In this document: one piece after another, positions 1 to 64,000 of the stretch
Position numbering within the stretch: position 1 is the stretch's first letter
How the letters are laid out: every line of letters begins with the position of its first letter
Assembly: GCF_006345805.1 (NCBI RefSeq)
Contig: NC_043007.1
Coordinates: 31,434,001 to 31,498,000 of the forward strand
Length of the DNA stretch: 64,000 nt
Direction: 5' to 3'
Origin: Octopus sinensis
Taxonomy: Eukaryota
The notes under the pieces: generated by a model
Seen by the model: the letters and a program-made list of their open reading frames with translations, nothing else
Database searches by the model: none
Told to the model about the DNA's origin: nothing
Position numbers and translations under genes: made by a program

Positions 1-260
1 TTTTTATTTTCCAAAAAGTTTCGTTGCGTCTTGCTAACATGTAGCTAACATGTATATTACGAATACAGTCCATAAGCAGAACAGTAAAAATATGCAAGAC
101 ATTTTTCAAGTTTAACATGTGACAATGCTTTTGTTGTTTACTTTCCAAAGATAGAGTATTGTACCATGGTTAGAAACCAGCCCCTTCGCAAGAAGACTGT
201 AATTATAGATAGAAGAGAACATACATACATACATGTATGTATATATGTATGTATATATGT

Positions 261-893
261 ATTCCCGCAGGAATGATTGCCCATCTCCAGACTCTTGACA
301 TTGCAATAAATAACCATTCTAGGACCATTTACGCATGGAAATCAATGACTACATTGATAACAAAATGGTGAGAAATCAGGATTTTGTGGAAATTTTGTGA
401 AACCCAGCCTGCAAAAGATCGTGACTTGGGTGACGAATTCATGGAACAAAACCACAGACAGCTTGTGCTGCTAATGCACTACGTGTAGGTTACCTGGACA
501 AGAACTTCTCGTTCAGTGAGAACTCCATTGCTCCACATGAGAGATTGGGGACGAAAGTTCTGCCGGAAATGTAGTCACACGAAAACTCCGCAGGAATTTT
601 GAAATCCGGTGATTTGCAGAGCAATGACATTCTAGAGAACGGCGACCTTACTGCTTTTGAATAAATTGTTATTAATGAGTTCCTAATTAAAGGAACATGT
701 AAATTGTCAAGTAAATGTAGATCGTTTTTTTGTAATTTCCGTTTATTTAGTAATTTTGTAATTCCCTATTTCGTAATGTCGTTTTTCGATACATTAAAAG
801 AAAATATGAACTCCCCTGAAAATAAGCCCTTAATGCGTCATTTTAGAGTGAAAATTAATATAAGCCTTGTCTTATTTTGGGGGAAACACGGTA
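261..893 (+). mobile_element. pogo/Tc2-like DNA transposon 3' remnant (DDE_1 transposase pseudogene plus right TIR)
   Basis: Manual translation from 261, across frameshifts and a stop, gives IPAGMIAHLQTLDIAIN-PF*DHLRMEINDYIDNKMVRNQ..GNFVKPSLQKIVTWVTNSWNK. This matches the pogo IPGG.T..LQPLD..NKPFK motif. The element ends in GTCTTATTTTGGGGGAAACACGG-TA, a Tc2/pogo-type TIR plus TA. Confidence 0.75.
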
Positions 894-1312
894 GTAACTG
901 AATACAAGACTATGGAAGACGTTACTTGCTAAAAGTGTCGTGCAATGATATCGAAGTCAGAGCAAGTAGCGCGAAGAGATCTTCTTTGTTAACCCCGTAG
1001 TCTTGTTTTTCTTCTCCACCTAATCGCTTGTGTCCAACAGAACATCGACTTTCCCACACTGATCCATAAATATACAACGACACTTGTTTATAATTCGCTA
1101 ACGACATCAAGATCAGAACTGAAGATAGTGATTTTGCTATGTGTTATAGCTTTAGTATGGTAAACAGTCAGACAGGAAAGTATTGTTTGGATATTTTTAA
1201 CCACAGAGCCAGGAAACTGTTTTAACCGTCCACTCAACATAATGTTTATATATACATACATACATACACGCACACATAATATACGCATACGACATTTTAA
1301 AAGTTTTTCTAT

Positions 1313-1460
1313 AGGCGCAGGCATGGCGGTGTGATAAGAAATTTGCTTCCCAACCACATAGTTCTGGGTTCGGTCCCACTGCGTGGTACCTTCAGCACGT
1401 GTCTTCTACTATAGCCTCGGGCCGACCAAAGCCTTGTGAGTGAATTTGTCAGACGCAACG
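1313..1460 (+). mobile_element. SINE family A, 5' half (tRNA-derived head)
   Basis: GGCGCAGGCATGGCGGTGTGATAAG..GGTTCGGTCCC resembles pol III A/B boxes. The same sequence recurs more than 15 times in the window. Confidence 0.85.
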
Positions 1461-1483
1461 TCACATACATATATAAACTTGAC

Positions 1484-1848
1484 TGCGTCGGTTACGAATG
1501 ACCATGGGTGCACCTGAGGGGTTCCCCTCCGGGGTACAAGTCTGGGTGGAAAGTCGCCTCACCGGCGAACGCGCAACCTAGGGTTGTTGTTTTTTATGGA
1601 AGAGCAGCAGTCGCCCATGCATACCATCCTCCTCTCTCCACACCACCAGTGTTATCCAAGGGAAAGGAAAAGGGGCCGATACGGCTTGGCACCAGTGATG
1701 TCACAACTCATTTCTACAGCTGAATGAACTGGAGCAATGTGAAATAAAGTGTCTTGCTCAAGAACACAACACGCAGCCCGGTCCGGGAATCGAACTCACA
1801 ACCTCACGATCATAATCTCGATGCACTAACCACTGAGTCATGCGCCTG
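1484..1848 (-). mobile_element. SINE family B (tRNA-derived), near full length
   Basis: The minus strand reads AGGCGCATGACTCAGTGGTTAG..GAGTTCGATTCCC then CTTGAGCAAGACACTTTATTTCAC. The head is shared with the copy at 18010. Confidence 0.8.
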
Positions 1849-1879
1849 CACTATACAAACACACACACATACACACACA

Positions 1880-2056
1880 TACAGGGTTATTCAAAAAGAA
1901 TGAACCGATTTCATTACGCAATATTTTAATAAGGCAAAAGAATAGAAAATTCCAGCTAATTCCCAAGTATTTACTCCCAATCAACTTTTATTTCCTGTCT
2001 CACAAGTGTTCAACGTGGCCACCACCTTCAGCGCGGGCAACATCAATGCGATAAAA
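1880..2056 (-). mobile_element. Tc1/mariner-superfamily transposon 3' end (transposase C-terminus plus TIR)
   Basis: Minus strand 2053-2000 translates to YRIDVARAEGGGHVEHL*, a typical Tc1/mariner C-terminus. It is followed by a terminus reading TA-CAGGGTTATTCAAAAAGA on the + strand. Confidence 0.7.
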
Positions 2057-2247
2057 ATGTCTCCCATCAAAGATTTCTCTTGATCCCGACCGACCTAAAT
2101 CTAAAGACCAATACTGATTATCTGTAATAGAATATTCTAGATAACTCCTTCGAAATTCTATGGCTCTGTATGCTCGATTTACTTTGCATTTAATGATGGT
2201 GGAAATTCTGTGAGGTTAAACGGAACACAGGAAGTTGCATTGAATTG

Positions 2248-2342
2248 ATATTGTAATATTATGGGCCTTGTGCCTAGAGTAAAAAAAGATATTGTAATAT
2301 TATGGGCCTTGTGCCTAGAGTAAAAAAAGATATTGTAATATT
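2248..2342. repeat. 41-bp tandem duplication
   Basis: GATATTGTAATATTATGGGCCTTGTGCCTAGAGTAAAAAAA occurs about 2.3 times. Confidence 0.9.
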
Positions 2343-2577
2343 TACATATTCACACAAAACATGCGGAAATTCTATGCGTTTCGCTCCTAAATATAAAACT
2401 CCATGAAAAAAAAAGCAACTTATTCAATTAATATCGTTCTTTTAAAAAGCATAATTCTTTTTCGTATACAAATCCCGACAATTAAACATAAATAATTACA
2501 ATCTTTTCAATTAAAAAACACACACAAAAGCATAATTAATGAAAACGATTCATTCAAGTTTTCCCCAGTAATACTAT

Positions 2578-2861
2578 TTTACTTGTTTCAGTCATTTGAA
2601 TGCGGCCATACTGGAGCACCGCCATTTAGTCGAGCAAATCGACCCCAGAACTTATTCTTTGTAAGCCTAGTACTTATTCTATCGGTCACTTTTGCCGAAC
2701 CGCTAAGTTACGGGGACGTAAACACGCCGGCATCGGTTGTCAAGCGATGTTGGGGGGACAAACAGACACACAAACATATACACACACATATACTCATACA
2801 TACACACACATATACACATACATACACACATATACACATACATATATACATGCATACATAC

Positions 2862-2918
<57 letters not shown>

Positions 2919-3000
2919 CATATATATGCGACGGGCTTCTTTCAGTTTCCGTCTGCCAAAGCCATTCACAAGCCTTTGGTCGGCCCGAGGCTATAGTAGA
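2578..3000 (-). mobile_element. SINE family A with internal expanded (TA)n/(CA)n tract, head truncated
   Basis: It is the reverse complement of the family A body and 3' module, with a microsatellite at 2770-2927. Confidence 0.85.
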
Positions 3001-3199
3001 TGTAATCGACCTACCCACTTCCCCGGACTTCCAAGCCTTGTACCAAATTTCTGAAACCGTTGAACAGGCAGAAACGATAACCATTCAGTCTTGAGCATTC
3101 ATGGTTGAATTTTTTATTCGTTTTGGCTCATAAGACATTAAAATATTTCTCGTGCACTTTGGTCCCGTTGGTTCTCTCACCAAAGTTTGTTGCTTCCTC

Positions 3200-3430
3200 T
3201 ATATATATGTATGTGTGTGTATATGTTTGTGCGTCTGTGGTTGTCCCCCAACATCGCTTGACAACCAATGTTGGTGTGTTTACGTCCCCGTAACTTAACG
3301 GTTCGGCAAAAGAGACCGATAGAATAAGTACTAGGCTTACAAAGAATAAGTCCAGGGGTCCATTTCTTCGACTAAAAGGCGGTGCTCCAGCATGGCCACA
3401 GTCAAATGACTGAAACAAGTAAAAGAGAAC
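3200..3430 (+). mobile_element. SINE family A, 3' half
   Basis: Contains CATCGCTTGACAACC..GGCGGTGCTCCAGCATGGCCACAGTCAAATGACTGAAACAAGTAAAAG. Confidence 0.85.
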
Positions 3431-3688
3431 GAGATGTTGTTTCTAAAGCCTACGTCATTCAAGTGTGATTATATATTTTTAAAAAGGCAGAATATTTTAG
3501 TGAGACTTAGCTGCCATTTCTAGCAGGCCGAACGACCATGTATAGTCTCTTCCTCTCCAGCTGGCTGCAAAGGCGTAAAGTTCCAATGTTCATTGTAATT
3601 TGTATTCCTATCATAGCTGTGTGTGTGTGTCTTTCTCTCTCTCAAAGAATGCCATATATTTTAGGTGTGTTTCCATATGTATTTGGGT

Positions 3689-3721
<33 letters not shown>

Positions 3722-3757
3722 CACACGCACACACACACACACACGCACACACACACA

Positions 3758-3831
<74 letters not shown>

Positions 3832-3861
3832 GCACACCACAACAACACACACACACACACA

Positions 3862-3893
<32 letters not shown>

Positions 3894-4039
3894 ATACACA
3901 CACACACACAACCGCACACACACACACGCACACAAGCACACACACACACACACACACACGCACACACGCACACACGCACACACCCCACACCACACACAAC
4001 CACCACACACACACACACACACGCGCACACACACACACA

Positions 4040-4077
<38 letters not shown>

Positions 4078-4127
4078 CACACACACCACACACTACAACA
4101 CACACCACACACACACATACACACACA

Positions 4128-4161
<34 letters not shown>

Positions 4162-4181
4162 TACACACACACACACACATA

Positions 4182-4213
<32 letters not shown>

Positions 4214-4423
4214 CGCGCGCACACAACACACAAACACACACACACATACACACACACACAACACACACACACAATGAGAGCATTTATGTGTAAGCACGAT
4301 TGTTAATTAACAAGCACGTACATTATGTGTGAGTATATGTATGGTGTGTGTGTGTGTTGTGTGTGTGTGTGTGTGTGGTGTGTGTGCGGTGTGTGTGTGT
4401 GTGTGTGTGTGTGAGTATATGTG

Positions 4424-4469
<46 letters not shown>

Positions 4470-4502
4470 GTGTGTGTGTTGTGTGTGTGTGAGTATATGT
4501 GC

Positions 4503-4531
<29 letters not shown>
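3689..4531. repeat. Long degenerate (CA)n tract followed by (TG)n tract
   Basis: (CA)n at 3689-4272 and (TG)n at 4326-4531 are directly visible. Confidence 0.95.
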
Positions 4532-4533
<2 letters not shown>

Positions 4534-4904
4534 TAAGATGACGCAGGCTGAGTGAGGTTTGCTTTCAACGCATTTGTTAAAAAATTGCAAGAATTAACGA
4601 ATACGACAAAGATATTTAATATAAGTTTTTTATCTTTCACACTTGTTTCAGTTATTGGAATGCGGCCACGCTGGGGCATCGCCCTGGAAGGTTTTCTTTA
4701 GGCAGACAACTCGGCTCCAGTACTTGTGTTTTTTCTGTGTTTTTTTTTTCTTTTTTGAGTCTGTTACTTATTCTATCGGTCTTTTGTGTCGAACCGCTAA
4801 GTTACATGGACATAAACCAATACTGGTCGCCAAGTGATGGCGGAGCGTGAATTGACAAATACAGACACAAAGAGATAGTCATGTGTGCGTACGTGTGTGT
4901 ATGT

Positions 4905-4958
<54 letters not shown>

Positions 4959-4997
4959 TGTGTGTGTGTATGTGTATATATATATATATATATATAT

Positions 4998-5165
4998 AGG
5001 CGCAGGAGTGGCTGTGTGGTAAGAAGCTTGCTTACCAACCACATGGTTCTGAGTTCAGTCCCACTGCGTGTCATCTTGGGCAAGTGTCTTCTGCTATAGA
5101 CTCGGGCCGACCAAAGTCTTGTGGGTGGATTTGGTAGATGGAAACTGAAAGAAGCCCGTCGTATA
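4998..5165 (+). mobile_element. SINE family A, 5' half
   Basis: Contains AGGCGCAGGAGTGGCTGTGTGGTAAG..GAAACTGAAAGAAGCCCGTCGTA. Confidence 0.9.
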
Positions 5166-5176
5166 AATAATGTATG

Positions 5177-5214
<38 letters not shown>

Positions 5215-5250
5215 AGTGTGTACACACGATAGAAATGTACATACATACAT

Positions 5251-5282
<32 letters not shown>

Positions 5283-6634
5283 CACACACACACACTATGG
5301 GGTTTCACACAGTTTCTGTCTGCCAAATTCCCTCGCAATTCATTAGTCAGTCTATCTCAGAAGGCATCTTGCAAAATGAGCCCCTTAACCTTGCAGCCAT
5401 GTCTTTGCCTAATCTTATCCTTAATTTTATTTAATTCAATTTTCCTGCTTATCTCTCCCTGTCCTCATTTATTTATTTCTTTCTTCAGTTTTACCAATAA
5501 TGGTTTGTTCTTCTCACTAAGGGCGTATCTTTTAATGAATTAAAATATCTTCGTTTCCTACATCTAAGTATGCTAGCGCCCACTTAACTATTTAATGGAG
5601 AAGTTCATTTCGAACAAGTATATCATAAAAGTGGGAAAACAAGCCGTTAGCTGTGGACTAATTATTGCACTAGTAGTTGTTGTGACTATTATAGTTCTTG
5701 GTAACTGTACAGTTTGACATACTTCCATACGACCAACCGAAAACCGGCCAACTCTTGCGCTGCCAAACAAGCCCTGGCATTTTATCACTGTCATTAACCA
5801 CTTCAGCATGAAGTGATAACACTTTAAGATAAGGATTTTCCTTTCCTGGTTTATAGACTGACCGACAATAAATAAATAATAATAATTATGACAAAGGCAA
5901 GGGAATAAGAGACAGAGAGAAAGAGGAAGGAATGTTTTAGGCATATTAGAACAATAGAAGCGACTATTATATATGTGGATGTATATCTTCTCTGTTTTGT
6001 CAATATTAGAGTCTCTTTTATTAGCCTTTTAGCTGATAACTCCAGCCAAAAGCTGAACTTTTAAGAAGATTTTTGGATTTGTTTTCTATCTATTTTATTT
6101 CATTTCATTTTATTTATTTGACTGTGTTTCAAACAGATGGGACCTGTAGAACTTCTGTTCTGTCTTTGAAAATCTCAGCATGACAAAATCATTGCGTAAA
6201 CATTTAACAATATATCCTACCGAGTTCCATTTATTGATTATGGCTTTAAACAGAAGCACGAACCTGAACAAAATATAAATAACTTAATGTCTTGCGAAGA
6301 TTTTCGAGCAGCTGTTTATGATATTGCACTGCATTTGCGCAAGGAAGATATGTCGTTTCATAGCCGTTGTTTGTTATCACACTGCGCTGATCTAAAGGTA
6401 ATATTTTATCCCCCTTGTTTATGAATAACAACTTCTGGGGCCCGTGTAATTGATTAATAAACATTGAAAGTATTAAGTGGTATAACGTCTGTCGGCTGTT
6501 ACAGGGGGGAACATAATAGAAGATCCACTTTTGGTTGGGGGCATTGCAGGAGCTGTGGCGACGATGAATGAACTTTGAGGAAATGAGACACAGAAAGTCC
6601 TTCAGTCAGAAGGGGTTTGATGGTCCTTTCTACG

Positions 6635-6840
6635 ATAGGCACAGGGCCTGAAATTTCGCTGGAGGGGGATGAGTCGATCCCATCAACATCAGTGTTCAAC
6701 TGGTACTTATTTTATCGATCTCGAAAGGATGAAAGGTAAAGTTGACCTCGGTGGAATTTGAACTCAGAACGTAAAGATGGACGAAATACGGCTAAGCACT
6801 TTGCCCGGCGTGCTAACGATTCTGCAAGTTCACCGCCTTT
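6635..6840 (-). mobile_element. SINE family C (tRNA-derived)
   Basis: The minus strand reads AAGGCGGTGAACTTGCAGAATCGTTAGCACGCCGGGC..GAGTTCAAATTCC..CCTTTCATCCTTTCG. It is homologous to the copy at 11883. Confidence 0.85.
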
Positions 6841-7599
6841 GGAAGTCTTTGATATTGAAGAGAGAGGAATGAGGCTGGGTTCTACGAATGCGTCAACAGA
6901 TTGCAGCTGATTATTCTAAGTTCCTTGCTGAAAGAACCTAAGGCCGAGAAACCCGTCTATAAACCACACCAGAAAACAGAATTGGTCCGTAAGCATTACA
7001 TCAACAGTGAAAGCTTCTATAATTGCTACTCTACTTCCAATCGGTCTCGGGGTCTTCTGTTGAAAGACCTGGAACTCCCTCAGACCCCAGAAGCATCACT
7101 AACGAAGCATCCCAGAGCACCCCATGAAATGTATGATGGGACTGGAGCTTAATTATTGGGACTGGAGCTTAATTTTTTTTATTAGCATCTTTGAAACTGA
7201 TATGCATGTGTGTATATGTGTGTGTATATGCGTGTGTGTGTGCGTGCATTTGTATATAAAGGAAATCTTTATTACATATTTTGGGAGTAAATATAAGATG
7301 CACACGCGTGCCCTTACACACACACACACACACACATATCTTCACGTGCTGCGTGTATATAGACCAAACTGATATAGACAAATGTTCGTAGAGAAAAAAA
7401 TGGGGTAAGAATTATGGGAATGGTGGAGAAAGAGGGAGCGGGGGTGGGGGAGACGGTGAAGGAAAGAAGAAGAGAAAGAGAGGAAGAGAGATGTGGAGAG
7501 AGTGAAATATGTCATCACAGACAATCTTTTTGACTAATCTAAAACAAATATTATGATATTGATGTAAAGGAGAAGATAAAACGAATTAAACGAACATTT

Positions 7600-7630
<31 letters not shown>

Positions 7631-7769
7631 TTCTCTCCCTCCTCCGCAACACTTTTACGCCATCTTTCATCTTGCGCAGAGATTCATATTTATCCAATCG
7701 ACCAAGAATGTTTATTTATATTTTCAATATTTGAAAGTATTCTTATAATTCCTGCTGTTCCAAATATTC

Positions 7770-8130
7770 CAACCACCCATTCATCCATCCATACGTGCAA
7801 CCATGCATACGTGCATCCATCCACCCATCCATCAATCCATCCGTTGAATCCATTCGTCCACGCATCCACCTCAGATCTCACATCCATCCATTCATCTATC
7901 CATCCATCCATCCATCCATCCACCCATCCACCCATCCATCTATCCAATCATCCATCCATTCATCCATGCATGCATGCATGCATCCATCCATCCATCTACC
8001 CACCTATCCATCCATCCATCCATCTGCCTGCTTACTTGTCTGTTTGTCTGTCTGTCTGTCTGTATGTATGTATGTATGTTTGCATGTATGTATGTATGTA
8101 TGTATGTATGTATGTATGTACGTATGTATC
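7770..8130. repeat. (CCAT)n/(CTGT)n/(TATG)n compound microsatellite
   Basis: Tetranucleotide arrays are directly visible. Confidence 0.9.
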
Positions 8131-8568
8131 CGGTATACGGAATTGAGTCAGCATTAAATTAAAATTGTCATCAATTTATCATACGCCATTTATTGCGGTA
8201 TTCGTCCTGCTATGGCATCCGTCATGAAAGTGTTTTGTTAAACATAAAATGAATATCGGAAAGACACGACAAAATCGCCCTTCATTTCCCTGAAGAGAAG
8301 ATTACATTGTTTTACACCATTTTATTCCTTTGGAATAATACCAATAATACCTTCTGCCGATGTGTCGGAAGTAAAAGAATTTGAATAACACTTGCATTTA
8401 ACTCCATTTATATAAATATATATATAGCTTAAATTCTGAATTATTTTCAAGGATTCCTTATCGTTTTCTTTTGTAACGTGCTATATATTCTATATGGTTT
8501 GTAGAATGATACATTAAGAAACTTCTTTTGTGAGTACTATCAGATTAGTGGAAATTCATATATTGTGA

Positions 8569-8619
<51 letters not shown>

Positions 8620-8716
8620 CCCCAAAATCGAAGAACAAACACAAAGAAAAGACAACAACCCGAGTACGTGGTACATGTAAAGTATTAGCCGACGCTCAGG
8701 GAAGGAAAGAAAGATG

Positions 8717-8751
8717 GTTAAACGTTTCGAGCAAAGCTCTTCTTCAGAAAC
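8717..8751 (-). ncRNA. Minimal type I hammerhead ribozyme motif in a ~200-bp Penelope-like non-autonomous element (8616-8812)
   Basis: The minus strand reads GTTT-CTGAAGA-A-GAGC-TTT-GCTC-GAAAC-GT-T-TAAC, with a canonical CUGANGA/GAAA core, 4-bp stem II and palindromic ACGT stem III. Confidence 0.65.
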
Positions 8752-8814
8752 AGAAGGAAGTCCAATAGAAAAGGATGACAGAGGAAAAAAATCGCCAACG
8801 ACTCACATGTAGTT

Positions 8815-8845
<31 letters not shown>

Positions 8846-9307
8846 GAGAGAGATGAGTGAATGAATGAATACATGTTCGTATGTACTAAGTTACGTCTCA
8901 TATTTCTTTCTTGGAAACGTCTAGTGAAAGCAAAAATAAATAAATGAAAATAATAATTAATTAACAAAACGTGTCATGCGAGCTTCAGCTCCCGGCAGCC
9001 AGTTTGCGAATTGGTTTCAATTACAATTATTAACATTTGACATCTCGTCTCTGAACTCGTTCGTTTCTTCCAGGCTTAAGGGACGCCATATTTTCTTCAT
9101 CAACTTCACCAATCTAGGAGTAATTTTTGCTTGAAAGTTCTTCAGGTTTGTTCACCGAAGCATAAACGTACCATAATGATTCCAAATAACTAAAAGACAT
9201 CAAGAACAAAAACGTAAGAAAGGAACCAATTAATTTTTCACGAAGGAGTCATTTTAAAATATTTAAACCTGCAGTGGAATTAATTGAAGATATTTTAACC
9301 TTTTCGG

Positions 9308-9583
9308 AACGGGATTCCTTCAGTAATGGTGAATGAACCGGGAAGAAGCCGTCGCTGAATCTCGTCGTCTGCGTCGGTCGTCGAGAGCTGTGGCGCGAAG
9401 GTCGTACACGGTCGGTCGTTTCGCCCAGCTAGATTAAGAGCCCCTTGAATAGGGCTGCCTAGAGCGAGTACTAGACACATTCAGAGGCGGTGGCGATCGG
9501 CGGTGTTCTTCGGCCCGTGAGTAAGGTTGCTTGGGTATACAACCCAAATTGGGTGGTAAGTTCCATCAAAGGTTAAATACACG
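9308..9583 (+). pseudogene. Degenerate 28S rRNA 5' (D1 region) fragment
   Basis: GGATTCCTTCAGTAATGGTGAATGAACCGGGAAGAAGCC..GCTGAATC and GAGTAAGGTTGCTTGGGTATACAACCCAAATTGGGTGGTAAGTTCCATCAAAGGTTAAATAC match the conserved LSU segments flanking D1, with many substitutions. No other rDNA is nearby. Confidence 0.8.
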
Positions 9584-9704
9584 AATTAATGTTTGCACAT
9601 GTCACCCTTCCTTCTTACCCTCACACATAAAGCAACTAAATATATATAAACGACGGGAACATTTATTTTTTAAAAGTGAATATCTTTTGTCTTCATTCTT
9701 TTAT

Positions 9705-9965
9705 CTTGTAAGTGTTCCATTCATTGAACTGTGGCCATGCTGGAGGACAGGCACAAACACTTAGATACACACACACGCATACACACACACGCACACACAC
9801 GCACACACAGAACGCGCTTCTTTCAGTTTCCGTCTACCAATTCGTCTCAAAAGTCTTAGATCGGCCCGAGGCTATAGTAGAAGACACTTGGCCAAATGTC
9901 AGTCATTGGAACTGAACCCGAAACTGCGTGCTTTGGAAGCAAAATTCTTACCACACAGCCATACC
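9705..9965 (-). mobile_element. SINE family A, degenerate with internal deletion
   Basis: Contains CTTTCAGTTTCCGTCTACCAA..GCTATAGTAGAAGACACTTG..CTTACCACACAGCCAT. Confidence 0.75.
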
Positions 9966-10544
9966 GACTTTTGGTAAACAGAAGAGAATCCATTCCTGTT
10001 TATTTTGGCAAGCAAATAGATTTATACACATATATATTAATTATATCTTATTTACATATACACGTGCACACATGTCCCCGCATATGTGCGTACATATGTA
10101 TTGCACATGTGCATGCGCATGCGCTGTCTGCTGTTTCTGTGCGCCTGTGTAATAATATTCGACTTCATATGAAATCCACGTCAAACTGCTAACATGTCCA
10201 TGTAAGTCTCTAAGTGTTAGCAACTTCAAATATGCCGTTTTTTCTTCTTTTATTATTTATGTAGGGTACAAACGTATTCAGAGCAGTCAGTTGCTGTAAA
10301 AGGTATGCCTCGGTGGGGGTTGGCGTGGAAAGATTACAAAGGGGAGAGGTGGGGGCCTTCGATGTTTTGCTCTCGTTATTTTCCTTCGTTCTTCGTTCCC
10401 CTCCTTCATTTTAACTTTCTTCTGTTCCCCTCCTTCTTCTTCTTCTTCTTCTTCTGGTCCCTCCGGGCTCAGTGTTTACCCAGTGGTTGACTAACAAAAC
10501 AAATCGACATGACGACAACCTCATCCCGCTTGACTCCCATATAT

Positions 10545-11345
10545 GTAGAGACACACACCACGCAGACACACACAGGGCACACACACACATACAGATACAT
10601 GCATGCATACACAACTTACATTCACATATGCATACACACACAGATACAGACACATGCATACACACACAACATACAGACACATATGCATACACACACATAC
10701 AGACATATATGCATACACACACATACAGACACATATGCATACACACACAGCATACAGACACACATGCATACACACACATACAGACATATATGCATACACA
10801 CACACACGTACTCACGCACGCATGCACACACACACAGCACGCACGCATACACAAACGTATACACATGCAACACAAACGTACGCACATGTACATACACACA
10901 GAGCACACACATGCTCAAACACACACACACACATGCACACGCAACCTCCGCCCTACGTACTTCCACAGCACACACATACACATTCACATACACATAACAC
11001 ATATACACATACACTCGCATACATATACACACTCCCAACACAAACACGCACACACATACACACACAACATACATACATAGACACACAATACATGTACACA
11101 CACAAACTTAAATACATACATACATACAAACAACACACACACAAACACACACAACACACGTACACACACAAACACAAACATACATACACATATAGCACAC
11201 ACACAAACACGCAACATACACACACTCTTCCTTTCTCTTTCTCTCTTTCTTTTTCTCATCTATCTTTCTCTCTCTGTCTCTCTCCCTCTCTCTCTCCCTC
11301 TTCTCCTTTTCTTCATTTTCTTCTTCTTCTCTTTCCTTCCCAGTC
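10545..11345. repeat. Degenerate CA-rich minisatellite followed by CT-rich tract
   Basis: Repeated CATACAGACACATATGCATACACACA-like units, then (CT)-rich low-complexity sequence. Confidence 0.9.
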
Positions 11346-11882
11346 TTCCGCACCATTTCTATAATAAACTCCAAGACTTGCAGGAGCTCTGCCATGGCGG
11401 TGCGACTGTCAACTAACAGCGAAGTGATTTGGTGAAACGATTTCGAATTGGAGACGGAAATTGAAGGGCTGCTCCGAGTGGCACACACTTTAGCTACTTC
11501 ACTGATCCTGCTCGCAATTAAGGGGACAAGGGGCAATGATGCTTTCTTGTTGAAAGAGACAAGACTGGTGTTTCTTTACCAGAGGAGGCTTCAACTTCAC
11601 GAAGATTAATTCTTCAAATTTTGCTCTTATAACCCTGTCTTAATGGCAAAATAAAAGGACGGTAAAGTCGTTCGTAGTTTGCTAAATTGGTGATTTTGCG
11701 TTATTTGAGAGAAGAGAGCGAAGGCAGTATAGCTGGTTGAATCGTTCAACACGCAGTTCTGAATTCAAATTCCATCGGGGTCGAACTTGTTTCTCTTCTT
11801 TTGAGGGTCAACAGATGAAGTGTCGATTGATCACCTGGTTCGATAATTGACTTACTGATTTTGTGTTATTTCAGAGAAGATA

Positions 11883-12118
11883 AAGGTGGCGAGCTGGCAG
11901 AATCGTTAGCACGACGGGCGAAATGCTTAGCGGTATTTCGTCTGCCGCTACATTCTGAGTTCAAATTCCGCCGAGGTCGACTTTGCCTTTCATCCTTTCG
12001 GGGTCGATTAAATAAGTACCAGTTACGCACTGGGGTCAATATAATCGACTTAATCCGTCTGTCTGTCCTTGCTTGTCCTCTCTGTGTTTAACCCCTTGTG
12101 GGTAGTAAAGAAATAAGA
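11883..12118 (+). mobile_element. SINE family C, full length (degenerate neighbours at 11720-11860, 12118-12300, 12310-12530)
   Basis: Contains AAGGTGGCGAGCTGGCAGAATCGTTAGCACG..GAGTTCAAATTCCGCCGAGGTCGACTTTGCCTTTCATCCTTTCGGGGTCGAT..AAGTACCAG. Confidence 0.9.
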
Positions 12119-13309
12119 ATCGTTAGCACGCTGGACCAAAAGCTGCACGGCATTTCGTCCGTCTTTACATTTTAGGTTCAAATCTCGCCGAGGTCGACAG
12201 TTTCTTTTTAAAGTATCATATGATCACTGGGATCAATAATTGACCTGACCCTCCCTCCACCTAAATTCCAGGCTTTGTGTCTAAAGTACAAAGGATTATT
12301 CGTATCTTTAACGGAGAGCTGCCAGAATCGTCTCTACATCGGATAAAATGCATAATGGCATTTTTTCCGGCTCTTTTCATGCTAAGCTCAAATCCTGCAA
12401 AGACCGTTTTTTCCTTCCTCCTTTTCAGGATCGATAAAATAAAGTATCTATCAAGTACAGGGGTCAATATAATCGACTTACCCCGTCCCTCCGAAATTGC
12501 TGGCCTTATGCCAAAACCTAAAACCGTTCTTTTAGAGAAGATATTCTGGTTATTGCTTTGACTGTTTCTTCCCCACATTTCATGGAAAACGATTTCTATG
12601 TCTCCGCACACGCACAACCTATAAACGCCAAATTGTAAAGTTGGCGCTGACATACATCGAAGTAAGAAGCCAAACTATTTAATTAATTAAAATTAAATCC
12701 AGGGTGAGGAGAAAAACTCATTAGTTTAATGATTAAAGCTTGGCTCTTCCTTTGTGAGTCTAGCTTCAAGAAGAACAAACCCATGGAAGAGCAACTGATT
12801 GCTTGATCTGTTAGGAATAGCAACTAAATTACCTACAAATCACATCTATCTTCAAAAACTCTGATCGATCATCTGTCTTTTGTTTTGGTCACTAGGCTGC
12901 GGCCAGGCTGGGGCACTGCTTTGTAGGGATTTTGTCGAACTAAACGATCCCAGTGTATGTTTTAAAGTACGGTACTTATTCTATCGGTCTCTATTACCGA
13001 ACCGCTATGTTACATGGATGTAAATAAACTAACGCCAGTTGTCAAGCGCTGGAGGTGCGGGTGTGTATGCAAACTTATACATAAGACACACACACACACA
13101 CACAAAACGTATTATACACAACGGGCTTCTTTCATTTGCCGTCTATCAAACTCATACATGATGCTTTTGTGTATAATAGAAGCGACACGCCCAAGGTGCC
13201 GTGCAGTGGGACTGAACCCAAAACCCGTGGTTGCAAACTGAGTTTTTTTTTAACTACAAACCCATGGCTTCAAAATAGAAAAAGAAAAGAAAAAGAAACA
13301 AAGAAATAT

Positions 13310-13630
13310 AACCATCACTGCAGCAGCAGCAGTAGCAACGACAGCAACAAAAACAATAGTAGTAACAACAACAACAACAACAACAGCAAGAACATCGGCA
13401 TTAACAACGGTAGCAGCAACAACACCAGGAATAACAACAACAACAGTAACCACCACCACCACCACCATCACCACAACCTCCACCACCACCACCACCACCT
13501 CCTCCACCACCACCACAACCTTCACCGCCACCACCACCACCACCACAACCTCCACCACCACAACCTCCACCACCACAACCTCCACCACCACCACCACCAC
13601 AACAACAACAACAACAACAACAACAACAGT
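13310..13630. repeat. (CAG)/(CAA)/(CAC)n compound trinucleotide microsatellite
   Basis: Directly visible; it explains the His/Asn-rich ORF. Confidence 0.9.
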
Positions 13631-14261
13631 TTATGTTCTTCGAGTCTCATCTACCTCAGTTTAGTTGGCTCTTAAATCTGGACGGCAGGGGACCCTCCTT
13701 GGGGACCCTCCTCGGGGACATTGTGCGATTACAAGAGGGCGGCGGATGTGACGGGGGATACTGTGGTGGTGCCGGGTGGAGGTGTTGGGTGGTGATTTTT
13801 TCTTGGAAATATAATATTGAATCCAGTTACAATGGCGATGATTTGTTTAGACACATTTCCAAAACAGAAACTTTGTCAGGATTAGAATTTGGTATAGGAT
13901 GTTGTTTTATGAGTGAGCAGCAGAAAGCTGGCTGACGGCGTGCCATGGGCATGGCTGTGGGTTTAAGACGTTCGCTTTGCGGCCACATCGTTTCAGGTTC
14001 AATCCTGATCAATGACTTGTGAGAGTGAATTTCGTAAACGGTAAATGTATGGAAGCCCGCTGTATGCATGCATGCATGCATTTATGTATGTATGCATGTA
14101 TGTATGTATGTTTTATTTTTTACTTGTTTCAGTCATGTGAGTGCGGTACTTGTTTTATCGACCTCCGAAAGGATGAAAGGCAAAGTCGACCTCGGCGGAA
14201 TTTGAACTTAGAACGTAGAGGCGGGCAAAATACCGCTAAGCATTTCATGCGGGGTGCTAAC

Positions 14262-14301
<40 letters not shown>

Positions 14302-14382
14302 GATGAAGATGATGATTTCTTTATTAACCACAAGGGTTTACATTAAGAAAAACATTATGGACAGTAGAGGACAAAACAAAGA

Positions 14383-14422
<40 letters not shown>

Positions 14423-14499
14423 TGTGTGTGTTTGCGTGAGTGTGTGCTGTGAGGGTTTTGCGTGTAAGCAAGACTAACAAAATGGAAAAAAAATCCCCC

Positions 14500-14700
14500 A
14501 AAACAAATCAACAGTGTGTAATCTTCAGTAAAGGAAGAGACGTTAGTATTCCACGTAGATATCGAAAAAGGAAGCACGTGCGAGACGGAGTGAATCGTAT
14601 AAGAAGAACACGGCAGTAAATCACGGTGCAAAATTGGCTTTTTGTTTGCCAAAAAGAATCCGTTGTTTATAAAACGCCATCGGGTGAAAGAGGGCATTTG
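14500..14700 (-). mobile_element. Possible decayed LINE (CR1/Jockey-group) 3' end
   Basis: Minus-strand FSISTWNTNVSSFTEDYTL weakly resembles the FF.RT..LWN.LP...FP..Y.L terminus of such LINEs. Confidence 0.35.
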
Positions 14701-14954
14701 AGCTACGGAAGAGTGAGAATAAACTGCTCCAAATAAATAGACATAGATTCAGTAATGCCTTTTTATATCCCTATGGGTTTTGCTCATCATCTGGATGAAA
14801 CAGGTTATGTAAACAATCTGTCGTAACATAGGTTGCATTAACGACTTAATATAGGGCAGTTTATTTTAAGAACCTAAAAAAATAGGGTCGAGATGAAAGA
14901 TCAGGAATGATTTATATTATAGATGTAGTTTATTACATTACGTTTTGCCTTCTT

Positions 14955-15358
14955 GCTTGTTTCAGTTATTTGACTGCGGCCATACTGGGGCAGCGCCTTG
15001 AAGAATTCTTAGTAGATCGAATCGATCCTGGTATTTATCTTTTTTAAGTATAAGTTACGTGGATGTTAACACACCAACACCGGGTGGCGGACAAACACGG
15101 ACGCAAATACACACATACACATACATACGCACGCACACACGTACATACACACAGATATATACAACGGGATTCTTTCAGTTTCCGTCTACCAAAGAGGCGC
15201 AGGAGTGGCTGTGTGGTAAATAGCTTGCTTACCAGCCACATGGTTCCGGGTTCAGTCCCACTGCGTGGCACCTTGGGCAAGTGTCTTCTACTATAGCCTT
15301 GGACCAATCAAAGCCTTATGAGTGGATTTGGTAGACGGAAACTGAAAGAAGCCCGTCG

Positions 15359-15405
<47 letters not shown>

Positions 15406-15720
15406 ATGTTTGTGTGTCTATGTTCGTTCCCCCAACATTGCTTGATAACCGATGCTGGTGTGTTTACGTCCCAGTAACTTAGCGGTTCGGCAAGAGAGAT
15501 CGATAGAATAAACACTAGGATTACAAAGAATAAGTCCTGACGTCGATTTGCTTGACTAAAGGCGGTGCTCCAGCATGGCCGCAGTCAAATGACTGAAACA
15601 AATCAAAGAATAAAAGAATAAATCCACTCACAAGGGTTTGGTCGGCCCGAGCCTATCGTAGAAGACGCTTGCCCTAAGTGTCAACAGTGAGACACAACCC
15701 AGTACCATATGATTGGGGAG
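14955..15720 (-). mobile_element. Older SINE family A copy split by a nested insertion
   Basis: The sequence ..TTTCCGTCTACCAAA ends at 15193 and resumes as TCCACTCACAAGG at 15623. The two parts are contiguous in intact copies. Confidence 0.8.
15194..15622 (+). mobile_element. SINE family A, full length and young, nested
   Basis: Has a complete head, body, internal (TA)n(TG)n, 3' module and AAAGAATA tail. Confidence 0.92.
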
Positions 15721-16797
15721 AAGAAGAAGGAGCATGATTATTAAGAAAGGATTTAGGAATTGCAAAAAAACCCTAAGTTTTATAATTAGAATAGAAACTA
15801 CGAGCTCGAGGTCGCGAGTGCATCACTCGAACCACTGGACCTCACGCCTTCTAACCATGGTTGACACTTCGGCAAATCGGCGCAGGTTTTAGGGACAACG
15901 CGCTAATTTACACTCGAAAACAAATTAGCCGGAATGATACATTAGGGCCCCAAGTATATGATTGCGACTTGCAACCGAACAAGAATCGGTAGAAGAGATG
16001 ACGATCTTGGCTGGATTTGATCTCAGATGGTTGGCGAACGAGAGAAAACAGTGCAAAACATTTAGTCGAGCGATGTTATGTACACCAACTGGTTGCTCTT
16101 TCATTTTGTATAATTACTGAAATTACAAGTTTAGCTTCGGAAATACTTGTTATTTAACGACGATCATATGATATTAATGATATAATAATAATTAGATCGC
16201 ACATTAAAATATTAAACATTTTACCCCAACCCTCGGATTCCATGCCTTTAATGGAATAATTTTTTTCTGGCTGGTTATGCGTCTAAAATGGCGAGATGAC
16301 TAAATACCAAAGTTATTTAGACCACGCCTTTCATTCTTGAAACATAATTTCGATTCCACATCAAACTATGGAGTTTTTGGTTTTTCTCTCACTAAACATA
16401 AAGGTCCACAGAGCTCAGGAACAGAGACTGCAAGGGGTGCGAGCAAACCCCCTAGAAATTTTTAAGGGACAATGAAAACGCTTTGAGTACCCTGGGATGG
16501 ACCTGAGTTTGCAAACCCTTAGTAAATTACATTCCTGCATTTATTTAAAGGTTCTTTATTTTAAAGGAAATAAAGTAAAAACTCGTGATTTTCATGTTTC
16601 CGAGAGACATTCTTATTGCTTTGTCTGAGGAGAAAAAGCAGAGGCATTTATGTTTTCCAATGGCTGTGATTGATGAAACCAAGAGAAATATATCCTCAGA
16701 TCGGATCTCGGCTCGAATGATTACAGCTGTATGTACCCCGCTAAAGGCAACCAAGGGATTAGGCGGTGAGATTAACTTGGGAATGGATTAAAACTTT

Positions 16798-16954
16798 CAG
16801 TGGCGTAGCTATAGTGTATGCTGCCCGGGGTCACCATTGAGTTTGCCGCCCTCTCTCCGGGTCCTCAAGCCTCTACAGGATTATACAGTACACCCAAAAG
16901 TTCCATCCCTATAAGTGCCACCCGGAGCAGAACCCCCGATCAGCTATGCAACTG
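16798..16954. mobile_element. hAT (Tip100-like) MITE
   Basis: Imperfect TIRs CAGTGGCGTAGCT / AGCTATGCAACTG. No TSD is retained. Confidence 0.6.
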
Positions 16955-17564
16955 AGGTCTACCAACGTAGTCCGACAGCCTTTCATACAGTTTCTGTTTT
17001 CTTCTGTCAAATTTCCCTAATTGACCCTTAAGCTATAGTGGAAAAAGAACTTGTTCCATGTGACGCGTTGTGGGACTGAACCTGAAGTCATGCAACTTAA
17101 AAGCGAACTTCTTAACCACACAGCTATGCCTTCGCTCATTAGAGACGTGCAAAGAAGTGAATTGGTATCATTCAGATATTGAAACCGGACATCTTCTGCA
17201 CAAAGTACTTGAGATTGTAACCCAGATAAATGTGTGTGTGTGTGTGTGCGTGTGTGTATAAATACGTATGTATGTGTATATATAATATACACACACACAT
17301 ACATATATGAAGAGAAAGGGAGAGAGAGAGGAAAAAAGAGATTTGTATCTTATTCAGGACAACGCCCTTTTAATAACATTCTCTCTCTCTCGATGTATCC
17401 GGACATATTTCGTTTCAAATCTTGTGATATCAAATTACATTTGTAGAAACATCTCCATCATTTCCACTTGAGCTTCCATCCGCCCCAAAAACCTCACGCC
17501 TTCCATACACACAAGGACACGCATTTATCGGAGGAGAAACATAAGCAAATACAACAATATGGTA

Positions 17565-17784
17565 TACGAGGGGCGCTGTAAAATTCCCAGCTTTAAGGGT
17601 GTCGCGAAAGACTTGGTTGGGGGCCCAACCTTCCGACTTCTTTTACAGGGCATAGAAAAACTGAAGGACCACAGCAATAAGTATGTGAATCTGAGAGGGG
17701 AATATGTTGAATAAAATCATAATTTACTGATCCTGCTGTATTTTCTTTTCCCCAAAGCCAGGAACTTTTCAGCATCCCTTCGTA
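17565..17784 (+). mobile_element. Mariner-derived MITE (internal deletion derivative)
   Basis: TIRs TA-CGAGGGGCGCTGTAAAATTCCCAGC / GCCAGGAACTTTTCAGCATCCCTTCG-TA. The internal GIEKLKDHSNKYVNLRGEYVE* is a mariner transposase C-terminus. Confidence 0.85.
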
Positions 17785-18008
17785 TTACTGGAACTTATTT
17801 TATCCGTTCGAGAAGTATGGAAGGCAATACAGATTTTAAATTAATCTGGCCTCAGATTGTAAAAGGCAGGAGTTAAATTATGTAATGTTTAATCATCGAT
17901 GCGCTACGAAGTGAGATGCTAAGCCCTTTGTGACCAGAATCTAAAGGAAGGCTCAGATTCAGTTTCAAGTTCCTGCAACTTAGCTTCATTCTTTTGGTTT
18001 TTACCGTG

Positions 18009-18330
18009 AAGGCGCGTAGCTTAGTGGTTAGGGTGTTCAGCTCACGATCGTATGATCACGCGTTCAATTCCCGGCGACGCATTGTGTCCTTGAGCAAGAC
18101 ACTTTATTTCACGTTGCTCCAAGTCCACTCAGCTGGCAAAAATGAGATGTACCTGTATTTAAAAGGGCTGGGGGGGGGGTGGCAGCCTTGTCGCGTTTGA
18201 TGTGTCACACTGAGTCTCCCTGAGAGCTACGTTAAGGTCACGCGTGCCTGCGGAGTGCTCAGCCACTTGAACATTAACTTCACGAGCAGGTTGTTCTGGA
18301 ACAACTGGAACACTCGTCGTCGTAACAGCA
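18009..18330 (+). mobile_element. SINE family B variant
   Basis: Contains AAGGCGCGTAGCTTAGTGGTTAGG..CGTTCAATTCCC..CTTGAGCAAGACACTTTATTTCACG. Confidence 0.8.
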
Positions 18331-19370
18331 TTTCCATTTTTTCGGACTTTACGTTCTGTGTTCAAATTCTACCGAGCTCTACTTAGCCATTCTTCCTTTC
18401 GGGGACGATAAAATATATACTAGTTGAGCAGTGGGGACGATATAATCGACTAGCTCTTTCCCCCCAAATGTTAGGCCTTGTGTCTACCGCAGAAAGAATT
18501 ATATTTGCTAGGAGGAGTAAGAATTGACAAACGTGAACTTGTTTTATAAAAGCAAAGGATTCAAGGCGAAAGTGCGTTGAAGTGCTTTTCAGGGGAAATT
18601 CCCGAGGGGAAAAAGCTGAAGGCTATTTAGGCTCTAAAACAGTTTTGACTATAGTGAAAAGGTCATAAGTGTAAAAAAGGAAGAGAGAGAGAGAGATAGA
18701 AAGAGAGAGGGGGGAAGAAAGTGTTAGAAGTGGTTGAGAGAGAGATACAGGAACAGAGAAAGGGTAATGAATAACTGGGGGTAGGTGAAGAAATGAGAAG
18801 GAGGAAATAGTAAGGGATAAGAGAGCGTGAGTAGAAAGGGAGATAAGCAAGAGAATGCAAAAACCAGCTAGAGGAGAGAGAGAGAGACAGAGAGACAGAG
18901 AAAGAGAGAAAGGGGTTTGTTAGAGGAAGGGGAGGAGAACAAAAGCTAAAGAGAGATGCCAAGAAGTTTTTAAAGTTTCGAGATGTACTTGATTAGATTA
19001 CAAAAGATATTTTTGGAAGGCGATTCCTTGCAGATGTGCTGAACAAATAACTCGTGTGCGGGTGTGTCTTCTTATCTCGGACCGAGTTCGGGCTGTCTGT
19101 TTGTAAACGTTTGCACGCATCTGTATTACGATGTGCGCGTGTATGATGGCAAATCCTATCATATATGAGTGTGTGCGTCTGTGTTTGTGTATGTGGTGCA
19201 TGTATGCATGTATGTGTATATATATATGTATGTATATATTATATATATATATATATTATCATAAGAGATAAACACTTAGACACACACACACATATATATA
19301 TATAAACACTTACATATGTTATATATATATATATATTATATATATATAAACACTTAATATATGTATATAT

Positions 19371-19426
<56 letters not shown>

Positions 19427-20194
19427 CATATATGTATTTATGTATATACGTAAATATGTGTGTATGTATATATACATATATACAATAGCTAATTATTATT
19501 TATATGTGAGTATATGTAGCTGTGTGTGTGTGTGGTGAGTGAGTGCGCGTGTTTGGGTGTGTATTCACAAACAGTTGCCTATCTGATAATTTTGATTTCA
19601 AACTATGCGGCTCTCTATGTGGTACAGCAGTGATTCACTAGGCTTTAGAGGGCGCTAGCAACTAACTGTGCCTATTTCTGCACAACCGAGTCGCGTGTAT
19701 TTATAATGAAATTGTTCGAAATCATTTGGAAAGTCCCCTTCGTAAAAGTTGCGCATTTGTTGCTGGTTGAGAGCAGGAAGTTGAAAGGAACTGCCGGTGC
19801 ACTTAAATTGTCGTTTTACATACGGCAGTTGCAGCGCTGCTCTAAATCCCAATTGGTTGAGTTCTGTGCAGTCAGTACACACACACACAGAGGCATGCAC
19901 GCACACACTCGCGTGCGGGCATATACAGATATATTTGTCAATCTGCTGGCTTTCTTGCCTCGAATAGTTGGCTGGGCGTAGCAGCTTGGTGAAATTACAG
20001 ATATTTTAGATTTTGTTGCTGACAGATAAGCAGCGCATAAAGTTCTGTTCACCCCTCTTGTAGTTGGGGTGTGGTGTATCCGTTGTTGGTAAACGTGGCG
20101 TGTTGGTGAATAGTTCTTTTATAATTGCTGTCAAGGTGATTGTGTCAAATCTAGGTCTTTCTACTTGAGGGTTATTATTTTTTGTAGGTAGAAG

Positions 20195-20345
20195 CGGCGT
20201 TCGAGGAAATATTTTTTCCTGTTTCAACACTTAAAGAGCATCTCTTGTCTTTTATTAAATTCCTCTAAAGGTTGTTTGAATCTGTTATATTTCTTGACCC
20301 AGACAACATCCATTGACATAAAGAGTTCAGGTTTCTTCGATTGCA
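20195..20345 (-). mobile_element. Penelope-like element, C-terminal (post GIY-YIG) fragment
   Basis: Minus-strand EEFNKRQEMLFKC*NRKKYFLE resembles the Penelope LNKRSEL.SKCRHRNKFLL terminus. Confidence 0.5.
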
Positions 20346-20704
20346 GCCCAGATTTCTTAGGTATTATTGAATCACCAATCCTGTTTTCAGATTGGATTGA
20401 ATTGGATTGCCCATGTCCAATCCATTGCAGGGCGATGGCTTGAGTTTTTTCTCTTCATCAACTGCGATCTGATGTGAAGGTTGTAAATTTAAGCTTGAGA
20501 TCATACTGGTTTGATTAGCCTACTCTGTCACATTGGGTAGATATGGTTTAACAGAGGGATGTAGTTTTTATTCTCTTACTCAGGAGTAGTGAAGTCGATT
20601 ACATCGACCCAAGTCCTGAACTGGTACTGTTTCCAGATATGTTGGGGTATATCTGATCAGGTATATAGCGTACCATTAATACATGTCTCCTCGCTTTATC
20701 CTAA

Positions 20705-21270
20705 AACGTCACTATCCTCTGGGATTTTCCAGTCAACACCGACAAAACGATCCAGGCTAATCGACCAGACATAGTCATTATAGACAGATAAGAAAATACT
20801 AATTGATGTAGTGTTCCCACTGATAAAAATATATCTGTAAAGGAATTTGACAAATTAAGTAAACATAAGGACCTGGAAATTGAAATACAAAAGATGTGGC
20901 ATCTTAAAACGAGAACTGTTCCTGTTATTGTGGGTGCCCTAGGTATGGTAAGAAAGGGATGTCAGAAACATCTCGATAATATCCCAGGAGCACCATGTAT
21001 CAGAGAAATCCAAAATATTTTGCTGACAAGTGCTGCCTACTTCCTTAGAAAAACCCTATCCATTTAAATATCTCTGTTGTATTACATGAAGACATTTCGC
21101 TATTGTCCCTACCACTTCCCCTCCCCAAGCTTTCAGTCATACTGTTACATCTCTTTTCCTTCACTCACCCTTGGGCGACAAGTGATTGTAACAAACATGC
21201 CGAGGAAAAGTAAATAGTAATAAAATAATAATAATAATGATAACAACAACAACAACAATAATAATTATAA
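20705..21270 (+). mobile_element. R4/Dong-clade non-LTR retrotransposon, 5'-truncated (restriction-like endonuclease domain, 3' UTR, (TAA)n tail)
   Basis: Translates to NVTILWDFPVNTDKTIQANRPDIVIID..LIDV..PTDKNISVKEFDKLSKHKDLEIEIQKMWHLKTRTVPVIVGALG..FLRKTLSI*, with the stop at 21065-21067. The RPD..D and K..KY.DL motifs are present. Confidence 0.9.
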
Positions 21271-21284
21271 TCTTTTCTGCTAAA

Positions 21285-21472
21285 GGCACCAGGCCTGAAA
21301 TTTGGCAGGAGAGGAATAGTCGATTACATCGAACCCAGTGCGTAACTGGTACTTATTCCATCGACTGCGAAAGGATGAAAAGCAAAGTCGACCTCGGCGG
21401 AATTTGAACTCAAATCGTGAAGTCGAAAGAAATGCTGTAGTACATTTTCACCGGTATGCTAATAATTCTGCC
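21285..21472 (-). mobile_element. SINE family C
   Basis: It is the reverse complement of the family C central region. Confidence 0.8.
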
Positions 21473-21823
21473 ATGATGATGATGGGGATGATGACGACGA
21501 CAACGACGACGACTGCAGTGATGCTGATGCTGAGAAGGCTGATGCTGATGACGATGGAGATGACGACGACAGCAACGATGATGATGCTGATGATGATAGC
21601 AAATAGTTTTGTTACCATGGGTACGTCGGAATGGCGTATTCCTACACAAAACCTTTGCAACAATTATTCACATTTCAATTTGAATCTCTTGAAGTTCTTT
21701 TGCCTGACACGAAAAAAGTTTTATTCCAGATTTTATCACACGGAAGAAACTCGCTCGCGCACCACATTATGTGCACATTTCTGTATGTGTGCGTATGTGT
21801 GTCAATGTGTGCGTATATATATA

Positions 21824-21886
<63 letters not shown>

Positions 21887-22544
21887 TATATGTATATATA
21901 TACTTATGATACACACACGCACATATATGTACACATATAGACACACACATGCATACATACATACTTACATACATACAAACACATGTATGTATACATACAC
22001 ACATGCATACATGTATATGTATGTATATATATATATATATATATTTAGATATATATGTATATATATTCATATTTATGTGTAAATATGTATGCATATATAT
22101 ATATGTAAGTATATATATGTATATACTTATATATATATGTAGATATATATGTATATATATATATATATATATGTGTGTGCGTGTGTGTGTGTGCGTCTGT
22201 GTGTGTGTATATATATATACACATGCATCCATCCTTTTCTCCTTGTTTACACCAAGGAATGTCTGATATAAAACTGAAAAGCAAGAGAGTCTGGGGAATG
22301 ACGTCAAAGATTAAGCATTTTGATTTCATTGTTGGGTAGAAAATGGAGACGAATGTGAGGAGAGGGAGAAGAGGAAGAAGAGGAAGGGAGGGAGGGAGAA
22401 GGCGAAGGGGAAGTGGAGAGGAAAAGCAAGAATAAGGCAGAAGGTTGCCTCAATGTGAACCCTTCGGCACCTAACCCAGGGGAAAGGAAAGGCAAAGGAA
22501 ACAGCAAAAGGTGACTCCCACCCCCACCACTGCCGCCGCCGCCC

Positions 22545-22575
<31 letters not shown>

Positions 22576-22649
22576 GTGAGCGGCATTGAATTTCGCAAAG
22601 GAAGGAAACCAATTTTGAAGAGCAATTAAATTAAGGTGAATGATGAGAG

Positions 22650-23720
22650 ACGAAGGTGGCGGCGGTGGCGGCGGTGGATAATGGTAATGATGTTGGCAGT
22701 GGCTGTTGTTGTGGAGTGGTGATGGTCGTTATGTGGACTGGCGATGATCGTTATTGTTGTCTGTTGTTGTTATTGTTGTTGGTGTTGGTGATGGTGGTGA
22801 TGGTATAGCCGTTGATGATTGTGGTGGTGGCGTTATTATTGTTGTTGTTTGTGATGGTGGTGCTGGTGGTGGTTGCGGTTGTAGCTATGGTCGTAGTGGT
22901 CGAAGTTTGTTGCTGTGGTGGTGGTGGTGCTGGTGGTGGTGGTAGGGACGTAGTTGTAATTGTTGTTGGTGGAGGGGATGGTGTTGTGATTGTTGTTGTT
23001 GTTAGTGGTGGTGGTAATGTTGTAATTATTGTCGTTGGCGGTGAAGATGGTGGTGGGGATGGTGGTAGTGGTGGGGGAGTTGTAATTGTTGTTGCTGGTG
23101 ACGGTGGTGGTGGTAGTGGTGGTGGTAGTGGTGATGGATGGGGTTGATGCTGATGATGATCGTCGTTGAAATTATATCTGGGATGGTGGGTGGGTGGGGG
23201 GGACGAGGTGAAGCTTGTTGTTCCTGCGACGGTGGGGAATAGTGATAGAGGTGGTGGTGGTGAAGAGAAGACTTGACTGGTGGTGGTGGTGGTGTGTTTG
23301 ACGGCGATGGCGACGGTGCATAGCGATCGTGCATTAGAGTGCCTGAAAACAGGAGCTTATTGTATGTACCAGTGTAGGGAAAAAAGGGGCTGAATGCAGA
23401 ACAGAATCAGAAATAACTTAAGAGAAGGAAAGGGGAGGAGGGGAGAAAGAAGAGGAGGAGGAGGAGGGATGCCAGTAGAAGTTTTGTTTGTGGTGGTGGG
23501 GGTGGGAGTGTTGGGTAGAGTAATGGTGGTGCAAGGAGTAGTAAAGGGGTGGGGGGGGTGGGGAACGGTTGTAAAGCTTGTAATGGATGCTGGTACACAG
23601 GATACATACATGAGATAACAACGGCGAGAAGAGAGAGAGAGAGGAATTTTTGTTGTAGAAGTAGTAGTAGTGGGGTGGTAGTGGTGGTGGTAGTGGTGGT
23701 GTGTTGTAGTTGTTGTAATA
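22650..23720. repeat. (GGT)/(GTT)-rich low-complexity region
   Basis: Degenerate trinucleotide arrays. Confidence 0.85.
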
Positions 23721-23819
23721 AAGATATCTAAAAAATACTTGTTTAGTCCCAAGTCTCAAGGTGAAGATCCAACCATCTATATTTATATATCTTTCCCTTC
23801 CTCTGTCTGCCTGTCTCTG

Positions 23820-23850
<31 letters not shown>

Positions 23851-23855
23851 GGATG

Positions 23856-23889
<34 letters not shown>

Positions 23890-24667
23890 TGTATGTATGT
23901 ATGTATATATATATAAATCTCAAGAGTTATTGAAATAAAAAAGTTCCTTAAAAATCTCGTCGTAATGCAGGATACCCGTAACGCGAAATCGGTTTTCTCA
24001 TAAATATTCATGTTATAAAGAGGGATGCGTTCCGACAAATTTCTTTTTCTTTCTTTCTTTATTATTTTATTTTTTTCTGCAGAAAACAAACAAACAACAG
24101 AAACAAGAACCTCGACCACTTTCGTGCATGACAATTTCTAAACATGCGCAGTACAGTATGTTTACATGAAAAACAAAACAAAACAAAAAGCCAACAAGCA
24201 AAAGACGAAAACAAGCATCTCAAGAGAAAAATACCCTTGGGAATAAAGTATTCCATAATATCGCAACTGGGTACGTTCATTCCGCAAATAGATGCTAACT
24301 ATTGCGTGAGGGGTGGTGATGGAACGAGTGTTACTGGGAGGTTGAGGGACAATGTCTTCCATCGTTTTGTTCAAAACCATCAACAATTCTCAAGAGAGGT
24401 GAAGCATTTATCTAAATTCTTTGAAGTTTGTAGCGCATCGTTTTTTTTTTTCTTTTTTGGTACAGTTCAGCGTAGGAACTGAACTTGTAAACTCCTCTTG
24501 TAATTTCTGTGTTAAGTTCACGATTAGGGTCATTATCAGCAAAAAAAAACTTGCGGAACTTCTTGTACTAATGCCAACCACTTAGCTGTATTCTTTGCAG
24601 TCAATTTAAATAGTGATGGCGGAATTTCCGTATTCTCACCTGTATTTTTAGTTTGTCTTTGTTCTAA

Positions 24668-24740
24668 CATAGGGGTTCCCAACCGGTGGTTCCCGAACTC
24701 CTGGGGGGTCGCAAAACCTTGGCAGTGGGGTCGCGTAGCC
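24668..24740 (+). mobile_element. hAT-Charlie-like terminal fragment
   Basis: TAGGGGTTCCCAACCGGTGG..GGGGGGTCGC..GGGGTCGCG is typical of Charlie-type ends. Confidence 0.45.
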
Positions 24741-24844
24741 TTGCTAGAAGAGGCTTTGGATAATATTAATTTCAGCTATCAACTGATAGTAAGGGGTCGA
24801 CTACGAAGGAATATACAACAACAACAACAAAAATATGTTAGGAC

Positions 24845-27455
24845 CAAACCCATGCTACGTATGTGGAGGCCTACATTTCATGAAGGACTGTCCTTTCAAA
24901 ACGTGGAAATGTTACAGTTGGCAAAAAATAGGACACAAGAGCTCACATTGCAGAGCAAAGTTAGGAAGGTCGAACAGAAGAAAAAAATTCTAAAGTTTCC
25001 TCAACGGAAAGTAGAAACAACTCCAAAATGAGGAAATTTGTACATGTAAAAGAAAACAAAGTGAATACTAAATTACAACTGGATACAGGTAGTGACATCT
25101 CGATTATTGATCCCGACACATGGAAAATAGGAAACCTACGTTGAGAAAAACATCGCAAATTGCACGAGGCGTGACAGGTGAAAAACTACACTCGTAGGCA
25201 AAATGTGGAGCGATATGGCATTTCGTGGTAAAACATGTAGAGCAAAAGTTTTCGCGTTAAAAAATGCAACCAATCTGTTCGGCACGGACTGGATGGAGTT
25301 GTTTCACTTATTGGACCTCCCCATAAGTCTGTACTGTAAAAAAGTAAATGACTGTCCCACCAGTAAAATAGGTCATCGAATGAATTGAAGAAAAAAATTT
25401 AAAACTTGTTCCCTGAAGTACTGTCGGGTACATTAGGTCTCTGTACTAAGACTGAGACATGTTTTCAAATAAATGAAAACGTCGTACCTGTGTTCAAACC
25501 CAGTAGAAAGGTACCTTTTCCTGCAATAAAGCAGGTAGATGAAGAATTAAACAGATTAGAGAAAACTGAAATAATTCAAAAAGTGGATTATTCTAAATAG
25601 GTGGCACCAAATGTGTGTATTAAAAAAAAAAAGAATAACAAAATCAGGGTGTGTGCCGATTTTTCCACTGGTTAGGCAGTGATTTTTCTACTGGTTAAGG
25701 AGTGAATGTGTCTAAAAATGTACCACTATCCGCTACCATCTCCGGAGGATAGTTTTGCAAAATTAAACGGTAACAAGATATTTTCGAAACTGGATCTGTC
25801 TGATGCGAGCCTACAAATTAAAGCAGACGAGGAATGCTCGAAATTTCTAACAGTGAATACGCCCAAAGGACTTTATAAATATAACAGATTACCTTTCGGT
25901 CTAAAGGTCACACCTGCAATTTTTCAACAGGTTGTGGATGCGATGTTAGCAGACTGTAAATTCGCAATTCCATACCTAGATGATCTATTAATTAAAATTG
26001 AATCTGATGATCAGTATGTCGAGCATATAAAGAATGTTTTTGGAAAAATAAGAGTGAAGAGAAATGTGAATTTGTTTTGCCTAAAATTAAATATTTAGGA
26101 CAAATTATTGATAGAGATGGAAGACGACCTGACCCGTCGAGGGCAGACGCAATTAAAAATATGTTTCCTCCGGCTAATATAACGACCTTACAAGCTTTTC
26201 TGGGTCAAACGAATTATCAAAATTACATACTAAATATGTATAATTTGAGAATTCCACTAAATAATTTGTTATAAAAGGATGTGAAGTGGAATTAGTGAAA
26301 TTGTCAAAAGGCGTTTGACGATATAAAAAAAAAATACTAATATCGGATTTGCCGCTGGCTCATTTCGATCTTGCAGCGGATGTTGTTGTAGCTTCTGACG
26401 CTTCTGAATACGGCATAGGAGCAGTAATACTACACAAATATAAAGACAGTAATATGAAGGCGGTGGTTCATGCCTCACGTTCTCTGATAGCCGCAGAGAA
26501 AAACTATAGTCAAATAGAGAAATAAGCTCCTGCGATTATTTTTGCCGTGAAGAAATTTCACAGATTTTTGCACGGTAGAAGTTTTAGACTACAAACTGAT
26601 CACCGACCATTATTATCAATTTCTGGGTAGAAGGAAGGAATTACTACCCATGCTGCAAATAGATTGCAGTGCTGGGCTACAATATTGTTGAATTACGACT
26701 TTAAGATGGAGTACATTACTTCTAAGAAAATTGGCCATGCGGTCTGTTTATCTAGGCTAATTCCGAAGAATGCGGAATCGCTGAAAAATACGGTGATAGC
26801 CGCATCACAATCAGAAAAAGGAAATTAAAAACACTATGTGTAATGTCATTCAGAAGCTGTCAGTGAGTGTACAAGATATAAAAAGTAAATCAGCGAAGGA
26901 CAAATGCGTCATAAAATTGAAGAAAACATTGAAAAATAAACAAAAGAGAAACACAAATGCGAACCCTTTTTCACTCTGCGATGATGTATTGATGCTCGCA
27001 CAAAGAGTGGTAGTACCAACTGTACTATAGAAACGCATATTACATGAATTTCATAGTGGATACCCGGGGTGTCAAGAATGAAAGCCTTGGGGAGGAGTTA
27101 CGTGTTTTGGCCGACAATGGGCCGGAACATTGAAAATTTGGTGAGATCATGTAGAGGTTGTGCGCTAGCTGCCAAGACACCACTGGCAAAATAATAATCA
27201 TGGCCTGAGACTGATAGTCCATGGTCCAGCGTACATATAGAGTGCGCTGGACCAGTGAATGGCGTGTACTATTTGATCATTGTTGATAGTTTTACTAAGT
27301 GGCTGGAAGTATATAGGTGCAGTCAACCTCGAAGGCAACAATAAAGTTCATGCTCGAAATTTTTGCTTGATACGGTGTTCCGGACACCATAGTATTGGAC
27401 AATGGAACACAATTTACAGGATACGAGTTCAAAAAATTCTGCAAAACCAATCACA
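24845..27455 (+). pseudogene. pol: Ty3/Gypsy (Mag/K02A2.6-like) gag-pol pseudogene
   Basis: Domains appear in Gypsy order: CCHC knuckles (CYVCGGLHFMKDC, CYSWQKIGHKSSHC), protease LQLDTGSDISII, RT (FSKLDLSDA, RLPFGL, YLDDLLI), RNase H (VASDASEYGIGAV) and integrase (SPWSSVHIE, IIVDSFTKWLEV, DNGTQF). There are many stops and frameshifts. It is truncated in the integrase core and no LTRs were seen. Confidence 0.95.
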
Positions 27456-28210
27456 CAGGGGTGGGAAGCTGGCACCAAGAGGGGACCCCCACCCCCAAGA
27501 CATTCTACAACATTGGTTCCCTTCCGCTCCGATCACCTCAGAATTATAGTCTGCGAACTTGCCTGTCAACATCTTCGGTTTCGGCCGTACCCGGAAAGTC
27601 CCCTTCACCCCACCTTCTAGGCTATGATCCTGCAGCCGTCTTTAAATCGCTGACATGGACTTCAAAAGCCATCTACCCTCAGGATATACCCGGTGCTTGC
27701 AACCGGCTCCCCTTCAGTCAGCAAACTGCATTTTGTTTGCTTTTGGGATCAGATTGAAACCAAAAAGTTTAAGGTTCGCCTTTCGAGTAGGCATAAGATT
27801 CATATATTCCGCAGTGGCATACCTAGAGAGTGTGCCGCCTGCGGGAGCCCATGAGGCTGCCGATTCCATCTCCAGACCCTACCCCTACAAAAAAAAAATA
27901 ATAAATATGCCACGTTATTGTACAGTGGTCCAAAACCGCCGGCCCTCTCAAAAAGCATAGCCCAGGACTGACCGTTCCATTATTCTCCCACCTACACCAC
28001 TGATACTCCGAGCGTGTGCCCTTACATTTTGCTGTCCTGCGCCTTAATTTGCTTCTCTCTTCGACAGTCCCCACGCTTCTCTAGTCACTATTCCCTCCTT
28101 GTCGAAACAATTCTATGCTGCAGAAGTTGACCCCACTCCACTTCCGGTTTTTATTGGTCCCCTTGCTTCGGTGTAAGCTCTAGATGCTGGTAGCATTGAA
28201 GGTTAGTTGA
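27456..28210 (+). mobile_element. Possible decayed L1/Tx1-like ORF2 3' fragment abutting the Gypsy integrase
   Basis: There is an abrupt switch to C-rich sequence. Peptides such as PKTFYNI and KLTPLHFRF weakly resemble L1/Tx1 C-terminal regions. Confidence 0.3.
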
Positions 28211-28970
28211 ATTTATTTCCTTCCTCTAAGGCCCTCCTCGGAGCCGAGACTGGTTGTGTTTTGGAAACAGCACCTCACAGTCTGCTGTCGTGTGCATATG
28301 TGTTTGTGTGCGTCTATGTGTTTGCCATTGTGTGCATGTGTGTTTGTATGAGTTTGTGAGTCTGCCATACACCTCTGATCATAAAGACTCAGAACTGACT
28401 CCAACACAATACTACGAATAATATAAAACTATCCTTATACACACACACATGTCTGAAACAAATTACAATCCTTTCTGCCTAATTCCTACATACTCCCTAA
28501 ATGCCCAAGTCCCTTTATACGACCTCTACTCAATCCCTTCTACAATCGTTTTTTTTTTTACCCTTAAAAAAGAAAATGAGAAAAACGCATTGACCTCGAT
28601 AAACCACGACTCAGAATGAATGCCCCGACTTCGGTCACTTCGGCCCTACCAGCAAAATTGACAAAAATGACGTATGGTGTTCACGTGGTTACTATCGTAG
28701 TTCTATGAGTAATGTCACATGAGTTTCTAAGAGTCTATTATACAATTAGACTGCGACAAATTACAGACGGTAAAAGCTTTGGGGTGTATGTGAAATACGT
28801 GCGTATGCATGCGTTTGTCCTCTATGTTTGTGTGTGTTTGAGTGTGTGTGTGTGTGGTGTGTGTGTGTGTTTGTGTGTGTGTGAGAGAGAGAGAGAGAGT
28901 AGGAGATTGGAAGAGTTACTCAGTAAATGAGTAAGAGAGAAAGAGGAAGACAAAGTGAGAGAGAGAGACA

Positions 28971-29001
<31 letters not shown>

Positions 29002-29669
29002 AAGAAAGAAAGACAGAGAGTGAGAAAGAGAGAGAGAATAGGAGAGTGGAAAATTGGAAGAATTACTCAGTAAATGAGTAAGAAAGAAAGAGAAAGAGAA
29101 AGAGAGAGCGTAAGAGTTGTTTGTCGTGTTGCATTGATCTCTAGAAAAGGTAAATGAGGCTCTGAGAAAGAACGAGAGAGTGAATGAAGAAGAGAAAGAG
29201 AAATAGAGAGAAGATATACTGAAAGAGAGAAGAACAAAGAAAAGGAATGAATATTTCTGTGTGAGAGAGAGAGAGAGAGGGAGAGAGAGAAAAGGGAAAG
29301 TGAGAGAGAGACGACGGACATGTCGTGAAAGAGCAAAAGGAAGAGATGGGGGTGGGGTCAAATTCCTCCGTGGTTTTATTTGTTTAATAATTGAATCATC
29401 ATTTCTTGGTCTCCGGAATCTGGTGACCAGTTACAAGTGTATCATTCCATATATGGCACACATGTCATTATATTATAATGTGTGGGAGCGGGTGTGCTTG
29501 TGCGGTTAAGTAGTTTGCTTGAGGCCACGTGGCTTCGGGTTTGGTCCCGTCGGTCTCTCAGCACAGCATCTTAAACAAGGGTCTTCTACTGTAACTCTGG
29601 ACCAACTAATGCCTTCTGGGTGAATTTAGTAGACAAAAAGGAAAATGGGAAGCTCCTCCTATATATATA

Positions 29670-30255
29670 TAAAGTAATATAAAGAATGGGATAAGAACGC
29701 AAAATATCCAGACAGATGATACAAAAAGAAAAGGGACGAGAAAAAAAAAGGATAGGTCATTCGGAGTTTTCTTTCGTCAGTCGAGTTCCAGATTATCTTT
29801 GCAATTTCGGCAGGTTATACTCGAGATTGCTCCAATTTGGCCAGCCCCAAGGAAAAACTAAGCTAAGAGCACTAGATTCCTTGGAAGAAAGCAGCGGATG
29901 CATACGAAAACAGGGACGGAAAAAATGGAGAAATGGTACACAAATACAAATGCAAATAACAGGACATTAACAACAGGTGTCTTTCGACTAAGGACAATTA
30001 AATTAAGCTGGCGTGTGTGAAAGTGAAGCATTACGGCTGGGACATAAGAGTGCAAGACGTCACTAACTGTGTAAACAGTATGAAGTACGAAAACAAACGA
30101 GTTAAATATGCAAACAACGAGAAAAAATGGAAAACAGGACAAGTAAAAGAGAACGACCCTTCATCTGTTGTCGGGTGTCTATCTACTCCTCTGAATGCTC
30201 GAAATTTGTTTTTGTACTTCGTACTGTTTACACAGTTAGTGACGTCCTGTACCCA
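29670..30255. mobile_element. Non-autonomous (TA)n-flanked repeat with a ~48-bp internal inverted repeat
   Basis: 30050-30098 is the imperfect reverse complement of 30205-30252. Part of it resembles 48530-48696 and 57675-57845. Confidence 0.6.
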
Positions 30256-30462
30256 TATATGCATATATATGTATATATATGTTAATATATATATATATAT
30301 ATTATATATATAATATAATATATATATATATATATATATAACAATTTAGGAGTGACCCTAACAGGTCATTCGTCCACCAGAAAGAGCAGCCATAACTCAC
30401 ACCGCCAAGTAGTAGTAATTCAGAAATTAGGTGAAATTTAAAAACATTTACCCTAATTCATC

Positions 30463-30558
30463 TTTAGACGTCAACGTTTCTGTGTCATTAATGATTAAAT
30501 TAGCTTAATTAAATTAAATTAAGGCCAATCTACCATAGGTTACACTTCATCAGTAAAA
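30463..30558 (-). ncRNA. Type I hammerhead ribozyme, inverted copy
   Basis: The minus strand reads TTTA-CTGATGA-A-GTGT..ACAC-A-GAAACG-TTGA-CGTC-TAAAG. Confidence 0.7.
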
Positions 30559-30823
30559 AACCTGGGAGAGACAATATACACGAGGCGTCTGTATCGATGC
30601 CTACGGAATATCTGTCTTAAAATTTTCAAGACTGACGTATTCGCGCCAAACTTATCAGCAGTAATATAAACTGCCGATTCAATCTCAGAATTCTGAGATT
30701 GAATCGGCATTTATATTTACTGCTGATAAGTTTGGCGCGAATACGTCAGTCTTGAAAATTTTAAGACAGATATTCCGTAGGCATCGATACAGACGCCTCG
30801 TGTATATTTGTCTCTCCCAGGTT

Positions 30824-30921
30824 TTTTACTGATGAAGTGTAACCTATGGTAGATTGGCTTAATTTAATTTAATTAAGCTAATTTAATCATTAATGACACA
30901 GAAACGTTGCAACGTCTAAAA
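30824..30921 (+). ncRNA. Type I hammerhead ribozyme, copy 1
   Basis: Stem I is TTTTA/TAAAA, CTGATGA starts at 30829, stem II is GTGT/ACAC with a 55-nt insert, and GAAAC starts at 30901. Stem III is the palindrome ACGTTGCAACGT, and the GUC cleavage triplet ends at 30916. Confidence 0.8.
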
Positions 30922-31293
30922 GATGAATTAGGGTAAATGTTTTTAAATTTTCACCTAATTTCTGAACTTACTACTACTTGGCGGTGTGAGTTATGGCTGC
31001 TCTTTCTGGTGGACGAATGACCTGTTAGGGTCACTCCTAAATTGTTATATTATATATTTTCGATGACATTTTCTCTTTTCCACCAGGCCGCTGGTAGCGA
31101 TAAATTTCTATTGAATTTTTTTGCTACCCTAAATTGACTAATTGATAATTTTCTGAATAATTCTGAGATTGAATCGGCAGTTTATATTTACTGCTGATAA
31201 GTTTGGCGCGAATACGTCAGTCTTGAAAATTTTAAGACAGATATCCGTAGGCATCGATACAGACGCCTCGTGTATATTTGTCTCTCCCAGGTT

Positions 31294-31391
31294 TTTTACT
31301 GATGAAGTGTAACCTATGGTAGATTGGCTTAATTTAATTTAATTAAGCTAATTTAATCATTAATGACACAGAAACGTTGCAACGTCTAAAA
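31294..31391 (+). ncRNA. Type I hammerhead ribozyme, copy 2
   Basis: Identical motif 470 bp downstream of copy 1, with predicted cleavage after 31386. Confidence 0.8.
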
Positions 31392-31642
31392 GATGAATTA
31401 GGGTAAATGTTTTTAAATTTTCACCTAATTTCTGAATTACTACTACTTGGCGGTGTGAGTTATGGCTGCTCTTATCTGGTTGACGAATGACCTGTTAGGG
31501 TCACTCCTAAATTGTTATATTTATATATTTAGTCGATGACTATTTTCTCTTTTCCATCAGGCCGCTGGTAGCGATACTTTTCTATTGAATTTTTTTGCTA
31601 CCCTAAATTGACTAATTGAATATATATATATATATATATATA

Positions 31643-31800
31643 AGGGAAATTTTTACGAAAATAAACAAAAGACGAAGACAGGTGGTGTACAAACAAACAA
31701 ATGTATTAGTATAGCGCTCAGGAATAGAAAAAGTCTTTTACGTTCGAGCCTACGCTCTTCCACAGAAAGATACACAGAAAAAAAAACAAGGAGAGAAACA
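31643..31800 (-). mobile_element. ~200-bp Penelope-like non-autonomous element with minimal hammerhead motif (CTGTGGA core)
   Basis: The minus strand reads TCTTT-CTGTGGA-A-GAGC-GTAG-GCTC-GAAC-GT-A-AAAGA, with one core A missing. It sits in (TA)n. Confidence 0.7.
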
Positions 31801-31806
31801 ATATAA

Positions 31807-31862
<56 letters not shown>

Positions 31863-31886
31863 TAATATATATATATGTATGTATAT

Positions 31887-31941
<55 letters not shown>

Positions 31942-32436
31942 GAGAGAGAAGAGAGAGTGAGAGAGCAAAGTGAGAACACAGAAAATTCCACGCCCCACCG
32001 ATTCTACTTAAGTTGACTGCATGACATATTGCTTAAGAGTTGGCACTTATTGAAGAAGTTCGGCAAGTTTTTTTTCTGATAAAAACTCTAATCGTGAAAG
32101 TAACAAAATAATTACAAAAGGTGTTTATTATAGATTCATTTCCTACTCTGAACTGTACAAAGAGATTATGCTTCCATGAACATCAAACAATTTTGGATAA
32201 GTTCTTCACCCCTCAAGCAGATGTTTATTATGATGGCGGAACTATAAAGATAGAAGGTGGAGTTCCTCATCCTTTTAGGAATTCTCGACCTACCAACACA
32301 ACTCACAACGCAGTTAACTTTTGTGGTAAGAACGTACCCTATGGCGTGTATGTGTGTGTTGCCACCTAAATTACAGTGATGGACCAGCCTTTTTTGGAGA
32401 GGAAGATTTCAACGAATTATAGACACATGCACAATC

Positions 32437-32467
<31 letters not shown>

Positions 32468-33135
32468 CATACATACATACATACATACATACATACATAC
32501 ATACATACATACCTATACCACTACCCTAATTTCACTTTACAATCACGTGGTTTCGGGTTCAGTCCCACTGCATGGCACCATATGCAAGTGTCTTCTACTG
32601 TAGCCCCGAGACCATCAGTGCCCTCTGAGTGGATTTGATAAACGGAAACTGTGTGGAAACCTGCCACGTGTGCTTGTTTGTTTGCTTGTGTGTGTGTGTG
32701 TGTTTGTGTTTGTTTCCCTCCATCACTTCACAACAGGTTTTGGTTTAACCTCCTCGTAACTTAGCAGTTCGGCAAAAGAGATTGATAAAATAATTAACAA
32801 GCTTAAAAAAAATAAGATCGACTAAACTCTTTTAGCCAGCACGCTAGCATCGTGGCAGTCGAGTGACTGAAGCATGTATGTACATTCGCCATAACAGATC
32901 GTTAGTCACTAAACCTTTTTTTATTTTCTCTCTCTGCTTATTTCTGTGATTCTAACGGAGAGCGTCGGCTCCAAATGTAAAAGACTCTCTTACTTCCCGA
33001 GTGTTAAACTAATACCTCTGTTTGTTGTTTACACACCTGTCTTCGTCTTTTATTTATTTATCTTTTTTTTTTTAGTAAATTCTCACTAAGTAGCTTGTTT
33101 ACCAACCACATGGTTCTGGGTTCAGTCCCACTGCG

Positions 33136-33235
33136 NNNNNNNNNNNNNNNNNNNNNNNNNNNNNNNNNNNNNNNNNNNNNNNNNNNNNNNNNNNNNNNNN
33201 NNNNNNNNNNNNNNNNNNNNNNNNNNNNNNNNNNN
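33136..33235. other. Assembly gap (100 N)
   Basis: A run of N interrupts a SINE head. Confidence 1.
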
Positions 33236-33838
33236 ATATATTATATTATATATATATATATAATACTATATATATAATATATATAATATATATATATATA
33301 TTGTTGACGTCATAAGATTTCAGAAACTTTCGAGAAATAAAATTCTTTAGGATCGTTGAATCTTGAAACAAATTAAGATATAAGTTACAACGTTGTTAAA
33401 TATTGGTGTTAAAAACCCTTGGATAGAAAAAGTCGGATGCTGTCCGTGGCACACGAACTCAAGTCCTGTAAACATAACAGGCGTTCTACCGATGGACCAA
33501 AGCAACAAAACAAATTTTTCTATCCAACTTAAAAACCTTATTCTTCCCAATAGTTACATACTTTTATCTATAGCTTTATTTGCTTCGAGATACACCGTTC
33601 CGAAAAAGAGTTATACCACGTTCTCGAAAGCTTATACATTCTTATGGCGTCAACAACATAATTCTCGCTGGTAAAAATAAACTTTACAAAATACGTACAG
33701 AAATTAGATAGAACCAACAAACAACATTTTTTGCTCTCTTTATAGAATGCAACGCTATTAAACTATCAAACGATATCAAAGATATACTCTATCATGTGTG
33801 TGTGTGTGTGTGTTGTTTGTGGTATATAATATATATAT

Positions 33839-33898
<60 letters not shown>

Positions 33899-33944
33899 CA
33901 TATATGTCGTCTGTATGCATGTATGTGTGTGTGTGTCTTTGTGC

Positions 33945-34157
33945 CAGTGTTTGTACCCACGCGATCGCTTGACAACCGATGTTGGTGTGTTTATGTTCTC
34001 GTAACTTGGCAGTTCGGCAAAAGAGACCGATAGAATAAATACTAGGCTTTAAAAAAGTCCTTGGGCGTCTATTTGTTCGACTAAAAAACCCTTGAAGGCT
34101 ATGCTCCAGCATGGTTGTAGTCAAATACCTGAAACAAGTAAAAGCATAAAAGAATAC
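33945..34157 (+). mobile_element. SINE family A, 3' half
   Basis: Contains CGCTTGACAACCGATGTTGGTGTG..GAAACAAGTAAAAG. Confidence 0.85.
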
Positions 34158-34193
34158 ACACACACACACACACACATGATTTAATAAACACAA

Positions 34194-34460
34194 TATATAA
34201 CTTTATGAGCTACAAATAAGTTTCATGTGATGAAAAACATCCCAGCGGGCATTTTATAACAAGTTTGGTGCCTTCAAGCAATCTTCTGGCTCTCTGCCCA
34301 CATGGCATAGCAAGCTAAAACAGGACGATATCATCCTGTTTTAGCCTGATATGCTATGTGGACAGGGCCCGAGGATTACGTAAAGGCATCAGACGTATTA
34401 AAAAATGCTCTCTGAATTGTTTTTCATCGCATGAAACCATTAGTAGCTCCTAAAAATATA
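34194..34460. mobile_element. Old fold-back element or MITE (imperfect ~265-bp palindrome)
   Basis: The arms pair around GATATC at 34327-34332, for example GCTAAAACAGGA/TCCTGTTTTAGC and TTTCATGTGATGAAAAACA/TGTTTTTCATCGCATGAAA. Confidence 0.8.
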
Positions 34461-34613
34461 TCCTGTGGGTCTTAAAAAATATCATCTTTCACCAGATTGA
34501 GTACGTTTTTTGTTGATCTTACCATCGTGGAACCGGTACACTATATATATATATATATATAAATATGTATGTATGTATGTATGCATGTATGTATGTATGT
34601 ATGTATGTATGTA

Positions 34614-34664
<51 letters not shown>

Positions 34665-34965
34665 TTGTATGTTTATCCGCATGTGTGTGTTTGTGTCATT
34701 GTGTCTATGTTTGTCCCCCACCACCGATTCACAACCGGTGTTGGATTGTAATATAGCGATTCGGGAAAAAGGGACCGATGGAATAAGTACCAGGCTTAAA
34801 AAAAAAGATTAGTACCAAAAGTTATTCAAGGCAGTGTTACAGCATGGCCGCAGTCTAATGACTGAAACAGATATATATATGTGTATGTATGTATGTATGT
34901 ATGTATGTATGTATGTATGTATGTATGTATGTATGTGTATATATATATATATATATATTTGTATG

Positions 34966-34997
<32 letters not shown>

Positions 34998-35475
34998 TGT
35001 ATGTATGTATGTGTATATATATATATATATTTGTATGTATATATATGTATGTATGTATGTATATGTGTATGTACATATATATATATATATACATGCACAA
35101 CATTTATATCAATCTTACTGCAATTGACTGATAAACTATGGAACAGTAGCCAAGACATAATAATCTGTTATTGATATAATGGATTATTACGTTGTATTAA
35201 GTGCAATTTCAAAAGAAATTACGTATTTCATGGTTCTTCTGTCAGTTTCTAACAATCTTGTAATTGGTTAAGTTATCCATGGAAATTCCATTGGTTTAGT
35301 GCTTGTTTGTCTGTTTGTTTGTGTGTGTGTGTGTGTGTACGTAAGTGTATGTATACGTACATTTAAGCTCGTATATCATTACATGTATGTGTGTGAATAT
35401 ATATATATGTGTGTGTGTGTGTATATATATATATACACACACACATACACATATATATAATATATATATAATATA

Positions 35476-35509
<34 letters not shown>

Positions 35510-35510
<1 letters not shown>

Positions 35511-35893
35511 GGCGTAGGAGTGGGTGTGTGGTAAGTAGCTTGCTTACCAACCACATGGTTTCCGGGTTCAGTCCCACATGTAGTTCAGTCCCACTGCGTG
35601 GAACCTTGGGCAAATGTCTTCTACTAAAGCCTCGGGTTAACCAAAGCCTTGTGAGTGGATTTGGTATACGGAAACTGAAAGAAGCCCATAGTATATATAT
35701 ATATATAGATATATAAATATGTATGTATGTATGTGTGTGTGTGTGTGTTTATATATTTGTGTGTCTGTGTTTGCCCCCACCCCCACAATCGCTTGACAAC
35801 CGATGCTGGTGTGTTTACGTCCCCGTAACGTAGCGGTTCGGCGAGACCGATAGAATAAGTACTTTGATTACAAAGAATAAGTTCTGGGGTTGA
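35510..35893 (+). mobile_element. SINE family A, 3'-truncated, B-box region duplicated
   Basis: Family A head and body are present, and GTTCAGTCCCAC occurs twice. Confidence 0.88.
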
Positions 35894-36046
35894 CCCCAGT
35901 GAGTAACTTGTACTTATTTAATCAACCCCGAAAGGATGAAAAGTAAAGTCGACCTCGGCGGAATTTGAACTCAGAACGTAACGGCAGACGAAATACCGCT
36001 AAGCATTTTGCCCGGCGTGCTAACGATTCTGCCAGCTCGCCGCCTT
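35890..36046 (-). mobile_element. SINE family C
   Basis: It is the reverse complement of AAGGCGGCGAGCTGGCAGAATCGTTAGCACGCCGGGC. Confidence 0.9.
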
Positions 36047-37454
36047 GGAAAGAGACGAATATTAAATATTACACTCACACACACACATACAAAAATTCAG
36101 AATTCTGCCCTCGATGCAAAATGTGCCGATTTCACACACAGGATGAAATTGATTTATTTATCTGGAAAGAGACGAATATTAAATATTACACACACACACA
36201 CACACACACACATTATAGTGTTTCAATAGCAGCAATTTAATTATCTCAATTGATAACATTTTTTTCCTACCGAGGCATTCATCACGTGCCATTGTTTCAG
36301 TTAACAACTAAAATAGAATATAATTGCATAATTCTATTCAATCAAACTAATGTAAGTTTAATTAATAAAAAATTATATGAAGATAGACTCCATTATGATA
36401 GCATCATACTTTGCCAGTATGAGATTCTTTAAAAAAATGGCACTGGAATCAGATTATCATATTTTTGCTCCACAGGAGTGGCTGGGTGGTAAGAAGCTTG
36501 CTTCCCAAACGTATTGGTTCCGGGTTCAGTCCCACTGCATGGCAGCTTGGGCAAGTGTCTTAGGCGCATGAGTGGCTGTGTGGTAAGTAGCTTGTTTACT
36601 AACCACACGGTATTTCGTTCGAACGATGTCATAAATAACAGTGACAAACGAAATATACACCGCCGATAGTTGTTGTTGACAAGCAACGGCAGTAATTTTA
36701 TTAAGTTGAATACACGTCACTGATTGGTTGAAATTACTCAAATAGGACAACTTTAACGTGAAATTAATTCGTAAATAGAAACTTTTCTCAACAACGCTAA
36801 GAGTAAAAGATGTTTTATATGACACATTCTACCAGTGTCCGAAGTTTGAAAGTGTTTAGCTACAAAAACTTAATTTCTCGATCTGCCGATGAAAGTGAAA
36901 AGATTCTAACAATCTTACCCAGGTAGCGTAGGTAGACTGTACCGCTTATGGCATTGAGTTTGTTGCCTCAATCTCGTCCTCTATGTAGGCACATGCAGAA
37001 AATCCAAAAGTGCTGCCCCCATAAAAACGTAGCCCGTGGTGAACTGCCCCCCATGCCTCAGCCCAGCTATATCATTGGACTTAATAAAGGTTTCAGGTAG
37101 AAATTTCAAGAATGTCAACGAATATTACAGGCACTTGAAGAAGGCCGGAAGGTACAGCAGCCAAAACATTGTGACTAAAGCAATCAGGAAAGAGGCGCTA
37201 GTCTGAATGCGTCAGCAGATTTCTTTTAAATACTTTTAAAATAAACTCCAGTTGAGCAAAGGGTGTTACGTTTTTACTAAAATGCTACATCACGCTAGCT
37301 TTATAAAGGTTATTTGTTGAACCGCCAACGTAAATTATGTCCAGACTGAATCATTGACATTAAGGCAGCCAACTGAACCGCTGATAACAGATAACTTTTC
37401 AGTTTGTTGGTAAACTCGCCCAAGATTTAGGACTATTATTCAATAATACTGAGT

Positions 37455-37665
37455 TCAAATTTTGGCACAGGGCCAGTAATTTCAAAAGCTGGAGTAAGTC
37501 GAATACGTCGATCCCGGTGCTTAACTGTTATTTATCTTATCAATCCCGATAGAATGGAATGCAAAGTCGATGTCGGCGGAATTTGAACTGAGAACATAAA
37601 GCCGGACGAAATAATGCTGAGCATTTTGTCCGGCGTGCTAACGATTCTGCCGGCTCACCGCTTTA
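37455..37665 (-). mobile_element. SINE family C, degenerate
   Basis: Contains CGGCGGAATTTGAACT..CGGCGTGCTAACGATTCTGCC. Confidence 0.8.
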
Positions 37666-38425
37666 CTGGCATTCAATGGTATTGACTGATTTCTTTTAAA
37701 AGAAGCTCCGTTTCCTAGTTGGATCAACGATATCTCTCTTTGGTATCTGGTGCTGAAGAGAACTAAAACTTCGAAATGCCTTCACCTATCCAACAGAAAG
37801 AATTTTGCGCTGGATATGGCATTTTGACACCTTTTTGTCTTAATCGAGAATGTTTTTCTCCATGACGAACTGCAGTGACAAGCTTTTACATATTCAGATA
37901 TTTCTCAAAATCATTTGAAATGTACTTAAGTTTGTCTCGGTCACTGCTTCACACATCCACTCACGAATGAAATCCCTCATCTTAAAGACAGAGAAAAGTT
38001 TGTTTAACGAAGAAATCGCAACTCAAAAAGAAGCTCTGTGAATCATTCGCGATTAAGACAGCTGTAAATATAATCTTTGAGACCGTCTTTATATTAAGTC
38101 GTTGTGGAAATGATATTTGCATATCTACTCCATAGAGGTAGAATAAACTTAGTAGGGAAAATATGCGAATAACCGAGAAAGGTCCAACTGTGAAGATTGC
38201 TTTGAGGAAATTACAAACGCAAAGGTGTATTACATTTGATAGAATAAAAACACACAGCTGTTTTAAACATGCACAGAAAGAATTTTGGCACCGCTCCAAA
38301 ATGTCTGCACGCTTGCTTTAGTCTAAAATATTTTTGCATATTGAATAACACAAAGTTTATATAACAGGGTTTTCTCATTTCTTAGCTACAAATCACATAC
38401 AAAACATACATACATGCATACATGC

Positions 38426-38460
<35 letters not shown>

Positions 38461-38716
38461 ATATATAATATATATATATATACATATATTTGTTATGTCT
38501 GTTTTATGCACTTCGCTACAAACATCTGAACATTGGTGATGTTGGTAAACAGCGTGACAGAACTATGTAGAGCATAATTGCTTATTGCTACTCTGCCAAA
38601 TAAAGTGCTAGGTACATATTTCGGTAAAGTGTATGAAATGGAATCATAATTTTTCAGACTATTAGCCCCGTCTTCAAGAAAAAGAAGATGTATATATATA
38701 TATGTATATACATATA

Positions 38717-38760
<44 letters not shown>

Positions 38761-38793
38761 TATATATATATATATAGATATATATATATATAA

Positions 38794-39185
38794 AGTGGCT
38801 GTGTGGTAAGTAGCTTGTTTACCAACCACATGGTTCCACATGGTTCCACATGGCACCTTGGGCAACCATCTTCTACTATAGCTTCGGGCCGACCAATGCC
38901 TTGTGAGTGGATTTGGTAGACGGAAACTGAAAGAAGCCCGTCGTATATATATAATATATGTGTGTGTATGTGTATGTTTTTGTGTCTGTGTTTGTCCCCC
39001 CACAACATCGCTTGACAACCGATGCTGGTGTGTTTACGTCCCCGTCAGCTAGCGGTTATTAGAGAGAACGATAGAATAAGTACTAGGCTTACAAGGAATA
39101 AGTCCCGGGATCGATTTGCTCGACTAAAGGTGGTGCTCCAGCATGGCCGCAGTCAAATTGACTGAAACAAATTGAAGAAAAGAAA
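38794..39185 (+). mobile_element. SINE family A
   Basis: Head has a CATGGTTCCA duplication replacing the B box; body, microsatellite and 3' module follow. Confidence 0.88.
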
Positions 39186-39289
39186 ATACTGTAGTCAGGT
39201 TTCTTAGAAACGGGTAGCACGTGCTCCCCTTTTAGAAAACAGTTCCCCGTGTACGTGTGAACCCGTCGTCCCCTGCTCGTTTCCAGCCT

Positions 39290-39665
39290 GTCTGACACAC
39301 ACAACAGTTCACAGCTAATTGCTTGATCCCTCGTTCATATAATTATTACAAGCCGTGCTGTTGGCTGTCACACATGTCCTTGTCATTCCACCTGCCAGCA
39401 GCCAAACCAGTCACCATGCTAGAGACGGGGCTCCCACCTGGTCCTTTAACCTTCTAGAAGAAGCAGCCAAATGTACCTTAAATCATACCCAATTGTCATA
39501 AACGAAACAAGCATGTGTATCCAGGATGGTGTAGTTCTGGATACACCATGCTAAAGCATAAAAAAGGTAGGGTAGAATGATTACGGCTCGAACGTCTTTG
39601 ATCAAAGGCCTCTCTGCTCGATCAAGGTCGACCTGGGGTTAAACAGCAAAGGCAAACAACAAGCC
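39290..39665 (+). mobile_element. Old dispersed repeat family D (SINE-like)
   Basis: The TAGAA..AGCAGCCAAAT..TTTGATCA..GACCTGGGGTTAAACA motif recurs at about 3480-3560(-), 12790-12860(+), 40160-40350(-), 53370-53580(-), 55580-55640(+) and 62470-62650(+). Confidence 0.65.
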
Positions 39666-40757
39666 ACTGACTGTCGATACAATAGCGTTTAGGAGTTGTT
39701 TTGTTAGATGACATAACACGTGCAAATGGCGTCGGACGATTGTGTGCGTTTGCGTTAGCTGAGTCAGTAGAGAGGGGAGCCTGTGAAGATAAGATTAGAA
39801 GAGGAGGGAAGGGAAAAAATGGTGGTGGGTTTTTTTTTTTATATAAGGACAAATAGATAAAGAGAATTAGGAAAAGGGGCAGGGAGTGCAGGCATAGCTG
39901 TGTAGTTAAGGAGCTCTCTTTGCAACCACGTGGTTTCGGGTGTAGTCACATAACGCGGCAACTTGGGAAAGTGTCTTCTGCCTCGGGCTGACCAATAACT
40001 TGTGAGTGAATTTGCTGAGCGGAAATCGCGAAGAAGCCCGTCGTCCTATCTAGATTTCGGTCTAGAGATCCAGTCTTTTTTATGTCGTTGTTTGTTCCTT
40101 CTCGAGCCTTGCGTGGCTCATAAGGGCCGGTTTCCCGGTTTCATTGACACAGTTGAGAAAAAAATTGGCTAATATTTCTAGCAATTCGTGTGACCACGTA
40201 GAGGCTCTCTTACTGGCTTGATGGTCGGTTTGGCTGGCAGGTGGAATGACAGGGACATGTAAAACATCGTACAGCAGCCTTCAGCATGGCTTGTAATAAT
40301 CACACAAATGGGGGTCGAGCAGTTAGTTACGAGCTGTTAACTGTGACAGGCCCGGGGGGTGGGGGTGGGGGGCGAGCAGAAGACGGAAAGAAACTCTGTT
40401 GATATTCACCACGCTTTGACCTTTGTATTCAACTAACAATTGTTTTCCCTTATTACCTCCCCCTTTTTCCTCCCCCTCTTATTCTTCGCTACTAATTTTT
40501 TCCCTCTCTCCCTCTCGCTACCCTTAACTTATTTATCCAATATCGGTAAACAACTCGTTTTTCTCCGACGAAAAGGTTCCGCCCGAAATGCTAGACACCT
40601 ACTTTTTCCCTCGTCATAAATAATTTATTCCATTTTGTGAACTTTATCTGAATAAAATGTACTTTGCTAAAACTGAAAGACTGCAATGTTGCTGCTGTTG
40701 TTTAACCCCAGTTTAACACTGATCGAGCTGAAAACGAGGACGAAATGCTGTCTAGGC

Positions 40758-40976
40758 CAGTGCTTTTCAAACTTTTTGCTGGAGTGGAACCCCAAGGAAA
40801 CATTCCACTGGCTCGAGGAACCCCTGTGCAATATTTTAATAGTCTTATGCACACATACCTGCACAGGAGAATTAAAAATTGCTGCCGATTTTAGCAGTTT
40901 TGTAACTTCTTGCGGAACCCCTGGACTGTACTGGTGGAACTCTAAGGTTCCGTGGAACCCTGGTTGAAAACCACTG
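40758..40976. mobile_element. hAT-Charlie MITE with perfect 8-bp TSD
   Basis: TIRs CAGTGCTTTTCAAAC / GGTTGAAAACCACTG. The TSD GTCTAGGC is at 40750-40757 and 40977-40984, close to the Charlie NTCTAGAN preference. Confidence 0.92.
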
Positions 40977-41280
40977 GTCTAGGCTAAAATTATTCTGGAG
41001 CCTTGGGACTCGTAAGAACGGTTGCCAGGTTTTCGTGGTGTATAAATGGCCGAAGATCAAAACATTCCCTTTGAACTGGACGTCGACCTGTTTCAGGGTT
41101 CAAGCCAGCAATTTGAGGTGAGGAGACAAGTCGATTACATTGCTCGCGATACATGAACGATACTTTATTTTACAGACACCGAAGGGTGGAGGCAAAGTTG
41201 ACCTCTGCGGGATTTGAACACTGAACGTAAACAGTCAGAAGAAATGACACTAAACATTTTGTCCGACGTGCTAACGATTC

Positions 41281-41512
41281 TTCTTATTTCTTTACTGCCC
41301 ACAAGGGGCTAAATATAGAGGGGACAAACAAGTACAGACAAACGGATTAAGTCGATTTCATCGACCCCAGTGCGTTACTGGTACTTAATTTATCGACTCC
41401 GAAAGGATGAAAGGTAAAGTCGACCTCGGCGGAATTTGAACTCAGAACGCAGCGGCGGACGAAATACCACAAAGTATTTGCCCGGCGTGCTAACGATTCC
41501 GCCAGCTCGCCT
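41281..41512 (-). mobile_element. SINE family C, full length (second degenerate copy at 41100-41281)
   Basis: It is the reverse complement of the 11883-12118 copy, including the tail. Confidence 0.9.
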
Positions 41513-42729
41513 CTACACAGTTTCCGACCATTGACTTGTGAGTAAATTTGGTTGTCAGAAACTGTGTGGAAGCCCGTCTTATGTATGCGTGTTCTGTGTT
41601 TGTCATTGCGTCTGTGTTTGTCACTGCCACACACCGCTTGACAACCGTCATCAGTTTGTTTACACCTCTGTAACGTAGCTATTCGGCAAAAAGACACTGA
41701 GAGAATAAGTACCGTACTTTAAAAAGAGTACTGGATTCGATCTTTTGGACTAAAACCCTGCAAGGTGTTAATATTAATGACTTGTGGGTACGCCGTATTT
41801 CGTTATGTGACCAGAATATACCATGGAGTGTATTAAACGTTGTCTTAGCATAGTCATAATATAAACGTTGTCCCACCCAGCGTAGTCACAGCCATAGTAT
41901 ACTATGAAGTATATTAAACTCTTGTCCCAGCGTAGCCCTACTCCAATGACTGAAACAAAATTTTAACGTAGGCGGCAATAATCCCCGCAAATATCTGAAA
42001 AGTGACACATACTGAACTGGATGGGACGGAAAATATGCTTCGTACGGGAAAATATGCTTCGTAATTAAGCAAACTTGGCTCCCGTGTAATTAAAATTAAT
42101 TTTGTTTTAATTATTTGTAAAATATGCGAAGAGGGCGTTTGCACAATGGGATTTGGTGAAATGAGCAATAGTGTTCGATTTAAGGGATATTTGGCTACTG
42201 TTTCAAGCTGGTGAAGTGACTACGTAGGGCAATGATGGCGAAGCTTATACGCGTGTTGCCCGTTACACAAAGGGGTTTTTTGTTTTTGGTGACGCGTAAA
42301 GGACTTTAAGAAAACCCTCTTGATCTGGCTGAGCATTATCTTCAACAAGTGTCTTTTCCACCATTGCATGTTGACCATTACCTTGCGTGTAGAATTTGGT
42401 ATAATTTGTTGCGCAGCACCTTGGGAAAGTGTCTTCTACTATAGATCTGAGACGATGAATGTCTTCTGAATTTGTTACACGGAAACTGTATGGAAGCTCA
42501 CCATATGTGTGTGTTTGCCTCCCCACTTGCTTGATAACTGGTGTTCGTTTGTTTAGATCACCATGACGTAGCGGATTGGTAAAAGAGTATCGATAGAATA
42601 GGTATTAGACTTCAAAAAATTAGCGCTAGGATCGCTTTGTTCAATTAATAGAACACCTTTCAAGGAAGAACTCCAGCATGGCTGAAGTTCAATGAATGAA
42701 GCAATTAAAAGAAGAAAGTTTGTAATTTG

Positions 42730-42905
42730 ATTTCAAATTTTGGCACAAGGCCAGCAATTTGATGGTGGTGGTGGTGGGTAAATCAATTACATCGACACCG
42801 GTGCTAAACTGGTACTTAATTATCGACCCCGAAAGGATGAAAGGCAAAGTCGACCTCAGCGGAATTCGAACTCAAAATTAACGATTCTGCTAGCTCGCCG
42901 CCTTA
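42730..42905 (-). mobile_element. SINE family C with internal deletion
   Basis: Contains CGACCCCGAAAGGATGAAAGGCAAAGTCGACC..GCTCGCCGCCTT. Confidence 0.8.
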
Positions 42906-43669
42906 GGCTAATTTGCTGAAAAAAAAAAGCAATATTTAAAAATTTGATAGTTGAAAACAAACAATAAAACGGAAGATTGCTTTCTTTTAGAAAATTACTA
43001 TTTTTAAATCTCAGAACGTGAGATATTCAGCAACAGTACTTTGTAGTAAAGATTGTCTGCCAACATAACATGGCAGTCCTAGGACGAATGTTGCTGTAAT
43101 TTAGCTCCAGGAGACATCGTCTCTAGCTGGCTATATGACACGATCTGTGTCCTTATACAAGGGAATCTAACACCCCCACTCAGCTTAAAACAATGCTTTC
43201 TCTTAATCTAAAAGCTTTTGGAAGGAAGCAACCAGACTTTCGTTTTACACCTGGTAAGACAATACTGTATTTCAGGTAAGTCAATATCTTTCTAGTAAAA
43301 CAATATCCTGGTTTATGTTTGTACTGCAACAGGTACATACTTCATTGTTAGACCACAATGGTTCCGGTTTCAGTCCCACAGTTCAGCAGTTTGGACAGGT
43401 GTCATCTGATAAAAGCTCTGGGTCAATGAGAGCTTTGTGAGTGGATTTGGCAGACGGAAACTGAAAGAAACCTGTTGCGCGCGCGCGCGTGTTTGTGTGT
43501 GTCCCACACTGCTTGACACCTCGTGTCGGTTTGTCTACGTTCTGCACAAAGAGACCCTGAGCCTTATTCTTAAGGCTCAGGGGGAAAAGAAACTACTGGG
43601 GTTGCTTTGTTTGTCTAAACCTTTTAAGGCGGTGCTCCAGTATGCTTGAAATCAAGTAAAAGAAAAGAT

Positions 43670-44091
43670 AATTATAATAATAATAATAATAATATAATAA
43701 TAATGAACTTATTGTATACAGTGCTCAGGTGCACCACAATTTGTCAAAAGTGCGTATAAAGCATATACAGTAATGTACAAATGTCTGGAAAACGAACAGT
43801 GTATGAGTCAGATACATGCTTGTGTGTGTATGGAGGGGAGAAAATCAGGTGTAGTGTTGGCAAATCTCAGGAAGCATGGAAGTTTTGAAGGATGCAGTGC
43901 TCCGACAACTAACAACTGATGCCGGCAGTTTGTTCCATGCTTCACCAACTCTTAGCGTGAAAAAATGTTTCCTGAAGTCATGGGAGCTGTGCTGTTTTCT
44001 GACTTTGTAAACATGTCCACGGGTGATAGACAGGTGGAGTTTGAAAAGGGGCTCAGAGTTATTGTTTGTACGATGGTTGATAATTTTATGG
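43670..44091 (-). mobile_element. CR1-clade LINE 3' end with (TTA)n tail
   Basis: The minus strand translates to HKIINH..TRGHVYKVRKQHSSHDFRKHFFTLRVGEAWNKLPASVVSCRSTASFKTSM..HYT*, with the CR1 TRGH and FF..RV...WN.LP motifs. Confidence 0.9.
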
Positions 44092-44540
44092 TAAGCGATA
44101 ACATTTAGAAATTGTCCTTTTGTGTGTGTGTGTATATATGTGTATGTATTTGTGTGTGTGTCTTGTGTGTGTGTCTTGTGTGTGTGTATGTAGCAGTAAC
44201 TCTATCCAGATGTGAGAGCAGCTCTCTATTGTTGGTCTTTGAAGAAAATTGATAACTGCTGGTGGGAAAACTCTAAAGTGAAAAGTTGGTCTTTAAGATG
44301 CGGTCTTTGATATGGCGAGGATGTACGTTCGTCAGAAGAGATCCTCAACTGGTTCTTATGAGTCTCCTCTTTGGCTGAAGGTCAATCTTCAAAAACACTC
44401 GCTTTTTCTCTCGGCTTCCTCTCCTCTGTTCCTCTCTCCTTCCTCCTCTCTCTCTTACACACACACACAATCGTCCCAATATATACATTTATGTATAATG
44501 CATATTATCTTTTACTTGTTTCAGTCATTAGATTGCGGCC

Positions 44541-44623
<83 letters not shown>

Positions 44624-44830
44624 ACGGGAAGCTTTATGAAAATAGACATAAGACGAAGGCAGGTTTACGGAAATAAACAAATGACGAAGGCAGGTGGAAT
44701 ACAAACAAACAATTGTATTAGTATGGCGCTCAGGAAATATAAATAAAACAAGTCTTTAACGTTTCGAGCCTACGCTCTTCAACAGAAAGATACACAGAGA
44801 AGAAACACAGAAAGAAAGAGAGAGAAAAAA
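44624..44830 (-). mobile_element. ~200-bp Penelope-like element with minimal hammerhead motif (CTGTTGA core, 44752-44790)
   Basis: The minus strand reads TCTTT-CTGTTGA-A-GAGC-GTAG-GCTC-GAAAC-GT-T-AAAGA. (TA)n flanks it. Confidence 0.75.
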
Positions 44831-44850
44831 AAAATATATATATATATATA

Positions 44851-45040
44851 GCAAATAAGAAAATGGAGGAGAACAATAGTTGGTTCATCAACTTTAGGAC
44901 ATTAAAAATGTTAACTTATTTACTTATTAAACTGATAATTATAATAACCAACATACATATAGCATATTATTCTAAGTTAACATTTTTAATGTCCTAAAGT
45001 TGATGAACCAACTATTGTCCTCCTCCATTTTCTTATTTGC
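44851..45040. mobile_element. Fold-back element or MITE with ~68-bp near-perfect TIRs
   Basis: 44851-44918 is the reverse complement of 44973-45040, with one mismatch seen. Confidence 0.9.
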
Positions 45041-45044
45041 AATA

Positions 45045-45443
45045 CTCTTTTACTCTTTTACTCTTTTACTTGTTTCAGTCATTTGACTGCGGCCATGCTG
45101 GAGCACCGCCTTTTTTTTTAGTCGAGCAAATCGACCCCGGGACTTATTCTTTGTAAGCCCAGTACTTATTCTATCGGTCTCTTTTGCCGAACCGCTAAGT
45201 GACGGGGACGTAAACACACCAGCATCGATTGTCAAGCAATGCTAGGGGGACAAACACATACACACACATACATATATACGACAGGCTTCTTTCAGTTTCC
45301 GTCTACCAAATCCACTCACAAGGCATTGGTCGGCCCGGGGCTATAGCAGAAGACACTTGCCCAAGATGCCACGCAGTAGGACTGAACCCGGAACCATGTG
45401 GTTGGTTAGCAAGTTACTTACCACACAGCCACTCCTGCGCCTA
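45045..45443 (-). mobile_element. SINE family A, full length
   Basis: Complete reverse-complement copy with a (AAAAGAGT)n tail. Confidence 0.92.
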
Positions 45444-46422
45444 TAAATTAATGGTAAAATATCTCTTTACCTTCACCCATTTAATACACTAGGTAAGTTA
45501 ATTGCAATGCTTTAAAAAACACTTGTGTATTAATTAATTGGGTATTTTACCTACAGTATATTGGATAGATGTTATCCTTTAGTGGGTTGGACCCACAACC
45601 CCTAACTTTCTTGGAGTTTATATATATATATATGCGCGTGTTTGTGTGTATGACTATATATATACATGTGTGTTTGTGTATGTGTCTATCTGCGTGTATA
45701 TGTATGTGTGTATGAGGCGTATCATTTTCAATGATCACTAGAAGTGCAAGTGGGGTCGGCTGCAATCTTTGATATGAAATGTGAAAGATATTATGATGAA
45801 TGTTCTCATTAGACGCTGTGTTCAGGCTAAATACAAGCGCTACAATTCATCCTTCTTGGCATTCCTATCAAGAAGCCAGCAGTTAATCAGGCGCCAGAAT
45901 GTGGAAAGAGATACATTTTAAAGTTAACATCGGAAGAGCTATTTACACAGCCCTCAGGTAAAGCTAGCAGTTCTAGAAATAGATTGAAGTTTGCTGAAAG
46001 AGATAAGCGTTTATAGATCGGCTGCCATAGCATGGCGGAGAGGCAAGCTATGCTAGAGTTAGGTATGTATATTTGTGCGTTTGCCAGCGTGCAGATATTT
46101 ACTTTTATAAGTAGGATGAGGAGGTTAGCTGCCGGCGAGCAGGGCCTTCGTTTCTCTGTCATAGTTGCGTCTCTACGCTTAGACTAGTGAAATTCGTCCG
46201 GGATCTATATTATTCCTGAAGTTCCATATAAGACTTTTGGACGTCCTCGCAAGCGAAACAGTAAATTGGGGACTCACTGTAGTATATCAAGGATCCACGA
46301 AATTTTTTTTTACTTTAGATGCATTTATTACAAAAACAACCATGTTTCTTTCTCTTATGTTTTACATAGCTCAGCTTACACACGTTAATGAGTGAAAAAA
46401 CAAGATAAGAATTTTGAAAGAA

Positions 46423-46693
46423 AAGAAGCCCGTCGGATATATATGCGTGTGTGTGTTGTGCGTGTGTGTGTGTGTGTACGTTTCTATGTCTGCGTTTGTC
46501 CCCTCCCAACATCACTTGACAATCGATGCTGGTGCGTTTACATCCCCGTAACTTAGCAGTTCGACAAAAGAGACCGATTGAATAAGTACTAGGCTGAAAG
46601 AGAATAAGTTGTGGGGTCGATTTGCTCGACTAAAGGCAGTGCTCCAGCATGGCCGCAGTCAAATGACTGAAACAAGTAAAAGAATAAAAGAAT
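46423..46693 (+). mobile_element. SINE family A, 3' portion
   Basis: Contains AAGAAGCCCGTCG..GACTGAAACAAGTAAAAGAATAAAAGAA. Confidence 0.88.
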
Positions 46694-46933
46694 CTGGAGC
46701 TGGTCGAAGCAGGTTTTTTCTTTCGGTGGCGGATCAGTGTGTGGAACTGAGGCGCGGAAATGACCGCGAAATATCAATAGCTGTCATTCTCTTTCACTTT
46801 GGGGAGGATACAATTGTATATTCACAATTCATTGTAAATGACTGGGACATTCTTCTCCAGGTGATCCCAACTTAGCATTTGATTCCTGACTGAAGCGTTG
46901 TCCATTTTCTTCGTTCACTAACGTACGCGAAAG

Positions 46934-47023
<90 letters not shown>

Positions 47024-47510
47024 CTTCTTCAAGTATCACTTGAAGAAAAAAGTGAGAGTAGAGAGGCAAGTTTTGTCTAGTGAATGTTTTAAAAAAAGAT
47101 GGGTGAATGTAGCAAGGATGGCACGTATGAATGACGAAGCCACCTTGACTATGATTCTATGAACCGTAAAAATTAATACAGAGAGTTGCTTATTTGCAAA
47201 AAAAAAAAAAAAAAAAGAAATATAACATGTGACTTCATTGACCGAGGTTACCGTGGTCTTTTCCGTAGGCTTTTCTTTCCACGGGTAAACCTCACCTGTC
47301 CTCCCCTTTACACTTCATATTGACATTTCTGTGATAACGATCCCTATTCATTTTTTTTTTGCTCTCCCCCCCTTTTTTGTCCTCTTTCTTTCCTTTTACG
47401 ATCCCTTTTGATCGAAAACCACCACTCCCTTTTTTTTTACCCCCAAAAGAAAAGCTCTACCTTGTAATTTGTTCTATCTGTGTGCAGCCCTGTGCGGCTA
47501 ATAAAGAAAC
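47024..47510 (+). mobile_element. 5'-truncated Tx1/L1-like LINE 3' end embedded in (TATC)n
   Basis: 47025-47162 translates to FFKYHLKKKVRVERQVLSSECFKKRWVNVARMARMNDEATLTMIL*, a Tx1-like ORF2 terminus. A pyrimidine-rich 3' UTR ending AATAAAGAAAC follows. (TATC)n lies at 46934-47023 and 47511-47640. Confidence 0.7.
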
Positions 47511-47511
47511 A

Positions 47512-47561
<50 letters not shown>

Positions 47562-47586
47562 CCTATCTACCTATCTATCTATCTAC

Positions 47587-47634
<48 letters not shown>

Positions 47635-48694
47635 TTGTCTATCTGTATGTTTGTCTCTCTCTCTACTCACTCATACACACACACACAGAGGCACGAACGT
47701 CATAGTTTCAACCATCCCCGTTTTATTTTTAAATAACTGTATCGTCCTGAGTTTATGCATGATGTAAATAATAATAATAATGATAATAACGACAACAACA
47801 ACAGCAACAATAGCAACAACAGCAATGGTAATATCGCAGCCCCTATATTGCTTGTACACGTGTGAAGCAAGGCACGGCTGATGACACATGAGCCGTACTT
47901 CTCAGTTTACCTTGAAATATGTAGGACACATTTTCTACGGCATCTGACTTGTATCTTCTCTGCTCCTAGCTTCAGTTTCAGCGAGAAAATTCTCCCCTAT
48001 CCCATTAACCACCAAATGAAACAGGGATCGTATTCTTTCGAGACTCACCACCCCTCACTCTGTGTCATCCCTAGCACCTGCTCTTCGTTTTTCTTGCTAT
48101 TAATAAGCTACTCTGAGGTAATTCTTCTTTGTATAACGGGTGTTGGTTTCGAATTTCCTGACACTTCCTCATTTAACGAAGTCGTTGATTGTGTCGCTTG
48201 CCGTTATTCATATTTTGTATTCAAGTATCAGCGGAATTCTGCTCTGGGGACGGGCTAATCGGGCTTCGTAGCCATAGAAATAGCCCCCTTCTGTAGTATT
48301 CGTAAAGGAAGGGAGACGGAATGTTCGATAACAATTTTTGAGAATTAATCTGTCACACATTCACGTACAAGCGCTCGCGCGTACAAACATGTGTGTGTAT
48401 GTGTGTGTGGATATATATATATATAATAATAGTGTAATAAATAAAATATATGCATACATGCATACATATATGTACGTACCTACATCTACATGTATATATA
48501 CATGCATATATAAATATATATACGTGAGTACAGGACACCACAAATAGACGTTGAACTCAACGAGAAACGAAAACGTAATAACAAACATGGAAACGGACCT
48601 TTTTTAACAACGAAAAAAACAGAGTACAAGACAAACTACACAAGGAAAATTCCCCTTCATCAGCTGTCCTTAGTTCAACTCCAGCGTGTTTCGA

Positions 48695-48804
<110 letters not shown>

Positions 48805-48906
48805 GATAGGTATTCTGATAAACTTATCCAAACACATGTTCACTGTATGATTTTTAACAAAACGCAAACAACTTTTTATTCTCTCTGCTTATTTCTTTGT
48901 GTGTTC

Positions 48907-48943
48907 CTTTCTGTTGAAGAGCGTAGGCTCGAAACGTAAAAGA
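48907..48943 (+). ncRNA. Minimal hammerhead motif (CTGTTGA core) in ~170-bp element 48870-49035
   Basis: CTTT-CTGTTGA-A-GAGC-GTAG-GCTC-GAAAC-GT-A-AAAG. Confidence 0.65.
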
Positions 48944-49034
48944 TTTTCTCACCTTCCCGAGCGTTAAACTAATACACCTGTTGTTGTTTATGCACCTGTC
49001 TTCATCTTTTGTTTTTCTGTAAATTTCATCCATC

Positions 49035-49112
<78 letters not shown>

Positions 49113-49153
49113 CTCCTACACGCATTTTTTCTCTCCTTGTTTCTTTTCTGTGT

Positions 49154-49193
49154 GTCTTTCTGTCGAAGAGCGTAGGCTCGAAACGTAAAAGAC
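49154..49193 (+). ncRNA. Minimal hammerhead motif (CTGTCGA core) in element 49110-49290; duplicate at ~51086-51125
   Basis: GTCTTT-CTGTCGA-A-GAGC-GTAG-GCTC-GAAAC-GT-A-AAAGAC, with a 6-bp stem I. Confidence 0.7.
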
Positions 49194-49962
49194 TTGTTCT
49201 ATTTATATTCCTGAGCGCCATACTAATACATTTGTTTGTTTGTACTCCACCTGCCTTCGTCTTTTGTTTATTTTCGTAAACCTTCCCGTTATATATATAT
49301 ATACATACATACATACATACATATATATATTACCGATACCTCATATTTCGTACCTTGAGTTCTACTACTGCAGGGAATTCTTGGGAAAGCATCCAATGCA
49401 GTGGTTTGAAAACTGAGCGACACCTGTCTTTCTTTAACCCCATTCCCAAAACTTAGGGATAACTTCCCCCCCTCCCGTCTTTACTAATCCTTTACGTTTT
49501 ATGTTTTACTTTTATGTTCCCTGTATAATTCCTCTTCCTCTTCTTACGGTATTGGACGAATTAAAAAAATACGTCTAAAACCATCTAATTTTATTAAACA
49601 TGGAAGTTTGTACCCTTTTCAATCCTCACAGACTTCTCGCTCCTTCGAGAACATTATCCTAACCTTTATTCACTTGGCCAATGCTCATTGATTAGTTATC
49701 CATTAAATCAAGTGTTATCCGATAATACCATGTCCCATATATATAGTCGCCATGATAGATCGGTAGCCACTACACACATTTTTTTCTCTCTCCTTTTTTT
49801 CTCTCTCCTTGTTTTTTTCTGTAGAAGAGCGTAGGATCGAAACGTAAAAGACTTTTTCAATTCCTGAGCGTTATACTATACATGTTTGTTTGTACAACCA
49901 CCTGTCTTCGTCGCTTGTTTTTTTTTTTTTTCGTGAACTCTCCCTATATATATATATATATA

Positions 49963-49999
<37 letters not shown>

Positions 50000-50512
50000 T
50001 ATCTTATTTTAAAACTGCTGAATCTTGATATAAGCTTCGTTACTTTGTCTCTCTCCACCAGGCAAAGAAAACGATATCTTATAGACATCGTTATATTCGT
50101 GACACGCGCGTTTATAGTAACGCGCTTACGATGGTTTTTTTTCTTCTTTTCTCCATGGCTGCCGCAGTGAAAATGTACCCACGCGTTTACTTATTTATAG
50201 ATAAACAGCGTTAAGTGATTTCTTCTTCTTCTTGGGTCAGAGGAGCAATGTCAGTAACCGGAGACGCACTCTTTGTGTCGTTTGCCTGTTCTTATATTTC
50301 TTATTTTTATTTAGTGTCATGTTGCACCATTGACATACACCAAGATCAACACCTGGTTTACTATGACTTATAGTAAAATGTTACTTAATGTTGCGATTCA
50401 AAAAGTCTATTTATATTATTATACCTGCAATGAGAAACATCTTAGCAATAATGACAATTCTTGCTAAGAAAGGCAACGGAGACAACTCCGAAATTTAAAC
50501 TGAATAAAGAAG

Positions 50513-50675
50513 TGCGGGTGTGGTTGTGTGGTGAGAGGTTTGCTTCCCATACACGTGGCGTCGGGTTCAGTCCCATTGTGTGGCACCATCGGCAAGTGTC
50601 TTCTACAATAGCACCGGGCTGAACTCACCTTGTGAGTGGATTTGGTAGACGGAAACTAAAAGAAGCCCGTCGTAT
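50513..50675 (+). mobile_element. SINE family A 5' half (duplicate at 52456-52618)
   Basis: Family A head through AAGAAGCCCGTCGTA. Confidence 0.8.
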
Positions 50676-51872
50676 AATAGAGCCAGAACACTAAGACAAT
50701 TTTTTGCCTGAACAAACGAAACATGTATTGATATTTCCCTTTAAAATCTTGGGATATTGCAAACCATATTTGTAATATCCTATGGATGGGAAATACAGCA
50801 ACAAAAACATGTGCTTTGTGGAAACGTACGTAGCAATGTATTAAAGGATTTATGAATTTCCAAACAAAAGTTCTTGCTATTACTGGAATCATCCTACGCC
50901 ACGGTGGCACCAGACCAATAACCTTCTCATAAAATTGCTGTGGAAGACGGGAATAAGCGGTGGCCGGAATAAGTAGCATAGCTTTTTATGAGCGCACTCA
51001 AAAACGTTTCACATATACGAACTGAAAGGATATATATATATTAGCTCCTACACGCATTTTTTCTCTCCTTGTTTCTTTTCTGTGTGTCTTTCTGTCGAAG
51101 AGCGTAGGCTCGAAACGTAAAAGACTTGTTCTATTTATATTCCTGAGCGCCATACTAATACATTTGTTTGTTTGTACTCCACCTGCCTTCGTCTTTTGTT
51201 TATTTTCGTAAACCTTCCCGTTATATATATATATACATACATACATACATACATATATATATTACCGATACCTCATATTTCGTACTTGAGTTCTACTACT
51301 GCAGGGAATTCTTGGGAAAGCATCCAATGCAGTGGTTTGAAAACTGAGCGACACCTGTCTTTCTTTAACCCCATTCCCAAAACTTAGGGATAACTTCCCC
51401 CCCTCCCGTCTTTACTAATCCTTTACGTTTTATGTTTTACTTTTATGTTCCCTGTATAATTCCTCTTCCTCTTCTTACGGTATTGGACGAATTAAAAAAA
51501 TACGTCTAAAACCATCTAATTTTATTAAACATGGAAGTTTGTACCCTTTTCAATCCTCACAGACTTCTCGCTCCTTCGAGAAACATTATCCTAACCTTTA
51601 TTCACTTGGCCAATGCTCATTGATTAGTTTATCCATTAAATCAAGTGTTATCCGATAATACCATGTCCCATATATATAGTCGCCATGATAGATCGGTAGC
51701 CACTACACACATTTTTTTCTCTCTCCTTTTTTTCTCTCCTTGTTTTTTTCTGTAGAAGAGCGTAGGATCGAAACGTAAAAGACTTTTTCAATTCCTGAGC
51801 GTTATACTAATACATGTTTGTTTGTACACCACCTGTCTTCGTCGCTTGTTTTTTTTTTTTTTCGTGAACTCT

Positions 51873-51945
<73 letters not shown>

Positions 51946-52987
51946 TCTTATTTTAAAACTGCTGAATCTTGATATAAGCTTCGTTACTTTGTCTCTCTCC
52001 ACCAGGCAAAGAAAACGATATCTTATAGACATCGTTATATTCGTGACACGCGCGTTTATAGTAACGCGCTTACGATGGTTTTTTTTTCTTTTCTCCATGG
52101 CTGCCGCAGTGAAAATGTACCCACGCGTTTACTTATTATAGATAAACAGCGTTAAGTGATTTCTTCTTCTTCTTGGGTCAGAGGAGCAATGTCAGTAACC
52201 GGAGACGCACTCTTTGTGTCGTTTGCCTGTTCTTATATTTCTTATTTTTATTTAGTGTCATGTTGCACCATTGACATACACCAAGATCAACACCTGGTTT
52301 ACTATGACTTATAGTAAAATGTTACTTAATGTTGCGATTCAAAAAGTCTATTTATATTATTATACCTGCAATGAGAAACATATCTTAGCAATAATGACAA
52401 TTCTTGCTAAGAAAGGCAACGGAGACAACTCCGAAATTTAAACTGAATAAAGAAGTGCGGGTGTGGTTGTGTGGTGAGAGGTTTGCTTCCCATACACGTG
52501 GCGTCGGGTTCAGTCCCATTGTGTGGCACCATCGGCAAGTGTCTTCTACAATAGCACCGGGCTGAACTCACCTTGTGAGTGGATTTGGTAGACGGAAACT
52601 AAAAGAAGCCCGTCGTATAATAGAGCCAGAACACTAAGACAATTTTTTGCCTGAACAAACGAAACATGTATTGATATTTCCCTTTAAAATCTTGGGATAT
52701 TGCAAACCATATTTGTAATATCCTATGGATGGGAAATACAGCAACAAAAACATGTGCTTTGTGGAAACGTACGTAGCAATGTATTAAAGGATTTATGAAT
52801 TTCCAAACAAAAGTTCTTGCTATTACTGGAATCATCCTACGCCACGGTGGCACCAGACCAATAACCTTCTCATAAAATTGCTGTGGAAGACGGGAATAAG
52901 CGGTGGCCGGAATAAGTAGCATAGCTTTTTATGAGCGCACTCAAAAACGTTTCACATATACGAACTGAAAGGATATATATATATATA

Positions 52988-53190
52988 GTTAATCCAAACA
53001 AGAAAACAAAAACCAAAAAACAACAACGCAAGGACGTGGAACAAATAAAGTATTATTGGACGCTCAGGAAAGAAGGGAAGAAGGAGGGTTTAACGTTTCG
53101 AGCGGAGCTCTTCGTCGGAAACATAGGAGAAGGAAAGATCCTGAGAAGGGAAGACAGAGGAAAAAAATCGCTAGTGATACAGACGAGGTC
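52988..53190 (-). mobile_element. ~200-bp Penelope-like element with hammerhead motif (53088-53122)
   Basis: The minus strand reads GTTT-CCGACGA-A-GAGC-TCC-GCTC-GAAAC-GT-T-AAAC. It is homologous to 8616-8812 and has (TA)n flanks. Confidence 0.7.
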
Positions 53191-54559
53191 ATATATATAT
53201 ATATTGAGCTTAGCCACACAACAATGCCTGTGCCTATATAACAGTAGTAGTAGTAGTAGTAGTTGTAGGTATATATCTCATGTCATGACAGCCACCCCTC
53301 AACATTCAAGGAGCGTCTACCGAAGGTAAACGAATCCTTTTGGTTGTCCCCGTCGCTTTAGAAGCCGTCGTTGTTGTTTACTCCCAAGTTAGCTCTAATC
53401 GAGTAGACTAATGATCAAAGGTGTTCCAGCAATGCCCACCCCGCCTTTTTCTTAGAGGCAGTGTTCCACTTCAGTCAATTTATTCTCTTTTACTTTAAAA
53501 ACGCTAGGGTGTGTTCGGAAGTAAATTTTACTGCTATTTCTAGTAAGACGAGCGATCGAATAGAGACTAGCTCGGTTGAAACGAACAATATTTTTAGTTC
53601 TTCCCACGGTTGAGGACACAGGATTCTCTGGTTTTCTCACAAACCGTCCCTGCCCAGTTCCTTTGCATATCAACTATACTTAAGGGAACATAAGACGCCG
53701 CCCTTAAATTTAAAAAAACAAAGTCTCAAAAATCCTCCTGGATTCTATATAAGTTGGACTTCCTATAATCTTTTTTTGATGCCCTAAAAAGATTTTTCTG
53801 AATATGCGCTGCTGGAATCGGCGTGCGACTCATAAGCCTGCTCGTCTTTTATACCATCAAATACAATATATTTTATGTCATCTTGTTGTATTATTATCAT
53901 GATAATTAGCAATTTACCATACACCTCATAATTACTGCCTTAAAAAGAAAACCGTTCTGGCTTCAATCAAGAAATTTCTAATTGCTTGTTTCGATGTAGC
54001 CATAATTAGAATTTATGTTTGTTTTCAGTTGAAGTTTCTCGTGTTTTTGACTTTCTTTTTTATTTACTTGTTCATTATTTGGTTCTTTCTAGATTTCTAG
54101 TGATTATTTTAGTGTAGCATCTCAGGAAAGGAGACGCCGGGCGCTTTTTATTTGAACGCTGAAAGCAAAAATCTCTTTCACTGGCAAAAGTAAGCCTTCG
54201 TACATATACCACGACGAGACGAGAATCTTAATGCTCTTTGACGTCCCACAAACATGCACTTAACTAAATTCGCTTAAAGTATGAAATTAAACGTTGACAT
54301 GTGAAATTCTTGATTTATCAAAATTATCTTCATCTCTACAGGATGTACCATACTCATCAAACTGCAATTAAGACTCGTTCCACTTTAGAAGTTGGGATAG
54401 TCTCAAGATTCAAGGACTCTCCAAAGCTGACATGCCATTCAGATAAAAGACAGACTTACTGTCTGGAGACAAGAGGACAATCAAGGACAAGTAATTCTGG
54501 CTCAATAACCGTTATCAGCACGGCAATAGTCTGACCTTATCTCCAGTAGCCAGAGGACC

Positions 54560-55040
54560 TGGATTTATATAAAATTAAAAAGCTCAGTAGAAAACATCTA
54601 TGCCAAAAATGGGCCAAGAGGAATGACTCAGAATGGCCCGTGGCATGTATTTGAACAACATAAACAAATACAGGCATACAATAAAAATTCTTGATTTACT
54701 AAAATTAGTTCTCAGTTGGGAAAAGTTTAAAAAAGGCGACAGAAAACAGGAAAGGGTCAAGTAAAGGCAGACAGCAATGAATGCCAAAAGTGTGTGCTTA
54801 GTAACAGAAAATAAAACACGAGAGAAGGGTGAACAGAAAGAGGAGAAGGTACGTAGGTAGGTCAGGAAATAGTGTTGATGAATTTCAAGTCGTTTGGACT
54901 TTTCAAAGGATGCAGCGTCTGGCAGATAACAACCAAAGTAGATAACGCAGACGACCATAGTTTCCCCGGGCAATTGTTCCAATTTAACAATATGTAGTTT
55001 CTCAGCAACGATTTCAAATTCGGCTGCGATCATCCTTGTG
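54560..55040 (-). mobile_element. Possible decayed LINE APE-endonuclease fragment
   Basis: SFEKSKRLEIHQHYF weakly resembles the ..F..N.L.I.NTFF motif of RTE-type APE domains. Confidence 0.3.
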
Positions 55041-56640
55041 TTTCATCATTCCACCGAAGAAAAGTGCTTATTAACTTCGAAATCAATGCAAAATAAATAA
55101 ATAAGTATCATTTAATATTTATCCCTCCATCAAAGTGGATGTTGTGTTAGAACAGAGGACACTGCGATAGTTACCGCGAGAGAATCTTGCATATAGGTCT
55201 TTGGTGCATATAGACACTTTTGTTTACATCGCTAGCGGAAGATAAATCACACATCGTCGCCACTGCCGAAATCACGGGATTTCGGCCTTCCCTAGCCTTA
55301 TCGGTAGTAGACACTCGACAGCTGGAGATAGCAGCGATATTTCTGTCATCTCTTTGGCAGTTTATTAGAATTAAAATAAAAATTTAATAGATCGAATGTG
55401 TTCAATATATGAAAGTGAGTGTGTACGTGCGTGCATTCCCGTTGTTATCCCAGCCGACTAGCAAGATATGAGAATAAAGTGAAAGCTATCACACAGGCAC
55501 GAAAACACGCATGCACGCACACATACACACACAGACACACACACACATACACAAAACTGGGTGAGTTTAGGTGCCAGTCAACGAAGGAGCCACCGAGTGG
55601 TCGCTCGATCGAACCATGAGAAATAGCAGCTAAATGTCTCTCTTTCTACCTCCTCTCTCCCTCTAAATCTATCTCTAGCTATCTATCTGTCTGTCTATCT
55701 ATCATCTATCTATCTATCTGTCTATCTTTCTTTCTCTTCTCTTTGCATTTGTTTGTGTGTGTGTGTGTGTATCTGTCTGTCTGTCCCTCTGTCTCTCTAT
55801 CTCTCTGTCTGTCTGCCTCTCTCTCTTTCCTTCTCTGCTTCTCCCTACCATACGCTGCTGTCTCACATAAATAATAGATAATGTGGTCCTACGCATATAT
55901 ACTCCCTTGTCAAAAAAAAAAGCGAAAACAAAAAACAAACAAACAAACGAAAAAGACAAAATAAAATCCCCTCCCCCAGGAGTCTAACGGCTGGATGCTT
56001 TATTGGTTTATGATCATTGGTCCCTCTGCATGACGTGTTTGATGAGAGCTGAACCCAACAACAACAACACCAGCGCCGGCAGTAGTAACAACAGCAATGT
56101 CTTTTTAATGACTTCTTAAATGCTAGAAACGATTTGATGTTAAAGCATTTACACTTTCCAACGATTTCTTCCCGTTTCGTTTTGGTCACCTTTTGTTTAC
56201 TTAACTGACAGATCCATTAGAGACGAGAAGGATTGTTGGTCTTACGATATCATTTCCAGATTTGGAACATCATTTTGAAAAGTTTGTAGCATCTATAGAA
56301 GAACGCCAACTACGAAGAGAATACCTGGTGGTATTTAGTTATGTCAGTTTTACAGTGTGGGATCTTTTAAAATTCCTTCCAGCCACCAGGAGTTTTTCAA
56401 GTTTTTTACATTAATGTAGTTTTGCAAGCTGATGACGAAAATTAGGTTAATTTCCTCAAGAAATTAATAGTGAAGAAAATTACAAACCTCTAAAATTATG
56501 TAATTTTAACCAATTGGAAGTATCCATTGCCGACATAGCGGAAGTCGAAATCGTGTTACATTGAGAACAGTCTTATCATTACGAGACAGAACGTGCGTAC
56601 ATATGTCTGTATGAGGATGTTAGAGTGAGAGAGTGAGTGA

Positions 56641-56694
<54 letters not shown>

Positions 56695-58299
56695 AAAGAA
56701 AGAAAGAAAGAAAGAAAGAAGGAGCTTATATGTGTGTGGAATGAATTTAAAAAGATCTACGGATTGAGTTCAGCTTCACTCCTGGTATTGATTTTATCTT
56801 TTATCCCTCCACGGTCGATAAATAAATACCAGTCGTGTTCTGGTGTTAATTTAATCAACTTTACCCTTTCATAGGCGGCAGAATCTTGAGAGGATCAGAT
56901 ACATTGCCTCGCGGTATTTTGTTCCGAATCCCTGCGTCGTACGTTTAAATTCGGCCAAAATCAACTTTGCTTTCGTCGTTTCGAGGTCGATAAAAAAAAG
57001 TACATCCGTCCTCGTTTTTCACTGATTCATTCAACACTGATCTAGGACAACACGGGATACTCAGTTGTGAATCATGTTACGCTTATCATAGAATGATTTG
57101 TGATAAGCGGAACAGGTCAGCGACCGCTCAAAACAACCGCAAAAACGCGTCCCCCAAACCACCCCAAATGCTCTACTATACAGAATGCGCCGATTATCGC
57201 TTGGGTCCACATGGAACATACTGCAAGGTGGCATATATTTTACACGGATTTATGTAGTCGTATCCATGAACATGGGACCAATGAACAGAAAAGCCACGAA
57301 GGCTCCAGATCAGAACCGTTGTAGCAACATTGTAATCCCTTGGGTAAATCAATACAATGGACGCTAGAGTATTTGTTGACAGCAATCCATAGTATACATA
57401 GATCAGAATTGGGCCCCCTCGGTCATGTGGACCCTGTGCGCATGTCCAGTGTGCCCATGTCTTATGATGACACTGATCCTCATCCTAACAAACAACACAG
57501 GCGAGTGAAATTCTCTACAGGAAACGGTAAAGAGGACCAAGAATATACTTGGCGGTGGAAGCTTCGTTGTTGTGGTGTCGATGAATCTAGCCATTCGATT
57601 CATTTACAAAATGCATGCAGATGATTCATATATCACGGTTGTTATATATTTGTTTTATATTTGTATATATATTACCTTCGAAACGCGGAGTAGGGGACAA
57701 CTGATGAAGGGAATGTTCTTTTTGTTGCATGTCTCGTATCTCTTGTTTTTTTCGTTGTTCGAAAAAAAGAGTTCGTTTTCTATGTTTTTGTTTTTTATGT
57801 TTTCGTTCCTCATTGTGTCTACGTTTTTTTGATGTCTTATACCTCTATATACATGTATATATACATATAGATGTAGGTATGTACATATATGTATGTATAT
57901 ATGCATACAATTATATATTATTTATATTATTATTATATCTATATATATAATCAGTATTATGCAACCTGGCAGTCTTTTTACATGGGATTTCGCCTGTCTT
58001 TTGAACCAAGGCCCTGAAGAGACTCGTATACATAGATATGAATTATTTATAAATCAATGTATAGAACTCGAAGCAAATTGTTGGCTTTATTTGTTTTGTT
58101 TTTTTTAAATGGTTATATTTTATCGTATATTAATACTATATTCTTAGTATATTATCTTATATTGTAATGTAATAAATTGTCAGATTGTCAATTGTATTTC
58201 TCTATTGAATTTATTATTTGTAATATATATATACATATACATACATACATGCATGCATACATGGTGATGTATGTCTCCATGTGCTTCCCATTGTCAATG

Positions 58300-58470
58300 G
58301 CATTTCCGACTTTCCATCCATGACCTCTCAAACGACGATTCAGTCCTGTTGAAGATCTCCATGGTTTGAAGCACACAGGTGACAGACGAGACTCGTGACT
58401 CCCTGTGCGCTTCCAACTGGTTCGGTCTGCACACGCTGCCACTCTGCCATCAATCACCTCAGCACTTTCG
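58300..58470 (-). mobile_element. RTE-clade LINE 3' fragment
   Basis: AACADRTSWKR..SPVCFKPWRSSTGLNRRLRGH resembles the RTE A.DR..WR motif plus a terminal C2H2 motif. Confidence 0.5.
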
Positions 58471-59578
58471 GCAGATGGAATGATAAATGACGAACGAGGT
58501 CACCGCAAAGAAACAACTGTTGGTCGTTGGATTGTCGTGATAAACGCCTGTACAACAGGAAAACCACTCTCTGAGTGTCCATGATAACCATCTAGAAGCG
58601 ACACGATCAGCAAGCACGTGAAATTGGTTTTATATCAGAGTGTTCGTCTCCTGAATATCTGGACGCGCAGTAAAACTAATGGAAGCGAGATACATACATG
58701 CATACATACATACATACATACATACATACATACATACATACATACATACATACATACATACATACATACATACACATACATACATACATACATACACATA
58801 CATACATACATACATACGTGCATGTATACATACATACAGCTACATACATACATACATACATATGCACGCACCCATATACACACATATCTAAAGACACATG
58901 TGGTTCCCTCTAGTGATGGTTGTTAATACAAGGGAGATAACCATCTCTTCGCAACATGTGGCGGGATTAGAAATCTGAATTTGAAGTTATGTATCTATAT
59001 CCTTGTATCCGTGTCTTTGTGTTTGTTCACCTAACCGCTTGACAACCGGTGTTGCTTTGTTTACGTGCCCGAGGCGTAACGGTGCCGCACAAAAGAGATC
59101 GATAAAATAAATAATAGATTTGAAGAAAAATATTTTTTTAATAAGTACTGGGGTCGATTAAAGTCTCACCGACTAAGCTCTTCAAGGCGGTGCTTCAGCA
59201 TGGCCACAATCCCATTACTGAAACAAGGTACAGATTAAAGACATACATACATACATACGTACGTACGTACGTACATACATACATACATACGTACATACAT
59301 ACATACATACATACGTACGTACGTACATACATAAATACGTACGTACGTACATACATAAATACGTACGTACGTACATACATAAATACGTACATACATACAT
59401 ACGTACGTGCGTACATACATACAAAGACTGACAGACATATACATACATACATACATGCATATGTACGTACGTACTTATGTATGTATGTATGCATGCATGC
59501 ATGTATGTATGTATGTATGTTTGTGTGTATGTGTATGTATGCATGTATGTATGTATGATGTATGTATGTATGTTTGTA

Positions 59579-59613
<35 letters not shown>

Positions 59614-59894
59614 ATGTATGTATGTATGTATGTATGTATGGCGCTATGCCAATTAACACAATTCCGATCTTTAACCAATAAATAAAGTAGAAAAAAACCC
59701 AAACAAACTGAAACAAGTAAACATTAGCCGCCTGCCGGCCACCACCCCGTCGCCACCACCCGCGACCTGTTAAGAGGTCATCTTGTTTAACTAATTCTAA
59801 TAAATTTTGGTCTCACCAATTCTCTTATTATCTTCTCTTTCCATTTGTTTGTAATTCTAGCTTTTAACTCATTCTAGTTTTTCTTTCCTATTCA

Positions 59895-60173
59895 TTCTCT
59901 TCTTCTTCTTCTTCTTCTTCTTCTTCTTCTTTCTTCTTCTTCTTCTTCTTCTTCTTCTTCTCCTCCTTCACCTTCTTCTTCTTCTTCTTCTTTCTTCTTC
60001 TTCTTCTTTCACTTCTTCTTCTTTCTTCTTCTTCTTCTTCACTTCTTCTTCTTCTTTCACTTCTTCTTCTTTCACTTCTTCTTCTTCTTCTCCTTCACCT
60101 TCTTCTTCTTTCACTTCTTCTTTCACTTCTTCTTCTTCTTCTTCACTTCTTCTTCTTCTTCACTTCTTCTTTC

Positions 60174-60204
<31 letters not shown>

Positions 60205-60235
60205 CTTCTTCTTCTTCTTCTTTCACTTCTCACAT
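59895..60235. repeat. (CTT)n microsatellite with CTTTCA interruptions
   Basis: Directly visible. Confidence 0.95.
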
Positions 60236-61822
60236 TCACTCTTAATTTTTCGTTCTTTCTGTCTCTTTCTTCTCTGCCGTTCTTTACTCGTCTCTTATTT
60301 ATTTATTTATTCATTTTTTTTTTCTGTCGCCAAAAATTTCTTTCCTCCATCTTTCCCCTTGCTTGCTTTTGTAGTCTTTTGAATGAAATTAGAATGAAAC
60401 AGGTTGAACGAAAGAAGGAAGGTGGAAGGGGGATGGATGTAATGGGTGGGTGGGTGGGGGGTTGACTTTACATGAAAGAAACCTGGATGGGATATAAAGA
60501 TAGGAAAATGCTTTAATATCTGCGAACAGAGGGAAGCTTAGCAGCAGAGGAAGAAAAAAGCAGACAGACAGACAGAGGGAATGAGAGAGAGTGAAAGAGA
60601 GAGGGAGAGAGACAGAGGGAGAAGTAGATTAAATAAAGTGAGGAAAGGAAGATAGATAGATAGATAGACAAAAAGAGAATCGGAGAATGGTGGGGGGGGG
60701 GAGACGGCGTAGAAGAGCGGTATGAGTCACCTGTGAAGTATGCTAAGGCGTTTCAGTCAACGTGACTTCTACGTTCGAAAGCAGCCAAAATGGAGAAGCG
60801 AATTTTTCAACAGGATCGATCGTTCTCTCTCTCTCTCTCTCCCTCACTTACTGCCTCTCTTTCTCTTTCTATCTCTCTCTCTCCCTCACTCACTGCCTCT
60901 CTTTCTCTTTCTTTTTCTATTTCTCTCTCTCTCCCTCACTTACTTCTTCTCTTACTCTTTCTTTTTCTATCTCTCTCTCTCTCCCTCACTTACTTCTTCT
61001 CTTTCTCTTTCTTTTTTTTTCTCTCTCTCTCTCTCCCTCACTTATTTCCACTCTTACTCTTTCTCTTTCTCTCTCTATATCTCTCTCTGTCTCTCTTCTC
61101 ATCTTGCTTTCAGCTGGGGGAAAAAAAAAAAAGAAACGAAATCTCGTCCAGATGAAGACCTGTATGAGCTGTAGACATGTAGAGAGAGAGTTCGGAGGCA
61201 GGAGAGCAGCGGAAGGAATCAATGAATAAAAGAAAGCAGTCGATGGGGGTGGCGGGGATGGAGCAAGATTATAAATAACGAACGAGACGTACATGTACAA
61301 ACGCTTGTGCGCGCGCACACACACACACACGGAGGCGTGCGCGCGAGGAAGAGAGAGCGAGAGTGAGAGAGAGAGAGAGAGAGAGAATTATCTGTCTGAA
61401 TCCCTTCGACGACTTAAAATATGAGAGAATATAATACCATGTGATATTGTATGGTGCAAGCTAACATCGTAGTGTTGTGGGAAATGTGAAGTTTACTACG
61501 CCCTGATTTGATGCAGTTCCCGTCACACGACAGCCAACATGGGTTCGGTTTCAGCTCGCTGTGTCGAAGAATTCGTGTTGGTTGCAAAAAAAAAAAAAGT
61601 TGTCATTTGTATGTAAAATGGTAAATAGTAGCAGTTGAAGAATGTCTTCGATCAATTTCGAGTGGAAGGAAGCAAGCCACAGCAATTACTGCTACAGTGA
61701 CCTGATATCGTTTTAGTTGCAAGCGATTGGAAGACAGGTGTTTAGAACAGACAGCTGAAAGAACGAACGCTGTGAATGAACGAAAGAAGCACCAACGGTG
61801 ACGGTCATGACTGGATTGGGTT

Positions 61823-62272
61823 CTTTTACTTACTTGTTTCAGTCATTTGACTGCAGCCATGCTGGAGCACCGCCTTTAGTCGAGCAACTCGATCCCGGGA
61901 CTTATTCTTTGGAAGCCTAGTACTTATTCTATCGGTCTCTTTTTGCCGAACCGCTAAGTGACGGGGACGTAAACACACCAGCATCGGTTGTCAAGCAATG
62001 CTAGGGGAACAAACACAGACGCACAAACACACACATACATATATATATATTATACTTTGATACTTTGATAGGTTTCGGCCATTATTGGCCCAGGCCATGT
62101 CTAACTTAATAGCACCACCTGGCTTCTTTCAGTTTCCCTCTACCAAATCCACTCACAAGGCATTGGTCGGCCCGGGGCTATAGCAGAAGACACTTGCCCA
62201 AGATGCCACGCAGTGGGACTGAACCCGGAACCATGTGGTTGGTTAGCAAGCTACTTACCACACAGCCACTCC
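61823..62272 (-). mobile_element. SINE family A, full length, with ~70-bp insert in its microsatellite linker
   Basis: Reverse-complement copy; unrelated sequence lies at about 62052-62120. Confidence 0.9.
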
Positions 62273-63448
62273 TTCTCTTATAAAATATCGGTAATGTTGT
62301 TGTTGTTGCTCCTAACTCTTTGCAGTGTTGTCGCTGCCGTTAGTTCTAAAACAGAAAAAGAGAACGAAAAGGAAATAAATGGTTTTGAGAAACGGTGATT
62401 CTTACAACTCTTACGTGATGTTGACTGGATGGACAGAAAACATGAAGTTCACGTGCCAACGAAGAACTAAATCTCTACCCGGTCGCACGAATTGCTAGTA
62501 ATAGCAGCCAACTCTCCACCCCTCGATTCATATTCTATATTACAGGCTTACATTGGATAGACTGTCTTTGTAAAATGACAGGATAACACAGGATGGAACG
62601 CCTTTGATCAGAGGTCTGTTCGATTAGGGTTGAACTGGGGTTAAACAATTAAAGGACTACAGCGACAACGGAAGGGGCCGTTTAAAGAAGGATTTATGCT
62701 GAAAGAGCAACGCATAGAACGTTCGCTTGTGTCTTTGATTTGTTTCAGGCGTTGGGCTGCGGCCATACTGGGGCAACGCCTTGACAGGTCTTAGTCAAAT
62801 GAATTAACCCCGGGACTCGTATATCTTTTAAAAAAAAAACTGGTACTTACTCTATTGGACCCTTATCCCGAACTGTTAAGTTACGGGGACGTAAACAAAC
62901 CAACACTGGTTATCAAATGGGGAGGGGCACAAAGGCAGATACACGCGCGTGCACACACACGTGCACACACACGTGCACACACGCACATATACATGCGTAT
63001 ACATATATGTATATATATGTATATATATACATACATGCATACACACACACACGCACATGCTCACACACACACACACACACACATGCACACACACACACAC
63101 ATACACACACACATACACACACATATCGTTTTTTTATTAGGTTTGCAAGGTTCTTTATGTGAATTCGGGTGGTGAAGCATATTTTGTTGTGTCTGGGGAG
63201 AGTCATCCTGTTTTGATGCCTTATTAATCAACACACTCACCGGTTCGATTTCCACTCATTTATTTTTCATTGCTTCTTGCAACCTCTTCAATAGCTGTCA
63301 TATATATATATATATATTTATATATGAGAGGTATTGGTATCCAGAAGACCCAAGACGGTAGGTAAGTCTATGTAAGTTCTACGAGAGGGCCTTAGTTAGA
63401 CTCTCTACGAGTGAGGAGTCTAATGTGGGTCTTGTGTGTGCATGTCTA

Positions 63449-63641
63449 TGTTAAATAAAATGAGACAACAAAGCCAAGGCTGTGTGGAATTTATAGGACA
63501 TTTATAAAGAGAAAGATAGTCTTACACCTATTTCTGGGATATTAGGGATATCCCAGAAACAGCTGTAAGGCTAATTTTCTCTTTATAAATGTCCTATAAA
63601 TTCCACACAGCCTTGGTTTTATTGTCTCATTTTATTTAACA
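63449..63641. mobile_element. Fold-back element (~90-bp arms) built from Penelope-like terminal sequence
   Basis: TGTTAAATAAAATGAGACAA..GGCTGTGTGGAATTTATAGGACATTTATAAAGAGAAA pairs with the right arm. GAAACAGCTGTA lies at 63556-63567. Confidence 0.85.
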
Positions 63642-63692
63642 CACACACGCTCACACACACACGCTCACACACACACGCTCACACACACACAC

Positions 63693-63744
<52 letters not shown>

Positions 63745-64000
63745 TATATATGTACATAATATATAAGAAATAAATATACATTGAGTATAGAAAACCACAT
63801 ATCGAAAATTCCAAAAAGAAAAAAAAATGGATTAAGGATTTAAAAAAAAAATCGTTAAAATTTCAAACCCTTTCGTGACTTTTGGCCTACTGTATATATT
63901 GTGTCTAATATAAGCAAAATACCCGAAATTTGTTGATTGCACCAACCCTATTTTTTTGGCTGGCACTTTGTTTTATCGTCTCCGAAAGGATTAAGGGGTT

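What the first reader, a model, noticed from the sequence alone, without database searches (positions are those of the whole stretch)
30340..31619. Tandem plus inverted 470-bp hammerhead-ribozyme repeat: candidate cephalopod retrozyme or circular-RNA element
Seen in sequence: a non-coding 470-bp unit occurs as two direct copies preceded by an inverted partial copy, inserted in (TA)n. Each copy has all type I hammerhead elements in order: stem I TTTTA/TAAAA, CUGAUGA, stem II, GAAA, stem III and GUC. The predicted cleavage sites at 30916 and 31386 would release an exact 470-nt monomer. Established: metazoan retrozymes are tandem hammerhead-bearing repeats processed to circular RNAs, and Penelope-like elements (PLEs) carry hammerheads in direct or inverted pLTRs. 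Inference: this is a non-autonomous ribozyme-processed retroelement, possibly mobilised by a PLE reverse transcriptase. The divergent arrangement gives ribozymes on both strands.
Basis: partly seen in the sequence, partly recalled or inferred. Interest (0 to 1): 0.85.

Follow-up and report, generated by a model that had tools for sequence, protein, structure and literature searches.

The report
Hammerhead retrozyme with Penelope insertion footprint
A 470-base non-coding repeat with a complete hammerhead ribozyme motif lies here as two head-to-tail copies plus a mirror-image partial copy between TA microsatellites; it is likely a protein-free jumping element ('retrozyme') copied by a Penelope-type retrotransposon, a known kind of element, and its predicted self-cutting and circular RNA are untested.

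Summary
Observation confirmed. An inverted 351-bp arm (30340-30690) and two direct copies 470 bp apart (30691-31619) lie between (TA)n tracts. Each has a type I hammerhead motif (0 of 20,000 shuffles match). Public contigs under three organism labels hold the unit in many variants, with head-to-tail joints, a recurring end followed by (AT)n, and compensatory changes in stem III and other hairpins. So it is a real, structured, multi-copy family. The layout (partial tandem, inverted 5'-truncated copy, tail at one end, TA target) is the published insertion footprint of Penelope-like elements (PLEs). The 'ribozymes on both strands' are a by-product of that inversion: the monomer's minus strand has none. 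The hammerhead is atypical: an A·A mismatch at the base of stem II, a 55-nt loop II and a palindromic 4-bp stem III. It is closest in style to Hydra-clade PLE hammerheads, and Rfam misses it. No ORF, helper element, expression, cleavage or circular RNA was shown. Verdict: new member of the animal non-LTR retrozymes (non-autonomous PLE derivatives). No cephalopod example was found in the papers searched; the host identity rests on recall.

The parts
30255..30339 (.). Left (TA)n tract, insertion target; a target-site duplication cannot be read in it
30340..30690 (-). Inverted 5'-truncated copy (351 bp); its far end matches unit position 31046-31050, the family's recurring end
   Evidence: the same end followed by (AT)n in one contig of run X3 (table 7)
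30462..30559 (-). Hammerhead motif of the inverted copy (core 30553, predicted cleavage after 30467); loop III 2 nt shorter, stem I 1 nt shorter
30689..30692 (.). Fold-back centre: a 4-base palindrome shared by the two arms, head-to-head
   Evidence: (I1, 0 nt between arms)
30691..31160 (+). Direct copy 1, one full 470-bp permutation of the unit; non-coding
   Evidence: all 30 bins covered in 4 of 4 runs laid
30823..30922 (+). Type I hammerhead 1: stem I 30823-28/30917-22, CUGAUGA 30829-35, A·A at 30836/30900, stem II 30837-40/30896-99 with distal hairpin 30846-30890, GAAA 30901-04, palindromic stem III 30904-30915, predicted cleavage after C30916
   Evidence: compensatory stem III variants
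30917..31386 (+). Predicted 470-nt monomer between the two cleavage sites; 34.5% GC; about 65% paired when folded as a circle
   Evidence: release and circularisation are inferred
31015..31036 (+). Hairpin just upstream of the recurring end; its pairs covary in the family
   Evidence: (tables 3, 7)
31161..31619 (+). Direct copy 2 (459 bp)
31293..31392 (+). Type I hammerhead 2, identical to hammerhead 1; predicted cleavage after C31386
31517..31619 (+). About 100-bp extension beyond the end used by the inverted arm: candidate PLE 'tail'
   Evidence: the tail reading is inferred
31620..31641 (.). Right (TA)n tract; also the 3' anchor of an older minus-strand minimal-hammerhead element (31642-31800)

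Best explanation
The locus is one recent insertion of a multi-copy, non-coding 470-bp repeat family with a covarying type I hammerhead motif, likely a non-LTR retrozyme copied in trans by the reverse transcriptase and GIY-YIG endonuclease of a Penelope-like element. Shown: the layout, the motif, the family, its head-to-tail joint, its TA-anchored ends and its structure-keeping variation. Inferred steps: (1) tandem copies are transcribed; (2) the hammerheads cut, probably helped by dimer pairing of the palindromic stem III, releasing a 470-nt RNA that would be ligated into a circle as in mussel and coral retrozymes (about even odds); (3) the PLE protein nicks a (TA)n tract and primes reverse transcription inside the RNA, at the position matching 31619 and not at the cleavage site; (4) it copies about two units (929 nt) from a more-than-unit template, a circle or an uncut tandem transcript; (5) the cDNA folds back at the 4-base palindrome at 30689-30692 and copies itself for 351 nt to the second end (31046-31050), leaving an inverted arm and a ~100-bp tail. 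The likeliest helper is a TA-targeting clade (Hydra, else Neptune).
For: Family: 20 of 24 listed runs hold the unit or part of it (16 hold half or more of its words), 9 studies, 3 organism labels; 1393, 77, 436 and 21 contigs laid in the 4 runs. Head-to-tail joints 31156/31160 to 30691/30710 in runs X1 and X7, 2 of 4 (table 5c). The share of contigs running on into unlike sequence is 0, 0.03, 0 and 0.21. Ends in TA: unit position 31050 followed by (AT)n (X3); 30870 and 31011 preceded by (TA)n (X7, X9), one contig each. Covariation: T30907A with A30912T keeps a stem III pair in 3 of 4 runs (same depth, one contig in X3). One X9 contig has a stem III palindrome with two swapped pairs. G30856A and a variant 3' arm keep the stem II hairpin. 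The 31015-31036 hairpin has A-U to G-C and mismatch-to-pair variants (pair table). Only 1 of 13 core positions varies, in minor contigs. Fold: z -5.3 linear, -6.1 circular. The active fold costs +0.9 kcal/mol in a 231-nt context and +4.4 in the circle; stem III self-duplex -17.9 against hairpin -0.9. Layout matches the published PLE pattern (Craig 2021; Arkhipova 2013). Internal priming, AT-rich cutting and the tail are shown in vitro for a lizard PLE. 15 of 25 Hydra-clade families list a mismatch at the base of stem II, nearly all insert in (TA)n, and one is from Octopus bimaculoides (counted by eye). Retrozyme-PLE link.
Against: No helper ORF was found and the genome is not held. No Rfam hammerhead match. 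The A·A at the base of stem II is not among the 25 Hydra families (their mismatches are T·T or T·C), their loop II is 3-10 nt against 55 here, and metazoan PLE hammerheads conserve G10.1-C11.1. Cleavage is often absent in such motifs: 8 of 9 Xenopus retrozyme dimers did not cut in vitro, and the lizard PLE hammerhead needs protein and is dispensable for insertion. The unit-wide structure test is weak: 7 of 34 variant sites break a pair against 12.2 +/- 2.2 expected (P 0.017). The sites are linked, and one 'compensated' pair (30971/30986) looks unlinked in X3; counting it as broken gives 9, not significant by the same mean and SD (my arithmetic). In X1 the two stem III variants differ in depth (33,343 and 81,244). 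63 loose ends were not shown and contigs are short, so a link to an ORF could be missed. 470 nt exceeds the 150-450 bp of Cervera 2020, though within the 51-972 bp of Li 2026.
Confidence: 0.72

Rival explanations
1. The unit is the terminal repeat (pseudo-LTR), or an internally deleted stump, of an autonomous PLE. The locus is a routine truncated insertion, and no independent retrozyme family exists.
For: The layout is the one drawn for autonomous PLEs. Most PLE insertions are 5'-truncated. At least 9 truncated minimal-hammerhead ends of another family lie in this window. Contigs are too short to exclude an ORF-bearing parent.
Against: Contigs cover the whole unit and close it head-to-tail in 2 of 4 runs; almost none run on into unlike sequence in the DNA-type runs. 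The 45-codon frame has no Pfam hit and no hit among 1.84 billion proteins. Four 9-12-base motifs (one also as reverse complement) gave no meaningful match in the Craig 2021 consensus files.
Confidence: 0.13
2. The family is PLE-mobilised, but its hammerhead is a non-cutting or barely cutting structural element. The template is always an uncut linear tandem transcript, and no circular RNA is made. (This overlaps the best explanation except for step 2.)
For: A·A at the base of stem II, A-U-only stem I, no Rfam match. The insertion ends lie 130-134 and 229 nt downstream of the cleavage site, not at it. Uncut RNA is the main substrate of the lizard PLE. 8 of 9 frog dimers were inactive.
Against: Core nearly invariant and stem III covaries. 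A mismatch at the base of stem II is listed in 15 of 25 Hydra families and in an axolotl retrozyme family. A mussel retrozyme lacking the usual tertiary contacts cuts and gives abundant circles.
Confidence: 0.3
3. The dimer and mirror arm at this locus are an assembly or chimeric-read artefact, or a local duplication of a single dispersed copy.
For: The copies differ mainly by 1-2-base indels typical of long-read error. The window has a 100-N gap and another 98.7%-identical 1.9-kb tandem duplication. The fold-back joint was not seen in the 4 runs laid (table 5).
Against: The mirror symmetry stops at the family's recurring end rather than running on along the read. The head-to-tail joint exists in other data. 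The direct copies differ by 4 substitutions, one of them a common family variant. An older inverted hammerhead-like pair with the same layout lies at 33295-33670.
Confidence: 0.07

Closest known systems
Animal non-LTR retrozymes (Cervera and de la Pena 2020, PMC7229834; Li, Clavereau and Pollet 2026, 10.64898/2026.07.22.740005)
   Same: Non-coding head-to-tail repeat, a type I hammerhead in each unit, GC under 45%, highly self-paired monomer, dispersed multi-copy family, proposed PLE dependence.
   Different: 470 bp (above the 150-450 bp of the 2020 paper), 55-nt loop II with a 19-bp hairpin, A·A at the base of stem II, 4-bp stem III, inverted arm and tail at the insertion; RNA not shown; no cephalopod case in the passages searched.
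Endonuclease-bearing Penelope-like element insertions (Craig 2021, PMC8557442; Arkhipova 2013, PMC3846280; Frangieh 2024, PMC11167929)
   Same: Partial tandem, adjacent inverted 5'-truncated copy, palindrome at the head-to-head junction, extension at one end only, AT-rich target, hammerhead near the 3' end.
   Different: No RT or GIY-YIG ORF; the tail is about 100 bp against 30-40 bp described.
Hydra-clade PLE hammerheads (Craig 2021, File S2), including Hydra-1_Obim of Octopus bimaculoides
   Same: Mismatch at the base of stem II (15 of 25 families), 3-4-bp stem III, (TA)n target, cleavage site close to the 3' end; one family has an attached inverted 5'-truncated copy.
   Different: The mismatch is A·A, not T·T or T·C; loop II is far longer; no sequence likeness to the Hydra-1_Obim 3' end by eye or by short exact motifs.
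Minimal hammerheads of metazoan PLE pseudo-LTRs (Cervera and de la Pena 2014, PMC4209133)
   Same: Extra base after A9, short stem I, palindromic stem III, opposite-strand pairs 100-700 bp apart.
   Different: Not minimal: stem III can form in a monomer; G10.1-C11.1 is not adjacent to the core.

Membership tests
Type I hammerhead ribozyme | Core CUGANGA, GAAA, UH in order, with three helices and stem I open | tested here: met
   0 of 20,000 shuffles
Type I hammerhead ribozyme | Purine-pyrimidine pair (usually G10.1-C11.1) at the base of stem II | tested here: not met
   A30836·A30900, or in a second register two extra bases plus U-A; mismatches here are listed for Hydra-clade hammerheads
Type I hammerhead ribozyme | Covariation in the helices | tested here: met
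   Stem III and the stem II distal hairpin; no substitution listed in stem I, so it is uninformative
Type I hammerhead ribozyme | Match to an Rfam hammerhead model | tested here: not met
   the window's minimal hammerheads are also missed at gathering score
Type I hammerhead ribozyme | Self-cleavage | not testable with these tools
   Needs an in vitro assay
Non-LTR retrozyme | Tandem units, each with a type I hammerhead (at least two) | tested here: met
   head-to-tail joints in 2 of 4 runs; definition
Non-LTR retrozyme | Non-coding, low GC, a few hundred bases, highly self-paired | tested here: met
   Longest stop-free frame 66 codons; GC 34.5%, 65% paired
Non-LTR retrozyme | Multi-copy dispersed family | tested here: met
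   (many variants, different TA-anchored ends); the copy number itself was not measurable
Non-LTR retrozyme | Expressed as circular RNA | not testable with these tools
   Only contigs were offered; they cannot show ends, strand or level of an RNA
PLE-type insertion | Partial tandem, inverted 5'-truncated copy, tail at one end, AT-rich target | tested here: met
   the tail is longer than described
Autonomous Penelope-like element | ORF with RT and GIY-YIG endonuclease | tested here: not met
   None in the insertion
Hydra-clade dependent element | Terminal sequence shared with an autonomous Hydra PLE of the same genome | tested here: inconclusive
   No genome held; no likeness to the one published octopus Hydra consensus
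Viroid-like ambisense circular RNA | Ribozyme on both polarities of the monomer | tested here: not met
   1 hit on plus, 0 on minus of the unit

The most novel reading that the evidence does not exclude
An active cephalopod retrozyme whose large, covarying, long-armed hammerhead makes an abundant 470-nt circular RNA that a Hydra-clade PLE reverse-transcribes round the circle. The locus would be a frozen record of two turns of rolling reverse transcription carrying the PLE inversion and tail, tying retrozyme circles directly to PLE enzymes. Each such insertion would also plant a 350-bp perfect hairpin in an animal known for heavy RNA editing (recalled).
Probability: 0.3. Interest if true: 0.65.

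Novelty: new member of a known kind. Interest (0 to 1): 0.42.

Why it matters
That PLE enzymes move animal retrozymes is proposed from shared motifs, co-occurrence and sequence likeness. This locus shows a retrozyme-type unit carrying the mechanistic footprint of a PLE insertion, with ends away from the cleavage site. That makes the template question (circle or uncut tandem RNA) directly testable. The hammerhead is a natural variant that Rfam misses, so descriptor- and model-based counts may overlook the family. It does not amount to a new kind of system.

Tried and rejected
No whole genome is held, so no copy count or ORF linkage search was possible. Sequencing runs: no RNA holder listed; X9 is only guessed to be RNA, so it is not used as evidence of expression; summed contig depth is no copy number. 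Exact 21-base pattern scans: metagenomes 0 and 1 match, viral 0, prokaryote genomes 0; the one match, L001, is chance with no further likeness. Idea that 30692-30826 is a remnant of a GIY-YIG C-terminus: no Pfam hit, 0 hits in 1.84 billion proteins, and the frame depends on a base that copy 1 lacks but nearly all contigs have (table 4); dropped. Rfam: only chance hairpin hits, none at gathering score. A relaxed core scan gave mostly noise; a tight pattern replaced it. Lunse et al. 2017 on PLE hammerhead variants is not held and was not read. A search on core insertions gave one listing, not read. Ambisense viroid-like reading rejected. A target-site duplication cannot be read in (TA)n. Earlier-finding look-ups by sequence, words and place were empty.

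Full report
Observation. The insertion spans 30340-31619 between TA tracts. It has an inverted arm (30340-30690) joined without spacer to direct copy 1 (30691-31160), followed by direct copy 2 (31161-31619); the spacing is 470. The unit occurs nowhere else in the window. The inverted arm differs from copy 1 by 0 substitutions and 8 small indels (one search counts 9 because my slice ran 2 bases long). The direct copies differ by 4 substitutions and 7 indels. The insertion is therefore young, and the assembly probably carries read errors: three single-base differences of copy 1 or the region around them disagree with nearly all public contigs (table 4).

The hammerhead. A descriptor scan of both strands of the window finds three type I motifs, one per copy. 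None of 20,000 shuffles of the unit gave a hit; the descriptor was written after seeing the motif. Stem I has 5 A-U pairs and a G·U. Stem III is a 12-base palindrome: 4 pairs plus a tetraloop as a monomer (-0.9 kcal/mol), or 12 pairs between two copies (-17.9). Stem II starts with A·A, then 4 pairs, then a 55-nt loop holding a 19-bp hairpin. The active fold costs 0.9 kcal/mol in a 231-nt context and 4.4 in the circular unit; a second register costs 10. Rfam has no hammerhead match. The minus strand of the unit has no motif.

The family. 20 of 24 listed runs hold the unit or part of it, from 9 studies and 3 coded organisms; all are contigs, and none is on record as RNA. I laid 4 of the 24: 1393, 77, 436 and 21 contigs, all 30 bins covered in each. 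Head-to-tail joints occur in X1 and X7. One X3 contig ends at 31050 followed by (AT)n, the end used by the inverted arm. One contig each in X7 and X9 starts after (TA)n at other places. The fold-back joint was not seen, as expected if it is made per insertion, but that also leaves it unconfirmed. 63 loose ends and 1916 pieces were not shown.

Selection on structure. Of 34 listed substitution sites, one lies in the 13 core positions (U4 to C, minor). T30907A and A30912T swap a stem III pair in 3 of 4 runs. They have equal depth in a single X3 contig, though unequal depth in X1. One X9 contig has a different stem III palindrome with two swapped pairs. G30856A and a variant 3' arm keep the long hairpin of stem II, and the hairpin at 31015-31036 has three pair-keeping states (loose ends read by eye). 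Unit-wide, 7 of 34 sites break a predicted pair against 12.2 +/- 2.2 at random (P 0.017). This is weak: the sites are linked, and the 30971/30986 pair that I counted as compensated looks unlinked in X3. The monomer folds far better than shuffles on both strands (z -5.3 and -5.1).

No coding part. The longest stop-free frame is 66 codons. A 45-codon frame that looked like an endonuclease end found nothing in Pfam or among 1.84 billion proteins.

Mechanism. Craig et al. 2021 (PMC8557442; passages, section 11, supplement parts 2, 52, 53) describe PLE insertions as partial tandems with an adjacent inverted 5'-truncated copy and a 30-40-bp tail at one end. Arkhipova et al. 2013 (PMC3846280; passages) describe palindromes at the head-to-head junction and propose self-priming. 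Frangieh et al. 2024 (PMC11167929; parts 1-2 of 4) show AT-rich cutting, reverse transcription starting inside the RNA at two sites that define the tail, and insertion that does not need hammerhead cleavage. This locus fits that pattern: its two ends lie 130-134 and 229 nt downstream of the cleavage site, and the direct part crosses the cleavage site twice. The template was therefore longer than one cut monomer: a circle or an uncut tandem transcript. DNA cannot tell which. I put the circle at about even odds, by analogy with the mussel retrozyme (PMC7229834; passages and section 14). Against it stand the lizard result and the 8 of 9 inactive frog dimers (Li et al. 2026; parts 1-3 of 5; its supplements are closed and may bear on size range and species).

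Both strands. The minus-strand hammerhead is the inverted copy's own. Opposite-strand pairs 100-700 bp apart were noted in 2014 (PMC4209133; parts 1-2 of 4). In a transcript across the locus the inverted arm is predicted to pair with 97 of 100 nt of hammerhead 1, which would block release of the monomer from such a read-through RNA.

Helper. Unknown. In File S2 of Craig 2021, 15 of 25 Hydra families have a mismatch at the base of stem II (counted by eye; T·T or T·C, none A·A). They have 3-4-bp stem III and short loop II, nearly all insert in (TA)n, and one is from Octopus bimaculoides. I saw no sequence likeness to its 3' end. An O. vulgaris annotation lists 31 recently active Penelope-like families and has no occurrence of 'hammerhead' or 'ribozyme' in its main text (PMC13282606; passages). 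That the host is an octopus rests on my recall of its SINE and microsatellite landscape, not on a call. The window has at least 9 older minimal-hammerhead ends of another family, each 98-135 nt upstream of a TA tract, so TA-targeting PLE activity is commonplace here.

Novelty. Searches showed no paper describing a cephalopod retrozyme. I read passages of some listed papers only (also PMC6765202; PMC5786205). The library lacks most subscription papers, Lunse 2017 was not held, and Repbase and Dfam were not available. Earlier AI notes on other genomes report similar PLE-type hammerhead insertions; they are unchecked and not used as support. Verdict: a real, correctly spotted element; a new member of the non-LTR retrozyme kind with an unusual hammerhead; interest 0.42.

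Noticed in passing
window 8722-8742(-), 31741-31760(-), 44759-44780(-), 48916-48937(+), 49165-49186(+), 49824-49845(+), 51097-51118(+), 51755-51776(+), 53093-53113(-): A second family of short elements with a minimal hammerhead (mostly decayed cores), each 98-135 nt upstream of a (TA)n-anchored end: 8 exact pattern matches, 0 expected, plus the degenerate copy next to the finding. Likely truncated PLE ends.
   Followed up: partly
window 33295-33670: Older TA-flanked element with two inverted, decayed hammerhead-like arms: the same head-to-head layout as the finding.
   Followed up: partly
window 29670-30258: Left neighbour: element with a 54-bp inverted repeat (30044-30097 / 30205-30258) and a degenerate hammerhead-like core at 29758-29780(-).
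   Followed up: no
window 49098-52984: Tandem duplication of about 1.94 kb, 98.7% identical: recent duplication or assembly artefact.
   Followed up: no
window 25706-26098 and 27371-27757: Broken LTR-type retrotransposon remains: RVT_1 match E 3e-17 and a weak integrase match E 0.015.
   Followed up: partly
window 33136-33235: 100-N assembly gap.
   Followed up: no
window 30691-30853 in run X3; many positions: Two linked subfamilies of the unit at similar depth (14.1 and 12.7), differing at about 12 sites; one X9 contig skips 31051-31116.
   Followed up: partly
window 15195-15622, 35416-35888, 38794-39188, 45049-45442, 61808-62273 and others: Many copies of 400-bp dispersed repeats that I recall as octopus tRNA-derived SINEs; the label is recalled, not tested.
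   Followed up: no

Follow-up and report, generated by a model that had tools for sequence, protein, structure and literature searches.

We propose that a locus in the 64-kb stretch of Octopus sinensis DNA that we analysed (the window; all positions are within it) carries a type I hammerhead ribozyme inside a likely non-autonomous Penelope-like element (PLE), that is, a 470-nt non-coding repeat of the kind called a non-LTR retrozyme. We think it probable that this hammerhead cleaves its own RNA after C30916, that it does so mainly as a dimer whose stems III are swapped, and that the insert in its stem II folds into a single unbranched hairpin directed away from the core. The case is built on the sequence of the window, on predicted folds, and on variants of the same repeat in sequencing runs.

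The motif in the first copy of the repeat (copy A) spans 30822-30923 on the forward strand. The 5' arm of stem I (30822-30828) pairs with 30917-30923 to give 7 bp, slightly more than the limits drawn in the first-pass annotation, and is followed by core positions C3 to A9 (CUGAUGA, 30829-30835) and by an extra A at 30836. Stem II (30837-30899) has 4 bp, of which G10.1-C11.1 is the first, then a 5x5 internal loop, and then a predicted unbranched hairpin of 19 bp. Another extra A (30900) precedes G12 to A15.1 (GAAA, 30901-30904). Stem III (30904-30915) is a perfect 12-nt palindrome, and the GUC before the predicted cleavage site ends at 30916. Both folding and variants that keep the pairs indicate that three helices surround the core, with the ends of the motif meeting in stem I. 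A9 and G12 are separated by 65 nt. The type I core (C3-U4-G5-A6-N7-G8-A9, G12-A13-A14, A15.1-U16.1, and H17) is present in all three copies in the window, and in copy A, 12 of 12 invariant core positions are intact and G10.1-C11.1 is retained.

A relaxed descriptor found three motifs in the 64-kb window, with C3 at 30829 (+), 31299 (+), and 30553 (-). In 40 block-shuffled windows, there were 0.25 relaxed cores per window and no strict ones. The fold of the motif region has a z-score of -2.77, and just 1 of 200 shuffles was equally good. Judging from its sequence, the motif is above chance and is a real hammerhead that is very likely functional, or was until recently; cleavage is a prediction. 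The first-pass annotation of this DNA had warned that standard models could miss the variant, and Rfam does miss it: there were no matches at the gathering score across the 64-kb window, and the 22 matches at E ≤ 10 included no hammerhead (most were miRNA-like matches to the fold-back that is described below). Yet the window's short hammerhead-like motifs went unreported by Rfam too, which leaves the insert unproven as the reason. A match to an Rfam model is a library criterion and not a biochemical trait that defines a hammerhead. A pattern scan of metagenomes for the motif gave no matches.

As the first-pass annotation had it, GUGU/ACAC (30837-30840/30896-30899) encloses a 55-nt insert (30841-30895). 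The 12-bp hairpin that it placed in this insert also holds up, with pair probabilities of 0.93-1.0, but in the predicted fold it belongs to a single helix of 19 bp (30846-30890), with one bulge and a 6-nt loop, that lies past the 5x5 internal loop. The annotation had drawn stem II as a branched junction that bears the 12-bp hairpin and a 3-bp ACC-TAT-GGT hairpin. Both of those helices can be drawn with standard pairs. However, the branched fold is 8.2 kcal/mol worse than the unbranched one (-15.2 versus -23.4 kcal/mol), and the small hairpin has a pair probability of 0.00, with or without constraints. The variants favour the unbranched helix as well: A30886G and T30887C, from a divergent contig (X13 contig 13), preserve pairs of the long helix, and in a loose end from run X17 that we aligned by eye, position 30849 is A, a change that would disrupt the small hairpin and leave the long helix paired. 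On these grounds we rejected the branched stem II, which we consider very improbable. Another variant, G30856A, converts a G-U pair to A-U and is common in all four runs that we examined, while the internal-loop positions 30841, 30894, and 30895 are free to vary. The long hairpin lies distal to the core, and the ribozyme probably tolerates it. That it has a regulatory role is speculation.

The palindrome of stem III is predicted to form a weak hairpin (-0.9 kcal/mol) and a strong duplex (-17.9 kcal/mol). For the monomer, pairing of the core with stem III gives a competing fold of equal stability, and the active fold has a probability of about 0.09. In the unconstrained minimum-energy fold of the tandem RNA (30821-31394), the palindromes form a 12-bp swapped duplex and one hammerhead is completed, so the model bears out the earlier suggestion that stem III could swap between tandem copies. 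A fully swapped dimer is predicted at -166.4 kcal/mol versus -152.8 kcal/mol for two monomers (the stretch was cut for this calculation so as to end at the second hammerhead).

Among the variants of the family, T30907A and A30912T are found in combination on X17 contig 18, where the palindrome is preserved. In X13 the two changes account for the whole depth at their sites, whereas neither is present on X17 contig 17. This double change may be one ancestral event, or it may have arisen by template switching on a DNA hairpin instead of by selection on the RNA. In stem I, an insertion behind 30823 that is common in the family changes a U-G pair to C-G. The extra A30900 is C in a divergent subfamily. 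Two changes that break pairs, T30838C and G30906A, have no partner among the variant rows listed (40 of 62). The only core variant among these rows is at position 7, which is free to vary, and none of the 12 invariant core positions is among the 39 variable positions (of 470) that they cover (P = 0.35). This agrees with a core more conserved than its flanks, the check that the first-pass annotation had named, but the difference is not significant.

The repeat unit that contains the motif, copy A (30689-31158, forward strand), is 470 nt long, has 34% GC, and is non-coding: the longest stop-free stretch across copies A and B is 66 codons. Copy B is in tandem with it (31159-31619, forward strand); its hammerhead is at 31292-31393, and its 3' end abuts an (AT)n microsatellite (31620-31642). 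On the left, a shorter inverted copy, C (30340-30692, reverse strand), has its hammerhead at about 30461-30560 with small indels, and it folds back at 30690/30691 into copy A with no spacer. Copy C is flanked by another (AT)n microsatellite (30255-30340), and we take these two microsatellites to represent the target. If circular, the monomer is predicted to be 65% self-paired. A partial tandem, an adjacent inverted and truncated copy, and unequal ends match the published layout of PLE insertions. As in PLEs, the hammerhead lies in a terminal repeat and the target is AT-rich or (TA)n; and, as in non-LTR retrozymes, there are at least two consecutive non-coding units (A and B), each with a type I hammerhead.

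The unit also has acceptor-like sites at 30820 (directly before stem I) and 31086, and a donor-like site at 30933. The site at 31086 has P = 0.0075 against shuffles, for a pattern that was chosen post hoc. In the Penelope element of D. virilis, the end of an intron is reported to abut helix I (PMC4209133). We rejected splicing of the octopus unit, except as a lead, as there is no splice joint in the mapped contigs and the family does not conserve a donor-like site at 30745.

Across the 360 nt shared by the three copies, comparison of A with B shows 1 substitution and 4 indels, of A with C 0 substitutions and 8 indels, and of B with C 1 substitution and 8 indels (after two end-artefact rows were removed from each comparison with C). 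An unrelated 1.9-kb duplication in the window likewise has 0 substitutions and 11 indels over 1661 nt (one end-artefact row removed), and two of copy A's indels are contradicted by the majority of the family. Indels without substitutions look like the signature of noise in a long-read consensus. This matters for copy C, whose stem III is 2 nt shorter. The first-pass annotation had noted that this shorter stem III still pairs (ACG-TTGA-CGT), which would make the inverted copy a case of natural covariation. Folding does not bear this out: the 10-mer forms no stable hairpin (0.0 kcal/mol), and its duplex is at -10.8 kcal/mol (versus -17.9 kcal/mol for the 12-mer). Moreover, the deletion, although present in the assembly, is one of the 8 indels in a comparison with no substitutions, and it is absent from the family indel rows listed (12 of 27). 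We therefore rejected it as natural variation, and given the noise signature, the short stem III of copy C is no evidence of covariation. At all of 14 hand-picked variable sites of high frequency, the three copies carry the same allele, which is evidence for a single template and a single insertion event.

The unit is present in 20 of the 24 sequencing runs listed (from 9 studies, with 3 organism labels), one of which may be the source sample. In the four runs that we examined, 1390, 711, 48, and 4 contigs mapped to it. Head-to-tail joins from 31154-31156 to 30689-30690 appear in 6 rows from three of these four runs, and the linker letters differ. Because the same join recurs with varied linkers, 470 nt is the period of the family as a whole. 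A second locus with an inverted piece, and with other breakpoints, is on X17 contig 17, and an X17 loose end stops matching at 31142 and continues into (AT)n. Contigs that overrun the ends of the unit number 23 in run X1 and 17 in run X2. Summed depths of around 10^5, against 5-50 for single contigs, hint at thousands of copies, although depth is no measure of copy number. The unit is covered in two runs presumed to be of RNA, as contigs that reveal neither transcription nor RNA ends.

From its sequence, the family is likely an abundant, non-autonomous, retrozyme-like repeat of PLE type. It is not classed as an autonomous PLE, since it has no ORF for a telomerase-like RT and GIY-YIG endonuclease, and it is not assignable to a clade. 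Among the 14 ORFs from the window that we compared to Pfam, there was no PLE domain; there was a single RVT_1 match, at 25706, which is Gypsy-like by eye. Three short motifs had no matches in one published PLE set, in which line breaks could hide matches. We rejected assignment to Naiad_Obim, Naiad_Ovul, or Hydra-1_Obim, as we saw no likeness by eye to the portions compared (for Hydra-1_Obim, the 3' end as a hammerhead row only).

In the mechanism that we propose, tandem loci would be transcribed, and neighbouring hammerheads would pair via their palindromes and excise a 470-nt monomer, which might then be circularised. An RT-endonuclease from an autonomous PLE, most like those of the (TA)n-targeting Hydra clade, would nick (AT)n. 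The RT would copy uncleaved or circular RNA nearly twice round and then fold back, which would give the inverted copy. No end or inversion point falls at the cleavage site, so copying at this locus ran through it, and we infer that the template was either uncleaved or re-ligated. By analogy with the PLE of the anole, the difference of about 95 nt between the outer ends may correspond to a "tail", or it may reflect priming at an internal AT run. According to PMC11167929, the anole element cleaves AT-rich DNA, and reverse transcription starts at two internal sites that define the tail. That element works from unprocessed RNA. Its hammerhead requires protein and can be dispensed with for insertion in vitro, where hammerhead mutants showed no reduction. 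PLE hammerheads are described as slow in vitro (Cervera and de la Pena 2014, PMC4209133), and 8 of 9 Xenopus dimers are reported not to have cleaved.

These findings leave some room for a hammerhead that is catalytically poor or dead and has been kept as a structural or protein-binding signal, with the element spreading via uncleaved RNA so that cleavage is irrelevant. In the monomer, the core-sequestering and active folds are equally stable, no insertion end is at the cleavage site, the anole mutants inserted no less in vitro (PMC11167929), and A opposite A at the base of stem II is absent from the 31 families in File S2 of Craig et al. 2021 (PMC8557442). However, the 12 invariant core positions are intact, the sole core change listed is at the free position 7, G10.1-C11.1 is kept, and stems I and III stay paired through their changes. 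A signal without cleavage seems to us quite improbable. Somewhat more plausible, though still unlikely, is that the 470-nt unit is no more than the pseudo-LTR at the 3' end of some longer, autonomous PLE, of which the locus is a heavily 5'-truncated insertion. Most PLE insertions are truncated at the 5' end and retain the terminal hammerhead, and the contigs that overrun the unit (23 in X1 and 17 in X2) may extend into such an element upstream of 30689. Yet the identical head-to-tail junction occurs in several variants and in three of the four runs, which random truncation would not give, and copy B covers the unit in one full turn and has no ORF.

A question apart from the identity of the ribozyme is whether copy C is an assembly artefact from a fold-back read. 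It folds back without a spacer, it has no substitutions relative to copy A and the most indels, and the family joints listed include no change of strand at 30690. Against this, copy C has a separate (AT)n run at its end and a flank that differs, and inverted 5' copies are typical of PLEs, with another at the X17 locus. We consider an artefact unlikely. On our preferred reading, of a non-autonomous element with an active hammerhead, the locus records a whole insertion event (two turns and a fold-back) that was copied through intact cleavage sites, and it bears on whether PLE hammerheads cleave before transposition and on whether the template is circular.

Since hammerheads in PLE repeats and in retrozymes are familiar, to meet such a system here is unsurprising. 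Metazoan PLE hammerheads normally have an extra base that follows A9, a G10.1-C11.1 pair, and a palindromic helix III, and they act as dimers (PMC4209133). Their consensus, CUGANGAH-G, shares the extra base after A9 with the octopus motif, and the accompanying descriptor permits additional bases N10 and N11. Of the 56 motifs aligned there, 1 has an additional A ahead of GAAA (Cervera and de la Pena 2014, PMC4209133). That descriptor has a helix II of 3-7 bp, a loop 2 of 3-10 nt, and a minimal stem III, and because of these limits the octopus motif falls outside it.

In 16 of the 31 PLE families in File S2 (PMC8557442), stem II is flanked on each side by a base that does not pair (14 U/U, 1 U/C, 1 C/A, and no A/A), and in 4 other families there is a G-C pair in this place. 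U-U mismatches at the base of stem II are also reported by Perreault et al. 2011 and in axolotl retrozymes. The first-pass annotation correctly noted the extra As at 30836 and 30900, but in calling this flanking atypical it overstated the case, given that flanking bases, like a palindromic stem III, are documented in PLE hammerheads. Loop II in File S2 has at most 10 nt except in two spike-moss elements, with 35 and 29 nt. Those PLE-X1 hammerheads share the long loop-II inserts of the octopus motif, but their inserts are shorter, they were flagged as non-canonical, and they are from plant elements that lack the endonuclease and target 28S rDNA. Going by sequence, what sets the octopus motif apart from the published PLE hammerheads that we compared is limited to its 55-nt hairpin and its A/A identity.

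The Hydra clade is among the closest in form. In 15 of its 25 families in PMC8557442, stem II has an unpaired base at either side (14 U/U and 1 U/C); most of its stems III are near-palindromic; and nearly all of its elements insert in (TA)n. Like the octopus motif, these hammerheads are type I, have the flanking unpaired bases, lie near the 3' end, and have a (TA)n target. They have a near-palindromic stem III of about 4 bp, one family has an inverted 5'-truncated copy, and one member is from octopus (PMC8557442). They differ in having a loop II of 3-10 nt, no A/A, and an ORF for RT-EN, whereas the octopus motif has 55 nt and a perfect 12-mer stem III. By eye, the octopus hammerhead of File S2 is different in sequence from our motif.

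Non-LTR retrozymes, as described by Cervera and de la Pena 2020 (PMC7229834) and Li et al. 2026 (bioRxiv 10.64898/2026.07.22.740005), share with the octopus family a short, low-GC, non-coding tandem unit with one type I hammerhead each and a monomer that is predicted to be largely self-paired, and their proposed origin is the pseudo-LTRs of PLEs. Those of invertebrates are 170-400 nt long, versus 470 nt here. The octopus unit also differs from retrozymes in that it lacks the canonical architecture of loop 1 and loop 2 and has a PLE-style inverted copy. Hammerhead tandem repeats of 450 bp are reported in D. willistoni (PMC4209133).

In the open literature, we did not find a description of the octopus family (subscription papers, Repbase, and Dfam were outside the search). 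A bolder reading would make it an undescribed and abundant retrozyme lineage, probably from octopuses, in which a conserved AU-rich hairpin of 19 bp replaces loop II as a control arm: by binding a PLE protein or a dsRNA enzyme, the arm would switch the RNA between the core-sequestering fold and the active dimer, and the motif would be one example of a wider long-stem-II class, to which an unrelated degenerate motif at 58014 (described below) would also point. Taken together, this is doubtful. If there is such a class of PLE hammerheads, it could overturn some reports of PLE families that lack hammerheads. Published descriptors limit loop II to at most 10 nt or the core spacer to at most 17 nt (35-50 nt for "half cores"), so ribozymes with a long stem II would be invisible to the searches behind statements about hammerheads in PLE clades. 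The motif also offers a simple construct for probing the effect of a long stem II. On the whole, the finding has a practical and modest value.

The window is AT-rich and filled with microsatellites, its repeats resemble those of octopus genomes, and it contains other hammerhead-like motifs. In a degenerate motif of Hydra type at 58003-58095 (+), which is unrelated in sequence, the spacer is 49 nt and is predicted to form a long hairpin, which suggests that long stem II arms recur in the octopus genome. A second repeat family has a minimal hammerhead-like motif at about 31765 (-), directly to the right of copy B, and at 44780 (-) and 48916, 49165, 49825, 51097, and 51756 (all +). In 7 of 10 fuzzy matches to this family (5 of them independent of the 1.9-kb duplication), A6, a position that is normally invariant, is replaced by U, while position 7 varies. 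Natural A6C variants of the hammerhead have been reported, and A6U was not found in the portions of the literature that we searched; this is possibly the more unusual core variant of the window. A third family has a minimal hammerhead-like motif with the normal A6, at 8743 (-) and 53113 (-), both partly decayed. Half-core motifs (CUGANGA without a fitting GAAA) occur in other repeats at 48663 (-), 57701 (+), and 29780 (-), and those at 48663 and 57701 loosely resemble, by eye, the 3' ends of octopus Naiad elements that have been published.

Several PLE-like elements cluster at the (AT)n microsatellite to the left of copy C. The left neighbour element, which ends in the shared (AT)n run, has a 54-nt inverted repeat (30044-30097/30205-30258) with 89% identity. 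The RVT_1 match mentioned above (E = 3e-17) is part of a decayed remnant that resembles an LTR retrotransposon (25706-26098 and 27371-27757); the second piece is integrase-like by eye and has no Pfam match. The 1.9-kb tandem duplication (49098-52984) has 98.7% identity, with small indels only in the part that we compared, and is either a very recent duplication or an assembly duplicate.

Follow-up and report, generated by a model that had tools for sequence, protein, structure and literature searches.

A natural A6U variant of the minimal hammerhead motif in a Penelope-like element lineage of Octopus sinensis

Hammerhead motifs are near-universal across the Penelope-element clades Neptune and Nematis; they are weak in vitro, and in the one reconstituted system they were dispensable for insertion. 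The two clades are defined by a DKG motif, a CX2-5CxxC linker plus a C-terminal GIY-YIG domain with CCHH-type residues (PMC8557442). The minimal hammerheads of Penelope elements are described as dimer-dependent and weak (PMC4209133; PMC6765202), even with a perfect core (PMC4209133), and an unpaired base after A9 is standard in them (PMC4209133). For a lizard Penelope, normal insertion in vitro was reported with a dead hammerhead, and the hammerhead of this element cuts only in the presence of the element's protein (PMC11167929). In the same account internal initiation was shown, and RNA ends at the cut site were not found.

Several changes in the CUGA box have been characterized. A natural A6C hammerhead is slow in Mg2+, with a rate below 0.1 per min (PMC3088659). 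In 0.3 mM Mg2+, an active hammerhead into which A6C was introduced cuts at 3.6e-6 per min, and A6C hammerheads are rescued by Mn2+ to 0.18-0.31 per min (PMC7151607). The change U4C is a natural viroid variant of reduced activity in vitro, the viroid being still infectious (PMC3088659), and a full mutational scan gave low activity for CUGA single mutants (PMC9901934). By analogy, this literature predicts slow or no cutting for a hammerhead with U at position 6. No report of a natural A6U hammerhead was found in the literature; the variants of Lunse et al. and supplement file 1 of PMC4209133, which lay outside the search, may list U6. Two of the three CUGU matches in supplement file 2 of the same paper were inspected and both fall outside the core. 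The accessible text of a 2026 octopus repeat annotation makes no mention of hammerheads (PMC13282606).

The motif in the window and the element that carries it

The stretch of Octopus sinensis DNA analysed here (the window) is 64,000 nucleotides long and corresponds to positions 31434001-31498000 of contig NC_043007.1. A U6 hammerhead motif was found at seven sites in it, compared with none in 100 shuffles, and position 6 is T in all seven. The two sites on the minus strand span 31741-31765 and 44761-44785; the other five lie at 48911, 49160, 49819, 51092 and 51750. In the five independent copies, position 7 is G, T, T, C and A, and position 17 is A or T. The motif sites, the free positions 7 and 17 and the U6 of every copy had been given in a preliminary description of this DNA, and they were recovered in the window (7/7 U6) with two corrections: the GAAAC near 31750 has lost one base, and stem II of the copy at 49819 contains one mismatch. 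A decayed copy near 32950 and duplicates near 51086 and 51746, also listed there, proved to be real (Table 1). Both duplicates lie within a tandem duplication of 1.95 kb (49098-51044 versus 51030-52988, 98.7% identical). The duplicated region, 49098-52988, is bounded by TA tracts; it could represent either a true segmental duplication or an artefact of the assembly.

Table 1. Pseudo-LTR ends carrying the U6 motif, and sister-family copies, in the window (positions relative to its first base)
Feature	Position	Strand	Core	Position 7	Position 17	Remarks
5'-truncated pseudo-LTR end, old subfamily	48874..49030	+	C3 at 48911, U6	U	A (48938)	3' end in (TA)n
5'-truncated pseudo-LTR end, middle-aged subfamily	49109..49295	+	C3 at 49160	C	A (49187)	flanked by two (TA)n tracts; 86% to full-length L095
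5'-truncated pseudo-LTR end	49747..49945	+	C3 at 49819	A		ends in (TA)n
Young-subfamily copy	44618..44830	-	44785-44759	U	U	92% to full-length L095
Copy with G at position 7	31636..31804	-	31765-31740	G		GAAAC short of one A
Decayed old copy	32924..33059	+				5' part of core eroded
Duplicate of 49109 copy	51041..51228	+	motif at 51092			within 1.95-kb tandem duplication
Duplicate of 49747 copy	51680..51877	+	motif at 51750			within 1.95-kb tandem duplication
Sister-family pseudo-LTR end, canonical CUGAAGA box (A6)	8612..8815 (ends approximate)	-	8747-8722			in-window register control
Sister-family pseudo-LTR end, A6 but U4C (CCGACGA box)	52986..53191 (ends approximate)	-	53118-53093			

Every U6-family copy in the window maps to the last 200 bases of a pseudo-LTR. 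The initial view of a dispersed family of about 200 bp was not sustained, as the copies proved to be 3' ends from a long element that is autonomous. Each of the three copies within 48870-49945 belongs to a different subfamily, and they are thus separate insertions; on the same ground a tandem array was rejected for them.

Other features of the window were recorded. An assembly gap of 100 N (33136-33235) lies beside the decayed copy, and large near-perfect inverted and direct repeats (97%) at 30328-31619 adjoin the copy at 31636. A fold-back element of about 225 bp (63433-63657, 88% self-inverted) is probably a MITE. A dispersed repeat at 50514-50676, with a duplicate near 52457-52619, recurs in similar copies across the window; it resembles a tRNA-derived octopus SINE.

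The motif has the minimal type I layout, with stem I, stem II, a base between positions 9 and 10.1, a G10.1-C11.1 pair and a palindromic 15.2-16.2. All positions of the canonical core (C3 U4 G5 A6 N7 G8 A9, G12 A13 A14, A15.1-U16.1, H17) are present except A6. Across the copies 86% of the stem cells are paired, and 96.7% of those of stem II. The initial assignment to the Penelope-type minimal type I hammerheads, with the palindrome ACGU as stem III, was upheld. The register was confirmed by a sister family whose core aligns base for base with the U6 core, with A at position 6 and no gaps in the box. Two alternative registers, one with three bases inserted into a canonical box and one with the core shifted, were ruled out, since stem I is adjacent to the C of CUG and the sister box aligns gap-free. 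An Rfam scan of the window gave 215 matches, the best 150 of which include no hammerhead family; the matches listed are weak, all under the gathering scores, and mostly microRNA models on simple repeats.

Two further elements of possible secondary structure were observed around the core. A short GAGCG-containing motif about 25-60 bases 3' of it is conserved between the U6 and sister families; it repeats the 5' strand of stem II and, by competing for the 3' strand, could give an alternative fold. Upstream, 20-55 bases before the core, CUAC in the U6 family or GGA in the sister family is complementary to loop II, and a pseudoknot is possible.

The preliminary description had proposed a search for an autonomous Penelope with this terminus, and such an element was found: traced upstream from the motif, long copies run into reverse transcriptase (RT) and GIY-YIG frames. 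The element is about 5.3 kb long and has one RT-endonuclease gene between two pseudo-LTRs, with the motif in each. A protein search of the genome yielded 5,617 candidates, of which 150 were scored; 15 close loci and 5 at 71% identity were taken. In seven of the 15 RT-bearing close loci the motif occurs twice, 4.3-4.5 kb apart, around a single gene. Among the 14 cores of these loci, U6 is present in 13 and C6 in the remaining one, and the RT regions of these seven full-length copies are 96-99.6% like the reference copy. The pseudo-LTRs of the full-length copy L095 measure about 780 bp and are 96% alike. Its frame of 1009 residues, stop to stop, contains DKG, YIDD and CSRPRCRTC (a CX4CxxC linker), together with a CxxC within the GIY-YIG box and, downstream, a His (CCHH-type residues). 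In Pfam this frame matched RVT_1 with 32.3 bits, over the cut-off of 29.6, and GIY-YIG with E=0.006, which fails the cut-off. Database relatives are 41-60% identical, many of them with both domains, and those with a named source come from shark, snail, coral and sea urchin; no named Neptune or Nematis reference protein was among the database matches. Among the 15 loci examined, a start codon could be recognised in five full-length copies, none of which has an unbroken frame, assembly errors being possible; no competent source copy was thus seen in this set. It is close to certain that this is an autonomous EN+ Penelope-like element of Neptune/Nematis type. The likeness of its motif to a coral Neptune hammerhead is a sequence resemblance and only a lead towards the Neptune clade proper.

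The copies have a fixed 3' end and ragged 5' ends, as is expected for truncated EN+ Penelope elements. In order to have a sample independent of the core, 90 copies were taken from the first 100 listed of 13,708 matches to a downstream flank motif. A TA-type tract is present at the 3' end of 81 of them, and the fixed 3' end lies 104 bases past the predicted cut site. Over up to 2.2 kb, ten young copies match L095 with 98.3-99.6% identity, indicating recent amplification. A non-LTR retrozyme or a non-autonomous SINE-like family was ruled out, since the 5' ends are ragged and long copies extend into a coding element on which purifying selection acts. Exactly where the pseudo-LTR has its boundary, L095 (1885-1893) and the other six full-length copies carry TATATAT, which matches the (TA)n target; the sister element has TTATA at the same boundary. 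From the sequence match, the boundary TATATAT suggests a priming step guided by microhomology.

Core positions across the genome and between lineages

The genome searched for core patterns comprises 2.72 Gb. The exact 27-base core gave 13,792 matches, 13,318 with U6 and 474 with another base at this position; a hand count of the first 100 of the latter gave 68 C, 23 A and 9 G. The A6 copies sampled fall in different subfamilies and so look like back-mutations. At position 17, 200 exact cores have G or C, about half of the first 100 having G. Near-identical U6 contigs were also present in sequencing runs labelled organisms B and D.

A similar picture was obtained with the 90 flank-picked copies. 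Seventeen were without a complete core through truncation or deletion and two were cut at its first bases; U6 was found in 70 of the 71 core-bearing copies, the exception being probably a one-base deletion there. In these 71 cores position 7 is T in 41, G in 11, A in 11 and C in 8, and position 17 is A in 48 and T in 23. Of 1,496 copies of the oldest type, the first 100 were counted by hand; position 6 is U in 88 of them, C in 8 and A in 4, which places U6 before every subfamily seen; no older A6 or C6 subfamily of the U6 lineage was found in this set.

Subfamilies were defined by clustering 138 copies, some of them found by the core pattern, with the core and position 17 masked. This resulted in seven subfamilies of 9-31 copies each, 2.8-13.9% from their own consensus; three further clusters, none with more than two copies, were excluded from the comparison. 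Between the seven consensuses, 0 of 26 core positions vary versus 31 of 92 downstream positions (Fisher p=2e-4). C3, G5, G8, A9, G12, A13, A14 and the A15.1-U16.1 pair are unchanged throughout. At position 7 the oldest clusters have mainly U, with some C, followed by G, A, C and U. Position 17 shifts between A and U across the subfamilies. In copies of the oldest type position 7 is C, and position 17 is C at 5 of 7 loci, two of which are apparent duplicates. The states of position 17 in the lineage are accordingly C, A and U; G is never a subfamily state, an absence based on about four changes. CpG decay, which in the preliminary description could by itself have accounted for the variation at position 7, was ruled out: this position tracks subfamilies built with the core masked and includes A and G states that such decay would not produce, and only positions 7 (all four bases) and 17 change.

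The gene was compared between the subfamily with A at position 7 and the youngest one. Differences were found at 65 of 334 fourfold sites and at 4.2% of second codon positions, which indicates that the lineage made its own protein under purifying selection while bearing U6. The chance of 0/26 core changes at the silent rate is 0.003. Other stretches of the pseudo-LTR are likewise invariant across the subfamilies, so that the conservation of the core is no proof of catalysis. A simple amplification after ribozyme inactivation, one of the two options first put forward, is not supported, since purifying selection went on acting on the gene and the remaining core well after the fixation of U6.

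A search with the canonical-box pattern gave 6,619 genome matches versus 28 for a reversed control, mostly from one family with a three-base loop II. This sister family differs from the U6 lineage at 138 of 242 fourfold sites of the gene. Stem I pair 1.4 is altered on both sides between the two, pair 4 being C-G in the U6 family and G-C or G-U in the sister family; the stem covariation whose absence would have spoken against the motif is thus present. The swap at pair 4 is one event between two related groups, not many. Young RT-bearing sister copies (L112-L114) carry U4C. The exact sister core has 8,268 matches, and a hand count of the first 100 gave 72 with U4C; both the A6 and the U4C states of the sister family occur in the window, at 8747 and 53118. 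The sister lineage fixed U4C separately, and the canonical ancestor can still be seen in this genome. In the supplement of PMC4209133, the motif of the coral Neptune has the same layout with A6, which points to A6 as the ancestral state.

The genome therefore holds a natural allelic series in matching contexts, namely canonical A6, U4C and A6U, with thousands of copies each. Both variant cores are found within full-length copies that are nearly identical, and the history of the subfamilies reveals which positions were held by selection.

Cutting and copying of the U6 motif

The 5' junctions of the copies were analysed for traces of cleavage. A hand count showed that 77 of the 90 flank-picked copies span the cut site and one begins at it, which suggests that most templates were uncut or rejoined. 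In the youngest subfamily (first 100 of 104 matches, de-duplicated by hand) the junction class that contains the cut site counts 27 versus 13 at the equivalent upstream TA (p=0.04, uncorrected). In the next subfamily the cut-site class counts 5 and its neighbours 5 and 5. Single-A junction classes fall with distance, and TA microhomology together with this gradient can explain the excess at the cut site in the youngest subfamily. The control with the canonical sister comprises 16 junctions only. Four truncated copies (G000:C2:131812463, C5:60782212, C12:3989005 and C16:38121187) show at the 5' junction short direct repeats of the bases just past the cut site, as if copying had restarted.

Folding models predict that U6 allows a pairing of U4-G5-U6 with A15.1-G16.2. 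The G5-C15.2 pair had a probability of 0.98 in both of the youngest subfamilies and of 0.2-0.85 in most of the remaining ones; three U6 copies gave 0.0, so that this fold is not universal, and all ten sister copies gave at most 0.01. Monomer folding energies were no better than those of shuffles (z between -1.1 and +1.9), as it is expected for a motif without a stem III of its own. Two-strand minimum-energy folds of two copies did not contain the active dimer, a structure for which nearest-neighbour models are not built.

These observations are probably best explained by a strongly slowed minimal hammerhead that is still held by selection and is predicted to cut rarely. Judging from the pattern of conserved and free core positions, cleavage by the U6 motif is likely to be low in rate, not lost. 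According to the proposed mechanism, the endonuclease would nick a (TA)n target, and copying would start inside the RNA at the TATATAT of the pseudo-LTR boundary, aided by pairing with the nicked (TA)n. Copying would then run back through the hammerhead, where a cut template would yield only a stub of about 105 bases; slow cutting could for this reason be cheap or useful. U6 is predicted to remove the contacts of A6. In several subfamilies U4-G5-U6 may in addition pair with the ACG needed for the two-motif stem III, by which a lone motif would be held off. The remaining core would be kept as occasional cutting, assisted by a dimer or by protein, still matters. It is doubtful, if conceivable, that A6U is itself a selected brake, the template staying uncut until protein or metal switches the motif on, with the separate U4C of the sister as convergent attenuation.

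The slowed ribozyme is favoured over three other readings. It is possible, though we consider it unlikely, that the ribozyme is catalytically dead and that the hairpin was kept for another job, such as a protein binding site near the start of copying or a part of the pseudo-LTR promoter. The strongly harmful effect of position-6 changes, including the A6C rate in 0.3 mM Mg2+ (PMC7151607), would agree with this, as would the weakness of minimal Penelope hammerheads with a perfect core (PMC4209133) and the insertion in vitro that dead hammerheads did not block (PMC11167929). The copies that span the cut site, the lack of a clear 5'-end spike and the off-state fold predicted for the young subfamilies point in the same direction. 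However, the pattern of change is hammerhead-like, as only positions 7 and 17 vary and the other core positions are fixed across seven subfamilies, and a binding site need not spare exactly these two positions. The opposite reading, in which U6 is fully tolerated, supposes that a dimer, protein or Mn2+ restores near-normal cutting, and that the cut RNA is rejoined into circles and copied through the site. A circular template would also give site-spanning copies, according to the model in PMC4209133; A6C cuts well in Mn2+ (PMC7151607), the U4C viroid is infectious despite its low activity in vitro (PMC3088659), and assistance by protein has been shown for one Penelope (PMC11167929). This reading nevertheless appears improbable, since no compensating core change accompanies U6, the Mn2+ rescue is known for C6 and not for U6, and the lizard element was reported without RNA ends at the site (PMC11167929).

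A neutral passenger, that is, one dead copy that was amplified, with an apparent conservation due to recent ancestry or to picking by the core, is hardly credible. Some of the 138 consensus copies were indeed found with the core pattern, but the 90 flank-picked copies give the same picture, and flanks and silent sites have diverged by at least 20% over the same lineage. The slowed ribozyme is thus retained as the preferred reading, and the octopus copies offer a natural test of whether Penelope elements need to cut their own RNA. Should U6 cut, the natural hammerhead core would be extended, and large families would escape CUGANGA descriptors. Should it not, the hammerhead fold would be conserved in a successful Penelope lineage for a reason other than catalysis.

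Comparison with described elements

The closest described motif is the minimal hammerhead of Neptune from Acropora digitifera (PMC4209133), with which the octopus motif shares a short stem I, the unpaired base between A9 and G10.1, the G10.1-C11.1 pair, a 4-bp stem II ending in GCUC and a palindromic C15.2-G16.2 with no loop 3. The box of the coral motif is CUGACGAA, with C at position 17, and the oldest octopus subfamily has C7 and C17. As in the metazoan Penelope elements of the same work, there is one motif per pseudo-LTR and there are many solitary truncated copies. In contrast to the minimal hammerheads presented there, A6 is replaced by U in the whole octopus lineage, the core variant described in that paper being U3-A8; its descriptor would presumably have missed U6.

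At the level of the element, the DKG RT, the CX2-5CxxC linker, the GIY-YIG domain, the pseudo-LTRs and the targeting of microsatellites agree with Neptune and Nematis as described by Craig et al. (2021, PMC8557442). Canonical hammerheads are presented there as universal in these two clades, whereas both recently active lineages examined here have a changed CUGA box. A natural change at position 6 is also known from the A6C hammerhead of phage Bcep176, which is slow in Mg2+ (Perreault 2011, PMC3088659; Naghdi 2020, PMC7151607). The phage motif differs in having C and not U, in being confined to a single phage locus and in not being a dimer-dependent minimal motif.

The mode of copying can be likened to that of the Poseidon element PAc of Anolis carolinensis, with its internal start 3' of the hammerhead, AT-rich targets and uncut RNA as the main template (Frangieh 2024, PMC11167929). 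The core of PAc is canonical, and its start site lacks homology to the nicked DNA, unlike the octopus element, where TATATAT resembles the target. Non-LTR retrozymes (bioRxiv 2026.07.22.740005) likewise carry a type I hammerhead related to Penelope pseudo-LTRs. They are described as tandem, non-coding and non-autonomous units, whereas the octopus copies are dispersed, truncated forms of an element that is coding. Both the class of element and the minimal hammerhead are already known; what appears to be new is the natural A6U.
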